Positions 1 through 64,000 of a stretch of DNA of 64,000 bases are shown in pieces. The notes under the pieces are model-generated. The model did no database searches, was not told the DNA's origin, and saw only the letters and a program-made list of their open reading frames with translations. Position numbers and translations under genes: made by a program. Origin of the DNA: an uncultured Verrucomicrobiae bacterium (GTDB lineage: Bacteria; Verrucomicrobiota; Verrucomicrobiia; Chthoniobacterales; JAFAMB01); contig CAWIPH010000001.1 in assembly GCA_963837955.1 (NCBI GenBank), positions 128,001-192,000 of the forward strand, read 5' to 3'. Position 1 is the stretch's first letter. Each line of letters begins with the position of its first letter.

Positions 1-486
1 ACCGCTATTACCAACCCCACAACGAATAGCTATAAACGTCTGGTCCCTGGGTTCGAAGCGCCGGTCAATCTAGCCTATTCCGCACGGAACCGCTCGGCCG
101 CGATTCGAATCCCGACCTATTCGCCCAGCCCCAAAGCTAAACGCGTCGAGTTCCGGACGCCGGACCCTGCAGCAAATCCGTACCTGGCCAATGCTGCACT
201 GCTCCTCGCTGGACTGGATGGCATCCAAAATCGGATCGATCCGGGTGATCCGCTCGACAAGAACCTCTACGAATTGCCGCCCGAAGAACTGGCCAAAGTT
301 CCCAGTGTGCCTGACTCGCTGGTCGGCGCGCTCGATGCTTTGAAGGCGGATCACGATTTTCTTCTCAAGGGAGACGTGTTCAATGAAGATTTCATTAGTA
401 ATTGGATCGAGATGAAAATGAAAGAATACGACGCGTTGCGTTTGCGCCCGCATCCGTACGAATTTTTCATGTACTTCGATCTGTGA
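1..486 (+). CDS. glnA: Glutamine synthetase type I, C-terminal part (5' truncated by window)
   Basis: Frame 1 reads [34 protein letters not shown]...[15 protein letters not shown]...[12 protein letters not shown], the hallmark GS-I C-terminus, including the adenylylation-site NLY region. Confidence 0.97.
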
Positions 487-504
487 TTTTCGGATAGGAC
501 TTCG

Positions 505-539
505 AAAAAAGGCGCCTGCTTCCCGGGCGCCTTTTTTTT
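505..539 (+). terminator. Rho-independent (possibly bidirectional) terminator after glnA
   Basis: AAAAAA-GGCGCC-loop-GGCGCC-TTTTTTTT, starting 18 nt after the glnA stop. Confidence 0.9.
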
Positions 540-754
540 CGCTTAGGCATTCGCCGCCCCACGCTCGAGAGGACTTGCGGCCCGACGACGGCCGACCATA
601 CAAAGCATACACGTGGCAACCTCCTCGAATTCGCGCATCTTTAGAAACTAGGGCGTGCCGTAGTCTGCCAGGCGGTCTGTCCGACTACCGTTCTCGGTTT
701 ACTGTTTCCAGTATTGCTTCTGGCGACGACCTGTTTTATCCCCCCGGAGTAGCA

Positions 755-1534
755 GTGAAACTTCTCTTAACCGCCGATCTTCATTTTCATATTCCGTGGT
801 TCGAGTGGCTGCGGGAAGTCGCCACACAGTATGATCTCGTGGCCATCGGCGGCGACCTTCTGGATCTCGAAAATCGACAAGGAATGGCCCGCCAATTGAT
901 CTATCTTTATGAATGGACGCAGCACTTCGTAAAACGTCCCGCTTGCTTGGCGATCTGCACCGGGAATCATGATTTCCCCTCCGGCACTCCGTTAGTCTTT
1001 CCCGGAGTCCCGCTACCCAGTAATAAGCTGGCGATACTTCGTCAATTTGCTTCTGCTCAGCCCTGGCCCCAAGCGCTGAAACTAAATCATCACATTGCCG
1101 TCGACGGCGATGAAAAATTATTCCGGTTTCGCTCTGGCGAGAATTTGGCGGTTACTTGTTGTCCGTATCGTGCTGATGGGTATGTGGAACAGCTGCGCCC
1201 GCACGCTTCGCCATGGCTACTCTTGCACCACGAGCCGCCCGCTAACAGCTTGATCGCCAGTCCGAAGACCGGTAATCTGGCGTTTGCTCAGAGCATTTAC
1301 CGAAGCAAACCGACGTGGTCATTGAGCGGTCACGTACATTTCACCGTCGGCGACGAAAATTGTTTCTTTGAGCGGATCGGATCGACCGTCTGCTTCAATT
1401 GCCGCCAAAACCCGCCGGGTGGTCTGCTTCCGCCCCAACCTAATGTAATCACAATAGATACGAGGCGCCGAGCAGCGACCTGGAGACGGTGGATTACGCA
1501 GGGTGCAGACGAAGAAGTAACCGTCGACCTTTAA
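755..1534 (+). CDS. Calcineurin-like metallophosphoesterase
   Basis: Motifs TADLH, GGDLLD, GNHD, HHEPP and SGHVH. Start placed at GTG 755 (VKLLLTADLH). Confidence 0.85.
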   Translation: MKLLLTADLHFHIPWFEWLREVATQYDLVAIGGDLLDLENRQGMARQLIYLYEWTQHFVKRPACLAICTGNHDFPSGTPLVFPGVPLPSNKLAILRQFASAQPWPQALKLNHHIAVDGDEKLFRFRSGENLAVTCCPYRADGYVEQLRPHASPWLLLHHEPPANSLIASPKTGNLAFAQSIYRSKPTWSLSGHVHFTVGDENCFFERIGSTVCFNCRQNPPGGLLPPQPNVITIDTRRRAATWRRWITQGADEEVTVDL

Positions 1535-1592
1535 TCCGCGAATTCCGGGAGAACCGTGAAAATCGAAGAGAGGCAACCTGCGAACGCTAATT

Positions 1593-2297
1593 ATTCTCCG
1601 CAGATTTTCGCGGATTTTAATCAGGTCCTACCAAGCGCACTCTAAAGAGAAGAGGAGCAATCCGCAGATTTTCACGGACTATTTTATTAATCCGCAGATT
1701 TCACAGATTACGCAGATTATTTTGTTTCAGCTCCTTGTGCCGAGTCATGTGACCAAATAAAGCGCCGATGTTCTAAACTCGTTGCTCCAAAATTGATCAA
1801 GAGTCCTCTTTCATGGGTACTCGCTTTTAGATAGTTGAGGACCTGAGCCCATTCGATCTCTCCCAGTTTGGTCAACGCCTTCAACTCCACGATGATTGAC
1901 TCGTAGCAAACAAAATCTGCTCGATACGGGGCCCTCAGTTTTCTGCCCTTGTAAAAATCGGCGTTTCGACTTGAGGCAGGAATGGAATACGACGATCGCT
2001 GAGTTCTAGTTCGAGAGCCTCTTGATAGACAGGTTCGAGAAAACCGCACCCGAGTTCTTTGTGAACCTCAAGCGCCGCTCCAATGATTTGATAAGTTTGG
2101 TTATCCATGGGATAGAAATAAATAACATAAATGTAAAGCGTTGTCTAGATACGCTTACCGTGATACCTCAACCATGGGAAACTAAACTTCCCTTGCCTAC
2201 AGCGAACGTCTGCTGAGCGCCTGTACCGTCTTGGATTTAAGAAATCTGCGTAATCTGTGAAATCTGCGGATTAATAAGTAGTCGGCGAAATCCGCGG
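1593..2297. mobile_element. GxxExxY cassette bounded by inverted 9-mer tandem arrays
   Basis: Perfect 35-bp inverted repeat at 1684-1718 / 2243-2277, built from (ccgcagatt)(tcacagatt)(acgcagatt). A homologous, internally deleted copy lies at 46174-46511. Mobility is inferred. Confidence 0.6.
1717..2108 (-). pseudogene. GxxExxY protein (PD-(D/E)XK-like), single-base frameshift
   Basis: ATG 2108 gives [36 protein letters not shown]...PIF. After a frame change in a T5 run at ~1953-1957 it continues YKGRKL...RADFVCYESIIVELKA...AQVLNYLKAS...GLLINFG. Length is 392 nt (3n+2). Confidence 0.9.
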
Positions 2298-2298
2298 A

Positions 2299-3417
2299 CT
2301 ATTGCTTTCCCGTCGGCAGCCCCGCATACCCGGTTAGCTCCATATAGCCCACTCCTTGGACGGATTTCCCGGCTCGGGTGCCGTTCAGCCGGATTGCCCC
2401 TTCCCAATAGGTCACTGCCAGGTTCAGCTCTTGGTCAGGCACTGGTGTCGTGACAACGACATCGATCTGAAACTTAGGAACCCGCAACCGCCATCCAATC
2501 GGGTATCGCGCCTGGTTATGGTCGCTAGTCCAATATTCTGTTGGGTCCAGCACGAAATCATCCACTCCCAATTCGATTGCCGCGCCTGCGGGAGTCACCA
2601 ATTTCCCATTCGAATACCGATCGATCGCGCCATTCTTCAGCCGCATCTGGTAAAGCATGAGATCGGTTCCGTCGGAAAGCTGAAGCGAAAACCAATTCCA
2701 ACCAACTTGGTCTGCTGCCAGCTGGTTGGTCGCCCATTCACGATCGAACCAGGATTGGCCAGTCACTTCGTATGCTACTCCGCCAACCCGAAGCGTACCC
2801 TGGGTCCGCAAACGGGTGATTGAATAGTAATAGGAAGCGCGCCCGTCGCCGCCGGCCTTTTGGCTGAAACCATCTTTACCTTCCAGTACAGGTTGTTTGT
2901 CCGGCTCGAGATTGAGTTGAATGGATTGTTGCCCGTCCTCGGCCTCCGCATGAAAAGCGGAATCAAGATCGAGCTCCCAGTTAGAAATCCAGACCAATTT
3001 GGAGCCGGACAAAAATCCGGCATCATTGAAAGCTCCCCGACTGATCCGCTCTGAGGCGTAAAACTTCTTTGGGCCGATATCGGTAATCGTAAAATGCGCA
3101 AACTTCAGGTCATTCATGACGAAGCGGGATTTGACCGGCAGACGTTTGTTCGGCGAGCGGTAGCCGTGCCGAAAGAATGTGAGTTCGTATCCGAACTCGC
3201 GGCCTTCTTGAGACCTCAAGTTCCCCGTGAGATACCACCATTCGGTCTGGTAATCGATATGCGGTCCATGATCCCGGGGAAATTCCAGATGGTAACCTGG
3301 TTGGGCCAGCCGCCAACCATCCGCGTTAAACTCAGCTGCCCGGAGTGGAGCTGGCAGCGACAGGACAGAATAAACTGCGAGGTGTATCAAAAAATTCCGT
3401 GCTATCGATGGGATCAT
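2299..3417 (-). CDS. Secreted AttH/CrtC-like (carotenoid 1,2-hydratase / lipocalin-like) protein
   Basis: Signal peptide; FPRDHGPH, EWWYLTGNL, SYYYS, WFDREW, YWEGA and GYMELTGY motifs. Confidence 0.85.
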   Translation of the reverse strand: MIPSIARNFLIHLAVYSVLSLPAPLRAAEFNADGWRLAQPGYHLEFPRDHGPHIDYQTEWWYLTGNLRSQEGREFGYELTFFRHGYRSPNKRLPVKSRFVMNDLKFAHFTITDIGPKKFYASERISRGAFNDAGFLSGSKLVWISNWELDLDSAFHAEAEDGQQSIQLNLEPDKQPVLEGKDGFSQKAGGDGRASYYYSITRLRTQGTLRVGGVAYEVTGQSWFDREWATNQLAADQVGWNWFSLQLSDGTDLMLYQMRLKNGAIDRYSNGKLVTPAGAAIELGVDDFVLDPTEYWTSDHNQARYPIGWRLRVPKFQIDVVVTTPVPDQELNLAVTYWEGAIRLNGTRAGKSVQGVGYMELTGYAGLPTGKQ

Positions 3418-3423
3418 TTTCAG

Positions 3424-5940
3424 TTAAGTCCGGATAGCCTCGACGATAGCGACCCGGCCCGCGTGAATCGCCGGGAGCAAGCCGGCCAAGAGTGCGACAG
3501 GCAGGAGCACAAGCGGAACCGAGCCCAGCTGTTCCCACGAAATCTGCAGGGGTATCGTCCATCCAAAAAATGTTTTGTTGATCACTTCCGTAAGAACAAA
3601 GGCTAAAGCGCAGCCAGCGCTGATCCCGATTCCCACCGCCAACGCGCCGAGCAGGAAAGTCTCGGACAAGACCAGTGCGATGATTTGTCCGGTAGATGCG
3701 CCCAACGCTCGCAACACGGCCAACTCTCGTTCTCTCTCTTTCACTAGGACGATCAAATTCAAAGTAATACCGGCTACCGCGACTGTCATCGCTATCCCCC
3801 GGAGAAGATAAGTGATGGCAAAAGTTTGATCGAATATGCGTTCCACCGTGTCTTTCAATTCACGATTAGAATGAATCGCGTAAGCGTTGGCTCCGGTATA
3901 AGCGCTTCGAATTTCTTCGGCCGCCTGCTGTGGAGTTGTCCCGCTCTTGAGATAGGCCGCGACCGAATGAATACGCGGATCATGCCAATACTTCTCGAAA
4001 TTCGATCTCTGCATCAGGAGCAGACCGGCATCGCGAGTGTAATCGTAAAAAACCCCCGCGACCGTAAAGGTTTTTGGGCCTGCCGGCGTCGGTAGGATCA
4101 AGCTTTGGCCTTCTCGAAGATGGAATCGGTGAGCCAACGGCTCAGATGCGATAACGGTATCAGCCTCGTGCCATTTCCGAATCTTTTGCTCTTCTCCGTC
4201 GCCGACAAACTGCGGGCGGTTGCGGCCGGAGCCCTTAACGACACCGAGTGTGACCGGGTTCCCGTATAGCTCGGTTTGATAATCGCGGTACGTGTCCAAA
4301 GCGTCTACCTGCGGGAGTTGGGTCAGGAAGGCTAGGAGATCAGGCGAAACAAAACTCTGGAATCCAATGATCTCGTTCTCGGCTGGAGTAATGAAGACAT
4401 CCGCAACCAGCCGACGGTTAATCCAATGATCAACGGCTGAGCGAAGAGAAAAAATCATGATAGAAACGCTGACCAACATTGCGGCCGCAGATGCCAGAGC
4501 GGCGATCGTGATCGCGTTGCGAAAGAGCGATCGCACCAAGTTCTGCGCCGCGAGATGAAGCAAGTGCACATTACGGAAAAGTTTAGCCACAGTGCGGCCG
4601 AACCAATAAGTCGCAAACGGCGCTAGCAAACAAAATGCGACCAGAGTGCTTAAAGCGCACAGGAAAGCGGCAGGTCGGATACCGCCGCGCAGCGCGAGGG
4701 CGCCGCTGGCCAAAGCGACTATAGACGCCGCAGCACTCCAGCCGATCCAAGCGGATGAGGGTCGCTCGCTCCGCTCAATCAGGAGACCAAGGTTTAGCGC
4801 CCGTAGCGGCGGAACCGCCGCCGCGGATTGGGCGGGCACCCAGGCGCCCAAAAATGTCGCTGCTAGTCCGAGCAAAAAGACAACGATCACCTGGTCCCAA
4901 GGTACGTAGATGCGTTCAATACTGGTAAGAACGTACAGATTCGAGATCGTCGTCTCGACGACCCTGAGCAAAGCGTGAGCAATCAATAACCCAGCTCCGA
5001 TTCCGATCAGGGACCCAGTAAATCCGTAGAAGAGTGCTTCTCCAAGAAACAGCCATCTCACCTGACTAGGCAAAAATCCGATAGAGCGAAGAATCCCGAT
5101 TTCCCCTCGTCTGCGGACCACCGAGGCGGTGATGGTGTTGTACACGAGAAAAACTCCGACTAGAAGCGACACGAGGCTCAATGCAGTAAGATTTAGTTGG
5201 AATCCCGCCAACATCCTCTCAACCTGCGCAGTTCTTTCCGATGGTGGCTCGATCTCCACATCCGGAGGCACAATTTTGCCGATCGCAGATGCGACTGCTG
5301 CGGGATTCTTCGGGTCCCGAACCCGAAACAATACCGCGGACAAAGTACCTGTTTTTCCCAAAAGCTCTTGAGCCCAGCCGATGTCCATTGCGGCGAGATG
5401 AGAATCAGCGTTGTCAGCATCTAGAAGAAACGCGATGGTCAAATTCACTCTTTTTTCTCCCACCTCGACCTGGAGTGAATCGCCGATCCGTAAGGAGTGA
5501 GCACTAGCGAACGACTTAGTGATCGAGACAGCTTGCCCATCGCCAAACCACCGATCGGAGAGGTTCTCTTCTGATTTCCCAACCTTAAAGTTCTGGAATT
5601 CCGCGTTCGTCAATGGATCGACGCCCACGACATGCAAATATTCGCCTGGAAAATCAGGCAAGATTATCACGCCTTCTACCAATGGCGTTGCTGCTTGGAC
5701 GCCCTCAACCGCTTGTAGTTGGGGAAAGAGAGCATCATCGATTTCGCCTCTGGCCTCCAGGTGAGCGCGCCCTGCCACTACATCGACTCCGGCAGCAAAA
5801 GATTGTTCGGCGCTTCGATTGGTAACTTGAATAGCGAGATAGACTGCGACTCCGAGGGCGACACAGAGCACATCGACCACGGCCAGGAAACGGTGACGCA
5901 GGACATAACGAACGATGTGCTGCCAGCAAAACGTCCACAT
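3424..5940 (-). CDS. FtsX/MacB-type ABC transporter permease (duplicated domains)
   Basis: Two MacB periplasmic + FtsX repeats (RRGEIGILRSIG; RERELAVLRALGAS), adjacent to the AttH-like gene as is typical. Confidence 0.88.
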   Translation of the reverse strand: MWTFCWQHIVRYVLRHRFLAVVDVLCVALGVAVYLAIQVTNRSAEQSFAAGVDVVAGRAHLEARGEIDDALFPQLQAVEGVQAATPLVEGVIILPDFPGEYLHVVGVDPLTNAEFQNFKVGKSEENLSDRWFGDGQAVSITKSFASAHSLRIGDSLQVEVGEKRVNLTIAFLLDADNADSHLAAMDIGWAQELLGKTGTLSAVLFRVRDPKNPAAVASAIGKIVPPDVEIEPPSERTAQVERMLAGFQLNLTALSLVSLLVGVFLVYNTITASVVRRRGEIGILRSIGFLPSQVRWLFLGEALFYGFTGSLIGIGAGLLIAHALLRVVETTISNLYVLTSIERIYVPWDQVIVVFLLGLAATFLGAWVPAQSAAAVPPLRALNLGLLIERSERPSSAWIGWSAAASIVALASGALALRGGIRPAAFLCALSTLVAFCLLAPFATYWFGRTVAKLFRNVHLLHLAAQNLVRSLFRNAITIAALASAAAMLVSVSIMIFSLRSAVDHWINRRLVADVFITPAENEIIGFQSFVSPDLLAFLTQLPQVDALDTYRDYQTELYGNPVTLGVVKGSGRNRPQFVGDGEEQKIRKWHEADTVIASEPLAHRFHLREGQSLILPTPAGPKTFTVAGVFYDYTRDAGLLLMQRSNFEKYWHDPRIHSVAAYLKSGTTPQQAAEEIRSAYTGANAYAIHSNRELKDTVERIFDQTFAITYLLRGIAMTVAVAGITLNLIVLVKERERELAVLRALGASTGQIIALVLSETFLLGALAVGIGISAGCALAFVLTEVINKTFFGWTIPLQISWEQLGSVPLVLLPVALLAGLLPAIHAGRVAIVEAIRT

Positions 5941-5943
5941 CGA

Positions 5944-8688
5944 TTATCCGTTGTTAGTCGCAGCGTGCAAAAGCGCCGAGCGCAACTGACTAAGCGTCGT
6001 TTCGCCAGTCAGCTTCCTACCCTCGAAATCAGTTACGTAAAAACTGTCAAAAGCCGCTCCTTTCTCAGTCGCGACCCGGGAATGCGCTATATTCACACGC
6101 GCGCCAGAAAAACAGTAGAGGATGTCATAGAGCAATCCGAGGCGATCGGGAGTCTGTAAGTCAATTACTGTGTAGGTAGGATGCACTTCATTGGAGATCA
6201 CCAACTTGGTCGGGAAGTCCATTTCTGGCGGTAATAAGTAGTTAGCACGGGATCGGTTCTGAGTTAAGAGTGAAGAAAAATCGAACTCCGCTTTTTGCAG
6301 AGCCCGGCCAAGGATCTCCTCCACTGCTCTTTGGTCTCGCTCTTGGGTAACCGGCGCAAAGTTGACATCACAGACCCGGAAAATACCTAACATAAGGTTA
6401 TCGCTCCGGGTAAAGGCATCGGCGCTCAAAATATTGATCAAAGCACTCGCGAATGAGCCGGCTATCCTCGCCATCAAAGCGGCGCGATCCCAGGTACAGA
6501 TCCAGACCTCGCTGTGACCTTGGGCCGGTTTGCTGTGCCAGCGAACCGCGGGAGCAAGTGTTCCTCCGGAATCTCTATACCAGGTTTCCAGCCAACTTCG
6601 AAAAAGCCGGATGTGCCCAACAATTTCATTGACGTCATGGCTCGGAAAATAGCGCTCCGGCATTGATTGAAAATGTGTTTCGATCTCTTCCCCAAAATCG
6701 CGCGCTAACCGCTTGGAGACAGCTGCCTGGAGGTCAGCTCTCTCGATGCGTCGCTGCTTAAAGAATTCACTTTCGTCGCGGAGATAGCTAGAAGCTGCTT
6801 GGTAAAGCTGCCAAACGAGAGACTCCTTCCAATCTGACCAATTCTGAGCACTTGTACCTTGTCCGTCGGCCAAGGTTAATAACATAAGAGAATCCATATT
6901 CTCCTGCGTGTGAAGATTGCGGGCGAAAGCGGCGACAGTCGCCGGATCCTCGACGTTTCTTCGTTGAGCCATCTCCGAAAGGGTAAGATGATGGTCGACC
7001 AGAAGAATGAGTTTACTGCGACGCTCCGGCGAAAGTTGCAAACGCGCTGCGACTTTTTGAGCGTTCAGAGCACTGGCTTCGGCGTGATGCCTTGCTCCCG
7101 AGGCCTTTCCGGTGTCGTGCAACAGCAAGGCAAGGTAAAGAACGTAGGGATCGTCTAGCTTGCGAAAAAGCTCTTGATACTCAACAAGTTTCGGATCCTT
7201 GGTGTCGATCAGCTCGTCGAGCTTCTCGATGCACACCAATGTGTGCTCGTCCGCGGTGTATCGGTGAAAAAACTCATGTTGGACGAGGCAGGTCAACTCA
7301 CCAAATTCCGGAAGGTATCGCCCAAGAAAATCAACCTCGTGCATCATCCGCAAGATGCGACCCACCTGGCCTTTTCTGGAAAGGATGGCTTGAAAGGTCT
7401 CTCTAGCGGCACGTGCGTATTGAAAAGTGCGGTTCACCAGGCGAGTTCGCCGGCGGATCATCTGTTCAAGTTCCGGGCTAAGTTCTAGTTCTCGCTGCTG
7501 CGCATGCAGGAAGACCCGCATCAATCGAAACGGGTCTTTGTGAAAAATTTCTCGATCCTCGTAATAAATGAACTGCCCGTGACTGTAGAACCCATCGAAA
7601 TGCTCGGTCTTCAGTTTCCGCTTGGCCAAAAAGCCAAAAACTGGGCGCGCCTCTTTTTCCGGCTGTGCGGGCAGCAGAAAACGTTCCGTAATGCGCGTCG
7701 TAGTCAGGTAAATCGTTCGGGCATATTGGTAGTAGTCGCGCATAAACGCTTCGCTCCGTCGAAGGATACTTTTTTGAGGGTATCGAAACCGGTTCGCGAT
7801 TTGGCCCTGCAGAAACAGCGTCAGCACATCGGCAGGACGCTCGTTGATGTAATGAAGTTCTGTGCGAACGCGTTGCAAGAAGTCGTAGGCTCGATCGATT
7901 GCGCGGCGATCGCTCTCGGAAATGTACTTGCGCTCGACCAGCTTGGCCGTGCTCATAATGCCATCCCGAAAATAACAGATCCATTGCATGTTTTGGTAAT
8001 CGCGCAAACCGCCGCACCCGTTCTTCACATTAGGCTCCTGCATGAACACGGAACCTCCGTATTTCCGGTGCCGTTCTTCTTGATTTTCAAGTCGCCAACG
8101 CAAGTAGCTGCTCACTTGGCCGCGCACGCAATGGTCGAAAAACTCCCTCCGAAACTTTGAGTGGAGGCTGCGATTGCCAGCCAAATACCGTGATTCCAAC
8201 AGCGACGTTTTTGTCAGCACATCAGAATTAGCGAGCCGAATCGCTTCGCCAATCGATCTCGTCGCGTGCCCCACTTTGAAACCAACGTCCCACAGCATAT
8301 AGAGGATCTGCTCGATGACTTCGGTGACGTGAGAATCGAGCCGCCCCGAGTCATGCAGAAAAAGAATGTCAACGTCACTGTAAGGGTTAAGCTCGCCGCG
8401 TCCGTAACCGCCGATGGCTAATAGGGCAACGGGGGGAACCTTATTGGTGAATTCAGAGTGCTCCAGCGCACCCTCAAACAGGTGACGAAGCACGACGTCC
8501 AATAGGGTCGCGCGATCATGGACCACCTCTAACCCACTGGCACCGGAATAATGCTTCAATCGCAGCCGATGCTCTTCGAGCTTCAGGAATTTTTTGTAGA
8601 GATTGAGCTGTTCCCGGAGGCGCTCCTTGCCTTGCGAGACCAATTGTCTCTCGGCGTGAGCCAAAATCTTTTCCAGATGCTGCGACAT
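5944..8688 (-). CDS. glnD: [Protein-PII] uridylyltransferase/uridylyl-removing enzyme
   Basis: NTase motif GGYGRGELNPYSDVD, EPNVKNGCGGLRD, HD domain (HRYTADEH...LLHDTGK) and two ACT domains (DRAALMARI; DRLGLLYDI). Confidence 0.95.
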   Translation of the reverse strand: MSQHLEKILAHAERQLVSQGKERLREQLNLYKKFLKLEEHRLRLKHYSGASGLEVVHDRATLLDVVLRHLFEGALEHSEFTNKVPPVALLAIGGYGRGELNPYSDVDILFLHDSGRLDSHVTEVIEQILYMLWDVGFKVGHATRSIGEAIRLANSDVLTKTSLLESRYLAGNRSLHSKFRREFFDHCVRGQVSSYLRWRLENQEERHRKYGGSVFMQEPNVKNGCGGLRDYQNMQWICYFRDGIMSTAKLVERKYISESDRRAIDRAYDFLQRVRTELHYINERPADVLTLFLQGQIANRFRYPQKSILRRSEAFMRDYYQYARTIYLTTTRITERFLLPAQPEKEARPVFGFLAKRKLKTEHFDGFYSHGQFIYYEDREIFHKDPFRLMRVFLHAQQRELELSPELEQMIRRRTRLVNRTFQYARAARETFQAILSRKGQVGRILRMMHEVDFLGRYLPEFGELTCLVQHEFFHRYTADEHTLVCIEKLDELIDTKDPKLVEYQELFRKLDDPYVLYLALLLHDTGKASGARHHAEASALNAQKVAARLQLSPERRSKLILLVDHHLTLSEMAQRRNVEDPATVAAFARNLHTQENMDSLMLLTLADGQGTSAQNWSDWKESLVWQLYQAASSYLRDESEFFKQRRIERADLQAAVSKRLARDFGEEIETHFQSMPERYFPSHDVNEIVGHIRLFRSWLETWYRDSGGTLAPAVRWHSKPAQGHSEVWICTWDRAALMARIAGSFASALINILSADAFTRSDNLMLGIFRVCDVNFAPVTQERDQRAVEEILGRALQKAEFDFSSLLTQNRSRANYLLPPEMDFPTKLVISNEVHPTYTVIDLQTPDRLGLLYDILYCFSGARVNIAHSRVATEKGAAFDSFYVTDFEGRKLTGETTLSQLRSALLHAATNNG

Positions 8689-8872
8689 TACTTTGGGGAC
8701 TGACCTACCGATTTCATCGCCTTCAAGAATATACTGCTATTTTTGTTACCGACTGCGAAACCTTTTGGTCGCATGGTTACGGCGAAGACCTGGTGCGGCA
8801 TGTGCCGAGCCGGTGCATGAGCCGATCGCGATTATCTCTAAGAGCCTTGTTTGGTCTTGTTCATTCCCGGCA

Positions 8873-8921
8873 AACGGCTCAAGCCAATTCGGCGCATGCC
8901 GAATTAGGCTTTCGCCCTACC
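8873..8921 (-). repeat. GTAG-type REP hairpin, copy 1
   Basis: AACGGCTCAAGCC-AATTCGGC-GCAT-GCCGAATT-AGGCTTTCGCCCTACC; near-identical copies at 44124 and 63609. Confidence 0.8.
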
Positions 8922-8945
8922 GATCGTCGGTCATCCTCGGTCGAA

Positions 8946-10514
8946 TCACTTTTTCCACTGAAAACGATCCTCAGACGGAGTATCGCCTAGGTGCCGACTG
9001 AATCCGGAGCGATTGGAAACCAGGTGGGTGAGAACGTGAAAAGCATCCTCCGGGTCAGCGCCCACGCTCTTGGCTAAATCTTCGGCCGTGACCGGCTTGC
9101 CGATCGTCTGGAGGGACTTCGCTAGATGACCTTGCAGTTCCAGCAATTTGCCAGCTGCCTTTTTCCCGGCCTCGACCCCGGGCTGATGGTAAGCATTGAT
9201 GTTGACGAGTGAGGCATAAAAACCGACCGCGCGTTCGTATAACGCGATCAAAACGCCTACCGAAAACGGTGTTACTCGCTCAACGCTGATAGTGATCGAT
9301 TCGCGGTCTTTTTCGAATAGGGCCGAGCGCGTCCCGCGCAGAAACCCTTGCAAATAATCCCCACTCGTGATTCCGGGCTCCACTTCAAATTCTGCCCCGT
9401 TCCGATCCTCGTCTACTTGAATAAATGTAACGAAGAAATTGTTTATACCGTCTCGGAGCTGTTGAACATAGGCATGCTGGTCCGTGGAACCCTTGTTTCC
9501 GTAAACTGCGATTCCCTGATGGACTACGTTGCCGTCGAGATCCAACTCCTTGCCCAGCGATTCCATAACCAACTGCTGGAGATACTTACTAAAGAGAGCC
9601 AGCCGATCTTTGTACGGGAGAATTGCCATGTCCTTTGCACCTCTCCCTTCACCCACCTTGTACCACATCAATGCCAGCAGCATCGCAGCATTGAAACGAA
9701 CGTCGGGACGCCTGGTTTTGTCGTCCATTGCCGCCGCACCGGCCAAGAATTGCTCGGTGTTCAAACCCTGAAGGGCCATCGGCAGCAAACCGACAGCGCT
9801 CATCACCGAGGTCCGGCCGCCTACCCAATCATACATAGGAAATCGCGCCAACCAGCTCACCGCATGCTGATCGAGCTCACTCCCTCTCCCAGTAACCGCC
9901 ACGGCATGCTTCGCGAAATCCAAACCAGCGGATTTGTATCTTGCCGCGGTTTCAAGCATCCCGTTCCGGGTCTCTTTCGTACCACCCGATTTCGAGACGA
10001 CCACCGTTAACGTAGTCGAAATCGTCTTGCCCAACCGCTGAAATACCCGATCAAATCCATCCGGATCGGTGTTATCCAAATAATGAACGCGCATCTGGTC
10101 TGCGTCGGTTCCGAGGGCATCAGCCAAGAATTGTGGACCGAGAGCGGAGCCACCAATTCCTATCACCAATACGTCTGTAAATTGCTCCCCGCTTGATGGG
10201 CGAATCTCGCCGGCGTCTACTTTGCGGACGAACTCGTAGATCGCCTCGTTGGTATCCTCTATTTCGCACCGCACTTGATCGTTAGGCGCCAACTCCGGGG
10301 CGCGTAACCAGTAGTGGCCAACCATTCTCTTCTCATCGGGGTTGGCGATTGCGCCTTTCTCCAGTGCTTCCATCGATTTGAACGCCTTCGCTGCTGCCAC
10401 GCTCATCGTCTCGAAATAGTTCTCGTCGAAGTGCACCCGGCTGATATCGAGGGAAAAATGAAGATCAGGATATCGCAAAAAATACTGATTAAATCGGTCC
10501 CACTGGGAGCTCAT
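8946..10514 (-). CDS. pgi: Glucose-6-phosphate isomerase
   Basis: [47 protein letters not shown]. Confidence 0.97.
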
Positions 10515-10549
10515 ATCCGCAAATTACGCTGGGGACATCAGACGGCAAA

Positions 10550-10586
10550 CCGGTAAGCGGTAAGCGGTGAGTAATAAGCGGTAAGT
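10550..10586. repeat. Heptamer tandem array (GCGGTAA)n
   Basis: cggtaa gcggtaa gcggtga gtaataa gcggtaa, between valS and pgi. Confidence 0.6.
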
Positions 10587-10601
10587 GCGGGGCAAGCTTC
10601 G

Positions 10602-13190
10602 CTAAAGCCCAGCCACCCGTTCCTGCAGCTGCGCAAGGCGGTTGCTGAAGTCTCGTTCGCGTTCTCGATGCTCTTCCACCACGGCGGCCGGCGCACGATC
10701 GACGAAATTTGTGTTAGCTAGCTTTTTCCGAACAGTGTCCAACTCGGACTCCAGTTTTGCGATCTCCTTGGTCAACCGCTCTTTCTCGGCTCGCAGATCC
10801 ACTAATCCTTCTAACGGAAGAAAGACCTGTCCGAGCGGCGTCAACACCACCGGCACTCCCCGGGGTGCCTCATAGGCCGCATCCACTTGAAGTGGCTCAG
10901 CACCAGCTAGATTCGCAAAAACCGTGAAATCCCCTTCGATCACCGGGCGTAAGATCATCTTCACCTTTTTGTTCGAAGGAATACGGTATTCCGCTCGAAG
11001 GTTTCGCGCCTGCGAGGTTGCTCGGTACACCATGTCCGCAAAATCCGATTGGGCGGAGTCCAAATCGAGTTCCGTTCGAAGGTCCTCTAGCCCAGCAGAT
11101 TGGATGCTACCAGTACCGTATTCCATTCGGTGCCATAGTTCTTCGGTGATGTGCGGCATAAATGGATGGAGTAACCGGAGCACCGCGGAAAGCACGTGAT
11201 CCATTACCCAGAGACATCCAGCTTTGACTTCGAGATTTTCGCTCTGGAGTTCGGTCTTTGCCGCCTCGAGGTACGAGTCGCAGAAATCGCTCCAGAAAAA
11301 TTCGTAGATCGTCTGGGCAACCTCCGTGAAGAGATACTCCTGGTAGCCGCGTTCTATTCGATCAACAGCGGCATTTAATAACGCGAGAATGCGTGTTGAA
11401 TACGGGGAAAGCGGCAAAACTGGCCTGGCGCCGGCACGCGGACCTTGTAATTGGCGAAAACGAAAAGCATTCCATAGCTTGTTAGCAAAGTTACGCCCCT
11501 CCTCGATCTGCTTTTCATCGAATCGGATATCTTGACCGAGAGGCGCCGTGCGCATTAAGCCAAACCGTAAGCCGTCCGCTCCATATTTTGCGATCAGATC
11601 GAGTGGATCAGGCGAGTTACCCAGACTCTTCGACATTTTTCGGCCCTGGGCATCGCGAACGAGTCCGGTGAAATAAACGTTACCGAACGGCTTCTGGCCC
11701 TGGTACTCGAATCCGGCCATGATCATGCGCGCCACCCAGAAAAATATGATGTCCGGACCGGTCACGAGGTCGGTCGTCGGGTAAAACTTGCGTCGGACCG
11801 CCGGCTCCATCGTGATGAAGGACCAAAGCCAGGAAGAAAACCAGGTATCAAGAACATCGGGATCCTGCTCCCAGTTTTCTGGATCGGGCGGCGGGGTCGT
11901 AGCGACATGTAAACGGGAACGATCTTCCTTGTGATACCAGACCGGAATACGATGCCCCCACCACAGTTGGCGGCTGATACACCAGTCCTGGATATTCTCT
12001 ATCCAGTTCGAGAAGGTTTTCACCCAGCGTTCTGGGCGGAACTGAATCTCGCCACTTTGGACAGCTTCGAGAGTCCGTTGCACGTGCGGGTATTTGAGAA
12101 ACCACTGCTCGCTCAGCCTCGGCTCGATTGGCACTTGAGCTCGCTGACCATAGCCAACATTGTGTTGATACGCTTCCTCGCGAAGCAATAAGCCCATTTG
12201 TCGCAATTTTTCGACCGAAAGCTTGCGCACTTCAAATCGATCTCGACCTGCAAACTCTTCGCCAGCCAGCGCATTTAAAGTGCCGTCCGGATTGAGGACA
12301 TCGAGGATCTGCAGCCCGTGCCGTTGCCCGATCTCATAGTCGACTTTGTCATGAGCTGGAGTGACCTTGAGAACTCCGGTTCCAAATTCCGGATCGATCG
12401 CATCATCTCCAATGATCGGGATCTGCGCCCGGGGAAAAGGCCGCCAACAATGTTGGCCGATCAAGTGAGCATAGCGTTGATCTCGCGGATTCACGGCAAC
12501 CGCGGTGTCACCCATCAGCGTTTCGGGACGGGTCGTTGCGATCTCCAGATAAGTTCCCGGTAGCTCCACAATTTCATAGCGCATTATATAAAGCGTCCCG
12601 GCTGTTGGAACCGGCTCAACTTCCTCGTCCGAGAGAGCCGTGCCGGAAGCCGGACACCAGTTCACCATCCGCTTCCCCCGATAAATGAGGCCCTTGTTAA
12701 ACAAGTCTACAAAAACGGTGTTCACCGCACGCGAATAGTCGTCGTCCATGGTGAATCGCTCTCGTGACCAATCACACGAACATCCTAATCGCTTCAGCTG
12801 GTTGATGATGATGCCGCCATGTTTCTCTTTCCATTCCCAAACCCGCTCCACGAAAGCGTCTCGCCCTAGATCGTAGCGAGTCTTGCCTTCCTTTCTGAGC
12901 TGCCTTTCCACGACTGTCTGGGTAGCAATGCCGGCATGATCCATCCCCGGTAACCAAAGGACCTCTTGGCCTAACATCCGAGCGCGGCGAGCCAGAATAT
13001 CTTGGATCGTGTTATTCAACACGTGACCGAGCGTGAGCACACCAGTCACATTCGGTGGAGGCATTACGATGGAATAGGGTGGCTTCGTTGACTCCGCCCG
13101 GGCATGAAAAACCTTTTCCCGGAGCCAAGTGTCGTACCACTTGGCTTCGACAGATGCAGGTGAATAGGCCGTCGAAATCTCGGCTGTCAT
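10602..13190 (-). CDS. valS: Valine--tRNA ligase
   Basis: PPPNVTGVLTLGH (HIGH-like), DWCISRQLWWGH, KMSKS and a C-terminal coiled coil. Start set at ATG 13190 (MTAEIS). Confidence 0.97.
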   Translation of the reverse strand: MTAEISTAYSPASVEAKWYDTWLREKVFHARAESTKPPYSIVMPPPNVTGVLTLGHVLNNTIQDILARRARMLGQEVLWLPGMDHAGIATQTVVERQLRKEGKTRYDLGRDAFVERVWEWKEKHGGIIINQLKRLGCSCDWSRERFTMDDDYSRAVNTVFVDLFNKGLIYRGKRMVNWCPASGTALSDEEVEPVPTAGTLYIMRYEIVELPGTYLEIATTRPETLMGDTAVAVNPRDQRYAHLIGQHCWRPFPRAQIPIIGDDAIDPEFGTGVLKVTPAHDKVDYEIGQRHGLQILDVLNPDGTLNALAGEEFAGRDRFEVRKLSVEKLRQMGLLLREEAYQHNVGYGQRAQVPIEPRLSEQWFLKYPHVQRTLEAVQSGEIQFRPERWVKTFSNWIENIQDWCISRQLWWGHRIPVWYHKEDRSRLHVATTPPPDPENWEQDPDVLDTWFSSWLWSFITMEPAVRRKFYPTTDLVTGPDIIFFWVARMIMAGFEYQGQKPFGNVYFTGLVRDAQGRKMSKSLGNSPDPLDLIAKYGADGLRFGLMRTAPLGQDIRFDEKQIEEGRNFANKLWNAFRFRQLQGPRAGARPVLPLSPYSTRILALLNAAVDRIERGYQEYLFTEVAQTIYEFFWSDFCDSYLEAAKTELQSENLEVKAGCLWVMDHVLSAVLRLLHPFMPHITEELWHRMEYGTGSIQSAGLEDLRTELDLDSAQSDFADMVYRATSQARNLRAEYRIPSNKKVKMILRPVIEGDFTVFANLAGAEPLQVDAAYEAPRGVPVVLTPLGQVFLPLEGLVDLRAEKERLTKEIAKLESELDTVRKKLANTNFVDRAPAAVVEEHRERERDFSNRLAQLQERVAGL

Positions 13191-13234
13191 GGGAAGCGGA
13201 ATCTGCTGCGTAGCTTCGGCTTCTGCAACTAGGG

Positions 13235-13429
13235 AGTTAGAGGGCCGGCAGGGTGCTCTTCTGGCGTCCGTTTTACCGGGCAACAGGATCAAGGCGGAGC
13301 CCCAGGAGCAACCTTTTCGGAGGGAAGCTGCCGCCTCCCAGGTATAACCCACGACAAGACCGCTGTGGCAGATCTGTTCGGTATCGCAACCCTTGTCGGT
13401 GGGAACGGATTAGCAGCCAACCCTCAACT
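13235..13429 (-). ncRNA. Candidate structured RNA (~195 nt), possibly a 6S-like RNA
   Basis: Ends pair over a long range (AGUUGAGGGUUGGC / GCCGGCCCUCUAACU), with an inner UCCGUU/AACGGA helix and two internal hairpins. Mismatches resolve as G-U on the minus strand. Confidence 0.5.
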
Positions 13430-13446
13430 GCAAATTGCCAAACCGC

Positions 13447-14037
13447 CTAGTCGATAGGCGTGAGAAAATGATCCCAGTCCCGGACATTATGTGCGTTTCG
13501 GATGAAGTAGGTAACCGGCAATTCTCGGGGCGGTCGTGGTTTCTTTTGCAGTTCCAAACCGACCTCTTCCGGTAGCCGATTGCCTTTAAGACTGTTCACC
13601 CGCTTGTCGGCCAAAACGCAGTTTTCCCAGCTTGTCTGTCCCCCGCGCGACCGCGGCACCACGTGATCGATGTTGCCTTCGGCTGGCACCAACTTCTTGC
13701 CAGTGTACTGGCATCGTCCTCCATCCCGTTCCCAAATACCTTTGGTGGAAAGCTTAGGACGACGCTTCGGCACTTTGTTGTAACGCGCCAACACGAGCAC
13801 GGTCGGAATTCTGACGAGCCCACGAACGGTCCGGACCGAGTTATCATCCTCACGAACAGCCAACTCTAGCCATTCGTTCCATCGGACTGGGCGCATATCG
13901 CCAATGCCTTGAATATCGAGGCCGGTGGCGTTGCCATTTGCCATCATGCAATATGCTTGAGCAGGCGTCTTGACATCAATCGCCTGCCAGTTCCGGTTTA
14001 AAACCAGAACCGTCGCTTTATACAGCGCGTCGTTCAT
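13447..14037 (-). CDS. HNH endonuclease
   Basis: VLVLNRNWQAI N-terminus, RDGGRCQYTG, NIDHVVPRSRGG..SWENCV...NSLKGN. Confidence 0.9.
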   Translation of the reverse strand: MNDALYKATVLVLNRNWQAIDVKTPAQAYCMMANGNATGLDIQGIGDMRPVRWNEWLELAVREDDNSVRTVRGLVRIPTVLVLARYNKVPKRRPKLSTKGIWERDGGRCQYTGKKLVPAEGNIDHVVPRSRGGQTSWENCVLADKRVNSLKGNRLPEEVGLELQKKPRPPRELPVTYFIRNAHNVRDWDHFLTPID

Positions 14038-14304
14038 GTGTTCATCCCGTTCGCGTGGATTTATGCTTCAAAACCTGACGATTGTCCAGTCAACCGATCG
14101 GTCGGGTAGTAGGCGGTTACCAACGAGCCTTTAGATTGATTTAAGAGCACGGTAGCAGTCCTGTGGTCGCACATGCGCGTCAATAACAAGGTCTAGGAGT
14201 ATACGGAGAGGACTGATTTTCTCTATCGCTCTTCCGGCCAGCAGAACCAGTATTGGGACAGCCGCCGCTACCGGTGATGAGCAAAGTGTGTACTTTAACC
14301 TCCA

Positions 14305-15075
14305 ATGATTTGCAAAGTGGATTACCACACTCATCCACAGGCCCATACACTGAGGCCCTATACAGTCGACTTGCTTCAGCCTTGGATCGATCGATGCCGG
14401 GAGCGCGGGATCGAGGGTATCGCTTTCACCGATCATGATCGATACTGTGATGGGGTGGTTTTCGAGGTGATCGATCGCCTCCGAGAGAAAAATCCGAACG
14501 TCAATATTTTGATCGGGATCGAACTGGATAACGACCCGGTGACTTCCAAACATGGCCTAAGCTGGGTAGAGAAAAACTGGGATCGACTGGATCTCGTTCT
14601 GGGTTCAGTGCATTACTTTTCCGGCGAGAAGCAGATGTTTGACGGCAGTGATCAAGGCACCCAGATAGACCGACGAGGCGCGGAGAGGGCCTTTTCCGAA
14701 TACATTGAACAAGTCACTTCCCTCGTTCGACGGGGACACGTCGATTGTCTCTCTCACCTGGACCTGATAAAAATCCATGGGCTTTCCCCCAAAAGCTATG
14801 ATCCGATCGCAACCTTCGAACCGTTACTGGAACTGATCCGGCAGAGCGACCTAGCTATCGAAATTAACACCGCGGGCTGGCGTAAGAAGGTCGGCGAGCA
14901 ATATCCGAACGTCGCAATTCTCAGACGGGCGGTCGCACTGCAAATCCCAATCACCATTTCGTCTGATGCCCACTCTTACGCGCAAGTCGCCGAGGACTAT
15001 GAGCGTCTCGAGGCGTTGCTTCAAGCGGAGGGCATCGACCAGATAACCCGATTTTCGCGACACCAGCGGAGGTAA
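14305..15075 (+). CDS. PHP-family histidinol-phosphatase (HisJ/HisK type)
   Basis: DYHTH, FTDH, GSVH, SHLD, EINTAG and SSDAH motifs. Confidence 0.85.
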   Translation: MICKVDYHTHPQAHTLRPYTVDLLQPWIDRCRERGIEGIAFTDHDRYCDGVVFEVIDRLREKNPNVNILIGIELDNDPVTSKHGLSWVEKNWDRLDLVLGSVHYFSGEKQMFDGSDQGTQIDRRGAERAFSEYIEQVTSLVRRGHVDCLSHLDLIKIHGLSPKSYDPIATFEPLLELIRQSDLAIEINTAGWRKKVGEQYPNVAILRRAVALQIPITISSDAHSYAQVAEDYERLEALLQAEGIDQITRFSRHQRR

Positions 15076-15189
15076 TGACAGAGACAATCCCGGCTTGTCC
15101 GCCGTAGCCAGGAGGGCGGAGGAGGAAGGGATTCGATGAAAGTAGCCCAGCAATTTATTGCTGACTTGGAAATTGGCCGCTCCCGATTG

Positions 15190-16050
15190 TCACTCGTTCA
15201 TTACCAAAGTCACGCCTTGGACAACGCGTTTCTCCAAGCGATCGATTTTAAGGGACAGCTCTCTTCCCGCTGTTTGGAGGAAGGGATTTGACTCGTCTGT
15301 CAGCGCAACATCCAGGCGACCCGCCTCGTCCGTTCGGTTGAGCAAATTCAGCTCTTTGAGCAACTGGACGACAGCAATCGCGCAGTTTTCAGCCGAATCC
15401 ACCAACCTAATACCCTCTCCGGCAATCTCGGAGATCAACGGGGCCAAAAGCGGATAATGAGTGCAGCCCAACACCAAAGTGTCCACGCCTTCGATCAGTA
15501 ATGGATCGAGGTAGAGATGGACAATCTCTTCTGCCACAGTACCGCGAAACATGCCTTCCTCTATCACCGGAACCAATAAGGGACACGGTTGGCTGATGAC
15601 TGTGGCGTCCGGGCGCAACGCGTGAATCGCCTGTTCGTATGCACCGCTCGTCATTGTGGCTCGGGTTCCGATCACGCCGATTCTCCCGGATTCTGTACTC
15701 TTAACCGCGGCTCGCGCGCCTGGCACAATGACCCCTATCACTGGGATGCGTAGCACGCTTTGCAATCGCGGCAGTGCCAGGGCGGAAGCTGTATTACACG
15801 CGACCACAATGATCTTGGCACGCTCGGAAAGGAGGAGGCCGGCAATTTCGAGGCTGTACCTCTCGATCGTTGCCTGATTTTTTCCGCCGTAAGGTAAACG
15901 TGCGGTATCGCCAAGATAAAAGATGTCTTCGGCAGGCAAGGCCTTCCGAAGCGCTTGAACCACGGTCAAACCACCGATCCCGGAATCAAAGACGCCGACC
16001 GGTTGCGTCGCAACGTCACCTATGGAGTTCCTTGGGAAGAGAATAGACAT
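15190..16050 (-). CDS. murI: Glutamate racemase
   Basis: VFDSGIGGLTV, PYGGK, VACNTAS, LGCTHYP. Confidence 0.96.
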   Translation of the reverse strand: MSILFPRNSIGDVATQPVGVFDSGIGGLTVVQALRKALPAEDIFYLGDTARLPYGGKNQATIERYSLEIAGLLLSERAKIIVVACNTASALALPRLQSVLRIPVIGVIVPGARAAVKSTESGRIGVIGTRATMTSGAYEQAIHALRPDATVISQPCPLLVPVIEEGMFRGTVAEEIVHLYLDPLLIEGVDTLVLGCTHYPLLAPLISEIAGEGIRLVDSAENCAIAVVQLLKELNLLNRTDEAGRLDVALTDESNPFLQTAGRELSLKIDRLEKRVVQGVTLVMNE

Positions 16051-17110
16051 TTGATTTCAACGGATCCCATACCGAATCCCCGGTACCGATGCTGCTTGGT
16101 GCATGTTCTTGTTCAGCCACTTGACCGCTCGCGCCGGGCGTACTGCGTTCGACCGCTCGATTGTACGCCAGCACACCTTGAAAAATCGCCTGCGCCATCA
16201 TCTGTCGATATGCCGGCGCCGCAATCCTCACAGCATCGCGCGGATTATTCAAGAATCCTCCCTCGATCAAGACTCCGGGATTCGCATCGTTTTTCAGAAC
16301 AACGAACCGCGCTCGTTTAATTCCCCGATCCGGAACTCCGAGCCGGGTGATCAACGAGGCGTGCATAGCGGTGGCCAGCGCGATGTTTTCAGGATCCCGG
16401 ATGTTGCCGAGACACGGTTGAAAATCGGCCAGAGTGAGCATTGGATCGTTGGTGGACGGCACCCCTTGCGGGGCTAAGCAATAGGTTTCAATTCCTTCTG
16501 CATCACCCCAGCCGCCCGAATTGAAATGGACGCTGATGAACAGCGCATTCGATTGATGGCTGGCAAACATAGCCCGGGTTTCCAACGGGATGAAGACATC
16601 GGCGGATCGAGTTAACCGAACCGTGAAACCAGCCCTCTGAAGTAATTCCCGCTCTCGTAAAATCACATCGAGGGCGAAATCCTTCTCGTTGCCCAGTGCG
16701 CTCCTGGCACCATGGTCAAACCCGCCGTGCCCGGCATCAAGGATAACAGTTCTGACCGGTGCGGTCTGCATCTTAGCTGGACGCAACACCGGCTCGACCA
16801 GCTTCGCCAAATCCATGCGCGAGATGTAGAACATCGTCCCTGCCTGAATGACCGGAAAATTCAGGATGAACTTAAGGCCGTTCATATACAATTCGCGCGA
16901 GTTGGCTCCGCTCTGGATGCGCAAGGTCGCCCCCGATAACGATACTCGCTCGTTAGAAAAATCGGTCTGGGTGAAATTATAAAAGCGGGCTACGTCTGTG
17001 AAAGGAATGTAATCCCGCCCGCCCTCCTTGATGAGAGTCCATTCGAAGGCTCCCACCTGGATGACGCCAGCGAAAAACAAAACCGCCTGAGCCACAAACC
17101 AACCCCTCAT
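16016..17110 (-). CDS. N-acetylmuramoyl-L-alanine amidase (Amidase_3)
   Basis: LDAGHGG, EKDFAL, FISVHFNS, VLIEGGFL. Start set at ATG 17110, before a signal-like segment. Confidence 0.9.
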   Translation of the reverse strand: MRGWFVAQAVLFFAGVIQVGAFEWTLIKEGGRDYIPFTDVARFYNFTQTDFSNERVSLSGATLRIQSGANSRELYMNGLKFILNFPVIQAGTMFYISRMDLAKLVEPVLRPAKMQTAPVRTVILDAGHGGFDHGARSALGNEKDFALDVILRERELLQRAGFTVRLTRSADVFIPLETRAMFASHQSNALFISVHFNSGGWGDAEGIETYCLAPQGVPSTNDPMLTLADFQPCLGNIRDPENIALATAMHASLITRLGVPDRGIKRARFVVLKNDANPGVLIEGGFLNNPRDAVRIAAPAYRQMMAQAIFQGVLAYNRAVERSTPGASGQVAEQEHAPSSIGTGDSVWDPLKSNVYSLPKELHR

Positions 17111-17285
17111 GACGAAGGCAGGATGGTGCTCGCCATTTCTGAGATCAAGCGAGAAAACAGAACCTTGTTTCTTGTGAGAGGACTTGACCCGCGGGGACAC
17201 AACGAGAGTAGCCACTTCCGCAAACGGGCCCGCTTTCATTGCATTTCATCGCGCCCGTGGGGGATGACTGCCTGGAAGAAGCGGC

Positions 17286-18047
17286 TCAGTTTTCTGCGCC
17301 CTGCAACTCGTAGGCCAGCACACTTAGGCTATAAATCGCTGCTGTCTCAGTCCGGAGCACGATCGGCCCAAGCGATACCGGGAGGCATCCAGCGGTTTTC
17401 GCTAGCGCCGATTCTGCGGGGGTGAAATCGCCCTCCGGACCAATCAGCATAAGAGTGCTGGTTGGCCGGCGGCCATGCTGTTCGCGAAAATCAAGCAACA
17501 CCTGCTTAAAACTGCGCGCATCCGTTTGCAGTGAGGCAATGAGCGGCGCTTCATACCGATCGAACTCCGAGAAAAATCTCTTGAGCGAAACCGGCGGATC
17601 CAGTGTCGGCAGCCAATTCTGTCCGCATTGTTTCGCCGCTTCAATGACGACTTGCCGCCATTTCTCGATACGCTTTCCGTCTTCGCCCTCCAACAGGTGC
17701 ATCACGGTCCTTTCCGAAAGCAACGGGACAATTCGGGTTACGCCAAGCTCCGTCGCTTTCTGAACGATAAGTTCCATGTTCTTCCCCTTGGGAATCGCCT
17801 GGGCGAGCGTAATCGCACATCGGAGCGGTTCACTCTGGGTAACCTGGATCACTGATAATCGAGTTTCAGACGCCTGGAAGACTTCGATCTCGGCGATCGC
17901 TTCCGCGCCTTCTCCGTTGAATACAACTACTCGAGATCCCGCAGTCAGACGGAGAACATCTCGGCAATGATGCGTCTCGCCTTCGTCTAACGTCAGCTGA
18001 TCAAGAGACCAACGCTCGACGGGTGTGTAAAATCTATGAACGCTCAC
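17286..18047 (-). CDS. rsmE: 16S rRNA m3U1498 methyltransferase
   Basis: HCRDVLRL, QKATELGV, EAAKQCG, IGPEGDFT, LGPIVLRTETA. Confidence 0.95.
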   Translation of the reverse strand: MSVHRFYTPVERWSLDQLTLDEGETHHCRDVLRLTAGSRVVVFNGEGAEAIAEIEVFQASETRLSVIQVTQSEPLRCAITLAQAIPKGKNMELIVQKATELGVTRIVPLLSERTVMHLLEGEDGKRIEKWRQVVIEAAKQCGQNWLPTLDPPVSLKRFFSEFDRYEAPLIASLQTDARSFKQVLLDFREQHGRRPTSTLMLIGPEGDFTPAESALAKTAGCLPVSLGPIVLRTETAAIYSLSVLAYELQGAEN

Positions 18048-18052
18048 CGGCC

Positions 18053-19219
18053 CTAGCGAAAGAAGGCTTTAGCTTGTTCGATAAATTTCTTATGCATCGG
18101 ACTGTTATCGTCGCCGCATGATTCAGCGAACTCTTCCAGCTTTCGCCGTTGCTCCGAATTCAGCCGCGTCGGCACTTCGACTAGAACTCGTACCCGCAAG
18201 TCTCCCTTGGCTTTGGTGTCGATGTTAATAACGCCGTGGCCGCGAAGACGAAACTGCGTATTGCTTTGCGTGCCGGCCGGAATCTTCAGGGTAGCCTTTC
18301 CTTGCAAGGTAGGAACGGTAATCTCGCCGCCTAGAGCTGCCGCTGCAAAAGAGAGCGGTACTTCGCAATAGAGGTCGTCTTCTTCGCGTGCAAAAATCTC
18401 ATGCTCTCGAACATGGATGACGACGTAAAGATCTCCAGGAGGACCTCCGCGTACTCCGGCCTCGCCATTTCGAGAAGAACGCAAGCGGGCTCCGTTATCA
18501 ATTCCAGCCGGAATCTTCAACTTGATCCGCGAGCGCTTCTCCACCCGCCCATCACCACCGCAGTCCCGACAGGGACGCTCGATGACCTGCCCGGTCCCGC
18601 GACAGCGTGGACAGGTCTGCGAGACCTGGAAAAATCCGCGGGCCGTGATTACTTGCCCGCGACCTTGACAGGTGGGGCAGGTCATTGCTTTTGAGCCGGC
18701 CTCCGCACCGCTCCCGTTGCAGCGCGCACAAGTATCATGTTTAAGCAGTTCGATCTCTTTCTCTGTACCGAACGCGGCTTCCTCCAAAGTTATCTGGAGA
18801 TCGTATCGCAGATCGGAACCGCGCTGACGGCCACCGCGATCTCGCGTCTGGGTACCAGCACCAAAAATCTGATCGAAGATTCCGCCGCCACCTCCCTCCG
18901 AGCCCATACCGAAAACCTCGCGGAAAATATCGAATGGATCGTGGAACCCGCCCCCGAAACCACCACGCGGAGCACCGGCACCGGTGCCGCCCGCAAAAGC
19001 GGCATGCCCATATCGATCGTAAGCAGCCCGCTTGTCCGCATCCATCAGAACGTCATAGGCCTCGCCAATTTCCTTAAACTTTTCCTCGGCATGCGGATCT
19101 CCGGGATTTTTGTCGGGATGAAATTTGACCGCTAGTTTGCGATACGCCTTCTTTACCTCTTCGTCCGAGGCTCTGCGATCAACCCCAAGAACTTCGTAAT
19201 AATCCCTCTTTGCGGACAT
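18053..19219 (-). CDS. dnaJ: Chaperone DnaJ
   Basis: J-domain HPD, G/F-rich linker and four CxxCxGxG repeats. Confidence 0.97.
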
Positions 19220-19221
19220 GT

Positions 19222-19878
19222 TTAGCTCTCCGTCAATCTGGTAGACACCGTAAACGGCGCCCCTTTGGACACAACAACATTAGCCGGTCGAATCAACCGC
19301 TCCCGAAGCTTATAACCTTTGCGAAGCTGCCGAATAACCACACCCTCCGGCACGTGGTCACTCGCTTCCTGAGCAATCGCCTCATGCAATTGGGGATCGA
19401 ACTGCTGACCGGTAGCATCGATCACTTCGATACCAGCGGAGGATAGAAAGTCCTGAAACTGTTTTTGCACCATCGTCATTCCGTCGAGGATCGAATCGGG
19501 ATTCGACCCGTTGCGAGCGGCTTGCAAGCCGAATTCAAAGTTATCAAGGATCGGAATTAAGCGTTCGAGGAAACCACTATTGGCAAATTTGATCGCTTCT
19601 TCTCGTTCCTTGGTCATCCTTTTTCGATAGTTGTCCAAGTCAGCAGTTGAGCGGAGGGCCAAGTCGCGAAACTTATTCAGTTCCGCCGCGGTTTCGGCCA
19701 ACTGGGTCTGAAGCGCAGCAATTTTACCCTCGCAAACAGCTCCCGGTTTCTGCGATCCACTCTCGTACTCATTCTCGGCAGCCTGCGATTCATCCGCCGA
19801 GGAGTGCGTCGTATGAGAAGCATCGTCAGGCTTCGGCATGTTTTTTTCTCTTCCGAATGGATTAGTTGAATCACTCAT
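19222..19878 (-). CDS. grpE: Nucleotide exchange factor GrpE
   Basis: [34 protein letters not shown]. Confidence 0.95.
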
Positions 19879-21311
19879 AGTTTACGAATAGCAACGAGGG
19901 TGATGTCGTCGGTCTGGGGTTGATTGCCCACAAAAGCTTTAACACTCTCCGTGACGCGGGTGACAATCGTGGCCGCGCTCTCGCCGACGCCCGCTTGTAT
20001 TACTTCGATCAACCTTCCAATCCCAAATTCTGACCCATTTAAGTCTAACGCTTCGGTCACACCATCTGTGTAGAGGATAAGACAATCCCCTGGGTCGAGG
20101 TGGACCTTAAAATCGACCGTAACCCTATCGAATACGTTTCCGCTGTCAATTCCGAGCGCCATGCCAGGAGGATTCACCTTCGTCACCGACCGATCCGCCG
20201 CGTGAAAAAGAAGGGGCGCGTCATGACCAGCTCGAGCCAGCATCAATGTATCACTAGACTTTTGGATAACCAAATAGGCCATACTGATAAACATATCTTC
20301 TCTGATATCGGGATAGAGCTGGCGGTTAACTTGACGAAGCACACCCGCAGCAGATTCCCCAGTGCGGGCTACTGACCGAAGAACACTGCGACACATGGCC
20401 ATAATCAAAGAGGCAGGAACTCCTTTGCCGGAAACATCAGCAATGACGATCCCCCAGCGATCTTCGTCGATGGGTATATAGTCATAATAATCGCCGCTGA
20501 CATGGCTGGCCGGAATATTGGTTCCGGCAATCTCAAATCCAGGAATTTGCGCGGCGGCCGCCGGCAGGAGAATGCGTTGAATATCGCGCGCAACATCCAG
20601 ATCGCGTTCCATCCGCCGTTTTTCGGCGGCCTCCGAGTAGACCGTTGCGTTATATAACGCAAAGGCCGATTGCTCAACGATGGACTGAAAAACCACGAAA
20701 TCGGGCGGTGAGAAAGGAGTACTCATCGGTCCATTTGCCACGGCCAGTACGCCCAGGTTTTGGCGGGCATAGATGAGAGGTGCAACCATCACCGAGTCGA
20801 TTTGCAGCGCACTCTCTTTCAAATGCACCAAACGCCCATTATCATCGCGACTCGATAGAAATACGGGTTCCCGTTTCTCCCAAACCATGCCGATCAATCC
20901 CTCGTCCGGTTTGACGGTGTGCAGACGCAAAAAACTTTCTAAAACCATCGGGTTTGTCACACTCTGCTGGAGAATTTGCCGCGGAACATCTACGAGCGGC
21001 GGACAACCCTTGGACAGAAAAGCTGGAAGCAACATTTTGCCGGAGCGATCGGCTATATAGAGAGCACCACCGTGCGCATCTAAAATGCGCATTGCGCCCT
21101 CGACCATCAGTCGATACAAGTCCGCGACTCGAATATCTCCGGTGAAGGTTTCTCCCAATCCATGGAGAAAATCAAAAACCCGGCTCTCTTCGAGCTGTAG
21201 TTCTTCGCGGGCCCGCTTAAGGTCCTCGATCATTCTGGTTTGCTTACGCACCAAAAGACCAAAGAAAACGACGGCGACGATTAGCAGTCCTATGAGCAGG
21301 ACACTGAGCAT
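19875..21311 (-). CDS. Membrane-anchored GAF-domain PP2C/SpoIIE (RsbU-like) phosphatase
   Basis: N-terminal TM segment, GAF domain, SGDYYD, IADVSGKG, YTDGVTE, DDIT. Confidence 0.9.
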   Translation of the reverse strand: MLSVLLIGLLIVAVVFFGLLVRKQTRMIEDLKRAREELQLEESRVFDFLHGLGETFTGDIRVADLYRLMVEGAMRILDAHGGALYIADRSGKMLLPAFLSKGCPPLVDVPRQILQQSVTNPMVLESFLRLHTVKPDEGLIGMVWEKREPVFLSSRDDNGRLVHLKESALQIDSVMVAPLIYARQNLGVLAVANGPMSTPFSPPDFVVFQSIVEQSAFALYNATVYSEAAEKRRMERDLDVARDIQRILLPAAAAQIPGFEIAGTNIPASHVSGDYYDYIPIDEDRWGIVIADVSGKGVPASLIMAMCRSVLRSVARTGESAAGVLRQVNRQLYPDIREDMFISMAYLVIQKSSDTLMLARAGHDAPLLFHAADRSVTKVNPPGMALGIDSGNVFDRVTVDFKVHLDPGDCLILYTDGVTEALDLNGSEFGIGRLIEVIQAGVGESAATIVTRVTESVKAFVGNQPQTDDITLVAIRKL

Positions 21312-21320
21312 GGACCAGCG

Positions 21321-21851
21321 CTACTTGGATGCCCCCGCACGCAGGTCCTGTTTCAAGTACTCAAGGACATCCTTAAATCGTGCGAAGTTTTCCGGGTCTG
21401 CATCGACCAAGGCTTCGTGCGCCTCGATCATACAGGCAGCGTGATCCAGTCGGCTGAGATTACTTTCGGAGGAGAGAGTCGAATCCGCAGCAGCACCCGT
21501 CTGATCGGTCGAATCCGCCTTCGATTCAACCGCAAACAGGTTATTTAGTCCAAGGTTCCGAAGTAAATCAGCGTTGCGCTCGTTTACGTTAAAAACTAAC
21601 AGGGAACCGCTGCCGACTTCTCGCAATCGCAGAGCGAGGCCCGCCAAAGTCCCCATGAACGTAGAATCCATTACCGGACATTCCTCCAGATCGATCAAAA
21701 ATGCGCGGTGGCCGCGCTCGAACATCTCTCTGGCAAATTCCTTCAGGGCAGGACTATTTTGAAAAGAGCCCTTCCCTTTAACCTTCACACAAACGGCTTT
21801 TCCGGTAACCCCTACCAGTATGGAAGCTGGTAAACTCACAAACTTACTCAC
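21321..21851 (-). CDS. STAS-domain anti-sigma factor antagonist
   Basis: IDLEECPVMDSTFMGTL phospho-Ser motif. Confidence 0.85.
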   Translation of the reverse strand: MSKFVSLPASILVGVTGKAVCVKVKGKGSFQNSPALKEFAREMFERGHRAFLIDLEECPVMDSTFMGTLAGLALRLREVGSGSLLVFNVNERNADLLRNLGLNNLFAVESKADSTDQTGAAADSTLSSESNLSRLDHAACMIEAHEALVDADPENFARFKDVLEYLKQDLRAGASK

Positions 21852-21900
21852 TATACCTAGTTTGATCTTTTGCTGTCAAATACTCGGACTGAGAACTTGT

Positions 21901-22425
21901 CTATTGCCATACTCTCGACTGGAGCAAGGCCACAATCACTCCGTCTTCAATGAGGACTGCCCGCCATGACGTGATCGGGCCATCTCGTGAATAATCGTCG
22001 CCCACGATGGCAAACTCGGAGGTGTAGTTGCCATGCGCGGCCGGGTAATAGCGTTCTCGGGCCTGGACGTAATTTTTCAAATTGGACTGCCGGTATTCCA
22101 TGCGAAGCGTCAGGTCAGCTGGACGTTTTGCTCTCCACATGAACGTAAAATATTGGCCGGTAAGCTGGTGATTATCTATCGCGTCGATTGCCCCCCACAC
22201 TCGACGCTTGCGCTCGAAAAGAATCGCTAATTCCCGGGTGGGAATCGGCGTGGCGCCCGGTCGGAGCGCAGCATTTCGAAAAATGTCGAATTTCCTGAAC
22301 TCAAAATCGTCGCTTAATGCTAATGGAAGAACTTTGGCCTGCGGCAGTGGAAGCGGATTTTCCGCGCAAACCGAGGCCATCGTCGCGATCAAGCCGATCG
22401 CTCCGGCAAACAATAGCCTTTTCAT
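21901..22425 (-). CDS. Hypothetical exported protein
   Basis: ORF with a signal peptide, co-oriented at the head of the STAS-PP2C-grpE-dnaJ run. Confidence 0.7.
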   Translation of the reverse strand: MKRLLFAGAIGLIATMASVCAENPLPLPQAKVLPLALSDDFEFRKFDIFRNAALRPGATPIPTRELAILFERKRRVWGAIDAIDNHQLTGQYFTFMWRAKRPADLTLRMEYRQSNLKNYVQARERYYPAAHGNYTSEFAIVGDDYSRDGPITSWRAVLIEDGVIVALLQSRVWQ

Positions 22426-22618
22426 ATTTGGCCCATCGCCTCCTACCTACGAGACGACGCGCTACCGTGTCAATCGGTAGTTTGGTACTGGCGAATCTGT
22501 TGGTCGCGACTTTTTACCCAGATCGACGTCGCGATCGGATGCTGGCCACGCAGGAGCCCGCCCTGGAACAAAATTTCTCAGCACCGCCTAATCAGATTTC
22601 CGCAATATATTGCACTAA

Positions 22619-25288
22619 ATGATTGCTCTCCGCTATGAACGTGGGGTCCACTTACCCTCTCTCGACCTCTGGCTGGATCCTTGGGATGAGCGGCCCACGG
22701 CCTTTGTCTCCCACGCTCACACGGATCATATCGGCAATCACCGGGAAGTAATCCTTTCCGCGGTTACCGCCAAGTTAATGACTGCCCGGTTACCGGGAGA
22801 ACGCGTCGAGCATCAACTCGATTTCAAAGTTCCTTTCTTATTCCGCAATGCGGAACTGACCTTGTATCCGGCAGGCCATATCTACGGGTCTGCTCAGGCG
22901 CACATAGCGATCGGAAATGAAACTCTGCTCTATACGGGTGACTTTAAGCTGCGGAAAGGCAAGTCGGCCGAACCAATTGAATGGCGTCAGTCTGACACCC
23001 TCATTATGGAAACGACCTACGGCCTACCGCGTTACGTCTTCCCGTCAACCGATCTGGTAGTCGGGCAGCTAGTGAAATTCTGCGCCGAGACTATCGAGGA
23101 CAACGCTACCCCGATACTATTTGGTTACTCGTTGGGGAAAGCCCAAGAGATCCTGGCTGCTCTTTATGGGTCAGGATTCCGCATTCTGCTTCACCCGAGC
23201 GTCTTTCAGATGACCAAGTTATACGAAGCGCTTCAGGACAAACTCCCCCCATATTCATTGTTCCGTCCCGACGATTTGTCCGGGAGTGTTTTCATCTGTC
23301 CGCCCAGCGCTAATCGAACAAAATTGGTTCAGAGCATAAAGTCCCGACGAACAGCCATGCTAACTGGTTGGGCTCTAAATCCCGGAGCCAACCATCGATT
23401 CCAATGTGATGCCGCATTTCCTCTTTCGGACCACGCGGACTATTCTGATCTTTTGAAATATGTCGACTTGGTTCAACCACGTCGGGTGCTTACTTTACAC
23501 GGATACGCGCGCGAATTTGCGGAGGATCTCCGCCGCCGCGGAGTGGAAGCCTGGGCGCTAGGTGAGGACAATCAGTTGGAACTTTCCATGACGCTGGCGG
23601 TTCCGGAAATGCCGGCTCCGGCTGTCTTCATCGCAGCGCAGGGCGAGAATTGTGCGTTTGCCAGATTCGTTGCGGTCTGCGAAGCGATCAGCCAAGTCAC
23701 CGGCAAGCTGCGAAAGATCGAACTTTTAGCTCAATATTTGCGCACTCTCGATCCGGAAGACTTAAGGACGGCAAGCATTTATCTGACCGGCCATCCATTC
23801 TCTCGAGCCGATGATCGAGTACTGCAAATTGGCTGGGCGGTCATACGGAAATCTCTCATGCAGGCTGCCGCCATTTCTGAGCCTGAGTTTCGCCGAATTT
23901 CAGCCGGATATGGAGACGCCGCCAAAATTGCTTACGAAGTCTTGCTCGGGAAAACGACACCGCGCCCCTTCTCGATTGGCGAAGTAAGATCCCAATTCGA
24001 GAAGATCGAGCAGGCCTCCGGACCGACCGGTAAGACAGCTCTTCTCACAGCCTGGCTAAAGGAGCTAGATGCGGCCCGAGCAAGTTACGTGATTAAAATA
24101 TTGGGCGGGGACCTGAGAATCGGACTGAAAGAAGGTTTAGTGGAAGAGAGTATTGCAGCCGCCTTTGCCGCTGAGCTGGACCAGGTACGCGAAGCTCACA
24201 TGCTGACTGGAGACCTCGGCGAAACAGCTGTTCTCGCTTTGCGGAAGTCGCTGGATTCAGCTTCGGTAAATCTGTTTCGACCGATCAAATCGATGCTGGC
24301 GATTGCGGAACCAGCTGCAGACGCGGTTGCAAAACGGCTCGGCAGCGATTTCGGCCGGGCGCATGCGTTCGCAGAACAGAAATTGGATGGAATCCGAGCT
24401 CAATTGCACGTGGGTGAGAACCGGATTCGCGTTTATAGCCGAGATCTGCGAGACATTTCCGAAGAATTTCCAGAGCTAACTCACCTAAGATTCTCGCAAC
24501 GCATTATCCTGGACGGCGAGATTTTGGCGTTCAGGAAAGAAAGGAAGCTTACTTTCTTTGATCTGCAGAGACGACTGGGCCGAAAACGACATCTCGATCT
24601 ATTTGAGACCGACGATGTGCCGATAGTGTATGTCGCTTTCGATCTGCTCTGGCTCGATGGCAAGAGCCTACTGAAAGAGCCGCTTCATTATCGACGCTCA
24701 TTACTCGAGTCGTTGGAATTGCCAGATATTGTACGCCGGTCCAACATCCGCATGATTTCTACTTCAGAGGAAGTTGAGGCCGCCTTTGTTGCATCCAGGC
24801 GAGCCGGCAACGAGGGACTGATGATAAAAGACCCCGATAGTTTATATCAGCCGGGTCGACGCGGAGGAAGTTGGATCAAGCTGAAGAAGGAATTGGCAAC
24901 TCTCGACGTCGTGGTAGTTGCGGCCGAACAAGGTCACGGTAAACGTAGCCATCTGCTAAGCGATTATACTTTCGCCGTCCGGAACGAGACCAGGAACGCT
25001 CTCGAGATTATTGGGAAAGCGTACTCTGGACTAACCGATTCCGAAATTGAGGAATTAACTGAACATTTTCGCCGGACAACGATCCGGCAGCGAGGCCGGC
25101 TCAATGAAGTAATTCCCGAAATCGTTCTCGAAGTCGCCTTTGCTTCGGTCCAGCCGAGCAGCCGCCATTCCAGCGGTCTTGCGCTCCGCTTCCCGCGAAT
25201 TAAAGCAATTCGCCGCGACAAGACGGTCGGTGAGATCGACACCGTCGAATCCGCCAAGCGACTAGTTGCTACGAGCGAAGCTTTCTAA
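22619..25288 (+). CDS. ATP-dependent DNA ligase fused to an N-terminal MBL/beta-CASP nuclease domain
   Basis: SHAHTDH, AGHIYGS, YTGDFK, ETTYG and LSDHAD (beta-CASP), followed by EQKLDG (motif I), ILDGE, AFDLL, EGLMIK, WIKLK and ALRFPR (ligase). Confidence 0.9.
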   Translation: MIALRYERGVHLPSLDLWLDPWDERPTAFVSHAHTDHIGNHREVILSAVTAKLMTARLPGERVEHQLDFKVPFLFRNAELTLYPAGHIYGSAQAHIAIGNETLLYTGDFKLRKGKSAEPIEWRQSDTLIMETTYGLPRYVFPSTDLVVGQLVKFCAETIEDNATPILFGYSLGKAQEILAALYGSGFRILLHPSVFQMTKLYEALQDKLPPYSLFRPDDLSGSVFICPPSANRTKLVQSIKSRRTAMLTGWALNPGANHRFQCDAAFPLSDHADYSDLLKYVDLVQPRRVLTLHGYAREFAEDLRRRGVEAWALGEDNQLELSMTLAVPEMPAPAVFIAAQGENCAFARFVAVCEAISQVTGKLRKIELLAQYLRTLDPEDLRTASIYLTGHPFSRADDRVLQIGWAVIRKSLMQAAAISEPEFRRISAGYGDAAKIAYEVLLGKTTPRPFSIGEVRSQFEKIEQASGPTGKTALLTAWLKELDAARASYVIKILGGDLRIGLKEGLVEESIAAAFAAELDQVREAHMLTGDLGETAVLALRKSLDSASVNLFRPIKSMLAIAEPAADAVAKRLGSDFGRAHAFAEQKLDGIRAQLHVGENRIRVYSRDLRDISEEFPELTHLRFSQRIILDGEILAFRKERKLTFFDLQRRLGRKRHLDLFETDDVPIVYVAFDLLWLDGKSLLKEPLHYRRSLLESLELPDIVRRSNIRMISTSEEVEAAFVASRRAGNEGLMIKDPDSLYQPGRRGGSWIKLKKELATLDVVVVAAEQGHGKRSHLLSDYTFAVRNETRNALEIIGKAYSGLTDSEIEELTEHFRRTTIRQRGRLNEVIPEIVLEVAFASVQPSSRHSSGLALRFPRIKAIRRDKTVGEIDTVESAKRLVATSEAF

Positions 25289-25300
25289 CGCACTAACTAG

Positions 25301-25723
25301 TTATTCCGGGGCAAATTGGCCCGGACCAACCTGTCGCACGCCCTTCAGTCGATAAATTCGGGCGAATAGATTTTTTTTCGGTTCTGGAGAATTAAATTTA
25401 TATCCGTTTTTCATGAGGCCATCCAAGATGTCAGATACGCCCATCGGACCGCTACGTGATTTCAGCACGCGTACAACGGCCGGCGCTAAAGGCCCACTCG
25501 GGGAAGTCGATCGACGACCGCGACCTCTGCCGTTTAACGCTGGCGATCCAGATCGGCGTCCTCGACCCGTCGCACGACTAGCTTTTCTCGCGACCGGAGC
25601 ATGAGGAACAACGGCGGTAAACTCTTCTTTGGTTTCCAGCACTCGATCCAGTTCCGATTGCAGTCGTTCGATTCTCTCCTGAATCTCGGCGGCCTTTCTT
25701 AAGGTAGAGGAAGTTAATTTCAC
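25301..25723 (-). CDS. Small basic putative nucleoid-associated protein (coiled coil + basic linker + winged-HTH-like C-terminus)
   Basis: LRKAAEIQERIERLQSELDRVL coiled coil, R/G-rich linker, and VVRVLKSRSGPMGVSDILDGL...GYKF C-terminus. Confidence 0.65.
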   Translation of the reverse strand: MKLTSSTLRKAAEIQERIERLQSELDRVLETKEEFTAVVPHAPVARKASRATGRGRRSGSPALNGRGRGRRSTSPSGPLAPAVVRVLKSRSGPMGVSDILDGLMKNGYKFNSPEPKKNLFARIYRLKGVRQVGPGQFAPE

Positions 25724-25954
25724 AGCGTAGAAACTATTCCCTGTTCTTTTGATTGCAAGGGACTTTAGCTAACTCACTGCCTACTACGAAGGAGTTAACT
25801 AGGGAACAAGGCCCCGCCAACCGGGTTCGGCCAATCAATGGATCGGATAGTAGGGCCATCGATCAGTTGTCACGGATGCCCCCCCAATTGCTGACAATAA
25901 GGAGGGAAAGCGATTTCTTCTCGTTGACTCTCTCTGAGGGTTGTCTCTTAAGTG

Positions 25955-27079
25955 ATGTCAATGTGCAATGAGGCGATCGCATTCGCTCCCGGACGAGTCG
26001 AACTACTTGGCAACCATACTGACTACAATCAAGGCCTGGTGCTCTCGGCCGCTATCCATCTGGGGGTAACGGTTCGCGCCAGCAGAAACAATTCTCCGCG
26101 CATCACGATAAGCTCCGCCACAAACGGGCGCCGTACAGAAATCGATATTCGAAACATTCAGCCTCTTCGTTCTGAACCCTGGGCAAACTATCCTCTTGGC
26201 GTCATTCGATTGTTGAGGGAGGGAGGCTTTCCTCTCGATGGAACTGCCATCGCGATCGATAGTAACCTGCCACTGGGCGCTGGTCTCTCCAGTTCAGCTG
26301 CCTTGGAGGTCGCTACTGCTTTCGCTCTTCGCGAACTCTATCAACTCCAGATCGGTCCCATGCAAATTGCCAAGCTGTGCCAACGCGCCGAAAATGAGTT
26401 CGTTGGCGTGCAGTGCGGGCTCTTGGACCAGGCGTCTTCGGTGTTCGGCCAAGCCGGTAAAGCAATACTTTTAGATTTTCGCTCGGTCACTGCTGAGCCA
26501 GTTACGTTACCGGCTGAAGCGGCCATTCTGCTGTTGGAGTCGGGCGTACCCCACGCCTTGACCGGTGGAGAGTACAACGAACGCCGCGAACAATGCGCGA
26601 GAGCAGCGGCCGCGCTCGGCGTTAGTGCTCTGCGTGAAACCACAACTGCTGCGGTGCAGGCCGGAGAGATGGATCCTTTGGTGAAGCGACGCGCCTTACA
26701 TATCACCGGAGAAAACGAGCGTGTGACGCTAGGGATTGCGGCGCTCCGCAACGGCGATTTGCAGGCGTTCGGCAAGCTCATGTTCGAATCCCACCGAAGC
26801 TCTCGGGATAATTTTCAAAACAGCACGCCCGCTTTGGATTGTCTGGTAGCAATCGCTGAACAGACGCCCGGTGTTTATGGATCCAGGCTGACCGGCGGTG
26901 GTTTTGGCGGATCGACTGTTTCATTGATTAGCCGAGATCGGGCCGGAGAAATTAGTAAGTCGATTACCGAGCAATACTTTGGACGAACCGGTGTAAGCTC
27001 CACCGCTATGCTTACATTTCCGTCGAAAGGAGCCGGCATTGTCGCCTCAAGCTCGAAGGAAATGACAAATAGCAAATAG
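25955..27079 (+). CDS. galK: Galactokinase
   Basis: APGRVELLGNHTDYN, PLGAGLSSSAA, CGLLDQ, GSRLTGGGFGG. Confidence 0.93.
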   Translation: MSMCNEAIAFAPGRVELLGNHTDYNQGLVLSAAIHLGVTVRASRNNSPRITISSATNGRRTEIDIRNIQPLRSEPWANYPLGVIRLLREGGFPLDGTAIAIDSNLPLGAGLSSSAALEVATAFALRELYQLQIGPMQIAKLCQRAENEFVGVQCGLLDQASSVFGQAGKAILLDFRSVTAEPVTLPAEAAILLLESGVPHALTGGEYNERREQCARAAAALGVSALRETTTAAVQAGEMDPLVKRRALHITGENERVTLGIAALRNGDLQAFGKLMFESHRSSRDNFQNSTPALDCLVAIAEQTPGVYGSRLTGGGFGGSTVSLISRDRAGEISKSITEQYFGRTGVSSTAMLTFPSKGAGIVASSSKEMTNSK

Positions 27080-27222
27080 CAAATTCCCGCTCAGCCGTTC
27101 CGGACGCTCGCACCTCTCACCAATCGCCAATCACTTCTCACCGAGCGCCGGTCCCGACGTTCGTCGTCTGGGAATAAAATTTGCGTTGGGCAACGCAAAT
27201 TTTGGGTTAGGGTCTTGCAGCG

Positions 27223-28158
27223 ATGGAAAAAAGTGTCACTCCTTTGCTGACTGAGCTGCTTGAGTCCTACCGAAGAATCGGGGGCATCAACAATATTGAT
27301 GGTTCCAATCTCCCTTCGAAAAGAGCCGTTGCTCAAATCTGTGACGATCTCCTCCAGATCCTATTCCCAGGGTTTCATGACGAAGAACCGATTCATAGCG
27401 AGGACGTAGAAAAGATTACTTTCGCTCGCGTCCTGAGCGTTGCGGATCGGATGCAGGCCGAAGCCTTCAAAAGCCTGAGAATTCAAGAACCGCAATGCCC
27501 GGAGAAGCGAGCCGAAGCAATCGCACTTCACCTCATCCGCTGTATCCCGAAAATTCGCTTAGCCTTGCGTACGGACGTGGAAGCGGCCTATGAAGGCGAC
27601 CCGGCTAGCAAGAGCTACGAAGAAATCATCGTCAGCTATCCCTGCGTTGAAGCGATCGCCATTCAGCGCATCGCCCACGCCTTGTACTTGCTAGATTTGC
27701 CGTTGCTCCCGCGGATTATGACCGAGTGGGCCCACAGCCGGACTGGAATCGATATTCATCCCGGCGCGCAGATCGGGGATTACTTCTTTATCGATCATGG
27801 AACCGGAGTCGTGATTGGAGAAACCTGTGTGATTGGGGATCACGTGAAGCTCTATCAAGGTGTTACGCTAGGAGCGCGTAGCTTTCAGAAGGACACTGAA
27901 GGCCGGATCAAGAAGGGCGGCAAACGCCATCCTAACGTCGAGGATTGGGTCACGATCTATCAAAATTCTACTATTCTCGGAGGGGAGACAACGATCGGAG
28001 CGCGCAGCACGATCGGAGCGAACGTCTTCCTGATGGAGAGCGTGCCGCCAAACTCGTTGGTGACTAATGAGAAATCGCAGATCAAGATTGTCGCTAAGCG
28101 GGACCGAACCCAACCGCGTGATGGGGCGAAAGACCTACGGCCGGACTACGAGATCTGA
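27223..28158 (+). CDS. cysE: Serine O-acetyltransferase
   Basis: GDPAS, TGIDIHPGAQIG, FIDHGTGVVIGET, KRHP hexapeptide repeats. Confidence 0.92.
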   Translation: MEKSVTPLLTELLESYRRIGGINNIDGSNLPSKRAVAQICDDLLQILFPGFHDEEPIHSEDVEKITFARVLSVADRMQAEAFKSLRIQEPQCPEKRAEAIALHLIRCIPKIRLALRTDVEAAYEGDPASKSYEEIIVSYPCVEAIAIQRIAHALYLLDLPLLPRIMTEWAHSRTGIDIHPGAQIGDYFFIDHGTGVVIGETCVIGDHVKLYQGVTLGARSFQKDTEGRIKKGGKRHPNVEDWVTIYQNSTILGGETTIGARSTIGANVFLMESVPPNSLVTNEKSQIKIVAKRDRTQPRDGAKDLRPDYEI

Positions 28159-28160
28159 TT

Positions 28161-28302
28161 AACGCCGGGATCGCCGAGAGGGCCGGGAACTCCTGCAGTT
28201 GCGAGCAGACGGGTCGTTAAGCGAATTTTGCGCGTATCCTCATGGATTGAGAAATAGGCTGTCCTTTAGACAGTTCTCGGCGTTTCCGGCGTTCTCGGCG
28301 TT
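28161..28302. repeat. Inverted pair of 9-mer tandem arrays with no enclosed gene
   Basis: aacgccggg atcgccgag agggccggg ... ttctcggcg tttccggcg ttctcggcg tt, between convergent genes. Confidence 0.65.
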
Positions 28303-28305
28303 GAC

Positions 28306-28602
28306 TCAATAGAGCTGCTCTTCATGCAGCCCGGAGTCTTCCCGAATCGAGCGGAGGCGTCGGCGAACCCCTAACTTGGAACGGGGTCCGTTGATTAGGT
28401 CGACGATTACTCCGCCTACAGCGGGAACAAACGTGGCAATGGCTACGGCCATTAGCCCGAGCGCTACCGTGTTTTGATTTTTCTTGTCCAGTTTGCTGCC
28501 CAAGAGAATCCCGAAACCACAAGCGATCGTGGCTTGCGACACGCTCAAGAGAGTTGCCGAGGTGAGTGACAAAGTTAGAGTCTTATCGTGCTCGGTCGTC
28601 AT
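28306..28602 (-). CDS. Hypothetical small membrane protein
   Basis: 98-aa ORF with two hydrophobic segments. Confidence 0.65.
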   Translation of the reverse strand: MTTEHDKTLTLSLTSATLLSVSQATIACGFGILLGSKLDKKNQNTVALGLMAVAIATFVPAVGGVIVDLINGPRSKLGVRRRLRSIREDSGLHEEQLY

Positions 28603-28778
28603 ACAAATTCTCGATCAAATAGAATGGGCCTTTACATTTAGCAAAACGACTCGAATGATCGAGTCCAAGCCAGTAAATTTATCGTCAACACTTTATTCTC
28701 TAGGAATGCTCGGGATGTATATTAGAGAAAATTTCAAAAAGGGATTACTGAGCCAATAGTTCAGGCGAGTTTTACGCA

Positions 28779-29840
28779 ATGTCGAATTCTTTTTATGCCC
28801 TCGTTCTAGCCGGCGGAAGCGGTACCCGCTTCTGGCCACTAAGCCGCAAAACTACTCCGAAGCAGCTCCTGCGCCTGTTCAATGAGAGTACCTTATTAGA
28901 AGAGACTCTGCGCCGTCTCGAAGGTCTGGTCCCCTCAGAGAACATCCTGATCCTAACCAACGAGGAACAAGAGGGAGCCGTGCGGGAGCTCCTGAAAAAT
29001 CATCCACGCGAGAACATTTACGCCGAGCCAGCCAAGCGGGATACGGCTGCTGCGATCGCACTCGGCGTCGGGCTGGTCGCCGCTCGAGATTCCGGAGCAA
29101 CGATGGCAGTGCTCCCGGCTGACCATCTGATCACAGATCGTTCGGCGTTTCAGTCTGATCTGCGGGCCGCCGCGGAAGCCGCGGAACAAAGTGGGGATCT
29201 AGTGACTATCGGGATCAAACCGACCTGGGCTTGTCCAGGATTTGGCTATATCGAGAAAGGTGTGAAAACCTTCGGACCAGGGAACGAGCTGTTCGAAGTG
29301 GTCCGCTTCCGGGAGAAACCGGCGGTTGATTTAGCCGAGTCATTTGTTCGAAGCAGTAACTTCTTTTGGAACGCCGGAATTTTCATCTGGACCGTGAAAG
29401 CTATCCTGACCGAGTTGAACCGGCATGCGCCGGAACTCGGAGAATTCGTGTCCTCAGTTCGCCGTTCCGATGATCTGGCCAAGATGCTCAAGAAGCGCTT
29501 TCCTTCGTTACCAAAAATCTCGATCGATTACGCGGTAATGGAAAAAGCCGGTCGAGTATTGGTTAAGCCAGCTTCTTTCGACTGGGATGACGTCGGAAGT
29601 TGGACCGCTGTCGCGAAATATTTTGATCAGCTCCCAAATGGAAACGCGGCGAATTGTCCAGTCACATCCGAAAATGCTGGAAACAATATTGTGTTCTCCA
29701 AAGACAAGCTACGGGTTGCTTTGCTCGGCGTAAATGACCTGATCGTGGTGCAGACGGATGACGCAATCCTGGTTTGCAATCGTCACGAGGTAGAGAATGT
29801 AAAGAAACTTGTAGAGTCTCTTCCTGAGAAACTGCAATGA
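28779..29840 (+). CDS. manC: Mannose-1-phosphate guanylyltransferase
   Basis: LAGGSGTRFWPLSR..PKQ, EPAKRDTA, FREKP, ISIDYAVMEK, WDDVGSW. Confidence 0.93.
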   Translation: MSNSFYALVLAGGSGTRFWPLSRKTTPKQLLRLFNESTLLEETLRRLEGLVPSENILILTNEEQEGAVRELLKNHPRENIYAEPAKRDTAAAIALGVGLVAARDSGATMAVLPADHLITDRSAFQSDLRAAAEAAEQSGDLVTIGIKPTWACPGFGYIEKGVKTFGPGNELFEVVRFREKPAVDLAESFVRSSNFFWNAGIFIWTVKAILTELNRHAPELGEFVSSVRRSDDLAKMLKKRFPSLPKISIDYAVMEKAGRVLVKPASFDWDDVGSWTAVAKYFDQLPNGNAANCPVTSENAGNNIVFSKDKLRVALLGVNDLIVVQTDDAILVCNRHEVENVKKLVESLPEKLQ

Positions 29841-30280
29841 GCGAACGCTGGTTAGGGGTCGACTACGGTGATGCCCGTATCGGACTTGCGGTTTCCGATG
29901 AGCTCGCCTTCTTGGCTCATCCGGCCGCAACCGTGGCCAACAATGCGTCGGCGATGGCGGCGATCCAGGATCTGGTCGTCAAAAAGAATATCACTGGGAT
30001 CGTAATAGGCGTTCCCCGGAATATGAATGGCACGTTCGGTTCTTCCGCCGAGAAAGCGAAGAAATTTGCGGAAGAACTTCGAAAATTGCTACCGGGACAG
30101 CAATTTGTTTTTTGGGATGAACGCTTGACGACGGTCCAGGCCCAACGCGTTTTGCACGGGGCCGGTAAGAACATAAAAAAGAGCCGATCGATAATCGACC
30201 AGGTTGCGGCCCAGATCCTCTTGCAGAGTTATTTAGATTCCTTGCAGATGCCAGGGATCCAGGAAGAATCGGCGGACTGA
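29837..30280 (+). CDS. ruvX: Pre-16S rRNA nuclease / Holliday junction resolvase-like YqgF
   Basis: GVDYGDARIGLAVSD, WDERLTT, IDQVAAQILLQSYLD. Confidence 0.93.
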   Translation: MSERWLGVDYGDARIGLAVSDELAFLAHPAATVANNASAMAAIQDLVVKKNITGIVIGVPRNMNGTFGSSAEKAKKFAEELRKLLPGQQFVFWDERLTTVQAQRVLHGAGKNIKKSRSIIDQVAAQILLQSYLDSLQMPGIQEESAD

Positions 30281-30731
30281 CTACAAATAGTAACAGGGCC
30301 GGCAGACCCCGTCCGGGCGAAAACCGGCAAATCAATCTAAACAATCAAGTTCATGAAGAATCTGATAACAGTCACAACATACCTGTTCCTTCTCGACGAA
30401 GTAATGAATTGGAACGAAGGCCTGAGTTTCCTGGCCGCCTAAATCCTCAAAACAATCTTCGCCACAATTCCCACACTTAGGCTCTTTCATTCTAAGATTT
30501 GCTCTTTTCTATACCGATTGACTCTTAGAGCATGTTTCATACCAAAGTGCCTAACAATAGTCAAGCTAGGGTGCCTACACCCAATGGAGGACGTCGCTCC
30601 ACGCCAGTGAGATGTTTGGGGTTCTGGACGACCGTTGAAGCCTTTCCAGCCGGTTACCGCCTTGTTGTTGGTCAGACGCTTATCCCTACGAATTCCGAGG
30701 TCGATTCCCGCTGCATGACCGACCCATCCCC

Positions 30732-31493
30732 TCAGTACTTTACCTTCACAAGGTACAAACCCTCGGCGGGCGCCAGATAATTGCTTTTGCGCCCTTTCGG
30801 ACTTGCCAGGAGGTCTTTCAACCAATCCAAGTCTTTCCGCCCCAATGCAACCTGCACGATCGAACCGGTTAGAAGCCGAACCATCCGGTAAAGAAACCCG
30901 TCTCCCGAATAATCCAACGTTATCACAGAGCCCTTTTGTCGAATCGTGATACCGCGGATGGTCCGAACGGTAGATTCCGATGGAGTCCGCCGATTCGCGG
31001 CGAATGCGGCAAAGTCGTGCGTACCGACAAAAATCGCTGCGGCTCTCCGGATAACTTCGACCGAAAGTTGGCGGGAGATATGCCAGGACCTGTTAACTTC
31101 CAGGGGATGCAGAAAAGCGGCGTTCCAGATACGATAGCGATAGACTTTGCCTTGGGCGGAGAATCGAGCGTGAAATCCAGGCCCGGCCAACCGACAACGC
31201 AACACCCGTACCTCACGAGGCAGATGAGCATTAAGTGCGGCCAGCCATACTTCTCGCGAAAGCTTTCCTTTGGGAACATCAACGTGAGCCACCTGAGCCA
31301 TGGCATGAACTCCGGCGTCCGTACGACCGGCACCGTGGACCTTGGGGGTAGTTCCTAGAATCTGCTGAAAGGCTCCGACCAAGTGGTCTTGCACCGCCTT
31401 TCCATTTGGCTGGCTTTGCCAACCGGAAAAAGCTCCACCATCATAGGCTATCGTGAGCCGCAATCGTTCACAGGGCAGAACTCGCTTGTCCAC
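30732..31493 (-). CDS. truA: tRNA pseudouridine(38-40) synthase
   Basis: YDGGAFSGWQ, GAGRTDAGVHA, FHARFSA, GFLYRMVR, APAEGLYL. Confidence 0.96.
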   Translation of the reverse strand: MDKRVLPCERLRLTIAYDGGAFSGWQSQPNGKAVQDHLVGAFQQILGTTPKVHGAGRTDAGVHAMAQVAHVDVPKGKLSREVWLAALNAHLPREVRVLRCRLAGPGFHARFSAQGKVYRYRIWNAAFLHPLEVNRSWHISRQLSVEVIRRAAAIFVGTHDFAAFAANRRTPSESTVRTIRGITIRQKGSVITLDYSGDGFLYRMVRLLTGSIVQVALGRKDLDWLKDLLASPKGRKSNYLAPAEGLYLVKVKY

Positions 31494-31635
31494 CCTACTA
31501 TAAAGAATCTTTTTCGGCCGTGATTCTAGCTAAAGAAATCGATGGGGAGGGCTCATCGCCCTTCTCCACTCGCGCGGTTTGGGAACGCTTTATTTTTCTG
31601 GCGTCGCCCTCGACCTCCGGTCCAGATTGGCTTGC

Positions 31636-32676
31636 ATGGCGCCCGATTTTGTCTTTCGGCCGGTTGGCGAACACGATCTCGGCGGTCTCAGGCATCTGGC
31701 TGACGTAATCCAAGACGGATTGACCACGCTGCCGCCCGAGGACGCCGCGCTCGAAGATCGTATTAACCAATCCCTTCGCGCCTTTGATCATCGGATAAAA
31801 AAGGCCGGAGGCGACCATTACCTTTTTGCTCTCGAAGAAATCGGTTCCGGTGCGGTAGTCGGCACTTCCGGAATCATCGCGCGCGTCGGCGGTTTCGATC
31901 CGTTTTATACCTACGAGGTTCGCCGAGAGCGGCTCGTGCATCTGCCGCTCGGGATCGATAGTGAAATGGACGTACTTCACCTCAAGCTCGACCACAAAGG
32001 CCCGTCTGAGGTTTGTACGCTGTCACTGCGACCAGAGTTCCGCCGCGCTGGACTTGGGCTTCTGTTGTCGTTGAGCCGTTTCCTTTTCATGGCTTGCTTT
32101 CCGCAGAGATTTGACGAGCACGTGATTGCAGAACTGCGAGGGTTTACCAATGAACATGGACTTTCTCCGTTTTGGGAGGCGATCGGTCGGCATTTCTTTG
32201 CCCAAACGTTTGCCCATGCGGATTTTCTGAGCGGCATCGGTCAAAAGGATTTTATCCGCGATTTGATGCCCAAATATCCGATATACACCGCCACACTTCC
32301 CGAAGAGGCCCGGGCGGTGATTGGACGAGTTCACCGCGACGCCGAGCCCGCTCTCAAGATCCTGCTGGCCCAAGGATTTGAGCGATCCAATGAGGTCGAC
32401 ATTTTCGATGCGGGCCCGCTGGTGAGAGCTTCTCGATCGTCAATTAAAGCCGTCGGTGAGTCACGATTTGGTGAGATCGCTGCGTTGCGGGAACCGCATG
32501 ATAGCACGCCCTACTTGGTCGCTCACGCAGCGCTCAATTTCCGAGCTTGTCTTGCGCCGTTAGAAATTATTGAAGACCGGACCATTATTATCTCCGAGCG
32601 AACGGCGGCGGTTCTTCAGGTGGGAATTGGTAATCGACTGGTTTTCCTCGCCCTACCGACTCGACCCATCCGATGA
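31636..32676 (+). CDS. astA: Arginine N-succinyltransferase
   Basis: LTTLP, YLFALE, SEVCTL, LLSLSRFLF, VIAELRG, SPFWEAIGRHFF, DIFDAGP. Start set at ATG 31636. Confidence 0.93.
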   Translation: MAPDFVFRPVGEHDLGGLRHLADVIQDGLTTLPPEDAALEDRINQSLRAFDHRIKKAGGDHYLFALEEIGSGAVVGTSGIIARVGGFDPFYTYEVRRERLVHLPLGIDSEMDVLHLKLDHKGPSEVCTLSLRPEFRRAGLGLLLSLSRFLFMACFPQRFDEHVIAELRGFTNEHGLSPFWEAIGRHFFAQTFAHADFLSGIGQKDFIRDLMPKYPIYTATLPEEARAVIGRVHRDAEPALKILLAQGFERSNEVDIFDAGPLVRASRSSIKAVGESRFGEIAALREPHDSTPYLVAHAALNFRACLAPLEIIEDRTIIISERTAAVLQVGIGNRLVFLALPTRPIR

Positions 32677-34043
32677 ACGCTGCTGCTGCTCCGTCGATTG
32701 AGTTTCGAGAATATAATTTCGATGGATTGGTAGGGCCAACTCACCATTATGGAGGACTTTCTCGAGGGAATCCCGCATCAATGCAAAATCGGGCATTGGT
32801 TTCCCACCCGCGCCTGGCTGTCCGTCAAGGCCTGGCCAAAATGCGTTGCCTCTTTGAACTAGGCGTCGGCCAGGCGCTTATCCCGCCCCTGCATCGCCCG
32901 CGGCTCGATTTGCTTCGTCGAGTTGGATTTACGGGTAACGATCAGCAGATAATCGAGAAGGCGTGGCGACAAGCGCCGGATCTGCTTTCTGCCAGCTTCT
33001 CCGCCTCTGGGATGTGGACGGCAAATGCCGCTACTGTGGCTCCCAGTTGTGACACCGCCGACAGCAAGTTGCACTTCACCCCGGCTAACTTGATTGCAAA
33101 TCTTCACCGCTCCTTTGAGGCCGAAGATACTGCTGCTCTTTTGCAGGTTCTCTTTCCAGACCCTGAGCTCTTTTTTCATCATGCACCGCTCCCACGAACG
33201 CTCGCCCTCGGTGATGAAGGTGCCGCGAACCACAACCGGCTGGTCGCTGCGACCGGGAAGCCTGGTATCCATTTGTTTGTTTATGGCCGCGAACATTTCC
33301 GGCAAACTAAACCGACTCGTTTTCCGCAGAGGCAGACACTGGAAGCAGCCCAGGCAATCGCCCGATTGCATCGGCTCGATGCGGACCGCACCTTTTTTGC
33401 GCAGCAGAACCCGGAATCGATCGAGGCCGGAGTCTTTCATAACGATGTGATAGCGACAGCCCACAACGAACTCTTGTTGTATCACGAAAAAGCTTTTGTC
33501 GAACCGCAGGAGTTAATTCAGCAACTATCCACAGCCTTCGCCAAGACCCAAGGCAGAGACTTATTCGCTATTGAAATAAATCAATTCTCGCTGAGTGAAG
33601 CAGTGGCATCCTACTTTTTTAATTCGCAGGTGGTCACGGCTTGGGACGGGAAGATGGCTCTGATCGCGCCGGAGGAATCGCGACAAATAGTGCCAGTCTA
33701 CGAAACGATCCAACAGCTGCAATCCGATCCCAACTGCCCCATTTCCCGAGTGCTGTTCTTGGATCTCCGTGAAAGCATGAAAAACGGGGGCGGTCCGGCC
33801 TGCTTGCGAAATCGGATAGTTCTGAACTCAAAGGAGCGTGCCGCCGTTCCGCAGCGAGTCTTTCTGGACGAACACTTGTTTTCCGAACTGGAGCAATGGG
33901 CAGATCGACGTTACCGAGAAAGTCTGATTTTGAATGACTTCCTCGATCCGTCGCTTCGCGAGGAAGTAGAGCTTGCGCTCGATGAATTGACCCAAGTCCT
34001 GGGACTTGGATCCATCTATCCTTTTCAAAAAGGAGGGGCATGA
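32673..34043 (+). CDS. astB: N-succinylarginine dihydrolase
   Basis: EYNFDGLVGPTHHYGGLS, MWTANAATV, GDEGAANH, GVFHNDV, ESMKNGGGPACLR. Confidence 0.95.
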   Translation: MNAAAAPSIEFREYNFDGLVGPTHHYGGLSRGNPASMQNRALVSHPRLAVRQGLAKMRCLFELGVGQALIPPLHRPRLDLLRRVGFTGNDQQIIEKAWRQAPDLLSASFSASGMWTANAATVAPSCDTADSKLHFTPANLIANLHRSFEAEDTAALLQVLFPDPELFFHHAPLPRTLALGDEGAANHNRLVAATGKPGIHLFVYGREHFRQTKPTRFPQRQTLEAAQAIARLHRLDADRTFFAQQNPESIEAGVFHNDVIATAHNELLLYHEKAFVEPQELIQQLSTAFAKTQGRDLFAIEINQFSLSEAVASYFFNSQVVTAWDGKMALIAPEESRQIVPVYETIQQLQSDPNCPISRVLFLDLRESMKNGGGPACLRNRIVLNSKERAAVPQRVFLDEHLFSELEQWADRRYRESLILNDFLDPSLREEVELALDELTQVLGLGSIYPFQKGGA

Positions 34044-35209
34044 ATCCACACGTTTGGATACAGGGAGAGCAGCATCGGCTTCTCGAGCGCGTGATCCGCT
34101 GGGCCGAAATTAACTCCGGGAGCGGTAATCTGGACGGCCTAGGTCGCCTAGCCGAAATGGTATTGAGTGATTTTCAAGAGCTTGAGCCAGACGATTCGGC
34201 GTTACTTCTCGTTCCGGACACCGTCATCGGTCCGCGCCCTTTAATCCGACTACAAAAGCGCTCAAATGCGACTAAAAAGGCTCTGTTTTTTGGGCATTTG
34301 GACACGGTCTACGGTCCCGAACACCCTCTCCAAAACACGCGGTTCCTGGCCGACGGAAAACTCAACGGACCCGGGGTCTGCGACATGAAAGGTGGTTTGG
34401 CAATCTTGCTTTGCGGTTTGACGGCGTTCGAACGCTCGAATCACGAAAAACGATTTGGATGGACCATCCTGATAAATTCGGATGAAGAGGTTGGATCATC
34501 CTTGTCGTCGCCGTTCTTTGAAGCGGTCGCGCCAAGTCATGAGGTGGGACTTGGGTTTGAACCGGCTTTGCGAGATGGGTCGATCGCTTCCAGCCGAAAA
34601 GGATCAGGGAATTTTACGTTGCAGTTCCACGGCAAAGCGGCCCATAGCGGAAGAAACCCCCGCGACGGAGTTAACGCACTAGTGCCGCTAGCCCATTTCA
34701 TCCTGGAGTGCCACGCGATGAATAGTCGCCGCGATTCCATTTTTATTAACCCGGCAATCGTTACCGGGGGCACCGCAGCCAATGTCGTTCCCGATTTCGC
34801 TTCTTGCCAAGTGAATGTGCGAACCGCCACGCCCGCCGATGAGGCGTGGATCCTGGAAGAGTTTCATCGTTTCGTTGCCGAGATTTCCGAGAAAAATGGA
34901 TACCGCGCCGAGCTCTCCGGCACCTTTACCGCGCCACCGAAGAAGCTTAGTCCTCAGACCGAAACCTTGATCGAGTTAGTACAAAAAGCCGGCCACAAGA
35001 TCGGCCTTGATATTCAGGCCAAGCCGACCGGCGGGACTTGCGATGGCAATCGACTCGCGGGCTTTGGCCTACCCAATCTCGATAACCTGGGAGCGAGGGG
35101 TGACTATATCCACAGCAAAGACGAATTTATCCATCTGGAAAGCCTTGTGGAACGCGCTCGGTTGCTCTACGAAGTTTTGTTGGAGCTGAACGAAAGGCTA
35201 ATTCAGTGA
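34040..35209 (+). CDS. M20-family metallohydrolase (candidate desuccinylase)
   Basis: GHLDTV, GPGVCDMKGG, DEEVGS, GKAAHSG, HSKDE; ATGA-coupled to astB. Confidence 0.88.
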   Translation: MNPHVWIQGEQHRLLERVIRWAEINSGSGNLDGLGRLAEMVLSDFQELEPDDSALLLVPDTVIGPRPLIRLQKRSNATKKALFFGHLDTVYGPEHPLQNTRFLADGKLNGPGVCDMKGGLAILLCGLTAFERSNHEKRFGWTILINSDEEVGSSLSSPFFEAVAPSHEVGLGFEPALRDGSIASSRKGSGNFTLQFHGKAAHSGRNPRDGVNALVPLAHFILECHAMNSRRDSIFINPAIVTGGTAANVVPDFASCQVNVRTATPADEAWILEEFHRFVAEISEKNGYRAELSGTFTAPPKKLSPQTETLIELVQKAGHKIGLDIQAKPTGGTCDGNRLAGFGLPNLDNLGARGDYIHSKDEFIHLESLVERARLLYEVLLELNERLIQ

Positions 35210-35646
35210 TTGTACTAATCGTTCTCCTCGTAAGTGCCCTTCTTTTCCGGGCTCTCGGTTTTTTTGGAATACCGGTATTCGCGACTTGGCGCGACTCGAT
35301 TCTTTGCGCGCTAGCAGTGATGTTTTGTTTTACCGGCGTCGCCCATTTCGGACGGATGCGCGATGAAATAGAGAAGATGGTGCCGCCCTGGGTGCCCAAT
35401 CCGCGACGTGTTGTCACGTGGACCGGAATCTGTGAAATTCTCGGCGCGGTGGGGCTGATCATTCCAGAAACCCGCTTTCTTGCCGGCATTTGTCTGATCA
35501 TCTTTCTAGTAGCGGTTTTCCCAGCGAACATTCACGCCGTCACAACCGGCGCAACGCTAGGTGGCAGAGCCGTTACATCTCTATGGATTCGCGCGCCGGT
35601 GCAGGTGCTTCTCATCCTGCTTATCGCGTGGACTTGCTTTTATTAG
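35206..35646 (+). CDS. DoxX-family membrane protein
   Basis: Four hydrophobic segments; FTGVAHF, TGICEILGA, VFPANI. Confidence 0.8.
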   Translation: MIVLIVLLVSALLFRALGFFGIPVFATWRDSILCALAVMFCFTGVAHFGRMRDEIEKMVPPWVPNPRRVVTWTGICEILGAVGLIIPETRFLAGICLIIFLVAVFPANIHAVTTGATLGGRAVTSLWIRAPVQVLLILLIAWTCFY

Positions 35647-35828
35647 GATGACATGAACGCAGCACAGATTGATCCCGCGCCCGGCTTGAGGAAAGTCCAT
35701 CGCCGGCCACGACGTAGCCTTGCGCCTTCGCCGAGCCTACGGTGCGACAAGCGAGCGTAATCGAGTTTTCGCTCTACCAACCCTGAGGCCGGCCAGAGCA
35801 AAGGCTCTTCCTTTGTCTACCCCCCTTG

Positions 35829-36287
35829 CTACTCATCGTCCTCGAGGCGCTTACCGTAGCAGACAACTTCGTCCGGGCGGAATCCGAGACCTTCGTAGAA
35901 TCGCGAGAGCCCCCCATCGGCGCTCGCACGCACCTGCAGATTAATTTTCGGGCACCCAGCAGCTCGAAGTATCGCCTCCGCCGTTTCCATCAATTGAGTG
36001 CCGATTCTTCGTCCGCGAAACAGGTCAGCCACCGCTAAGTAATTGATCCACCCGCGGTGACCCTCATAGCCAACCATGATCGAGCCAACTATCTCTTCCC
36101 CCAAGACGGCTACCAAAAACCATTCCGGGTTGACGCGTAGCTTACGCGCGATGTCTTTGCCGGGATTATTCCATGGGCGGATCAGACCACACGAACGCCA
36201 GAGCTCGATCACATGATCCAAATCATCCGTCCGAAATGGCCGGATCTCGAGCCTATCAAGCCTGCCGGAGGTGTCTTTATGCGCCAT
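35829..36287 (-). CDS. GNAT acetyltransferase (YpeA-like)
   Basis: RPWNNP, MVGYEGHRGWINYLAV, RGRRIG, GCPKINLQV. Confidence 0.88.
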   Translation of the reverse strand: MAHKDTSGRLDRLEIRPFRTDDLDHVIELWRSCGLIRPWNNPGKDIARKLRVNPEWFLVAVLGEEIVGSIMVGYEGHRGWINYLAVADLFRGRRIGTQLMETAEAILRAAGCPKINLQVRASADGGLSRFYEGLGFRPDEVVCYGKRLEDDE

Positions 36288-36317
36288 CGCTAACAGATTC
36301 TGTAAGACCTTCCGAAA

Positions 36318-36794
36318 TCAAGGCGTCGGGCTCGGCGTGCTGGCTGGTTCTTCAATCGGCGGCCGAAAGAGCTGTGGGTTCGATACCTGAGGATATTCGA
36401 TACTCACATTTCTCATTTGTTTCTGCTTCGTTGCGTTGGAAAGATCGCTGAAGCTCAAGACCGTTACGTGGTTGTTCCCCTGCCAACTCACGCGGACAGC
36501 GAGTGCATCAGGACACACCATCACGTTCCCCGTCTCATCCGACACCGATTGATCAATCGGCAAAATCGATACGTTCGTAGTGAACAGAACTTCGTCCGGA
36601 CATTTCCGGAGGTAAACGACCGCCTTCAATTGACCATTCGGAGAACGTTCCTGCGATCGAATGGCAGTCCGGCAAGGCTCTGGTTTTCTGGAACAACCGA
36701 TAAGCCCGACAAGGGCCCAAAGAGTCAAAAGCCCAGGGGCCAAGATCTGTGCCGCATTTGGAGTACGAGGACGACAATCTTCCAGGAAAAGCAA
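36318..36794 (-). CDS. Hypothetical lipoprotein
   Basis: LIGC lipobox-like segment followed by SPNGQLKAVV; start uncertain. Confidence 0.6.
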   Translation of the reverse strand: MLFLEDCRPRTPNAAQILAPGLLTLWALVGLIGCSRKPEPCRTAIRSQERSPNGQLKAVVYLRKCPDEVLFTTNVSILPIDQSVSDETGNVMVCPDALAVRVSWQGNNHVTVLSFSDLSNATKQKQMRNVSIEYPQVSNPQLFRPPIEEPASTPSPTP

Positions 36795-36819
36795 ATTTCT
36801 ATACCACTCTCGAGAGCTG

Positions 36820-37326
36820 CTAGGTCTGCGCTCGTTTGCGTTTTATGAAGACCGACAAGATCCCTTTCATCCGCGTCAGAACATAATATACCGTATGACT
36901 TCGCGCTCGGACCAGGTCTGCTCCAATGATCTTGGGTATAAAATCACTCGGAAGATCCATTACTTCGTCAATCTTCGCGCCTTGCAGCCCGCGACACAGA
37001 ATCGACGTCATTGCTCGAGTTAGTGTTTGAACCTGCGGCCCAAGTGAGACGCGGAACCGCACTCGCTGATCCGGATCTACACCGAGAAACACCCCGACAG
37101 TATCCGTACATTCCTCATCCTTCCTGACGTCTTCCAAATCGAATCTGTCACCGTCACGCGGCGCCCATTTCGCCGATTGTTCGGCATAGGATATAAGGGT
37201 TTCGCGCTTCTCTTCTTCTGGTAGCGATACAAAGAGATCAACGATCGATTGCAGGCCGGGCGGATAGGTTGAGCTAGTCTCCACAGTATCTATTGATCCC
37301 AACTCATCGAGCTCTCCGCAATTCAT
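36820..37326 (-). CDS. SufE-family sulfur acceptor protein
   Basis: YPPGLQSIVDLF, EECTDTV (acceptor Cys), downstream of a sulfurtransferase. Start may instead be GTG 37284. Confidence 0.75.
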   Translation of the reverse strand: MNCGELDELGSIDTVETSSTYPPGLQSIVDLFVSLPEEEKRETLISYAEQSAKWAPRDGDRFDLEDVRKDEECTDTVGVFLGVDPDQRVRFRVSLGPQVQTLTRAMTSILCRGLQGAKIDEVMDLPSDFIPKIIGADLVRARSHTVYYVLTRMKGILSVFIKRKRAQT

Positions 37327-37458
37327 AATTAACTCGTCTGCCCGCTGTCGCCCAGGTGCAGAAAACACCGAGAAGGCAAAGAGGCAACCCATTTGCCAAC
37401 GGACGGCAAACAGCCAATTTGCTATTGGTTATCTGCTATTGAGCGACCGTTTCGGTCT

Positions 37459-38316
37459 TCAGGGTTTCTCGATGGGGACGCGGACCGCGTTCCCCCATTC
37501 AGTCCAGGATCCATCGTAATTCTTTACGTCGGTAAATCCGAGGAGTTGCGTCAATACAAACCAGGTATGACTCGAGCGTTCGCCGATGCGGCAATAGACG
37601 ATAGTGTGGTCGGATTCCCCAAAACCCAAATCGTCGACGTAAATCTTACGCAGCTCCTCTGGTGACTTGAATGTGCCATCAGCGTTGGCCGCGGTTTTCC
37701 AAGGAACACTCTTAGCCCCTGGGATATGGCCACCACGCAGAACTCCTTCCTGGGGGTACTCCGGCATGTGAGTGATTTCACCCTTAAACTCTCCGGGTGA
37801 CCGAACGTCGATCAGCGGCTTATGTGCTTTGCTCTGCTCAAGGGTCTCGGCGGAAAACGCGCGAATCTCTGCATCCCGGCGCCGAGCTGGTACTGGGTAA
37901 CGAGTCTTCGGATACTGAGGCTTTTCTTTAGTGGTCGCACGCCCTTCGGCTATCCACTTGTCTCTGCCCCCGTTGAGAACGCGGAGGTCTTTGTGGCCAA
38001 AGAGAGAAAAAACCCACAAAGCGTAACAGGCCCACCAATTCGATTTATCGCCGTAAAATACAAGGGTAGTCTCTGGCGTAATGCCAATCTCTTCCGCGAG
38101 TTTGGCGAACGCTTCCTGAGTAAGATAGTCACGGATAACTTGATCGTTCAGATCTTTCCGCCAATCGACATGCACGGCGCCGGGAATGTGGCCGGTGTCG
38201 TACAGCAATACGTCTTCATTACTTTCGATCACGCGGATCGAGGGATCTTGGAGATGCTCGGCTAGCCAATCGGAGCTGACCAGAGATTCGGGATGAGCAT
38301 ATTTATTGGAGGCCAT
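37459..38316 (-). CDS. sseA: Tandem-rhodanese thiosulfate sulfurtransferase (SseA/CysA type)
   Basis: [30 protein letters not shown] active-site loop, YDGSWTEW. Confidence 0.9.
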
Positions 38317-38339
38317 ACCGAGCGAAAACTACACCCGCG

Positions 38340-38563
38340 GAAGCAATGGTCAACACATCACATAATTCTCCATAGGATTTAAGGGGAATATTCAAATGGT
38401 TGCAACAGATGGTTGTTTATGCCCAAGAAACTAAGATTTTAAATCAAATTTCTATATACGTTTTCTAATTATTCGTTAATATCGTCTTTAGCTTAATATT
38501 CTATTAAGCTGTTCTAAATCGTCTGGCCTTGTTTATTGACGATTTCGACTCAAATTTACGACT
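38340..38563. promoter_or_regulatory. AT-rich divergent promoter region between sseA and the lysine-catabolic operon
   Basis: Marked drop in GC between two divergent starts; individual boxes not resolved. Confidence 0.5.
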
Positions 38564-39958
38564 ATGACCGAAGTGCACCCTCACCAATCATCGGCCTTTG
38601 ACTGGCCGCTTGCCTTTCCCGCAGAGGAGCTTTTGCGCAAACGGATCGCCTCTTTCCTGGAACGCCATTCTTGGGCTCAACGATTCTCGGATCGGCTTCA
38701 TGAAGACACGGGGACGGATCTGTTTGAATGGATTGATCATTTGACCGTAAACGAAGAGGAAGTTTTCGCGCTACGGGAAGTTGGGTTTGTCTCGGAGGGA
38801 GTGAAGACTCCGGCTGGAGTTGAAGTTTTGTATCATCCGCAAGCAATGCTTCCGCGGGTAGTTGTGATGCAGGAAGGCAGTCGCGACGGTGCGCCAGCGC
38901 GCCTTGCTATCCGCCCGGAATCGTTGGTTGACTTTGTTGCTGCCCACGATCTGCGTGCCGAAATTCGCGACCGATTTGGGAGCCGCCTACGCCGGGCAAC
39001 CATCTCAACCGAAAACGGGTTCGAGCTTCTCGCCGTTGAACGACTTGGTTGGAGACATTTTGTGGCGAGCGAACCTGTACCCGGATTTGCTACTTCGATT
39101 CTCGCGGTCCAAGAACTTTGGCGAACTCGGAAGCGGAATTTTCCGGACGACTCTGAGGGAGTCAAACTCGCTTTTGAGTTGCAAGCAAAAGCCATGGAGC
39201 TCGTCGGACCAGATGTCGCCTGCGAACTTTTCTTCGCAGAGGAGCGCCGCTACTGGGAGAGACGGAATCGCGCGGGCCAGATTCAAAAGCGCCGCCAAGA
39301 TCTTCTTGGTCTTGGCTGGGGAAACCATGATCACCACACGTTCCGCTGTTCCCGACGATTTTTTGCCGATCTTATCCGGTTCCTTGTGAATTTCGGATTC
39401 ACTAAACGTGAACGCTACTACGCCGGCGCCGAAGCTGGATGGGGCGCGCAAATCCTGGAACATTACGCGACCGGTATCACGGTTTTTGCTGACGTCGATC
39501 TCATGGCGGAAGAGACCGAAATTGATTTTTCTCAGCAGCCGCTGCCGGAGGCGCCTCGTCTACGCACCGTCGGACTGTGGTGCGGACTACACGGTGACAG
39601 TTTTCTCCAAGCGGGCATGCATCACTTGGAGGCACGATTCGAGTTCGGAGCATTGCGCGACCAATTGGCCGGTGAGGGTGTCTCGACGATGAAGCCCTTC
39701 TCTGATTTTGAGTTTCTCAAGCAGGCATTTACCGAAGGCGAGCGCTGGTCAGTCGATCCAAGTCGGGTTCAGCACCTTCTTGATCGTGGACTGATTACCG
39801 GCGAACAGGCAGAAATTTTTCGCCAAACCGGCGCAATCGGCAGCCACCTGGAGAATCTACAACGCAAAGGCGGCTTCAAAGGGTTCAATCAAAAATCGGT
39901 GAGCGTGATTATCGAAGCGACCGACCCAAGGGCATTGACCGCGGTCAACCATTCATAG
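38564..39958 (+). CDS. Hypothetical protein, probable divergent DUF1338/HglS-like Fe(II) dioxygenase
   Basis: NHDHHTFR ... MHHLEARF ... LKQAFT ... GSHLENLQR ... FKGFNQKSVSVIIEATD follows the DUF1338 motif order; operon context agrees. Confidence 0.6.
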   Translation: MTEVHPHQSSAFDWPLAFPAEELLRKRIASFLERHSWAQRFSDRLHEDTGTDLFEWIDHLTVNEEEVFALREVGFVSEGVKTPAGVEVLYHPQAMLPRVVVMQEGSRDGAPARLAIRPESLVDFVAAHDLRAEIRDRFGSRLRRATISTENGFELLAVERLGWRHFVASEPVPGFATSILAVQELWRTRKRNFPDDSEGVKLAFELQAKAMELVGPDVACELFFAEERRYWERRNRAGQIQKRRQDLLGLGWGNHDHHTFRCSRRFFADLIRFLVNFGFTKRERYYAGAEAGWGAQILEHYATGITVFADVDLMAEETEIDFSQQPLPEAPRLRTVGLWCGLHGDSFLQAGMHHLEARFEFGALRDQLAGEGVSTMKPFSDFEFLKQAFTEGERWSVDPSRVQHLLDRGLITGEQAEIFRQTGAIGSHLENLQRKGGFKGFNQKSVSVIIEATDPRALTAVNHS

Positions 39959-39972
39959 GGAGGAGATCGGTC

Positions 39973-41079
39973 ATGTACATCGGGATCATCGGAGCCGGAA
40001 AAATCGGTGAGTCCATCGCGACCTTGCTGGAAACCTGCGGGTTTTGCGAACGGGTAAGACTCGGCGACACCCGTCCGCTCGATGACATTTCTGATCTGGA
40101 AAAGGCAGAGTTTAGACAGCTCGACGTTACTCAGCCGGCTGAGCTCGACTCATTCGTCGCTGACTGCGAGGCGGTGGTCAGTGCTGCGCCCTACTACCTG
40201 AACAAAACGATCGCGGAGGTTTGTTCCAGACATGAAACATCGTATTTCGACCTGACTGAAGACGTTGAGACCACCAACTACGTTCGTGGCTTGAGCAAGA
40301 ATAGTCGGGCCACTTTCATGCCGCAGTGTGGTCTGGCCCCTGGCGCGATCAATATCATCGCGAGTGGGCTAGCTGACACATTTAAGACGATTCGCTCCGT
40401 GGAAATGAGGGTCGGTGCGCTTCCGTTGTCGGCCAGTAATCAGATGAAATACTACCTAAGCTGGAGCACGGCTGGGTTGATCAATGAGTATTGTCATTTC
40501 GGCGAGGCGCTGACTCAAGGAAGACGAATTCCGACGGTTCCACTCGACGGGGTGGAACGGCTGACGATCGATGGTGTCGAGTACGAAGCTTTCAATACGT
40601 CCGGGGGCGCAGCGACGATGTGCGAGACTTTCGAGGGTAGCGTGACGGAGCTGAACTACAAAACTCTCCGTTATCCGGGACATCGCGATTTGATGAAGTT
40701 TCTTCTGTTCGATCTCAATCTGAGCCAAAAACAGGAGGTTTTGACACAGATATTCGACCAAGAGGTTCCGCTCACGTTTAACGACGTCGTGGTGGTGTAC
40801 GTGAATTCGGTCGGATCGGACAGTGGCAACCTGGTCCAGCGCAGTTTTGTTAGAAAGATTTATTCTGGCACGATTAGCGGACATCCGCTCTCAGCCATCC
40901 AGTTGTCCACAGCTGCGGGCATGGTCGGCGCGCTCGAGCTATTTGCCAAAAAACAATTGCCGGCAGGTTTTGTCCGCCAGGAATCAATTAGTTTGACTCA
41001 ATTTTTCGAAACCCAATGGGGTGGTCGCGTGTACGGACAAGCGGAAACTGTAGTCCCTAAATTCACAGTAAAAACGTAG
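39973..41079 (+). CDS. Lysine 6-dehydrogenase / saccharopine dehydrogenase family protein
   Basis: GAGKIG Rossmann motif, YFDLTEDV, CGLAPG, RVGALP, WSTAGLINEY, EAFNTSGG, YKTLRYPGH; strong RBS (GGGAGGAG). Confidence 0.88.
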   Translation: MYIGIIGAGKIGESIATLLETCGFCERVRLGDTRPLDDISDLEKAEFRQLDVTQPAELDSFVADCEAVVSAAPYYLNKTIAEVCSRHETSYFDLTEDVETTNYVRGLSKNSRATFMPQCGLAPGAINIIASGLADTFKTIRSVEMRVGALPLSASNQMKYYLSWSTAGLINEYCHFGEALTQGRRIPTVPLDGVERLTIDGVEYEAFNTSGGAATMCETFEGSVTELNYKTLRYPGHRDLMKFLLFDLNLSQKQEVLTQIFDQEVPLTFNDVVVVYVNSVGSDSGNLVQRSFVRKIYSGTISGHPLSAIQLSTAAGMVGALELFAKKQLPAGFVRQESISLTQFFETQWGGRVYGQAETVVPKFTVKT

Positions 41080-41286
41080 CCGGCCCAGCGATCAATGAGG
41101 TCTTTATGTGCTGGGAGTTCAGAGGGGCAGCATACTCGATCGTCCCTTATAGGGACGGACCGATCTTTTTATCGTTAACCCAGCAATGAATTGCCGGGCT
41201 ACTATCATGATGTCCCTAGCGGGACCGCGAACCCATACCAGAATATAATAGGCTAGAAGCCAATACCGGCGAACTCCTAACCCCAT

Positions 41287-42831
41287 ATGAACCCTACTGA
41301 CGTCCAAGCCGTGCGCGCCGAGCTTTTTGCGCGTTTGCAACTGAGGGAAGAGGAAAGCGGAGCCTTCAGTGGAAAATGGTCAGGAACCGGTCCGCTATTG
41401 AAAAAAAAATCGCCGATTGATGGCTCCCTCCTTGGATCGGTCCGGCAAGCAACAGCTGAAGAATATGATCGGACGGCAAGAGACGCGCAGCGTGCTTTCG
41501 AGAAGTGGCGTCTTGTTCCTGCGCCTCGCCGCGGCGAACTGGTCCGCCGGCTCGGCGCCAGGCTTCGCGAGTTGAAGCCGTTTCTCGGGCGTCTGGTCTC
41601 TTTGGAAGCCGGTAAGATCCTGGCAGAGGGTGAAGGAGAAGTGCAGGAAATGGTCGATATCTGCGACTTCGCCAACGGCCTCTCACGACAACTCTACGGC
41701 TTGACGATCGCTTCAGAACGCCCGGGACATCGCATGTTCGAACAGTGGCAACCATTGGGGATCGTTGGGATTATCTCCGCATTTAACTTTCCGGTTGCGG
41801 TGTGGTCCTGGAACGCCGCGCTGGCAACGATCTGCGGAAACTCCGTCATTTGGAAACCGTCGGAGAAAACACCTTTTACGGCTATCGCGTGCACCAAGAT
41901 CGCTGCGGCGGTCTGCGAAGAGGCTGGAGAAGATCCGGCGCTTTTTTCTTTGGTGATCGGGGGGCGAGAGACCGGCGCTTTACTCGCGAACGATCGACGG
42001 GTTGCGCTTGTATCGGCCACCGGCTCGGTACGAATGGGAAAAGAGGTAGCGCAGACGGTCGCCCGACGTCTCGGGAAATCGCTGCTTGAACTAGGCGGCA
42101 ATAACGCTGTGATCGTGACCCAGTCCGCGAACCTCGAAATGGCGAAGCGGGCCCTTCTCTTCGGCGCGGTGGGCACGGCCGGCCAACGTTGCACCAGCAC
42201 GCGCAGGCTCATCGTACACCGTGCTGTTCGCTATCCACTTCTGCAAGCTCTCGAAAAGGCCTACCGAAGCGTAAAGATTGGGAATCCGCTCGACCCGTCT
42301 ATTTTAATGGGTCCGCTCATTGACGAGGCGGCGGTTCAGTCGATGGATGAGGCGTTGGAACAAATCCGGGCTTCAGGTGGTTCGATTCGGGTCGGCGGTG
42401 AACATCTGTCCGGCCCAGAATACCCTGGGGGCCAGTATGTCAGTCCCTGCATTGTGGAGGCCCAAAACGATTGGCCGATAGTGCAAAATGAAACATTCGC
42501 GCCGATCCTCTATGTCCTGACTTACGATCGGTTGGAGGAAGCTATCGCCATGCAAAATGGCGTTCCCCAAGGCCTCAGCTCCGCAATCTTTTCCAATGAC
42601 GTCCGGGAAACAGAAACCTTCCTCTCTGCGGTGGGGAGCGATTGTGGGCTGGCTAACGTCAACCTCGGCACCAGCGGCGCGGAAATCGGCGGCGCTTTCG
42701 GAGGAGAAAAGGAAACTGGTGGTGGCCGAGAGAGTGGCAGCGATGCTTGGCGCAACTACATGCGCCGGCAGACTAGTGTGATCAACTATTCTTCGGAATT
42801 GCCTCTCGCGCAGGGGATCCGGTTTGAATGA
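41287..42831 (+). CDS. ALDH7-family aldehyde dehydrogenase (aminoadipate-semialdehyde / P6C dehydrogenase)
   Basis: GEVQEMVDICDFANGLSRQL, ISAFNFP, LELGGNN, GTAGQRCT, GAEIGGAFGGEKETGGGRESGSD. Confidence 0.9.
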   Translation: MNPTDVQAVRAELFARLQLREEESGAFSGKWSGTGPLLKKKSPIDGSLLGSVRQATAEEYDRTARDAQRAFEKWRLVPAPRRGELVRRLGARLRELKPFLGRLVSLEAGKILAEGEGEVQEMVDICDFANGLSRQLYGLTIASERPGHRMFEQWQPLGIVGIISAFNFPVAVWSWNAALATICGNSVIWKPSEKTPFTAIACTKIAAAVCEEAGEDPALFSLVIGGRETGALLANDRRVALVSATGSVRMGKEVAQTVARRLGKSLLELGGNNAVIVTQSANLEMAKRALLFGAVGTAGQRCTSTRRLIVHRAVRYPLLQALEKAYRSVKIGNPLDPSILMGPLIDEAAVQSMDEALEQIRASGGSIRVGGEHLSGPEYPGGQYVSPCIVEAQNDWPIVQNETFAPILYVLTYDRLEEAIAMQNGVPQGLSSAIFSNDVRETETFLSAVGSDCGLANVNLGTSGAEIGGAFGGEKETGGGRESGSDAWRNYMRRQTSVINYSSELPLAQGIRFE

Positions 42832-43667
42832 TCTGCCAGGCTGATTTGGGTTTGTATCCAGACAAGATAATCGCCTAGTACCGCTTCACGAATCGTGTCG
42901 TTGTGCAGTTCGTGCCTCGCCTCAGGATAACTGATGAAGTCTTTGTTCGGGGCAACTAGCTTTTGGAAGTAGGCGCGGGTCGCTTCAATTGAAGTCACTG
43001 AATCCGCCTCGCCGTGGGTTAGCAGCACCGGCGCGTTTGCCAAAGGATTGGCCAGCAAATCCTGACCCATCTTCACTATCTCAAAATAGGTCCGCAGCCT
43101 GATAAACCCGTGCACCTTGTCCGGGTCGGGAAAGCTATCCTGAACGGCTTTATCGCGGGTTGTATCCTCGGGTCCGATTCCAGTTGGAAAACGGGATGCC
43201 GGAGCGATCGTGTTCACTAGGCGCGCGACGCCCTCCAACCACACTGCCGGGGGATGCGAAAGGATCAGCCAGGGCGAACCAGCGATATATCCGGCCGGCG
43301 GATTTTTGCCGGACTTCGCGTACGCCAGGACGATTTGACCACCGAGGCTGTGGCCAAAGAGAATGAGTGGTTGCGGACGTTCCAAGTAGACAATTGCCGA
43401 TTCGAGATCGGCCAGGTAGTCCTGGTACCGCTCAATGGAAATTGGTTTGCCATCGCTGAATCCATGGCCTCGCAAATCAAATGCGAACACTGAGAAACCA
43501 GCTCGCGAGAAAAAATCGCCGACAAGGATATAGCGACCGGAGTGCTCACCTAAGCCGTGGACAATCACGATTGTCCCTTTTGATCCGGAACCAGGTGTCC
43601 ACTGTCGGAAAAAACGGTCTCCGGCACTCTTTGTCTTAAACTTGCCGGTAGTTAAGGATGGTTCCAC
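42786..43667 (-). CDS. Alpha/beta hydrolase (lysophospholipase/monoacylglycerol lipase-like)
   Basis: HGLGEHSGRY, DLRGHG, GHSLGG, HELHND. Confidence 0.9.
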   Translation of the reverse strand: MEPSLTTGKFKTKSAGDRFFRQWTPGSGSKGTIVIVHGLGEHSGRYILVGDFFSRAGFSVFAFDLRGHGFSDGKPISIERYQDYLADLESAIVYLERPQPLILFGHSLGGQIVLAYAKSGKNPPAGYIAGSPWLILSHPPAVWLEGVARLVNTIAPASRFPTGIGPEDTTRDKAVQDSFPDPDKVHGFIRLRTYFEIVKMGQDLLANPLANAPVLLTHGEADSVTSIEATRAYFQKLVAPNKDFISYPEARHELHNDTIREAVLGDYLVWIQTQISLADHSNRIPCARGNSEE

Positions 43668-43717
43668 GGAAAAGATCCAATCGACAGGTATGACATTTGA
43701 ACGATCATTTGGGTGGC

Positions 43718-44098
43718 ATGCGCTTAACTAATCTCCTGCGGTCTCTTCCCGCTGGCAAGACTTTGAACGAGTCGAAAGACCGTATAGTGAGCGCCCGCCT
43801 CAAGCGCATCGTCAACGAGGAGTTAAAGCCGTATGGGGAAATCCTTGAGCTCAGAGTCAACACGCTGGAACAATGTGCAGCCTGCAGCGTCCGTCTTAAC
43901 GGCGAAACGGAAGTATTGGATTTGGAACTCAGCCATTTCAAACTGACCAAAATGGGGACGCTCCGAGCAATCGAAATCGAAGGGCAAAACATTCAAACCT
44001 CTCGAGAGTGGCTAACGGCTTTGCTGCACGATAAGCTTGGCCGCAAAACCGCGCCCTTGCCGTCCCAACTTGGTTGGCTAATCGAATTCTTGAGCTGA
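43718..44098 (+). CDS. Hypothetical protein
   Basis: ORF filling the gap between flanking genes; no recognised motif. Confidence 0.55.
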   Translation: MRLTNLLRSLPAGKTLNESKDRIVSARLKRIVNEELKPYGEILELRVNTLEQCAACSVRLNGETEVLDLELSHFKLTKMGTLRAIEIEGQNIQTSREWLTALLHDKLGRKTAPLPSQLGWLIEFLS

Positions 44099-44123
44099 GC
44101 CCCGACAAATACAACCCCGCGCT

Positions 44124-44172
44124 GGTAGGGCGAAAGCCTAATCTGGCAGGCGCCAGATTGGCTTGAGCCGTT
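44124..44172 (+). repeat. GTAG-type REP hairpin, copy 2
   Basis: GGTAGGGCGAAAGCCT-AATCTGGC-AGGC-GCCAGATT-GGCTTGAGCCGTT. Confidence 0.8.
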
Positions 44173-44222
44173 CTTTCAATCATACCGAAACCCACTCCCC
44201 TACCGCGATCGGCAAGACCGAC

Positions 44223-45119
44223 TCACTCTGACAACAATGGTCGCCGCGAGCGGAACGTTAATTCGGAAATTCCCGATTTATCGATCTCGCCTAGTCCGGC
44301 CCGCACCATCGCGTCGTACTGCTCTTTTGAAGCTTTTAAGAGAGGCAAGTTCAGGCCTTGTTGTTGGGCCAGCGCCAAAGCAATCCCACTGTCCTTCGCG
44401 GCGTGAGCAGCGGAGAAAAAAGTGCTGTGTTCGCGATCCATCATGTCCGGGCCGTCGGTCTCCAGCACGCGAGAGTTGGCACCGGTTTGAGCAAAGACTT
44501 CTGCGACCACTCGCGGATCCAGTCCTAAGGCTTCGGCCAACCCTAGTCCCTCGGCTAGACCGGCGGTGTTGATGTTCATAACCATGTTTACCAGTGCCTT
44601 CAGTTCCGCCGCCTTTCCTGCTTCACCAATGTAACGAGTCTTAACTGTTAGATCTTTTAGAATCGGCTCGGCATTGGCCACCGCTTCGGGTGAGCCGGCA
44701 ATCATCATAAACAATTTGCCTTCGCGAGCATGGGTGACACTGGAGGCCATCGGAGCTTCTAGCACTCTCGCGCCCAACTCCTCACCTTTCTGCGCGACCT
44801 CGCGATGAACGGACGGACTGATGGTGGCGCAGTTAACGAAAAGCTTGCCAGCCGCGTGAGTAAAAAGGTTATCCGGTCCGAAATAGATCGCGCGCATCGC
44901 GGCGTCATCGGTAACTACGGTAAATATCGCTTCTGAATCTCGGCTCACTTCCGAAACCGATTTAGCCCAGGAACAACCGAGTTCAGCGGCTAGATCCGTC
45001 GCAGTCTTCTGGTTCGCGTCAAAAACCGCGGAAACTGCATAGCCAACCTCTTTGAGTCGTCGCGCCATGTTTGCACCCATGCGGCCGACACCGACAAAGC
45101 CTACGCGAGGGGATTTCAT
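44223..45119 (-). CDS. NAD(P)-dependent beta-hydroxyacid dehydrogenase (3-hydroxyisobutyrate DH family)
   Basis: GFVGVGRMGANMA, NCATISP, LEAPM, KALVN, AKDSG. Start set at ATG 45119. Confidence 0.88.
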   Translation of the reverse strand: MKSPRVGFVGVGRMGANMARRLKEVGYAVSAVFDANQKTATDLAAELGCSWAKSVSEVSRDSEAIFTVVTDDAAMRAIYFGPDNLFTHAAGKLFVNCATISPSVHREVAQKGEELGARVLEAPMASSVTHAREGKLFMMIAGSPEAVANAEPILKDLTVKTRYIGEAGKAAELKALVNMVMNINTAGLAEGLGLAEALGLDPRVVAEVFAQTGANSRVLETDGPDMMDREHSTFFSAAHAAKDSGIALALAQQQGLNLPLLKASKEQYDAMVRAGLGEIDKSGISELTFRSRRPLLSE

Positions 45120-45187
45120 ATTCGAATATGGCTCTGTTCTAAAGATGACAACAGCCTTAAAATACATCCGCACCAGTCGTTACATCC

Positions 45188-45721
45188 ATGGCGTTCTACT
45201 CGCTTATCTTCCGCTCACTACGCGATGTTCAGGTGCCTTTCCTGGTCGTCGGAGGACACGCCGTCGTGCTCTCTGGGCACTTGCGGAACACTTTCGACCT
45301 GGACCTTCTGATTGGCGAATCGGCTCGAGCAAATGCGCGACAGAGACTGTCCGAGCTAGGATTCCAAGTCTATTATGAGAGCGAAGCTTTCTTGCAGCTT
45401 GCTGCCCCGGAACACCTCCCTCCGCTCGATCTGATGCTCGTCGAAGACGAAACTTTTAGCCGGCTTCTCCAATATACCGTTGAGAAAAACTTGGACGATG
45501 AAATGGTTCTGATACCAGACCCTTTGCGTTTGGTCGCGTTGAAGCTGCACGCGACCAGGACCCCCCGCCGGCGGAGACGTAACACCGACTTGGACGATAT
45601 TGCCGGCGTGCTTCGCGCCGCGCGCATTCCGTTTGATGACCCTGAGTTGCAAGTGATATTGCAGAGTTATGGCGGAGCCGAGTCCTCGACCGAAATTCGG
45701 GAACGGTTGCGAGACTCTTGA
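45188..45721 (+). CDS. Nucleotidyltransferase-fold protein
   Basis: VVGGHAV..G..RNTFDLD motif, LVALKLHA, and C-terminal DLDD. Confidence 0.75.
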   Translation: MAFYSLIFRSLRDVQVPFLVVGGHAVVLSGHLRNTFDLDLLIGESARANARQRLSELGFQVYYESEAFLQLAAPEHLPPLDLMLVEDETFSRLLQYTVEKNLDDEMVLIPDPLRLVALKLHATRTPRRRRRNTDLDDIAGVLRAARIPFDDPELQVILQSYGGAESSTEIRERLRDS

Positions 45722-45902
45722 AGATCGCAACCGGTTCGTCTTGCCGATTGTCCGGGAGCCGCCACGACAATGGACGGCCGATGAAATTGGAGACGAGGTC
45801 ATGCTCGAATCGATGGAGTTGCTGACCCAGGCAGCTCGGTTAGCCCCGGATTTCGAAGCAAACCGTCTACTCGAGAAGAATCCTCGTCGCTTCACATTTT
45901 AG
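45669..45902 (+). CDS. Small hypothetical protein, possible partner of the nucleotidyltransferase
   Basis: Short ORF overlapping the NTase end; start uncertain. Confidence 0.45.
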   Translation: MAEPSPRPKFGNGCETLEDRNRFVLPIVREPPRQWTADEIGDEVMLESMELLTQAARLAPDFEANRLLEKNPRRFTF

Positions 45903-46014
45903 AGCGCTAGGGCCTGAAACTGGGTTCGGTTTTCGGACCAGCAGTATCTAGTAGACCTTCCTTCGAAGTCTGTCCCGCCAGGCCTCCCGGCGTTTCAAAC
46001 AACAGGGCGGAATC

Positions 46015-46087
46015 TGGAGCCTAGGGGATTCGAACCCCTGACCTCCTCAATGCCATTGAGGCGCTCTACCAACTGAGCTAAGACCCC
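46015..46087 (-). tRNA. tRNA-Ala(GGC)
   Basis: GGGGTCTTAGCTCAGTTGGTAGAGCGCCTCAATGGCATTGAGGAGGTCAGGGGTTCGAATCCCCTAGGCTCCA; G3-U70 Ala identity pair, GGC anticodon, CCA not encoded. Confidence 0.97.
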
Positions 46088-46173
46088 TTGAATCAGCGGA
46101 ATCCGAAGTTAACGCGTTTTCTTTGGTTGGAAAGGGCTTTCTTGTGGAGTAACGCCTCGAAGCCCTGGCACTG

Positions 46174-46511
46174 ATTCTCCGCACATTTTTGAGGATTTGA
46201 TCAGGTCTTACGAAGCGAGGCTAAGAGAAGAGGAATAATCCGCAGATTTCCACGGACTCTTTTATTAATCCGCAGATTTCACAGATTACGCAGATTATTT
46301 TGTTTCCGTTCCTTGCCGAGGTTCATGTGACCAAACAAAGCGCTGATGCTCCAATGATTTGATAAGTTTGGTCATCCATACGATAGGAAACAAATAACTA
46401 TAATATTTAGCGTTTTAAATACCATATGCGACGTACGCGAATTATTTCTCGACTGACAGCCTAAGTGCCTTGGATTCAGAAAAATCTGCGTAATCTGTGA
46501 AATCTGCGGAT
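46174..46511. mobile_element. Internally deleted, non-coding copy of the GxxExxY cassette (MITE-like)
   Basis: Identical 35-bp left repeat (46262-46296) and a 29-bp right repeat (46483-46511). It retains the gene start ([11 protein letters not shown]) and gene end, with ~300 bp of the middle missing. Confidence 0.75.
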
Positions 46512-46664
46512 CACTTCTCTCCTCTCGAAGCAGCTCCATCCCGGGTTGATTCCATATAGTCTACTCGGCGGACTGGTTTTCCTCTCGGATCCCATTCACC
46601 TGCGGTTTATCAGCGGGACAAATTTGGTTTTAAAATTTCTTTTCAATCGGCATTCTGGCTCTCG

Positions 46665-47162
46665 ATGAATCAGGTATTGCCGCCTCTCCCCAACTCGCAG
46701 CCGCCCAAGCGGTTTCCCTGGCTAGGCTGCAGTCTGGGGTGCGGAGCGATTGTTATACTGGCGATAATCGGATTGGTTTTCTCACTCCTGGCGGCTCTGG
46801 AGTTGCCTCCGTTTTCCCACAACTCCACGCAACCAACGGTACCTTCGGACTTTGTGGGACTTTGGCGGACGACCGGTGATGTGGAGGGAACGATCGAAAT
46901 TCTCCCGGACGGCAGGGCATCCTGTAACGTCAAGAATCCGTCGAGTTCCTACGAGTTAAACGGGGCAAGAGCGCGATTCGATCCCAAAACGAATGTGCTC
47001 TCCATTAAGTTCTGGTTCATCGGACCAGAATGGCACGTCGACGAGCGCCCCAACCAAAAGGGTGAACAGATGGAAATGATCCTAAACGGTCAACGGTATC
47101 TGCGATCTACACCGGGGCAGCCGCCCAGTCCAAGTGCCTCCACAAAGCCGTGGGAGGTCTAA
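46665..47162 (+). CDS. Hypothetical membrane-anchored protein
   Basis: Pro-rich N-terminus, GCSLGC-TM segment, and a beta-rich domain (FVGLW). Confidence 0.7.
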   Translation: MNQVLPPLPNSQPPKRFPWLGCSLGCGAIVILAIIGLVFSLLAALELPPFSHNSTQPTVPSDFVGLWRTTGDVEGTIEILPDGRASCNVKNPSSSYELNGARARFDPKTNVLSIKFWFIGPEWHVDERPNQKGEQMEMILNGQRYLRSTPGQPPSPSASTKPWEV

Positions 47163-47367
47163 AATGTCACCGGTTGGCCGCGCTTGGCCGTCGGTTTGCG
47201 CTAGATCAGCCTAGGTCGGCTAACAAGTGAACAATATGGCAAATCCCGAACCGCTGCGTTATCGAACACCCCGATTCGCCGAACTCAGCGCGCCCGTGCG
47301 TTAATGCAGGCGCCTTAGTGATCTGTCATTTGTCATTTGTGATTCGTTGGCCATCTTTTCGCTTCCC

Positions 47368-48201
47368 ATGAAAACATTCCGTCTTAACCGGCTCTTCAAT
47401 GCCGAATCCTCCCGTTGTTTAGACGTCGCTGTCGATCACGGCTTCTTTAACGAGCTGGGTTTTCTAAGCGGCATTGAAGACTTAGCGCAGGCAGTCGGGA
47501 CGCTGGTCCAGGCGAACCCGGACGCCATCCAGTTGACGATCGGACAAGCCGAACTGCTCCAAGCGATCCCGGGGAAAGCGAAACCTGCATTAGTCCTGCG
47601 CACGGATGTGGCCAACGTTTACGGTCGCGATCTTCCCCGCACACTCTTTAGCCGAATGATTGAGAAACCAGTCGAGCATGCGATTAGGCTGGATGCGGCG
47701 TGTGTCGTCGTAAATTTGTTCCGGATTCCTGGTCAACCGGAGGTGACGGATCAATGCATCCAAAACATCCTGCGACTAAAACCCGATTGTGAGCGGTACG
47801 GATTCCCTTTAATGATTGAGCCGCTCGTCTTCCGCCCCAATGAACAGGCAGGCGGATATCAAGTGGACGGTGATCTGGATAAGATCTTACCATTGGTCCG
47901 GCAAGCCGTTGAACTAGGCGCCGATATCATTAAAGCCGATCCCACCGATGACCCCACCGTGTATCATAAGGTCGTCCGGGTCGCCCGAGTGCCGGTGCTG
48001 GTCCGGGGCGGCGGAAAGGCCGATGATATGGAAGTGCTCCGTCGTTCGGAGCAGCTCATCGCTCAGGGGGCGGCCGGCCTTGTCTATGGCCGCAACATTA
48101 TTCAGCATCCGAATCCAGGCGGGATGACAAAGGCGCTGATGGCAATCGTCCATGAGAATGCGAAGGCGGAGGAAGCCGCCAAGCGTTATTTATCTGTCTA
48201 G
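47368..48201 (+). CDS. Class I aldolase, DhnA/FbaB/LsrF family
   Basis: VAVDHG, LMIEP, ELGADIIKAD (Schiff-base Lys), VRGGG, YGRNIIQH. Start set at ATG 47368. Confidence 0.88.
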   Translation: MKTFRLNRLFNAESSRCLDVAVDHGFFNELGFLSGIEDLAQAVGTLVQANPDAIQLTIGQAELLQAIPGKAKPALVLRTDVANVYGRDLPRTLFSRMIEKPVEHAIRLDAACVVVNLFRIPGQPEVTDQCIQNILRLKPDCERYGFPLMIEPLVFRPNEQAGGYQVDGDLDKILPLVRQAVELGADIIKADPTDDPTVYHKVVRVARVPVLVRGGGKADDMEVLRRSEQLIAQGAAGLVYGRNIIQHPNPGGMTKALMAIVHENAKAEEAAKRYLSV

Positions 48202-48220
48202 CTGTGTTTCCTATCTGAAC

Positions 48221-49354
48221 ATGAGTACGAAGAAAATCGTTAAAATCGGTATCATCGGTGGCGGGTTAATGGGGCGCGAACTGGCCAGCGCTTTGGCCCG
48301 CTGGTTCGCATTGACCGATCCTCCGGTCGATGCGCGTTTGGTGGCTGTGGCGGATCTGTCCGAGCCCGCCCGGGAATGGTTTCGAAAAATACCGACTGTC
48401 ACTCAGATAACTGCCTCGGCCCAAGAACTCATTGCAAACCCAGACGTCGACATCGTCTACGTAGCTGTCCCGCATCAGCTCCACCAACAAATATATTTGC
48501 AAGTAATCGAAGGGGGGAAGGATCTCCTGGCCGAAAAACCGTTCGGAATTGATCTTCCGGCAGCCGAACAGATTTCTGCCGCTGCGACCCGGGCTAAGCG
48601 GTTCGTGCGATGCAGTTCCGAATTTCCGTTCATGCCGGGGGCTCAGAAAGTGATCCAATTTATACAGGCAAAGCAATACGGGAAGCTGCTCGAAATTCGG
48701 GTCGGGTACCATCACAGCAGTGATCTGGACCCAAACAAACCGATCAACTGGAAACGCCAAGTGAAAACGTGCGGTCAAACCGGTGTGATGGGAGACCTAG
48801 GCATGCATACACTCCATATCCCGTTCCGATTCGGTTGGCAGCCGGTACGAGTCTACGCTCAGCTGCAGAAAATCATAAACGAACGGCCGGACGGCCATGG
48901 AGGTATGGCAATCTGCGACACCTGGGACAATGCGATCCTCAACACCGAAGTGGTGATTGATGGAGCCGAGGTGCCAATGCGAATCGAAACGAAACGCATG
49001 GCTCCAACAGAAACCAATACCTGGTACATTGATGTTCTGGGAACCGATGCGGGCGTCCGTTTCAGCACAAAAGAACCTAAGGCCTTGTGGCGTTATCGGC
49101 GTGCCGAAGACCAAGCGTGGTACCGAGTTGATCTTGGATCTCAGTCGGTTTTCCCAACCATTACCGGTGCGATTTTTGAGACTGGTTTTAACGACTGCTT
49201 CCAGCAAATGTGGGCATCGTTCTTAGCCGAACGGGAAGGCATACTTGGGGATCGTTTCGGCTGTGTAACGCCCGAAGAGGCAGTATTAAGCCACCGTTTA
49301 TTTAGCGCTGCCCTGGAAAGCCAAAAATCCAAGTCGGTCGTCGCCCTGAACTGA
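48221..49354 (+). CDS. Gfo/Idh/MocA-family oxidoreductase
   Basis: IGGGLMG, YVAVPHQLH, AEKPFG, GDLGMH. Start set at ATG 48221. Confidence 0.9.
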   Translation: MSTKKIVKIGIIGGGLMGRELASALARWFALTDPPVDARLVAVADLSEPAREWFRKIPTVTQITASAQELIANPDVDIVYVAVPHQLHQQIYLQVIEGGKDLLAEKPFGIDLPAAEQISAAATRAKRFVRCSSEFPFMPGAQKVIQFIQAKQYGKLLEIRVGYHHSSDLDPNKPINWKRQVKTCGQTGVMGDLGMHTLHIPFRFGWQPVRVYAQLQKIINERPDGHGGMAICDTWDNAILNTEVVIDGAEVPMRIETKRMAPTETNTWYIDVLGTDAGVRFSTKEPKALWRYRRAEDQAWYRVDLGSQSVFPTITGAIFETGFNDCFQQMWASFLAEREGILGDRFGCVTPEEAVLSHRLFSAALESQKSKSVVALN

Positions 49355-49414
49355 CCTAGGCGCGGCACAAAAAATAGTACCGTTTTGTACGACCCTTTCC
49401 TAAAATAGACGCTC

Positions 49415-50437
49415 GTGATTCAGCGCTCAGGTATTCTTGCCGCCGGCAATTGGATTGTTGATCATGTAAAGCTGATCGACACATGGCCCAGCCAGGAAAC
49501 GCTGGCGAACATCGGTCGGGAGACCCAAGCGATGGGTGGTGCCCCGCCCAACGTGCTGGCCGGTCTGGCCAGACTGGGCGCGCAATTCCCTCTGAGCGGT
49601 GCCGGTATCGTCGGTTACGATGCCGGTGGAGATTGGATTCTGGAACAATGCGCCAAGCTTGGAATTGATACTCGCCTCATCACCCGCACAAATCAGGGCC
49701 CAACTTCTTACACCGACGTGATGAACGTGGCAGGAACCGGTCGTCGAACCTTCTTCCATCAACGAGGCGTCAACGCGCTACTAGGTCCAGAGTCGATCGA
49801 TTTGGTTTCCTCGTCTGCTAAGCTTTTTCACTTGGGCTATCTGCTTTTGTTGGATCGGCTCGATCAACCCGGACAAACCAAAGATACTGCGGCAGCCGAG
49901 CTACTCGATCGCGCTTCGCGTCTGGGATTTATCACTTCCGTGGATCTAGTCAGCGAAGAAAGCGATCGGTACCCGCGCCTCGTTCTACCGGCTTTACCTT
50001 ATGTCGACCTGGTGTTTCTGAACGAATTTGAGGCCGGCCACGTTTTCTCGACCGAAATCCGAGTGGACGGCAAAATCGACGTAAACGTGTTGCTGAAAAC
50101 CGCGCAAGCTCTCTTGCTAGCAGGGGTGCGGCAATGGGCAATCATTCATTTCCCCGAAGGGGTACTCGCGGTTTCTAAGCAGAAAACCATCTTTCAACCG
50201 AGCGTGCAGTTTCCTGAAGAAAAGGTCGTTGGATCGACTGGCGCAGGGGACGCGATCGCGGCAGGAATACTCTTTGGCTTTCACGACGATCTTCCGATGG
50301 AAGACTGTTTGAGGATCGGTGTTTGTGCGGCAGCCGCTTCTCTCCGGCATCCAAGCGCGACCGAAGGATTGGAGCGGATCGAAGAATGCCTGAGGCTCGG
50401 ACAAGAATTTGGCTTTCGTGAATCGCTTCTGAAGTAG
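49415..50437 (+). CDS. PfkB-family carbohydrate kinase
   Basis: GGAPPNV, VGYDAGG, LNEFE, STGAGDA. Confidence 0.9.
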   Translation: MIQRSGILAAGNWIVDHVKLIDTWPSQETLANIGRETQAMGGAPPNVLAGLARLGAQFPLSGAGIVGYDAGGDWILEQCAKLGIDTRLITRTNQGPTSYTDVMNVAGTGRRTFFHQRGVNALLGPESIDLVSSSAKLFHLGYLLLLDRLDQPGQTKDTAAAELLDRASRLGFITSVDLVSEESDRYPRLVLPALPYVDLVFLNEFEAGHVFSTEIRVDGKIDVNVLLKTAQALLLAGVRQWAIIHFPEGVLAVSKQKTIFQPSVQFPEEKVVGSTGAGDAIAAGILFGFHDDLPMEDCLRIGVCAAAASLRHPSATEGLERIEECLRLGQEFGFRESLLK

Positions 50438-50522
50438 CCGGCCCTTCCCGGAAGGACGTCACGAAAGTAGCCCAGTCCCGCAGCAGCGCATGCGCGCAAC
50501 CTAGGGCCGATTTCTGCTTCTC

Positions 50523-50612
50523 TGCCCCAGAGGGGCGCCAGGACTCAGCCCGGGGCTTTAACGGCTTTAACCCCGGGAAAGGTGTTCCAAACGTTCCGCC
50601 CTGAAAGCGGCG
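50523..50612. repeat. REP-like palindromic cluster (GCCCC/GCCCTGAAAG type)
   Basis: gccccagaggggc; cccggggc...aaccccggg; gccctgaaagcggc, between convergent genes. Confidence 0.5.
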
Positions 50613-50697
50613 CTAGAGTCGAACGACATTACCAAGGTCGATAGCCAACATTTGCTATTTGCTATTCGTCATGCCATTCGGCGACGGCCGAATGGCC

Positions 50698-51135
50698 TCA
50701 GCCCTCTCGTTCGCCCACGCGGCGATGCACCAACCGGAGCCAGCGCGTGTAATCTCTGCGGCAAGAAACCCATCTCTGGTGGATTCGGAGCAAAGCAAAA
50801 AGGGTCAAAAGTTCAGCAAAAATTCCGGCGCAGAAGGTGCTAAACCGCCACTCAGTCGGCGCCAAGAGACAGATAAGAGGAGCCAAAAGAATCACTACGG
50901 ACGACAAGGCCCAACGCCAAAGGGCTCGATGCGCGCTGCGCATTCGTTGATATAAGAAGATCGCTCTCTCCAAGTCAGACTGGAGTGATCGATAAGGACC
51001 CAAAACGCGAACGAGCTCGTTAAAGAACGCGTTGGGCGTAAGTCCACCGTAGACGCGGACCAGATCCTCGACCGAAGCAGCCCTTTCAGGATGCTTAAAC
51101 TCCGAATTCTCGTCATTTAAATCCGCGAATGACAT
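50698..51135 (-). CDS. Hypothetical two-TM membrane protein
   Basis: ORF from ATG 51135 with two hydrophobic segments. Confidence 0.6.
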   Translation of the reverse strand: MSFADLNDENSEFKHPERAASVEDLVRVYGGLTPNAFFNELVRVLGPYRSLQSDLERAIFLYQRMRSAHRALWRWALSSVVILLAPLICLLAPTEWRFSTFCAGIFAELLTLFALLRIHQRWVSCRRDYTRWLRLVHRRVGEREG

Positions 51136-51246
51136 GGTCGCCCGGATCACCTCTAGAAGAAACACATCACCGCCGACGCCGAATGTCAACGACCTACCTA
51201 AATTTGAAACGAGGCGACCTGGCAGCCGCGGAAAGTAGAATTGAGC

Positions 51247-51660
51247 TCAGCTCAAACGGGCTAAGCGCGACTGCTCGACGTGATTCGCGACGAATTGAAT
51301 GAGTTGATCCGGAAAGAACGGTTTGCGCAGCAAATATCCTCCGTTCGTCAAATGGAGCAGGCGAGGATCATCCTCTGGAATGGCTCCGGTAATAAAAAGG
51401 ACCGGCACAGAAGGATCGATTCGTTGGATCCGGGCAGCGACTTCCAAGCCATCGAATGACTCCGGCATCACAATATCTGTCAGAACTAAGTTAATCTCCG
51501 CTTTTCGCTCTTCGAACAAAATCAATCCCTGATCTCCATCCCTCGCCAAGAAGGTACCGTAACCTCCTTGGTGCAAGACCTTCCGGACGTACTCCAGAAT
51601 AAACGGCTCATCGTCGATCACCAGGATGTTCAGTCTGCGAAAAGAAGAGCGAGTAACCAT
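51247..51660 (-). CDS. Stand-alone response regulator receiver
   Basis: ILVIDDE, LTDIVMP, FITG, LRKPF. Confidence 0.9.
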   Translation of the reverse strand: MVTRSSFRRLNILVIDDEPFILEYVRKVLHQGGYGTFLARDGDQGLILFEERKAEINLVLTDIVMPESFDGLEVAARIQRIDPSVPVLFITGAIPEDDPRLLHLTNGGYLLRKPFFPDQLIQFVANHVEQSRLARLS

Positions 51661-51936
51661 CGAAGATTTTTCTTAAAACGTGCTTTCCGCTAGCCTTGCA
51701 TAAAAAGAAGTCGAACTCTTCATGGTATGGAACCCGCGTTCCGAATCCATGCTATGCGGGGGACCAGCCACGAAACCCAACTCGGAACCTAGAAGCCTAT
51801 AAATCTTAAAAGCGGATAACCTCAAAAGGAATTCTTTCCAAGCGCGGGAATTTGAGGTTAATAGCAATTACAATAATTTCTAGGAAATTTTCCACAGCCC
51901 CAGGCGAATCCAAGTTAGCGGATTGAGGCTCAGCCG

Positions 51937-53001
51937 TCAGATTGGTGTTTCTCGGTTCGTTGACCGGAGATGAATCGTCTTATGAGCTAAGTCATGAGAA
52001 GCTTCGATCACGCGAACCGTCCGGCTGCGAGCGCGCATCAGAATAGAGTGCGTAACCGCGGCGTGACCTTTTAGGCGCACTCCGCGCAATAGCGGGCTAT
52101 CGCTAATCCCGGTGGCGCAAAAAATGACATTTTTGCCTCGCGCTAAATCCTCCGCGTGAAAGACCTTCCCTAGCTGGTCTCGAAACCCTAGCTCGACGAC
52201 CTTCTTTTCTTCATCGGGATCACGAGGCCACATCATCGTCTGCATATCGCCTCCCAGACAACGAATCGCGGCGGCTGCTAACACCGCTTCTGGGGCACCA
52301 CCTATACCGGCGTATAAATCCACCCCGCTATCAGTGATGGACGGTGAAATCGCTGCTGTAATGTCCCCGTCTGAAATCATCCGCACCATCGCACCAGTCG
52401 ACCGAATCGATTCAACCAGCTTGGCGTGCCTGGGTCGATCCAACACTACCACGGTGAGGTCCTGCACTCTTTTCCGTAAGGCCTTCGCGATGATCGGTAG
52501 CGTCTCCTCCAGTGGATTGCGAATGGATACGGTCTCGATGCCGGTGAGCTGCATGTAGCGAACGACATTCACGCCGTAGGCTAGTTTAGTCATGTAGAAG
52601 GTCGGAATGTCCTTCAAAGAAAAGTCAACGTCCGGTTCCGGAGAAGCGGCGGCGATGCAGCAGATGGACCCTGGCAGTCCCTTGGCCACGTTTGTGGTGC
52701 CATCGATCGGGTCGAGAGCCAGATCAAACTTGTGGCTTCCCGGTAGCCAAGTGCCAAGATGTTCACCCTTAAAGATCCCCGGAGCGTTGTCTTTGATGCC
52801 CTCGCCGATTACGACCTCTCCACAGATATTGATCAGATCAAACATACCTCGAATCGCGTCGCAGGCAGCAGCATCGGCTTTCTCCTTTTCACCTCGACCG
52901 AGCCAAGGAAGAGTGTTAAGGGCTGCTACTTCAGTCGCGCGTAGGAAATCGAATTCGATGATTCGTTCGACATCCTCGTACGGTTGCTGTTGGTGACGCA
53001 T
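51937..53001 (-). CDS. glpX: Fructose-1,6-bisphosphatase class II
   Basis: VVIGEG, ALDPIDGT, LDRPRH, ISDGDI, GIGGAPE, ATGIS. Confidence 0.93.
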   Translation of the reverse strand: MRHQQQPYEDVERIIEFDFLRATEVAALNTLPWLGRGEKEKADAAACDAIRGMFDLINICGEVVIGEGIKDNAPGIFKGEHLGTWLPGSHKFDLALDPIDGTTNVAKGLPGSICCIAAASPEPDVDFSLKDIPTFYMTKLAYGVNVVRYMQLTGIETVSIRNPLEETLPIIAKALRKRVQDLTVVVLDRPRHAKLVESIRSTGAMVRMISDGDITAAISPSITDSGVDLYAGIGGAPEAVLAAAAIRCLGGDMQTMMWPRDPDEEKKVVELGFRDQLGKVFHAEDLARGKNVIFCATGISDSPLLRGVRLKGHAAVTHSILMRARSRTVRVIEASHDLAHKTIHLRSTNRETPI

Positions 53002-53131
53002 AGGTAAGCAGGATAGATCGGGCTGCTTGCTTTCGGAATAGTGGAATCAATACAGATTCGATAATTACCGAAACGAGTACACCAGTCGCGCTGCGTTTGC
53101 GTTCGCTTAAACAATATGTTTTGGAGGTGAG

Positions 53132-53872
53132 ATGAAAACAATCCGGGTGATCGTCTGGAACGAAAATATTCATGAACGAAAGGATCCGCGGGTTCAAGCA
53201 CATTACCCCGAAGGAATTCATGCCTTTCTTGCTCAAGTCTTAAACGACGGCTCCGAAGTGTCCTGCCGGACGGCAACGTTGGAGGATCCCGAGGATGGGC
53301 TGCCGGAGTCCCGTCTCGAGGAGACCGATGTGGTGGTGTGGTGGGGACACCTCGGCCACGCCCGAGTGAGCGACCATACCGTAGATCGAGTACAAAAAAG
53401 GGTGCTGGAAGGAATGGGCTTAGTCGTGCTGCACTCCGGCCATTATTCCAAAATCTTTAAACGACTAATGGGTACCTCCTGCTCACTGAGCTGGCGTGAA
53501 GCCGGCGAGAAGGAACGCGTTTGGGTCTGCAACCCGGGGCACCCGATCGTCCAAGGACTGCCTCCATATTTCGAGATCCCCCACGAAGAGATGTACAGCG
53601 AACCATTTGGTATTCCCACACCCGACGAGCTCGTTTTCATGTCTTGGTTTCAGGGCGGCGAGGTTTTCCGGTCTGGCTGCTGCTGGAAACGTGGCAACGG
53701 AAAGATCTTCTATTTTCGGCCCGGGCACGAAACCTTCCCCACTTATCACCAACCGGAAGTCCAGACGGTGATTCGGAATGCGGTGCGTTGGTCAGCCCCC
53801 GAAGGTTCCCGTTGGATCGACGGCTGTCCAAATGTCAAAATCTCGCCGGAGGGGATCCGGCAGGAAAGTTAG
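53132..53872 (+). CDS. thuA: ThuA-family (trehalose utilization) protein
   Basis: WNENIHE, WWGH, LHSGHYSK, EEMYSEPF, FRPGHET; RBS GGAGG. Confidence 0.85.
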   Translation: MKTIRVIVWNENIHERKDPRVQAHYPEGIHAFLAQVLNDGSEVSCRTATLEDPEDGLPESRLEETDVVVWWGHLGHARVSDHTVDRVQKRVLEGMGLVVLHSGHYSKIFKRLMGTSCSLSWREAGEKERVWVCNPGHPIVQGLPPYFEIPHEEMYSEPFGIPTPDELVFMSWFQGGEVFRSGCCWKRGNGKIFYFRPGHETFPTYHQPEVQTVIRNAVRWSAPEGSRWIDGCPNVKISPEGIRQES

Positions 53873-53983
53873 CGGCTTGCGATGGGCGGGTTCGCGCAGG
53901 TGGTGTGCAGGACTCCGTGACGGATCGGGCGAAACGCCGACACAGTCCGGCGGCTGCCACGCGGCGCTGCTTGACCCAACGCG

Positions 53984-54106
53984 GGGAGGGATCGCGTCCC
54001 CGCGATCCCTTGTGGCCAGACCCAAGCGCGTTTGTATACCAAGGGTTAAATTGCGTCCCCCAGGTTAGAGATCGTTTTCTCGGCGCGCGGGGACGCGCGC
54101 CCTCCC
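53984..54106. repeat. Inverted pair of GGAG-type REP palindromes
   Basis: GGGAGGGATCGCGTCCCCGCGATCCC, and GGGAGGGCGCGCGTCCCCGCGCGCC on the reverse strand. Confidence 0.7.
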
Positions 54107-54390
54107 GGCGATGGAGCGGGCAAACCATTCTTAAGTTGACCCGTATGGGCGGCTGCCGGATCGCGGCCTAGCCCTAAGTGTGTCCTCAAGCGCACAGGTG
54201 CCGCGCACCGGCGGTGCATCGTGGAGCGATAGCGAGATAAGGCGGGTAAGCCAACACCATGGAGCGGCTCACAGTCCGGCGTTTGACCCTGTCGTATTGT
54301 CACGCGCAATGCTCGCCGAACTGTTTCGCCCTACCAGCTGAGGTTGGAGATCAACCCGCGGTGACGTAGATACCCCGTACCCTACTGCTT

Positions 54391-54609
54391 TCAGCGCCGC
54401 AAAATCCACGTCACGATCGTGAGTACGATGCTGATGAGAATGCAGGTAGCGAGCGGGAAATAGAATTTGAAATTGCCTTTCTCTACAGAAATGTCTCCCG
54501 GCAGGTGCCCAAACCAGCCAAACCACATTGGAAATTTCCAAAGCAATATGCCGAGCACCACCAGGACGATGCCGGCGACTACAGCGACTTTCCCAATTTC
54601 TTGCACCAC
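54391..54609 (-). CDS. DUF2905-family small membrane protein
   Basis: GHLPGDI..EKGNFKFYFPLATCILIS signature. Confidence 0.85.
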   Translation of the reverse strand: MVQEIGKVAVVAGIVLVVLGILLWKFPMWFGWFGHLPGDISVEKGNFKFYFPLATCILISIVLTIVTWILRR

Positions 54610-54628
54610 CAGAATAACCGACGCGGAT

Positions 54629-54746
54629 TGACAAATGACAAATCACAAATGACAGAGGCAACTCGGTTCTAATCGGAGCAGTGGCCGGCCGAAAGCCGAG
54701 TGGTTCGAAATTTGTTATTTGTCATCTCCTATCTGCCATTTGCTAT
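54629..54746. repeat. Inverted heptamer arrays, empty site
   Basis: (TGACAAA)n ... ~55-nt spacer ... (TTTGTCA/TTTGCTA)n. Confidence 0.75.
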
Positions 54747-54762
54747 CAATTATCGTTGCACC

Positions 54763-55719
54763 ATGTGGCTCGCCTATTACGTCCACCATCTTAATCCTTT
54801 CCTGATCCGGTTTAATGACCAGTTTGGAATCCGTTGGTACGGCGTGGCTTATCTCTGCGGATTCCTCGGTGCATTTTTTCTGCTCAAATGGCTCGCCCGA
54901 AAAGGGTATGGCTCGCTGGCCGAAGGGCAAGTCGCCGACTTTACGTTTTACGCCGCGCTTTTCGGCGTTCTCGTTGGCGGCCGGCTTGGCTATGTCATTT
55001 TCTATCGGCCGCAAATGCTCACCACCGATCCCCTTAGCATCTTTCGAGTCTGGGATGGCGGGATGGCGAGTCACGGCGGCATCCTTGGCCTATTCATTTT
55101 TTCCTGGATCTACGCGCGACGACACAGAATTTCCTGGACCGGCATCGGGGATAATTTGGTAGCAGCCGCTCCGCTCGGCCTTCTCTTCGGGCGAATCGCT
55201 AACTTTATTAACGGTGAACTTTGGGGGCACCCGACAAATGTTCCTTGGGCGGTTCAGTTCCCCACCGAGTTGCTGGACTACCCGAACGAGGCCCAAGCTG
55301 CGATCGAGAAGTGCTCTGCTTTGAATCCCAGTTTGGATTCAGTCAACGCCATTATTGAGGCAGCTCGATCCGATCCTCAGGTTCGGGAAATCCTGAGTCA
55401 CATCCTCACTCCACGTCATCCGAGCCAACTCTACGAGGCGCTGTTGGAAGGGGTTCTACTTTTCGTCTGCCTGATTTCGATCCGTCTTCGATTCCGCAGA
55501 CCAGACGGGCTCACAACCGCCTGCTTTTTTCTTCTGTATCCGATCATGCGCATAATCGGAGAAGTTTTCCGCGTACCGGACGCCCCGCTGACCGGACCAT
55601 TCACCCGCGGTCAGTTCCTCTCTCTATTCATGTTCATTCTCGCGCTCGGGTTCTTTTGGCACGCCTGGAAAATGCAGAAGAAGGAAAATGACAAATTGAA
55701 AATGACAAATGACAGATGA
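54763..55719 (+). CDS. lgt: Prolipoprotein diacylglyceryl transferase
   Basis: IRWYG, GGRLGY, GGMASHGG, GRIANFINGELWG, HPSQLYE. Start set at ATG 54763. Confidence 0.96.
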   Translation: MWLAYYVHHLNPFLIRFNDQFGIRWYGVAYLCGFLGAFFLLKWLARKGYGSLAEGQVADFTFYAALFGVLVGGRLGYVIFYRPQMLTTDPLSIFRVWDGGMASHGGILGLFIFSWIYARRHRISWTGIGDNLVAAAPLGLLFGRIANFINGELWGHPTNVPWAVQFPTELLDYPNEAQAAIEKCSALNPSLDSVNAIIEAARSDPQVREILSHILTPRHPSQLYEALLEGVLLFVCLISIRLRFRRPDGLTTACFFLLYPIMRIIGEVFRVPDAPLTGPFTRGQFLSLFMFILALGFFWHAWKMQKKENDKLKMTNDR

Positions 55720-55828
55720 GCCCAGCGCGGTGCAGGGCCCAGCAGGCTCTGAACTCGATAAACTGACTCGTTCAGGCAGCTCGGTTCAATTGCAGTCGAA
55801 GCCCGGGCAACAATTTGTTATTTGTCAT
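55687..55828. repeat. Inverted heptamer arrays, empty site, supplying the stop codons of lgt and the MOSC gene
   Basis: aatgacaaattgaaaatgacaaatgacagatga ... atttgttatttgtcat. Confidence 0.75.
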
Positions 55829-56688
55829 CCGTTCACATCATTCGGCGACAGCTGGATTCTGCGAACTCGGTCTCCGACTCGGATTGTTCCGGTCGACGAC
55901 TCACAGAAAAAATTCATCCCGAAGATGACGCCCCCCTCACCATCTCGCCGATAGGTGGCCAGGGTTTTAAGCGGTTCATTCCCGCGTTCTAAGGTGACCT
56001 GATCGGTGGTAGTGACCACACAGCGCACACATGGCCCCCGGTGCCTGAACAGCAAAGGTCCGATTTCGACCGTCTGCCAATGATCTTCCGCGTAAGGATC
56101 CATAACGCCGCCAATGACAATATTTGGTCGGAATCGATTCATCGGAACCGGCTGTGGAAGACGCTGATTCAAATCGGCCAGCGAGGCTTCAGAAGTGATG
56201 AGAAACGGATAAGCGTCGGCAAAACTAACCTCTCGAACTCCCAGGTTTTCGCGATGAATGATCGGAACTTTCCCAGCATCGATTACTCGCCGGTAGTGGC
56301 TTCCAATTCTCACCAATCGTGCGTTGAGGCCAAGCAGAGAAGTGAACCACTCGGCGATCTCTTCCCCCAAGTCGTCCGCTTCCACTTGATCTCGCCAGAT
56401 CGATACTGGTCGGCTAAACTTGGCCCCTCGATCGGCGGTCGATCCGAACCAAGGGACGGTTGTCTCTGCCAGGTTCGGCGCTTGCAACCTGAGAACATCG
56501 CGCTCCACTACTGGCTGAATTAGCGCGAGCTTGGGGTGCGTCCGTTGGGTTAAGAATTTTCCGTATTCATCCACAACTAGAAATTCACGGTCGTGCGCGA
56601 AACCATATCGCGAAATCGGCCAGCTCGGAACCGAGACGCCTGCGCATGACTTGACGGGATAAATATGAAGACTGGCAACCTGGAGCAT
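55825..56688 (-). CDS. MOSC-domain protein (YcbX/mARC-like)
   Basis: IYPVKSC, HDREF, FADAYP, RFRPNIV, PCVRCVVT. Confidence 0.9.
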   Translation of the reverse strand: MLQVASLHIYPVKSCAGVSVPSWPISRYGFAHDREFLVVDEYGKFLTQRTHPKLALIQPVVERDVLRLQAPNLAETTVPWFGSTADRGAKFSRPVSIWRDQVEADDLGEEIAEWFTSLLGLNARLVRIGSHYRRVIDAGKVPIIHRENLGVREVSFADAYPFLITSEASLADLNQRLPQPVPMNRFRPNIVIGGVMDPYAEDHWQTVEIGPLLFRHRGPCVRCVVTTTDQVTLERGNEPLKTLATYRRDGEGGVIFGMNFFCESSTGTIRVGDRVRRIQLSPNDVNG

Positions 56689-56724
56689 TCGTAACTCCCT
56701 AATCGGGACAGCCCTGACAGCATT

Positions 56725-57126
56725 TCATTTCGGGATAAGTCGCAGGAACTGGTTGGGCCCGAGTTTTACCACGATTTCGTTCTCTTTGGTTCGATGTTTG
56801 TCGCGGTACACCCAAGTCTTGCCGGAATCATCTACGCCCAGCTTGCGAGCATTAAATTCAGGAATCCAAGCGACCCCATTCTGGATTGGATAGAAGGAAG
56901 TCCCATTCCATCGCAAGACCTCCTTCGTCTGATCTTGTTTTGGATCGAAAACGATTGTAACTGCGTCGCCCACCGCGGTGGGTTGGCTGATTCTTTCAAT
57001 TTCGTGGCGACTCTGCCAATCCAGCGCGACCGCCCAGGAGACTGCGACGAGACATGCTAAGAACGCTAGCATCAAGCCATAGGCCCATTTTCCGACCGGG
57101 AGGCTCTCATCGACGTCTCTGATCAT
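56725..57126 (-). CDS. Hypothetical membrane-anchored protein
   Basis: One TM segment followed by a soluble domain. Start set at ATG 57126. Confidence 0.6.
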   Translation of the reverse strand: MIRDVDESLPVGKWAYGLMLAFLACLVAVSWAVALDWQSRHEIERISQPTAVGDAVTIVFDPKQDQTKEVLRWNGTSFYPIQNGVAWIPEFNARKLGVDDSGKTWVYRDKHRTKENEIVVKLGPNQFLRLIPK

Positions 57127-57140
57127 CGGCGGCACATTAG

Positions 57141-57297
57141 AATAGCCAATAGCCAATAGCCAATAGCCAAACGAGCTCGGGATGCCTTGGAAGAAGATAC
57201 TTGACCTGAACTGTCACCGATGTCCTCACCACACCCTGATCTGCTATCTGCTATCTGCTATCTGCTATTTATCTTTGCTATCTGCTATCTGCCATTT
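57141..57297. repeat. Inverted heptamer arrays, empty site
   Basis: (AATAGCC)x4 ... ~68-nt spacer ... (CTGCTAT)x4 plus degenerate units. Confidence 0.8.
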
Positions 57298-59741
57298 CCG
57301 TAGCGACTCATTTGGCTCGGAGCCAGTGGCGGAAGCGGTTGTCTGGCCGGGCTCTGAGTCGTCTGAACGTAAATAGAAGCGCTCTCCTGCAATTGGTTCC
57401 AGCGATCCCACTCATGATTGGGAGCTTGCACTATCTGCCGCAACAGACTACGCCATTCGGTCAGCGCCCTTTCGATATCGCCATGCCGAATGCTTTCGTT
57501 AACCAACTTGTGGCGTCCGATCTGGTGTTCAATCAAATCACGGACGACCTCCGATGCGCCTGCACCGTAGGCGATCGGCAGGCCCAGTTCGAGGTAACCG
57601 GGAAAGTCGGCTCGCTGATACACATTCTGGCAAACTGCAGCTAAGCGACCGCCCGCTCGGGTGTCGTCCATAGCAAAGCGATGACCGGCCCGCAGATCGG
57701 CCAAATCAAACAGCAAGTCCTGGATCGGATAATCGGGTTGCTCGAGAGCGGCGGCCACGGCCAAGCCCTCTCCCTGGTTAAAGAAACTGAAAATGATACC
57801 CCGGCGAGTCGGAACACCCTGCTCGTCCACCAATCCAAGCCGACGCCAGGCGAAGGCAGGTGAAAGAGAGAGATCAATCGCTTCGCACTCCGACCGGCAT
57901 GCGCACCGTTGGCAAACCTGCGGGTAACTTCGACGTAGCTCCGGATTGGCCAAATATCGTCCCTCCGCATCGAGATAGCCCCTGCCGGGGACGTTCCCGA
58001 AACGAAAGCGTCCGTAAGCAGTATTTTGGCGAACAACGAAATCGTAGAACTCGCCTTCCACCTCCTTTGCTATGAGTGGAATCAACTCGCTTAAAAATTT
58101 CTCGGACGGCAACGGTCGACCAAGCGGAATGAGCGGATAACGGTCCCGCAAGACCTTGCGAAACCATTTCGCAGCAATCCAACCCTTATCAGTAACACTC
58201 GCGATCGGTAGTTCCCGGCCATACTCAAAGGGTTTCTTATCCGAGTGGATTTTGCAAAGATTGCCAAACCCGAGTGGCTGTAGCACGGCAGCAATCGTCA
58301 GCGCCGGCCGCCATCGGCCGTCGTCTCTTCGCATCCAGAGATCGGAAAGCGCAACATCGGAAATGGGCGGACAGATTTCCCACTCCTTCCGAGAATTCAG
58401 CATTTCGGCCTCATGTCGCCGAACCAGCCGCCCCCTCTCACCATCCACCGGCAAGCCGCAGACCAGAATCTGGTCGCCGGCCTTGGTGTCAGCCGAGATG
58501 GCACTCGTTTCGTAGAACTTCTCCACCCCGATCAACAATCGGCGAGTCGAAAAAAGGTGCGTCGCAACCTCCATTGCCCCTCGAAACGGATCTTCTCCGC
58601 GTTGGGCCGCTTCGCGCATCACCGCGATCATCGACGGCCAATCGATTGGGTCCGCTCGTCGCAGTTTGCCGGGAAACGCTTCGTGCAGTCTCGGAATCTC
58701 CGGTGTAACGAGCGCATACCCGATCTCGTCCAAACCGCGCCTTCCGGCTCGTCCGAACATTTGCAGTAACTCGTCCGGACGCACTTGGCGCTGAAAATTC
58801 CCGGCTTGATATTGAGTGCCTGTCACCAAAGCAGATCGCATCGAAAAGTTGATTCCGGCAGCCAGTCCCATGGTTGCGACCACCACCCGAAGCTGGCCCT
58901 TCTTAGCCAACGGTTCGATGATTCCGGCGCGAACGGCATAACTCAATCCGCTATGATGAAAAGCGACGCGCGATCGCAGCAGCCGGGCGAGCGGTTCACC
59001 CGCTAAGATCGACTGCTCTTGGGTCAGCACCAACGGTTTGTCAGGCGGCAAGGTCGACGCCAGCGAAATGGCCAGATCCTCTGCTCCTTGCCGTCTCGGA
59101 GCAAATACTAGAATTGGTCCCAGGTCCGAGATCAAAGCGCGCGTGATCAACTTCGACCAATAACCGCGAGCGTTGGCAGGAGCGCGTGCTGGTAGATCGC
59201 TCAACATGACCTCTTCGAGCGGAACAGGCCGTTGCAGGTGTTCCACCAATTCGACTCTTCTTCGGTTGCGACGCAGCCAGTCCGCGATTTCATGAGGATT
59301 AGCGACACTACCGCTGAGCAAAAGGAGTTGGGTCTCCGGCGGAGCCACCGACAGGATGAGCTCGTAGTTCGTGCCGCGCACAGGATCGGCCAACAGTTGG
59401 TATTCATCGACCACCAAGAGCCTGGGACCTTCTCGGCGCAAAAACCGGACTTTCTGCGTTTCGAGTGTCGCTACGACGACCTTGGCGTCGAGATTTTCGG
59501 CCAAGTCGCCGGTAGCGATACCAACATCCCACCCGCGCTGCTTCCACTCGGCCAGCTTGTCATTCGCCAATGCACGAGTCGGGACGGTGTAGACCGCCTG
59601 CCCTTTCAGAGACTCGTAGATCAACTCGAAAATATAAGTCTTACCCGATCCAGTCGGCGCTTGAACCACCACATCAAATCCCTCACGGAGAAATTTGACC
59701 GCATCCTGCTGCCACTTATCGGGGATGATCAGATTGACCAT
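57285..59741 (-). CDS. Ski2/HelY-like superfamily 2 helicase
   Basis: APTGSGKT, PTRALAN, VDEYQ, LSGSV, FHHSGL, QMFGRAGRRG. Confidence 0.9.
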   Translation of the reverse strand: MVNLIIPDKWQQDAVKFLREGFDVVVQAPTGSGKTYIFELIYESLKGQAVYTVPTRALANDKLAEWKQRGWDVGIATGDLAENLDAKVVVATLETQKVRFLRREGPRLLVVDEYQLLADPVRGTNYELILSVAPPETQLLLLSGSVANPHEIADWLRRNRRRVELVEHLQRPVPLEEVMLSDLPARAPANARGYWSKLITRALISDLGPILVFAPRRQGAEDLAISLASTLPPDKPLVLTQEQSILAGEPLARLLRSRVAFHHSGLSYAVRAGIIEPLAKKGQLRVVVATMGLAAGINFSMRSALVTGTQYQAGNFQRQVRPDELLQMFGRAGRRGLDEIGYALVTPEIPRLHEAFPGKLRRADPIDWPSMIAVMREAAQRGEDPFRGAMEVATHLFSTRRLLIGVEKFYETSAISADTKAGDQILVCGLPVDGERGRLVRRHEAEMLNSRKEWEICPPISDVALSDLWMRRDDGRWRPALTIAAVLQPLGFGNLCKIHSDKKPFEYGRELPIASVTDKGWIAAKWFRKVLRDRYPLIPLGRPLPSEKFLSELIPLIAKEVEGEFYDFVVRQNTAYGRFRFGNVPGRGYLDAEGRYLANPELRRSYPQVCQRCACRSECEAIDLSLSPAFAWRRLGLVDEQGVPTRRGIIFSFFNQGEGLAVAAALEQPDYPIQDLLFDLADLRAGHRFAMDDTRAGGRLAAVCQNVYQRADFPGYLELGLPIAYGAGASEVVRDLIEHQIGRHKLVNESIRHGDIERALTEWRSLLRQIVQAPNHEWDRWNQLQESASIYVQTTQSPARQPLPPLAPSQMSRYGNGR

Positions 59742-59849
59742 CGCTCTTTAACTTCGTTAAAGAATGGCAAATGACAAATGACAGATGACAGATTGAGCGA
59801 TTGCCGATTTGACACACTTCATCAACGCATACATATTATCGTTGTATAT

Positions 59850-59958
59850 ATGGCGCAGTTATGACCGATTTGAAGATCTGCCGGTCTGGCAGGAGGCCGC
59901 GCGCCTTTACAATCGTGACGTCAGATTTGTTGCACTGTCAGAAATTATCTCTCGGTAG
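59850..59958 (+). pseudogene. N-terminal fragment of a four-helix-bundle (23S-IVP/Avd-like) protein
   Basis: RFEDLPVWQEAARLYNR at 59866-59916, out of frame with ATG 59850 and truncated. Confidence 0.7.
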
Positions 59959-60303
59959 CCAGCATCCAGGCTCCAGTTTGAACGAGCTGTCGCTTATCGG
60001 TTTCAAGTCCAATTGATCTGCAAAGTGATTCGAGCATTCACGCCACCGAATGAGAACATCATCCGAATGCACTCTCCTGCGAGCCACGAGCGGACTAAGA
60101 AAGATCGATAGTTCGGCGGTCATTGTCATGCGATCAAAGCCTTCAGCGATACTTATTCTCGAGCACAGGAGAGCCGGCCCAATCAAGCAGAATGCGAAGT
60201 CCGACCGAAAGGCCATCGTTGGATTCCTCAGACAAATCCAGACCGAGTTGTAGAAGCGCTCCTTCCGCAGACCGGCAAGTCTCAAATCCCCTAACGTTGG
60301 CAA
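59938..60303 (-). pseudogene. Heavily frameshifted four-helix-bundle protein relic
   Basis: DNA similar to the FEDLPVW start (GATTTGAGACTTGCCGGTCTG); fragments LDLSEESN, LLDWAG and SIAEGFDRMT lie in different frames. Confidence 0.6.
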
Positions 60304-60388
60304 GTCGACTTAAGGTCGTATTGTAAATGTCATAGATCTTTCTGCCGACCCATGTCAAGACCTCTCTCCAACCCATCTTTCCGATCTG

Positions 60389-61330
60389 CTATTTGCTATT
60401 TGCTATCGCTTCCAGATCAAGCGCCTTCAGCAACGCTCGATCTTCGTCCACCCCTGGGTTTGCGGCGGTCAAGAGCTTGTCGCCGTAGAAGAGCGAGTTG
60501 GCGCCGGCAAAAAAACAAAGCGCTTGAGCTTCCCGAGAAAGTTTGGTTCGGCCCGCGGATAGGCGAACGCGCGCTTTCGGAAGCGCGATACGGGTCGTCG
60601 CAATGAGACGGATCAATTCGAAAACATCGACAGGAGGTTGCTTTTCCAGCGGTGTCCCCGGCATCGGGACCAGGCAATTAATCGGTACGCTTTCCGGAGC
60701 GGGATTGAAGCCGGTTAGGACCTGCAACATCTTCAAACGATCGAGCGGAGATTCGCCCATCCCGATGATCCCTCCACAACACACCGCGATCCTGGCCTGC
60801 TGGACAGCCCGGATTGTGTTTAAACGATCTTGAAAGGTGTGCGTCGATACGATGTTTGGATAGTAATCTTCAGAAGTATCTAGGTTGTGATTGTAGGCAG
60901 TAACGCCCGCCACTTTCAGTTTCTCAGCTTCGCCTACTGTTAACTGTCCCAGGGTAACACAGACTTCCATTCCAAGCCGGCTTACCGCCTGCACAATCTC
61001 GAGTACCTGCGCGAATTTCGGTTCGCCGTCCCGCACACCTTTCCAGGCCGCACCCATACAAAAGCGCGTGGAACCGTTCGCTTTCGCTCGTTCAGCAATT
61101 TTCAGCACGGCCGCTGGCTCCATCAGGGCTTCGCGGGAGATAGCTGTCTGATATCGCGCGCTTTGCGCGCAGTAAGCGCAATCCTCACTGCACCCTCCTG
61201 TCTTGATGCTGAGCAGAGTGCAGAGCTGGACACTGTGATCTTTCCAGTGTTGCACGAACATTGCCCGGGCTTTGCTGAGCAATTCAAAAAATGGCAGATC
61301 ATAAATTTCCTGCAGCTGGGCGAGCTTCAT
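60389..61330 (-). CDS. bioB: Biotin synthase
   Basis: KTGGCSEDCAYCAQS radical-SAM motif, YNHNLDTS, ESVPIN, VRLSAGR. Start set at ATG 61330. Confidence 0.96.
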   Translation of the reverse strand: MKLAQLQEIYDLPFFELLSKARAMFVQHWKDHSVQLCTLLSIKTGGCSEDCAYCAQSARYQTAISREALMEPAAVLKIAERAKANGSTRFCMGAAWKGVRDGEPKFAQVLEIVQAVSRLGMEVCVTLGQLTVGEAEKLKVAGVTAYNHNLDTSEDYYPNIVSTHTFQDRLNTIRAVQQARIAVCCGGIIGMGESPLDRLKMLQVLTGFNPAPESVPINCLVPMPGTPLEKQPPVDVFELIRLIATTRIALPKARVRLSAGRTKLSREAQALCFFAGANSLFYGDKLLTAANPGVDEDRALLKALDLEAIANSK

Positions 61331-61518
61331 AAGAATGTTGTTTTTTCCGCTAGGATTTTCGCCTTCGTATTCGTCCGTCGTGAACCCATTACAGTTAGGA
61401 TGTGTCGCTCCGCGACCCAGCGTCGAGGACATTGTCGAGCCTTGTTAGGCCGAAAACCTTTACCGGAAAGATACTGCGCCAATATTTTAAGGCCTTGCGG
61501 GAAATGACTAGTCGGTGA

Positions 61519-61548
61519 TCCGGCTCTCGCGGAGCGAGAAACCCTACC
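61519..61548 (-). repeat. Short GTAG-type REP-like hairpin
   Basis: Reverse strand reads GGTAG-GG-TTTCTCGC-TCC-GCGAGAG-CC. Confidence 0.5.
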
Positions 61549-61615
61549 GGCAATGGGTTTAGGGTGACGAACACGAGTACGATTGTGATTAAGGCTTCGC
61601 CACTCGGTCGATCCT

Positions 61616-62320
61616 CTAGCTTCCCGTGACCCACTTTCCGGTCGGAGACACCAGTACCGGCAACTCATTGGTCATGTACTGCGTCTTACAGTCTGCACCA
61701 ATCATCTTAGCACCGGTCGCTTCCCGCCATCCGGCTGACATCTCCTGGCCGGTGTAACAACCCCATGATTGCACTTGCGCGTCCCGCGTAAAAATCCCCC
61801 GATGAAGCTTCGTCTTCAATTCGCTGACGTGAAGCCACGCCTTGGAGGCACTCCCAATTTCGTTGCTGTAATCGAACATGAAACAAGCGCGGTTTGAGTG
61901 GCCGAAGTAGTCAAATGTCGCGATCTTGTAGCGGGACCGGTCTTGCCCGCGGTTAAGATAATCGCAGAATTGATCGGCACTCTGGAAATAAATCAGATTC
62001 GTTCCGTATTTCGTGCGAACGGAATCGATTATGCTGAATATGCTTTCCTTTTCCTGGGTTTGCCGTCGCTTGTAGCCGGGACTATAGACCAGCCAAGTAA
62101 TCTGCGCGGATGGACCATACTGAGTCCGCAGCTGCTCGATCCTGATACGGCTTGCCCGGATAAAGTTGAGCCACCAGTTGTCATGCGGCTCAATCTTAAA
62201 TTTCTCCCACATCATCAGGGAGACCGCGCCAGTGGCTACAATATGCTCACCAGTGTCCTGACCGAATGCGAACGATGCTAGAGCAATCGCTGCAAAAACC
62301 GCTGTTACGTACCGAAACAT
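61616..62320 (-). CDS. Exported hypothetical protein with a possible His-Cys dyad
   Basis: Signal peptide, FDYFGHSN and QSWGCYTG motifs. Start set at ATG 62320. Confidence 0.65.
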   Translation of the reverse strand: MFRYVTAVFAAIALASFAFGQDTGEHIVATGAVSLMMWEKFKIEPHDNWWLNFIRASRIRIEQLRTQYGPSAQITWLVYSPGYKRRQTQEKESIFSIIDSVRTKYGTNLIYFQSADQFCDYLNRGQDRSRYKIATFDYFGHSNRACFMFDYSNEIGSASKAWLHVSELKTKLHRGIFTRDAQVQSWGCYTGQEMSAGWREATGAKMIGADCKTQYMTNELPVLVSPTGKWVTGS

Positions 62321-62531
62321 GGAAGATGAATTACCTCGGCTTCGCAAAAGTTTCCAGTCTTTCGAAAAGGGACTGCAGATCGGCGAATGGAACCCCAATA
62401 CAGAGAGGGCGCGCAGCGACGTCGTCGGATCCTGGTGCGCCGCGGATCGCGAGGATCGACGTCGCAGAAGCGCACGGTCGTTGAGGCGTGATGTGTGAAA
62501 AAGCTATGTCGGACAGGCTGCGATCCCTCCC

Positions 62532-63551
62532 CTACCGCCGCAAGAAGTCTTCGAGCGCCTGATGGAACTGATCCGGAGCCTCCAAGTGGGGAATGTGTCC
62601 GACATTGGCTAGTTCCACCAAACGCGCACCGGGGATTTGCGTGGCAGCCTTCCGTGCTAGTTCGACTACATGCCCGAGATTTCTTCGAACATCGATCGGA
62701 GCGCGATCGCGCCCGATGGCGGTGTGATCTTCCTGTCCAACTATCAGCAGCGTCGGCACTTTTATCTCAGCGAATTCGTAACAAACCGGATCCTGGTAAA
62801 CCATGAGATCAGTCAACGCGGCCGCCCGCGCCCAGCGCGGGAAATCCCCGCTCAGAGTTACCCGCAAGCGAGGTTCGACGAATACTTCCGCTTTCTCCGG
62901 CGGATAATGAACGAAATAGCCTTGTACGTATTTTCGGTAATCTTCCAAACTCGTGTTGAGTTCCTGTTGGTACAATTGTTCCAACGGAGCAGGCGGTACC
63001 GATAACCGATAATCTTCTAGACCAATCGGGTCTTCCAGAACCAGCGCTTCGGTACGACCCGGATATAGCCGGGCAAACCGGATTGCCAACATGCCGCCCA
63101 TGGAATGGCCGACCACGCTTGCCTTCGGAATCTGTAGGAGATCAAGCAAGCCAGCGGTGTTTTCCGCCAAAAAATCGAGACTGTAATGGACGTCTGCCTT
63201 TGACGACTTTCCGAATCCAATTTGGTCAGGAACAATCACTCTATAGCCACGATCGGTGAGGAACTTGATAGTATCGATCCAATAGGCGCCCCAAAAATTC
63301 TTACCATGCAACAGAACAACTGTTCGACCGTTCGCATTCTTTGTCGGCTGCACGTCCATGAAACACATTCGGACATCCTGACCTTCCGTGTACAGGTTCA
63401 GATACGCCGTCGGATACGGATACTTCAGCTCTTCATAGCATGTGCCGATCGGCGTATCGTATCGATCTGGTAAAGTTTTCTCCTCTGCCTGAGCGACTGA
63501 TAAGAAAGCGGACACCAGCACCAGCCACAAAAAAGTCCGATTGATTCTCAC
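62532..63551 (-). CDS. Exported alpha/beta hydrolase
   Basis: Signal peptide; LLHGKNF, PDQIGFGKS, GHSMGG, GHIPHLE. Confidence 0.9.
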   Translation of the reverse strand: MRINRTFLWLVLVSAFLSVAQAEEKTLPDRYDTPIGTCYEELKYPYPTAYLNLYTEGQDVRMCFMDVQPTKNANGRTVVLLHGKNFWGAYWIDTIKFLTDRGYRVIVPDQIGFGKSSKADVHYSLDFLAENTAGLLDLLQIPKASVVGHSMGGMLAIRFARLYPGRTEALVLEDPIGLEDYRLSVPPAPLEQLYQQELNTSLEDYRKYVQGYFVHYPPEKAEVFVEPRLRVTLSGDFPRWARAAALTDLMVYQDPVCYEFAEIKVPTLLIVGQEDHTAIGRDRAPIDVRRNLGHVVELARKAATQIPGARLVELANVGHIPHLEAPDQFHQALEDFLRR

Positions 63552-63608
63552 GCTTCTATAATACGGGTGAACGGCCCTGGATCGTCAAGTGTGGGCCGTT
63601 CGGCCACA

Positions 63609-63658
63609 AACGGCTCAAGCCAACCCGGCGTTGCGCCGGCTTAGGCTTTCGCCCTACC
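63609..63658 (-). repeat. GTAG-type REP hairpin, copy 3
   Basis: AACGGCTCAAGCC-AACCCGGC-GTTGC-GCCGGCTT-AGGCTTTCGCCCTACC. Confidence 0.8.
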
Positions 63659-63688
63659 AATCTTGGGCGATCCTCACGTAAACATTCA

Positions 63689-64000
63689 TCAATCCTCTTC
63701 ATCATCCACATCGGTGATTTCGAGCGTCTCGATTTCCGGTAAGGAGGCCGTCCCGATAATACCTTGCAGGTCGCCGTACATTCCAGACAACCCACTCAAG
63801 ACCGTTTGGATCTGCTTTTCCCGCCTACTCCAATGCTTCATGAGCGCACGCTTCTCCTTGCTTAGCTGGTCCTGCATGCCGACGAAGGTTTGGATGATCG
63901 CGTTGACTCTTTCCCGGAACTCCGGGCCTGTCAGATAGCGATACACCACGTCCATTTTTTGATCGCGTCCTTCTGCCGAAGCACGAGCAAACGCCAGATT
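63689..64000 (-). CDS. DUF2130-family protein, C-terminal part (5' truncated by window)
   Basis: KMDVVYRYLTGPEFRERVNAI...EKRALMKHWSRREKQI...MYGDLQGI. Confidence 0.8.
   Translation of the reverse strand, partial: NLAFARASAEGRDQKMDVVYRYLTGPEFRERVNAIIQTFVGMQDQLSKEKRALMKHWSRREKQIQTVLSGLSGMYGDLQGIIGTASLPEIETLEITDVDDEED

Follow-up and report, generated by a model that had tools for sequence, protein, structure and literature searches.

The GxxExxY cassette described here is best explained as belonging, as a gene-bearing member in decay, to a repeat-plus-nuclease system similar to the REP/RAYT systems, in which a PD-(D/E)XK enzyme would replace the HUH transposase, a reading to which we assign a probability of roughly 45%. 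The cassette lies in a genome of 5.62 Mb in two contigs, C1 and C2 (G000), of which positions 128001-192000 of C1 form the window, the whole 64,000-nucleotide stretch analysed; coordinates below are those of the window unless a contig is named. It is housed in a 765-bp spacer between a weakly matched Metallophos-family gene (575-1534, plus strand, domain match) and a CrtC/AttH-like lipocalin gene (3417-2299, minus strand, domain match, with its stop codon at 2299). The repeat arms of the cassette, dispersed through G000 mostly without the gene and also found around relatives of the gene in many phyla, suggest a kind of selfish DNA element.

A repeat search recovers the perfect inverted repeat that an earlier note on this DNA had reported around the gene (1684-1718 and 2243-2277), with arms of 35 nt that are 100% complementary and 524 nt apart. 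In the left arm (1684..1718, plus strand), three 9-nt units, CCGCAGATT, TCACAGATT, and ACGCAGATT, follow TTATTAAT, and the right arm (2243..2277, plus strand) is its exact reverse complement, with the 9-nt arm units of this cassette being of the CRCAGATT type. Degenerate units further out, also described in the earlier note, are present at 1597-1614 and 1659-1678 on the left and 2287-2298 on the right, and the inverted repeat grows to ~60 nt once gaps are allowed. The left outer segment (1593..1683, plus strand), with its degenerate units, contains a small terminator-like hairpin (1597-1614) and a CCGCAGATTTTCACGGACT unit pair (1661-1678), and belongs to the copied unit, with homology to a second copy of the cassette beginning exactly at 1593, the start that the note had given. 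The same segment is found beside the cassette of a same-genus relative, G001. On the right, the outer degenerate units (GAAATCCGCGGACT, 2278..2306, plus strand) form an imperfect extension of the inverted repeat that adjoins the AttH-like stop codon, and positions 2243-2306 align at 86% with 46231-46296 in reverse complement.

From the right arm to the start codon of the gene runs an A+T-rich leader of 134 nt with an ATAACAT-type block (2109..2242, minus strand), possibly a promoter or operator; comparable A+T-rich blocks occur upstream of the other GxxExxY genes. A scan for promoter and terminator consensus sequences gave counts no higher than those of shuffled sequences, and an Rfam scan of 1400-2500 with E values up to 1 returned no match. 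A CRISPR array, with its direct repeats set apart by unique spacers, was considered and rejected, as the cassette has inverted arms in which one unit directly adjoins the next, and tandem multimers in the family have similar interiors.

The enclosed gene (1717..2108, minus strand) is a frameshifted member of the GxxExxY/PF13366 family of PD-(D/E)XK fold, with both TIGR04256 and PF13366 matches, and is read in two overlapping frames in place of one intact ORF: an N-terminal part in frame 2108..1935 and a C-terminal part in frame 2049..1717, both on the minus strand, the latter with a stop codon that overlaps the end of the left arm. Both parts match TIGR04256 (54.9 and 73.6 bits against a cut-off of 35, with E values of 1e-14 and 1.6e-20 respectively) and PF13366 (54.9 and 68 bits, cut-off 22). 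Comparison with intact orthologues places the 1-nt frameshift at an A5 run (1953..1957, T5 on the coding strand), with the two frames overlapping at ...ETPIF / YKGRKL... and the C-terminal frame resuming at DFYKGRKL. The damage, which the earlier note had implied in referring to a repaired protein, is a single 1-nt shift, and could be either a real mutation or a homopolymer sequencing error. Alignment with intact relatives bears out the GFLEPVY and D...ELK motifs named in that note, with GFLEPVY, RADF, and VELK present in the window copy. Among 25 sequences, residues H16, G20, G22, E25, Y28, D65, E75, and K77 are near-invariant, and the window copy keeps all of the near-invariant family residues, including H16, E25, Y28, D65, E75, and K77. 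Steczkiewicz et al. 2012 give PF13366 as a family of unknown function with multiple transfers.

The window protein is 86% identical over 130 tree columns to the intact protein of G001, an AlphaFold model of which (pLDDT 92.5) is predicted to have the restriction-endonuclease-like alpha/beta core of the PD-(D/E)XK superfamily, in line with the fold that the earlier note had given for the family. The top Foldseek match of this model is Cas4 SSO0001 (E 2e-4, TM ~0.5), followed by further PD-(D/E)XK matches to the nuclease domains of AdnAB and AddAB, lambda exonuclease, and Hjc (probability 0.9-1.0, Cas4 included), and, at low rank, by the RNA-cleaving PD-(D/E)XK tRNA splicing endonucleases and viral PA endonucleases. 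A sequence search of the PDB with the family profile gave a single match at E 0.72, and no close solved relative. The likeness to Cas4/RecB-type cores lies in the core fold and the acidic and lysine catalytic positions, and the matches are weak (TM ~0.5, 11-17% identity); unlike these proteins, the GxxExxY protein lacks an Fe-S cluster module, and its context includes neither a helicase nor CRISPR. The two gene halves, which make up most of the cassette interior, match PF13366 only, with no DDE, HUH, or tyrosine-recombinase domain found in them, as the earlier note had stated of the cassette.

The arms belong to a dispersed repeat family. The 12-mer AATCCGCAGATT occurs 18 times in G000 against ~0.5 occurrences expected from base composition, and the 27-mer array, with up to 5 mismatches allowed, is found at 30 places, which form 18 loci once one 5-mismatch place at C2:3367646 is set aside. 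With a stricter pattern G000 yields 23 matches, and the reversed pattern yields none in it or in any of the 41 genomes in which it was sought. Eight of the 18 loci are inverted pairs with arms 80-600 bp apart, several of the "solo" arrays have visibly degenerate partners, and most members of the family are gene-less; a transposase is enclosed at none of the 18, and the GxxExxY cassette is the only coding member. At its conserved end the family reads ...CCGCAGAGGAATAAT-CCGCAGATT..., and similarity between copies stops there. The gene-less elements have interiors of their own (80-200 bp). The family has at least three interior types, two of which form tandem multimers with shared arms. Elements C2:2554.5k and C2:4552.4k have a common interior and an identical asymmetry of the arms, which argues that whole units were copied and not single arms. 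Members in G000 are 76-87% alike, and so give no sign of recent activity. Paired arms in G000 show no concerted evolution, with 23.9 of 27 positions identical within pairs and 23.7 of 27 between loci (7637 of 20000 permutations reach the observed value).

The second copy of the cassette in the window (46174..46511, plus strand) shares the outer segment and is internally deleted, with arms at 46268-46296 and 46483-46511. It retains ~60 nt of the 3' end of the gene and ~65 nt of its 5' end and leader taken together, and misses ~300 bp corresponding to 1777-2076, with blocks of homology pairing 1593-1776 with 46174-46354 (87%), 2077-2142 with 46348-46414 (84%), and 2230-2271 with 46469-46511 (93%). 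The locus at C1:446.9k likewise keeps the 3' end of the gene. The arms of the two window copies are identical at 64 of 64 positions, against 193 of 232 (83%) elsewhere in the cassette (Fisher p 4e-5), so that the arms change more slowly than the gene. Furthermore, the arms of the window copy are perfect yet its gene is frameshifted, which indicates that the arms are independent of the product of this copy. A C-terminal AttH-like fragment that had been noted by eye beside the second copy was rejected, as tblastn returned nothing there at E values up to 10.

The relatives available are all ~80% identical to G000 or less, most of them fragmented MAGs, and G001 is the sole one that is syntenic at the window junction; G002-G004 were left out as empty-site controls there, as their flanking genes lie on different contigs or beside other genes. 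In G001 the Metallophos/AttH-like junction is conserved and its spacer of ~145-165 bp has no arrays, and hence the cassette is absent at the junction that the earlier note had singled out for comparison of filled and empty alleles. This spacer is unalignable with that of G000, and an insertion in G000 and a deletion in G001 are therefore indistinguishable; the spacers of relatives in general are unalignable at 78-81% nucleotide identity, and both fit. At the site syntenic with the second copy, G001 carries an intact 130-aa gene between CCGCAGATT-TCGCCGATT-ACGCCGATT arms, with the interior of the cassette in the opposite orientation to the outer segment and the neighbouring tRNA-Ala(GGC) inverted as well. 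Presence and absence are also seen for a gene-less member of the family at C2:2072.3k, whose syntenic spacer is empty in G002 (~45 bp), holds unrelated sequence without arrays in G003, and holds an element of another unit type in G004. The earlier note had taken the arrays to be the ends of a mobile cassette; the 18 dispersed loci and the deleted sister copy agree with this, and the target duplications that the note had looked to were not seen at the three element ends compared, in a set whose filled and empty pairs all fall short of 95% identity and whose ends are not base-exact.

It is highly improbable that nothing moves here, that is, that the locus is static and vertically inherited, with its resemblances to other loci arising from segmental duplication and convergent simple-sequence expansion. 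The age of the G000 copies, the lack of a target duplication at the ends compared, and the possibility of a deletion in the "empty" spacer of G001 would all fit such a history, but the 18 dispersed loci have common ends within different flanks, the reversed-pattern control is 0 in 41 genomes, the occupancy of the syntenic spacer differs among the four congeners, and one unit accompanies one protein clade in ~15 phyla, as set out below.

All five GxxExxY genes in G000 have flanking inverted repeats, with scores of 58, 55, 39, 16, and 35, against only 9 of 1500 random 340-bp segments of the genome with a flanking inverted repeat scoring at least 16 (Fisher p 3e-11). Arms scoring at least 16 are likewise present at 21 of the 27 best-per-genome GxxExxY loci in order-level relatives. 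Each paralogue in G000 has its own arm sequence and unit type: in four of the five the arms clearly consist of phased units of 8-9 nt with a core similar to CRCRRAG, the C2:476313 gene has longer, more complex arms containing CGCAGAGA-type words, and the paralogue at C2:5005310 has ACGCAAAG arms. Arrays are thus strongly enriched beside GxxExxY genes, and the cassette does not sit at the same locus in all relatives, the two points on which the earlier note had staked its claim.

Similar arms are found at other genes. Six of the seven PF05635 four-helix-bundle genes in G000 lie in phased inverted arms of 7-8-nt units, and since these genes encode no nuclease fold, a cassette-encoded nuclease is not the general driver of such arms. 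G000 also has eight Y1_Tnp matches, several of which are flanked by palindromic REP-like repeats, with the Y1_Tnp gene at C2:1214163 lying inside ATGGAGTA phased arrays. A census of the genome gives 1097 inverted pairs, 318 of them with periodic arms that merge into 93 loci of at least ten unit families, and most of these loci are gene-less, with no gene within any of the pairs examined of the commonest family, GGGAACGCC. Like arrays also bracket ordinary genes (folP-like, ETF, TauE, SDR, and others), these being long-span pairs in which the arrays merely sit in neighbouring spacers. The census, the PF05635 genes, and the Y1_Tnp arms together indicate that the inverted arrangement as such is not unique to GxxExxY genes; the tight cassettes of ~500-620 bp are.

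These observations bear on a second explanation, in which a RAYT-type Y1 transposase acting in trans, or replication slippage and recombination, propagates the arrays as a host or selfish repeat of REP/BIME-like kind, with the GxxExxY and PF05635 genes being passengers or small selfish genes that preferentially insert into, or persist within, such hairpins. The eight Y1_Tnp matches could act in trans on the arms, and their REP-like palindromes, the C2:1214163 gene within ATGGAGTA arrays, and the predominance of gene-less census loci, including the GGGAACGCC pairs, are all as this explanation would have it. Additionally, solo CAGATT arrays adjoin REP-type palindromes at C2:2347.9k and C2:2406.4k, and arrays persist in seven relatives in which the gene of the clade was not found. 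We nevertheless judge it unlikely, as none of the eight Y1_Tnp matches in G000 is flanked by CAGATT arrays, the arrays consist of tandem units and are not self-palindromic hairpins with a GTAG head, and neither the constancy of the unit across the cross-phylum loci described next nor the use of one unit per paralogue is accounted for.

The repeat-plus-nuclease reading draws on the agreement between arm unit and protein clade. In a quick tree of 30 rows, in which unit classes were labelled by eye and kin share labels, a single 10-row clade (SH-aLRT 83) takes in all nine CAGATT-armed rows, and six of them, including the window copy, make up the 6-row clade starred within that tree (SH-aLRT 95). 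The CAGATT-type unit also flanks genes of this clade in other genera (G011, G014, and G020). Beyond these, the 80 best relatives in genome_contigs, at 54-100% identity, come from records whose titles name ~15 phyla, including Acidobacteriota, Planctomycetota, Chloroflexota, Desulfobacterota, Pseudomonadota, Bacteroidota, Nitrospirota, and Spirochaetota. At least two CRCAGAT units are present on each side of the gene in 62 of these 80, and in the same orientation in 56, whilst none of 20000 random segments of G000 has at least two on both sides. Arms score at least 16 at 56 of the 78 loci of this set with full flanks. Together with the counts from G000 and from the order-level relatives, these figures uphold the enrichment of arrays that the earlier note had expected. 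Since neutral DNA would be randomised at ~60% protein identity, selection acts on the CRCAGAT unit, which accompanies the gene as it spreads.

The abundance of arrays follows the gene loosely. Among 41 relatives, at least five arrays are present in 8 of the 13 genomes with the gene of the clade (at least 50% identity) and in 7 of the 28 without it, a difference with p 0.04 among genomes whose kin are not independent; all seven array-rich genomes without the gene are fragmented assemblies. At the 56 cross-phylum loci that have units on either side of the gene, the upstream gap from the last unit to the protein match has a median of ~30 nt and is at most 40 nt in 35 of them, and in many cases the open frame extends into the downstream arm (median -18 nt). 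A promoter inside the arm would have little space in so short a gap, and this, with the overlap of the frame or stop codon, makes it probable that the arms are part of the mRNA.

This placement of the arms raises a third explanation, in which the cassette acts at the RNA level in a manner similar to the intervening sequences (IVS) of 23S rRNA: co-transcribed arms would pair as a 27-35-bp stem and be processed by RNase III, or by the PD-(D/E)XK protein as an RNA endonuclease, and would serve the expression, insulation, and stability of the transcript, with spread occurring through recombination or horizontal transfer and not through a cassette-encoded DNA nuclease. The short upstream gap and the extension of the frame into the downstream arm agree with this, as do the stop codon of the window gene, which overlaps its arm, the RNA-cleaving PD-(D/E)XK enzymes among the Foldseek matches, if at low rank, and the like architecture in G000 of six of seven PF05635 genes, the ORF type that PMC11270868 gives for rRNA intervening sequences. 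A stem alone, however, needs only complementarity, yet CRCAGAT is kept across phyla at ~60% protein identity, and several pairs in G000 are imperfect, their asymmetry having been inherited and not offset by compensatory changes. Copying at the DNA level would still be required for the gene-less copies, the tandem multimers, and the polymorphism in presence and absence, and the single 23S rRNA gene of G000 has no insertion (2852 nt over 2925 model positions). On balance we think it improbable that the arms serve at the RNA level in place of a DNA nuclease.

Under the repeat-plus-nuclease reading, the phased CRCAGATT units in both arms would be sequence-specific sites for the small PD-(D/E)XK protein that they enclose. 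We infer that the protein binds and cleaves the arms and catalyses movement there, probably as a multimer reading three to four units per arm, with the arms cut either as duplex or as an extruded hairpin. Cutting would then mobilise or copy both its own cassette and the far commoner gene-less arm pairs. In a homing variant of this mechanism, the nuclease would cut gene-less pairs of its own unit type and the gene would be copied in by repair. Decay may proceed from a frameshift, as at the window locus, through internal deletion, as at 46174-46511, to a gene-less hairpin; the stages seen are intact (G001), frameshifted (1717-2108), internally deleted (46174-46511), and gene-less (elsewhere). 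Several results weigh against this reading: the broken gene within perfect arms, the like arms of PF05635 genes and the arrays around ordinary genes, the loose co-occurrence of arrays and gene among relatives, the lack of concerted evolution between paired arms, the age of the copies, and the failure to see a target duplication at the ends compared.

A broader and rather doubtful proposal, which we put forward tentatively, is that an undescribed class of miniature mobile elements has GxxExxY cassettes as its autonomous members, in which a PD-(D/E)XK nuclease of ~130 aa reads phased arm units of 8-10 nt, cuts the extruded hairpin or duplex, and moves itself and gene-less pairs without a DDE, HUH, serine, or tyrosine recombinase. 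Such cassettes would cross phyla with a private unit "code" for each nuclease clade, and a sister class with the same arm logic would comprise the PF05635 cassettes, rRNA intervening sequences among them. Literature searches on GxxExxY, PF13366/PDDEXK_3/DUF4137, IVS-protein, REPIN/RAYT, and STRR topics, with subscription journals outside their scope, found no description of a pairing of GxxExxY genes with repeats.

By analogy, the GxxExxY system would appear to work most like REP/REPIN sequences with their RAYT (TnpA-REP, Y1 HUH) genes (PMC3116915, PMC3337134, PMC3733652), although it departs from them in two defining features, the enzyme and the form of the repeat. Shared with these systems are a small, usually single-copy enzyme gene set between copies of its own repeat in inverted orientation, numerous gene-less inverted doublets in intergenic spacers, which are found here also, separate repeat families for each paralogue, and the lack of a visible target duplication, here at the three element ends compared. 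The enzyme here is of the PD-(D/E)XK type and not HUH/Y1 (PF01797), and the repeat consists of tandem phased units of 8-10 nt, in contrast to the short self-palindromic hairpins with GTAG or CGTC heads of REP sequences. Furthermore, RAYT systems are passed on mainly by vertical inheritance according to 10.1101/2022.05.22.493013, whereas the CRCAGAT unit and its protein clade are spread over many phyla.

Intervening sequences of 23S rRNA, known for example from Leptospira and Coxiella, offer a further comparison. Their ORF is of the four-helix-bundle PF05635 type (23S_rRNA_IVP) according to PMC11270868, and they resemble the cassette in a small ORF within complementary ends that form a long stem, a sporadic distribution, and an unknown mode of spread. 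The cassette differs in lying between protein-coding genes and not in rRNA, and in its ORF of nuclease fold.

MITEs, such as the Correia/NEMIS elements of Neisseria, are short non-coding elements with terminal inverted repeats and many copies in spacers, transcripts of which form hairpins. The gene-less spacer copies, inverted ends, and deletion derivatives of a longer element seen here are similar, but the arms are internally periodic and the only gene-bearing members encode a nuclease-fold protein of 125-140 aa; a classical MITE was rejected, as no transposase-bearing parent was found among the 18 loci, and no target duplication was seen at the three ends compared. Homing endonuclease genes, some of which encode PD-(D/E)XK enzymes, pass through a cycle of invasion and decay, and share with the cassette a small free-standing nuclease gene, flanks resembling a split target, and the occurrence of intact, frameshifted, internally deleted, and empty states. 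The presumed target here is a dispersed repeat family, in contrast to the single conserved host gene of homing. The short tandemly repeated repetitive (STRR) heptamers of heterocystous cyanobacteria are also similar in forming families of tandem 7-nt units in intergenic spacers; we know of no description of them as inverted arms around small genes.

If the nuclease acts on its own arms, the system would be a second and mechanistically different solution to the REP/RAYT lifestyle, with cassettes occurring in many phyla that lack well-studied repeats, and would provide a function for PF13366, a large Pfam family of "unknown" role. The origin and spread of rRNA intervening sequences and of many intergenic hairpin repeats could then be explained as well, and the pattern of one unit for one clade suggests a small, modular, and directly testable system of protein-nucleic acid recognition. 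The arms also make up a sizeable part of the intergenic "junk" of G000 (93 loci), and break short-read assemblies.

Two minor observations concern the surroundings of the arrays. A tRNA gene is less than 200 bp away at three of the 18 CAGATT loci (binomial 6e-5 relative to the whole-genome fraction, in a test that ignores both being intergenic), and less than 300 bp away at only 4 of the 93 census loci; targeting of tRNA genes is accordingly not claimed. Finally, GxxExxY genes are also found on two viral contigs, where they are flanked by arms of other unit types.

A genome-wide census of the source genome (G000, comprising contigs C1 and C2) yielded 93 loci with inverted arrays of phased 6-10-nt units, including those at C2:1252463-1252680, C2:1270521-1270962, and C2:2932156-2932605. 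These loci represent at least 10 unit families, with GGGAACGCC the commonest, and GGTGAKW, GTTRCAG, ATAGCNG, AATCAGT, ATGACAA, ATGGAGTA, and ACGCAAAG among the others. No gene was found inside any of the GGGAACGCC array pairs examined in G000. Six of the seven PF05635 genes of G000, of the 23S rRNA IVS protein type with a four-helix bundle (C2:1972179, C2:96174, C2:1293520, C2:1568704, C1:534056, and C2:3080659), lie within inverted arrays of 7-8-nt units, each gene with a unit of its own. The ATGGAGTA unit flanking the PF05635 gene at C2:1293520 is also found around a Y1_Tnp (IS200/RAYT-like) gene at C2:1213767-1214715, where REP-type palindromes lie nearest the gene and the phased ATGGAGTA arrays further out.

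The region C2:4.44-4.60 Mb forms a dense island in which spacer after spacer is filled by arrays. Its unit types include ACGCAAAG and ATGACAA, and the genes enclosed by the arrays are ordinary ones: TauE, aldo-keto reductase, SDR, DoxX, a gene with a PIN domain, and an HTH gene of IS481 type.

Three of the 18 G000 loci with CAGATT-type arrays, the unit type of the cassette, are located less than 200 bp from the 5' side of tRNA genes (C1:174270, C2:1566853, and C2:3343229; tRNAs Ala-GGC, Glu-TTC, and Glu-CTC), compared with 4/93 census loci less than 300 bp from a tRNA gene. The tRNA-Ala(GGC) adjoining a cassette site (window 46015-46087, G000:C1:174015-174087) is in opposite orientation in the same-genus relative G001 (L013:1817-1889), with both flanks collinear, and the cassette interior at this site is likewise flipped relative to its outer segment. 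The spacer syntenic with the gene-less locus G000:C2:2072.3k may be an insertion hot spot. It is occupied by an element of CAGATT type in G000 and by one of CGCAAAG/CGCAGAA type in G004 (L058, G004:C375, about 12616-12771), and is empty in G002.

At the cassette, a small hairpin made of two repeat units precedes a run of T (window 1597-1623; TCCGCAGATTTTCGCGGA TTTT), 63 nt 3' of the stop codon of the Metallophos gene. That gene may take its terminator from the element, with scan counts for such signals not above those of shuffles. Directly 5' of GxxExxY start codons, across different unit types, is an A+T-rich block containing an ATAACAT / TATATA-type motif (window 2109-2160; G000:C2:476700, C2:5005680, and C2:4378700; L013:2220-2260). 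This block may be a promoter or operator common to these genes.

On two contigs classed as viral (L165:950-1400 and L166:840-1400), GxxExxY genes likewise lie within inverted arrays, of CGCNAAAG or CACGAAAAG units, and one of these genes contains in-frame stops. In G011, a genome of another genus, one cassette with CGCAGATT arms (L016:1190-2080, G011:C11) carries, beyond those arms, another inverted repeat, about 90 bp long, and a tandemly duplicated 3' spacer, resulting in nested hairpins.

Follow-up and report, generated by a model that had tools for sequence, protein, structure and literature searches.

A gene for a 464-residue protein in an uncultured Verrucomicrobiae bacterium quite probably encodes a very divergent, isofunctional 2-oxoadipate dioxygenase/decarboxylase of lysine breakdown, judging by analogy with HglS in predicted fold, conserved residues, and gene context. 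The gene lies in a stretch of 64,000 nucleotides, here called the window (contig CAWIPH010000001.1, positions 128,001 to 192,000 of the forward strand), and its features are collected in Table 1.

Table 1. Features of the HglS-like gene and its operon, in positions of the window
Feature	Position	Strand	Basis
AT-rich intergenic leader/promoter region (247 nt) between a divergent rhodanese gene and the operon	38317..38563	+	Sequence reading
Gene for the HglS-like two-module VOC protein (464 aa)	38564..39958	+	ORF, translation, homologues, AlphaFold model, PDB structure search
Degenerate DUF1338-like N-terminal module, residues 1-205 (predicted)	38564..39178	+	Folded alone; structure matches
Linker helices and catalytic HglS-like C-terminal module, residues 206-464 (predicted)	39179..39955	+	Structure alignments, hhalign
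H257...R261 (DHHTFR), proposed first Fe(II) ligand and Arg for the distal carboxylate	39332..39346	+	Conservation, relaxed hhalign, PMC7286885
H354 (MHHLE), proposed second Fe(II) ligand	39623..39625	+	Conservation, hhalign to the His197 of 'FNHIA', strand start
E430...R434 (ENLQR), proposed carboxylate Fe(II) ligand and conserved Arg	39851..39865	+	Conservation, E-x3-R motif
Lysine 6-dehydrogenase-like gene (saccharopine dehydrogenase family)	39973..41079	+	PF03435 and PF16653, ~1e-13
L-Piperideine-6-carboxylate (2-aminoadipate semialdehyde) dehydrogenase gene	41287..42831	+	NF050084 equivalog

A large family named in no database

The open reading frame begins with ATG and is a real gene. All motifs that had been quoted for it are present in the translation, namely WIDHLTV (residues 56-62), NHDHHTFR (254-261), MHHLE (352-356), LKQAFT (385-390), GSHLENLQR (426-434), and FKGFNQKSVSVIIEATD (438-454). 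Among 7,999 candidates scored, 7,019 homologous clusters (90% identity) reached E ≤ 0.001, and the family has 803 representatives at 50% identity. Pfam gave no match to the protein even at E ≤ 10, Glyoxalase/HPPD domains included, NCBIfam gave none at E ≤ 0.01, and the curated cut-offs of the HglS models PF07063, NF049974, and NF050083 were not reached. Unnamed clusters only were found in the ESM Atlas, and cluster look-ups for 10 distant family representatives returned no names. A full-text literature search returned HglS papers only, the Pfam-less family being undescribed among the matches listed. This family of more than 7,000 clusters is currently named in no database.

Predicted fold of the whole protein

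The AlphaFold (AF2) model of the 464-residue protein had a pLDDT of 94.6 and a pTM of 0.93. When it was compared with 48,161 PDB representatives by VIA-align, the three best matches were all DUF1338 structures: rice FLO7 with 2-oxoadipate (6W1K, Z 16.9), 3IUZ (Z 16.4), and 3LHO (Z 15.6), with HMS (Z 12.8) and YdcJ (Z 11.6) lower. A second structure comparison gave the same DUF1338 ranking, and placed Pseudomonas putida HglS (6W1G/6W1H) at Z 12.2/12.1 and HMS/HPPD at Z 12-13.4. The alignments covered residues 205-445 of the model for 3LHO and 84-460 for FLO7. Foldseek with the whole model listed HPPD/HMS first (E 5e-10, TM ~0.29), with DUF1338 absent among the matches listed. The predicted fold is VOC/DUF1338-like, a partly closed beta-barrel with flanking helices, and HglS-family structures are its three best matches, as the original prediction of a remote HglS had implied.

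The short DUF1338 structures score only ~3 Z above HMS. This small difference favors the alternative that the protein is an HglS/HMS/HPPD-type Fe(II)/O2 decarboxylating hydroxylase acting on a different 2-oxo acid, either another 2-oxo-dicarboxylate or a lysine-derived one, and is a paralog rather than a replacement of HglS. We consider this unlikely, for reasons of residue conservation and gene context given below. A second alternative, which we regard as very unlikely, is a VOC enzyme that acts on an intermediate of the lysine pathway without O2, as an isomerase, epimerase, or lyase. Two members of the VOC superfamily, methylmalonyl-CoA epimerase and glyoxalase I, do match the model at Z ~8-9, but every one of the best structural matches is an O2-dependent oxygenase that decarboxylates 2-oxoacids.

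Two predicted modules, one degenerate and one probably catalytic

Modeled alone, the N-terminal 205 residues reached a pLDDT of 89.9. Their best VIA-align matches were again 3LHO (Z 12.7, 146 aligned residues, rmsd 2.5), 3IUZ (Z 12.5), and FLO7 (Z 11.7), compared with only ~6-7 for generic VOC domains, and 3LHO was also the top Foldseek match (E 2.3e-5). Because the N-terminal part on its own also matches DUF1338 best, the protein most likely consists, according to these models, of two HglS-like modules in tandem, the first degenerate and the second catalytic. The N-terminal ~250 residues had been proposed to be an additional VOC-type repeat; this holds, and they are more exactly described as a second, degenerate DUF1338-like module than as a generic glyoxalase domain. 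In a weak hhalign alignment of the two modules (probability 8.5%, E 0.004), D58-H59 fall opposite D256-H257, and R160 opposite R434.

In the N-terminal module, D58 (73/77 family members), H59 (55/77), E159, and R160 are kept and the second His is absent; judged by sequence, the Glu ligand is gone as well, and the full ligand set is found in the C-terminal module only. The arrangement of two VOC barrels, with the catalytic one at the C terminus and a noncatalytic one at the N terminus, is shared with HMS and HPPD, and by analogy the N-terminal module probably has a structural role like that of their N-terminal barrel. By structure scores, however, each module is nearer to DUF1338 than to HPPD/HMS. 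HMS and HPPD belong to the same reaction class as HglS, intramolecular 2-oxoacid decarboxylation and hydroxylation, according to PMC7286885. The gene context of the protein described here is lysine rather than aromatic amino acid catabolism.

Among known systems, the short DUF1338/HglS proteins (PF07063; FLO7 6W1K, 3IUZ, 3LHO) are the best structural matches to both modules. They are single-module proteins of ~250-320 residues, whereas the present protein has two modules and ~50 residues of linker helices; sequence identity to them is 13-17%, with no HMM match. Common to both are the motif order D-H-x3-R, x-H-h-x, L-[KR]-Q-x-[ST]-T, E-x3-R, F-x-G-F-x9-E-[AS]-T and the connection to lysine catabolism, the latter as described in PMC7286885. 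The long-form HglS/YdcJ proteins (6W1G/6W1H; 2RJB; NF049974) share the proposed reaction, the His/His/Glu-plus-Arg logic, and a similar length (~450 residues), but are weaker structural matches (Z 11.6-12.2). Their extra length appears to come from insertions into one module and from an extension at its C terminus, rather than a duplicated N-terminal module, given the aligned ranges (212-445 vs chain 5-403).

Conserved residues and the sequence link to HglS

Residue conservation was counted over 77 family members, down to ~30% identity. In the C-terminal module, H257 is kept in 73, R261 in 70, H354 in 70, E430 in 72, and R434 in 75 of the 77, so that the His/His/Glu set and the Arg that had been proposed are indeed conserved residues. 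The model strands bearing these residues, 255-261, 354-358 (with H354 as the first residue), and 424-434, are the usual ligand-bearing strands of VOC folds, an indirect sign that the three proposed ligands may lie around one metal. Such conservation of the metal-ligand and substrate positions among diverse members, together with the location of the gene inside catabolic operons, argues against a noncatalytic or regulatory protein that merely retains the VOC fold. In favor of such a role, one of the two modules is clearly degenerate and the enzyme activity is so far predicted, but we consider a noncatalytic role extremely improbable.

The motif order that had been given for HglS was confirmed in 24 PF07063 proteins, of which the consensus is LDHGATRT, FNHIA, LRQTST, YVEFIQR, GFLxxNAEKIYxST; the 464-residue protein has the same motifs in the same order. 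In two 3LHO-like short forms, the motifs are LDHLALRG, ANHFAF, LEQSST, YTEFALR, and GFIEASANHIFEST. In a relaxed hhalign alignment, H257 and R261 fall on D48-H49...R53 of HGLS, with H257 on the invariant His49 and R261, four residues past the first His, on the invariant Arg53, and H354 falls on the invariant His197. The E-x3-R of E430-R434 matches YVEFIQR and YTEFALR of HGLS. With the main HGLS profile, hhalign misaligns the Glu strand and puts E417, a residue kept in only 27/77, at the ligand position; that E430 pairs with the Glu of HGLS is based on conservation and a nonsignificant alignment to the two 3LHO-like sequences (E 0.2). The triad is thus conserved and predicted to be co-linear with His70/His226/Glu294 of HglS, with E430 placed by the E-x3-R motif, conservation, and that nonsignificant alignment.

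According to PMC7286885, His70 of HglS is an Fe(II) ligand and Arg74 is the substrate Arg; Arg74, or Arg64 in FLO7, binds the distal carboxylate of 2-oxoadipate, and the Arg equivalent to R261 confers 2-oxoadipate specificity on HglS. That R261 is kept at this position speaks against a different 2-oxo acid as the substrate, as a 2-His-1-Glu ligand set like that of HglS does against an O2-independent reaction. The paired changes R261→D and H353→N in three family members hint that substrates vary among members and favor a different 2-oxo acid, as do the invariant arginines besides those of the motifs (R189, R191, R228, and R264).

The sequence-level link of the protein to HglS is weak. Hhalign of the C-terminal module against the 24 PF07063 proteins gave a probability of 42% (E 2.6e-4), and the full-length protein against HGLS gave 18%; global hhalign gave only 0.1%. 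Searches of PDB sequences with phmmer and the family profile found no HglS, only a COG1565 protein (E 0.0078) and HPPD (E ~0.9). That the sequence is beyond the reach of every HglS model is a further point for an enzyme acting on another 2-oxo acid.

The operon and its counterparts in related genomes

The gene had been described as the first of a lysine dehydrogenase-ALDH7 operon, and the genes that follow agree with this: a saccharopine dehydrogenase-like gene is next and a P6C dehydrogenase gene is third. The former starts 14 nt past the stop codon of the HglS-like gene, is preceded by GGAGGAG, and is likely translationally coupled to it. Its product has PH1688 (3ABI, E 4.7e-16) as its best PDB relative and no match in NCBIfam. 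The product of the third gene scored 793 bits against NF050084 (cut-off 730). No 2-aminoadipate aminotransferase was found in the operon or within ~15 kb. An Rfam scan of the leader had no match, on which ground we rejected any known RNA there, a lysine riboswitch included; a search for sigma-70-like sites in the same 247 nt reported none. The rhodanese-proximal end of the leader is partly conserved among close relatives. Three heme-copper oxidase genes make O2 chemistry plausible in this host, and a genome equipped for aerobic respiration is a point against an O2-independent reaction.

We surveyed the context of 80 related loci by tblastn with the window's own proteins, a survey whose coverage is almost entirely Verrucomicrobiota; centering on a locus labeled 'Candidatus Acidoferrum' returned the same Verrucomicrobiota genomes. 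Lysine genes (LysDH-like or L-lysine 6-transaminase and/or P6C dehydrogenase) stand beside the family gene in 57 of the 80 loci. These comprise 39 loci with LysDH-like and P6C dehydrogenase genes, 12 with the order L-lysine 6-transaminase, P6C dehydrogenase, family gene (transaminase 574.6 bits against TIGR03251, cut-off 520.8), and 6 with a partial set. A LysDH-like gene is directly downstream of the family gene in 42/80, and P6C dehydrogenase is linked to it in 54/80. The flanks are without a lysine gene in 23/80 loci, 6 of which have a flank shorter than 1 kb on one side; these 23 loci without nearby lysine genes count in favor of a different 2-oxo acid. A metagenome search from a single distant member gave four short loci, with lysine genes in none.

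In two sister genomes (G231 and G288), canonical HglS of the long-form kind fills the operon slot of the 464-residue family: the order HGLS, LysDH-like, P6C dehydrogenase is the same, as is the strand. These HGLS proteins score 375.6 and 369.9 bits against PF07063, the LysDH-like protein is 39% identical (E 7e-81), and the P6C dehydrogenase scores 731.6 bits (cut-off 730). The equivalent slot argues both against a different 2-oxo acid and against an O2-independent reaction. Taken with the 57 loci, it extends the argument from operon position in the original prediction beyond a single genome, and the family shares with HglS an association with lysine/2-aminoadipate catabolism.

Distribution among genomes

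In a sample of 301 genomes of the phylum with at least 90% completeness, P6C dehydrogenase was found in 14. Eight of these have the 464-residue family, four have canonical HGLS, none has both, and two have neither; all eight family carriers have P6C dehydrogenase, and the family occurs in 0 of the 287 genomes without it, counts that overstate independence because the compared genomes are kin (mostly one family, f10). That the family and HGLS exclude each other here speaks against a paralog acting on another 2-oxo acid and for an isofunctional replacement of HglS. PF07063 was absent from five further family carriers (0/5), and a six-frame PF07063 search of the bacterium's own genome (95% complete, window included) had no match at E ≤ 1.

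The source names attached to the homologues of one distant member are from Bathyarchaeia, Thorarchaeota, Korarchaeota, Micrarchaeota, Thermoplasmata, and Brocadiaceae, which are mostly anaerobic lineages. Distant members in such lineages fit poorly with an obligately O2-dependent reaction, and favor O2-independent chemistry.

Proposed function and its implications

In the proposed mechanism, the predicted 2-His-1-carboxylate site of the C-terminal module (H257, H354, and E430) would hold Fe(II), and R261 would take the place of the Arg by which HglS and FLO7 bind 2-oxoadipate at its distal carboxylate. If the enzyme works as HglS does, Fe(II) would bind 2-oxoadipate via the C1 carboxylate and C2 keto oxygens, and O2 would bring about oxidative decarboxylation followed by intramolecular hydroxylation, giving D-2-hydroxyglutarate and CO2. 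For the pathway, enzyme identities are assigned by homology and the order of the steps is our proposal. The LysDH-like enzyme would convert L-lysine to 2-aminoadipate semialdehyde/P6C, and P6C dehydrogenase would convert P6C to L-2-aminoadipate. An aminotransferase encoded elsewhere would then yield 2-oxoadipate, from which the HglS-like enzyme would form D-2-hydroxyglutarate. The final step to 2-oxoglutarate may be catalyzed by a YdiJ-like protein of 976 residues on contig 2, which scored 631.8 bits against NF049975, far under the cut-off of 1350.

Two broader readings, which we consider on balance rather unlikely, concern the evolution of the family. The two-module build may be an evolutionary bridge from single-barrel DUF1338 to two-barrel HPPD/HMS. 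The family could also be an HglS-type lineage of ancient origin, duplicated in tandem and found in both Bacteria and Archaea, whose representatives in anaerobic groups (Bathyarchaeia, Asgard, Korarchaeota, and anammox) carry out an O2-free or other-oxidant reaction on 2-oxoadipate or a related 2-oxo-dicarboxylate. The occurrence in apparent anaerobes is a puzzle, and an O2-free reaction there would, if true, be new VOC chemistry.

Only in 2019-2020 was the final missing step of lysine catabolism in bacteria and plants filled, by HglS, and genomes without a PF07063 protein therefore look unable to process 2-oxoadipate via the HglS route. If our assignment is true, the family supplies the 2-oxoadipate step in Verrucomicrobiota and probably in many other bacteria and archaea. 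The HglS/HMS/HPPD group would also gain an architecture with an internal duplication, useful for studying the origin of noncatalytic VOC barrels and for designing pathways that turn lysine into hydroxyglutarate or glutarate. Recognition of the family would correct pathway reconstructions, for example, the gap-filling of lysine degradation in MAGs from soil and freshwater.

Results

Gene and operon

The original prediction took a 464-aa hypothetical protein for a remote relative of HglS (HGLS), the 2-oxoadipate dioxygenase/decarboxylase of lysine catabolism (DUF1338, PF07063; YdcJ is the long form). All the motifs it quoted are present in the translation: WIDHLTV (residues 56-62), NHDHHTFR (254-261), MHHLE (352-356), LKQAFT (385-390), GSHLENLQR (426-434), and FKGFNQKSVSVIIEATD (438-454). 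A 247-nt AT-rich spacer separates this HglS-like ORF from a divergent rhodanese gene, and its stop lies 14 nt before the start of the next gene, which is preceded by GGAGGAG. The neighbors agree with the lysine dehydrogenase and ALDH7 genes claimed for the operon: a saccharopine-dehydrogenase-family (LysDH-like) protein, the best solved relative of which is PH1688 (3ABI; E 4.7e-16), a characterized archaeal L-lysine dehydrogenase, and then an L-piperideine-6-carboxylate (P6C) dehydrogenase.

Positions and assignments of the window features discussed in the text
Feature	Position	Strand	Description
ATP-dependent DNA ligase	22619-25288	+	889 aa; PF04675, PF01068, PF04679; N-terminal region matches RMMBL metallo-hydrolase motif below cut-off
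Partial arginine succinyltransferase (Ast) cluster	31579-35209	+	AstA (PF04958, 370 bits), AstB (PF04996, 603 bits), then M20 peptidase
Conserved intergenic blocks	38317-38400		CGAAACTACAC...CAAC...CCGTAGG.TTT; rhodanese-proximal end of divergent intergenic region
HglS-like ORF	38564-39958	+	464 aa, ATG start
LysDH-like gene	39973-41079	+	PF03435/PF16653, about 1e-13
Acido-Lenti-1 match	41179-41211	+	Rfam sRNA motif in the 207-nt LysDH-like/P6C dehydrogenase gap; 25.3 bits (gathering score 37), E 0.0066, sub-threshold
P6C dehydrogenase	41287-42831	+	NF050084, 793 bits (cut-off 730)

The conserved intergenic blocks recur in the equivalent region of four related loci (L001, L005, L006, and L008), across which the remainder of the spacer is unalignable; they may represent either a binding site for a regulator or the promoter of the rhodanese gene. 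The Acido-Lenti-1 match is probably due to chance, and whole-locus scans found it in none of five related loci. The Ast cluster, in which the M20 peptidase occupies the expected desuccinylase place with a 4-nt overlap, constitutes a second amino acid catabolic operon, 3 kb ahead of the one for lysine. Farther upstream, the sub-cut-off RMMBL match in the N-terminal region of the 889-aa ligase suggests a nuclease-ligase fusion.

A large family of hypothetical proteins

The HglS-like protein has no Pfam match at E<=10 and no NCBIfam match at E<=0.01. Sequence searches against PDB chains did not reach HglS, and an ESM Atlas search returned unnamed clusters only. Homologous clusters numbered 7,019 at E<=0.001 (7,999 candidates scored), all of them labeled "hypothetical" and lacking any precomputed Pfam domain; at 50% identity there were 803 representatives. 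Members of full length span about 430-480 aa, so that both halves of the protein travel together. No description of the family was found in the result listings of a full-text literature search.

Fold of the protein and of its modules

The AlphaFold model built from a 77-sequence alignment of the family (A1) had a pLDDT of 94.6 and a pTM of 0.93. Foldseek with the whole model placed the two-domain enzymes HPPD and HMS on top (E 5e-10) at a poor TM score of about 0.29. VIA-align, a Foldseek-independent search of 48,161 PDB representatives, ranked three HglS/DUF1338 structures first, namely 6W1K (rice FLO7 with 2-oxoadipate; 224 residues aligned, Z 16.9), 3IUZ (Z 16.4), and 3LHO (whole chain against model residues 205-445; Z 15.6, rmsd 2.9), as expected for a remote HglS. 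HMS (Z 12.8) and YdcJ (11.6) ranked below these, and a further structure comparison gave Z 12.2/12.1 for Pseudomonas putida HglS (6W1G/6W1H) and 12.4-13.4 for HMS/HPPD. By this ranking, the modeled catalytic half (C-module, residues 206-464) is nearest to short-form DUF1338 enzymes, about 3 Z units above the mechanistically related HMS/HPPD.

The N-terminal region had been suggested to be an extra VOC/glyoxalase-like repeat. A repeat is indeed present, but its affinity is more specific: folded alone from a 45-sequence alignment of related loci (pLDDT 89.9), the N-module (residues 1-205) best matched 3LHO (Z 12.7; 146 residues aligned, rmsd 2.5), 3IUZ (12.5), and FLO7 (11.7), compared with Z about 6-7 for generic VOC domains, and Foldseek likewise placed 3LHO on top (E 2.3e-5). 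A weak hhalign match of the N- to the C-module (probability 8.5%, E 0.004) pairs D58-H59 with D256-H257, R160 with R434, and GWRHF with GFKGF, and the N-module GSRLRRAT aligns to GGxLRQTST of canonical HGLS. In A1, D58 is retained in 73/77 sequences and H59, partly, in 55/77; in the N-module, the second His lacks a counterpart and Leu stands at the Glu position. We read these features of model and sequence as pointing to an internal tandem duplication with a degenerate N-module, analogous to the noncatalytic N-terminal barrel of HPPD/HMS.

Proposed catalytic residues

In the HglS study (PMC7286885), the enzyme is defined by His70, His226, and Glu294 and by Arg74, which holds the distal carboxylate of 2-oxoadipate; the R74A variant is inactive. 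The candidate counterparts are strongly conserved in A1 (D256 73/77, H257 73/77, R261 70/77, H354 70/77, E430 72/77, and R434 75/77) and are still present in members of only 30-35% identity. Alignment of A1 to an HGLS profile from 24 PF07063 proteins was weak (hhalign probability 18%, E 1.3e-3; C-module alone, 42%, E 2.6e-4), with a confident core formed by LKQAFT/LRQTST and FKGF...IIEATD/FxGF...IYxST. Under relaxed settings, D256-H257...R261 aligned to D48-H49...R53 and H354 to H197, the HGLS residues being invariant in both cases. The HGLS Glu strand fell out of register, onto E417, a residue conserved in just 27/77 sequences; E430 and R434 match the HGLS E-x3-R motif (HLENLQR versus YVEFIQR/YTEFALR), and a nonsignificant alignment to two 3LHO-like sequences (E 0.2) pairs them correctly. 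In three A1 members (P0152, P0206, and P0214), R261 is replaced by Asp and H353 by Asn, with H257, H354, and E430 kept. These replacements, which recall the Gln/Met at Arg74 of the plant DUF1338 clade, hint at a different substrate.

Gene context across related loci

Eighty genome loci with homologs of 52-85% identity were searched by tblastn with the window neighbors and an L-lysine 6-transaminase (LAT) query (E<=1e-20, at least 45% identity and 50% coverage). Both the LysDH-like gene and the P6C dehydrogenase gene accompany the HglS-like gene in 39/80, in the exact window order in 37 of these; in L011 the dehydrogenase is upstream on the opposite strand, and L013 contains an insert of 2.1 kb. 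Another 12/80 have the order class III aminotransferase, P6C dehydrogenase, HglS-like gene, the aminotransferase being LAT (TIGR03251, 574.6 bits; cut-off 520.8). LAT is an alternative to lysine 6-dehydrogenase that yields the same product. Two distinct first steps converging on one partner set are stronger evidence than synteny among kin. P6C dehydrogenase alone occurs in 3/80 loci and the LysDH-like gene alone in 3/80. Against an HglS role stands about a quarter of the loci, 23/80, in which tblastn found none of the three genes, although in 6 of the 23 the flanking sequence on one side falls short of 1 kb.

A different conserved context is seen in six of the loci that lack lysine genes (L046, L050, L060, L062, L069, and L070): an ABC-2 membrane protein pair (PF06182) immediately upstream on the same strand. 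An SCP-x/DUF35-type thiolase (PF22691; NF004936, 344.8 bits, under the cut-off of 375) lies directly downstream at L074:2423-3658 and L080:7468-8706, and at three loci by ORF clustering.

Exchange with canonical HglS

In two other genomes of the phylum, G231 and G288, the first gene of the operon encodes a canonical member of PF07063 (375.6 and 369.9 bits; in G231, NF049974 395.8, under the cut-off of 550). A LysDH-like gene follows on the same strand, 39% identical to that of the window (E 7e-81), and then a P6C dehydrogenase, 55-59% identical by tblastn (NF050084, 731.6 bits versus 730). The window operon is this operon with its first gene exchanged. Canonical HglS in the same slot, together with the LysDH-like and LAT arrangements, upholds the operon argument of the original prediction.

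In one sample of 301 genomes of the phylum (at least 90% completeness), the counts are descriptive rather than statistical because the genomes are related, mostly within one family (f10): P6C dehydrogenase above cut-off in 14, the HglS-like family in 8, and PF07063 in 7. All 8 HglS-like carriers have P6C dehydrogenase; of the 14 genomes with that enzyme, 4 carry PF07063 in place of the HglS-like family, none carries the two together, and 2 (G048 and G285) lack both. Among the 287 genomes without it, the HglS-like family is found in none and short PF07063 forms in 3. Both solutions occur inside single genera (g11, G012 versus G282; g32, G234 and G237 versus G144). PF07063 gave no match at E<=1 in the window's own genome (95.25% complete) and was found in none of five further HglS-like carriers.

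Discussion

The genome of the window encodes three heme-copper oxidase catalytic subunits, and an O2-dependent enzyme is therefore plausible in this organism. The distant homologs weigh against the HglS reading: P0184, 35% identical, keeps all key residues, and its own homologs bear source names from Thermoplasmata, Korarchaeota, Micrarchaeota, Bathyarchaeia, Thorarchaeota, Brocadiaceae, and Patescibacteria, several of which are anaerobic lineages. For the remainder of the pathway, a 976-aa protein on contig 2 that best matches the D-2-hydroxyglutarate dehydrogenase YdiJ (NCBIfam, 631.8 bits, far under the cut-off of 1350) is a candidate enzyme for the reaction that follows. No aminotransferase for the conversion of 2-aminoadipate to 2-oxoadipate lies within about 15 kb of the HglS-like gene, and such a gene is also absent among the ORFs examined in canonical HGLS operons. 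At a single locus with a distant member (L102, 39% identical), a convergent class I/II aminotransferase (1306-2586, minus strand) could be the missing transaminase; it is followed by a regulator (2752-3402, plus strand) with an HTH_10 domain, which is typical of archaea.

The link to HglS is one of fold, motif co-linearity, and context, not of significant sequence similarity. We consider it probable that the protein is an isofunctional 2-oxoadipate dioxygenase/decarboxylase, and its predicted function and mechanism are most likely those of HglS. The curated HglS/DUF1338 HMMs do not recognize it, whereas its fold, metal ligands, arginine, and gene context agree with that family; we therefore classify it as a new HglS/DUF1338 variant with tandem modules, outside PF07063 as currently defined.
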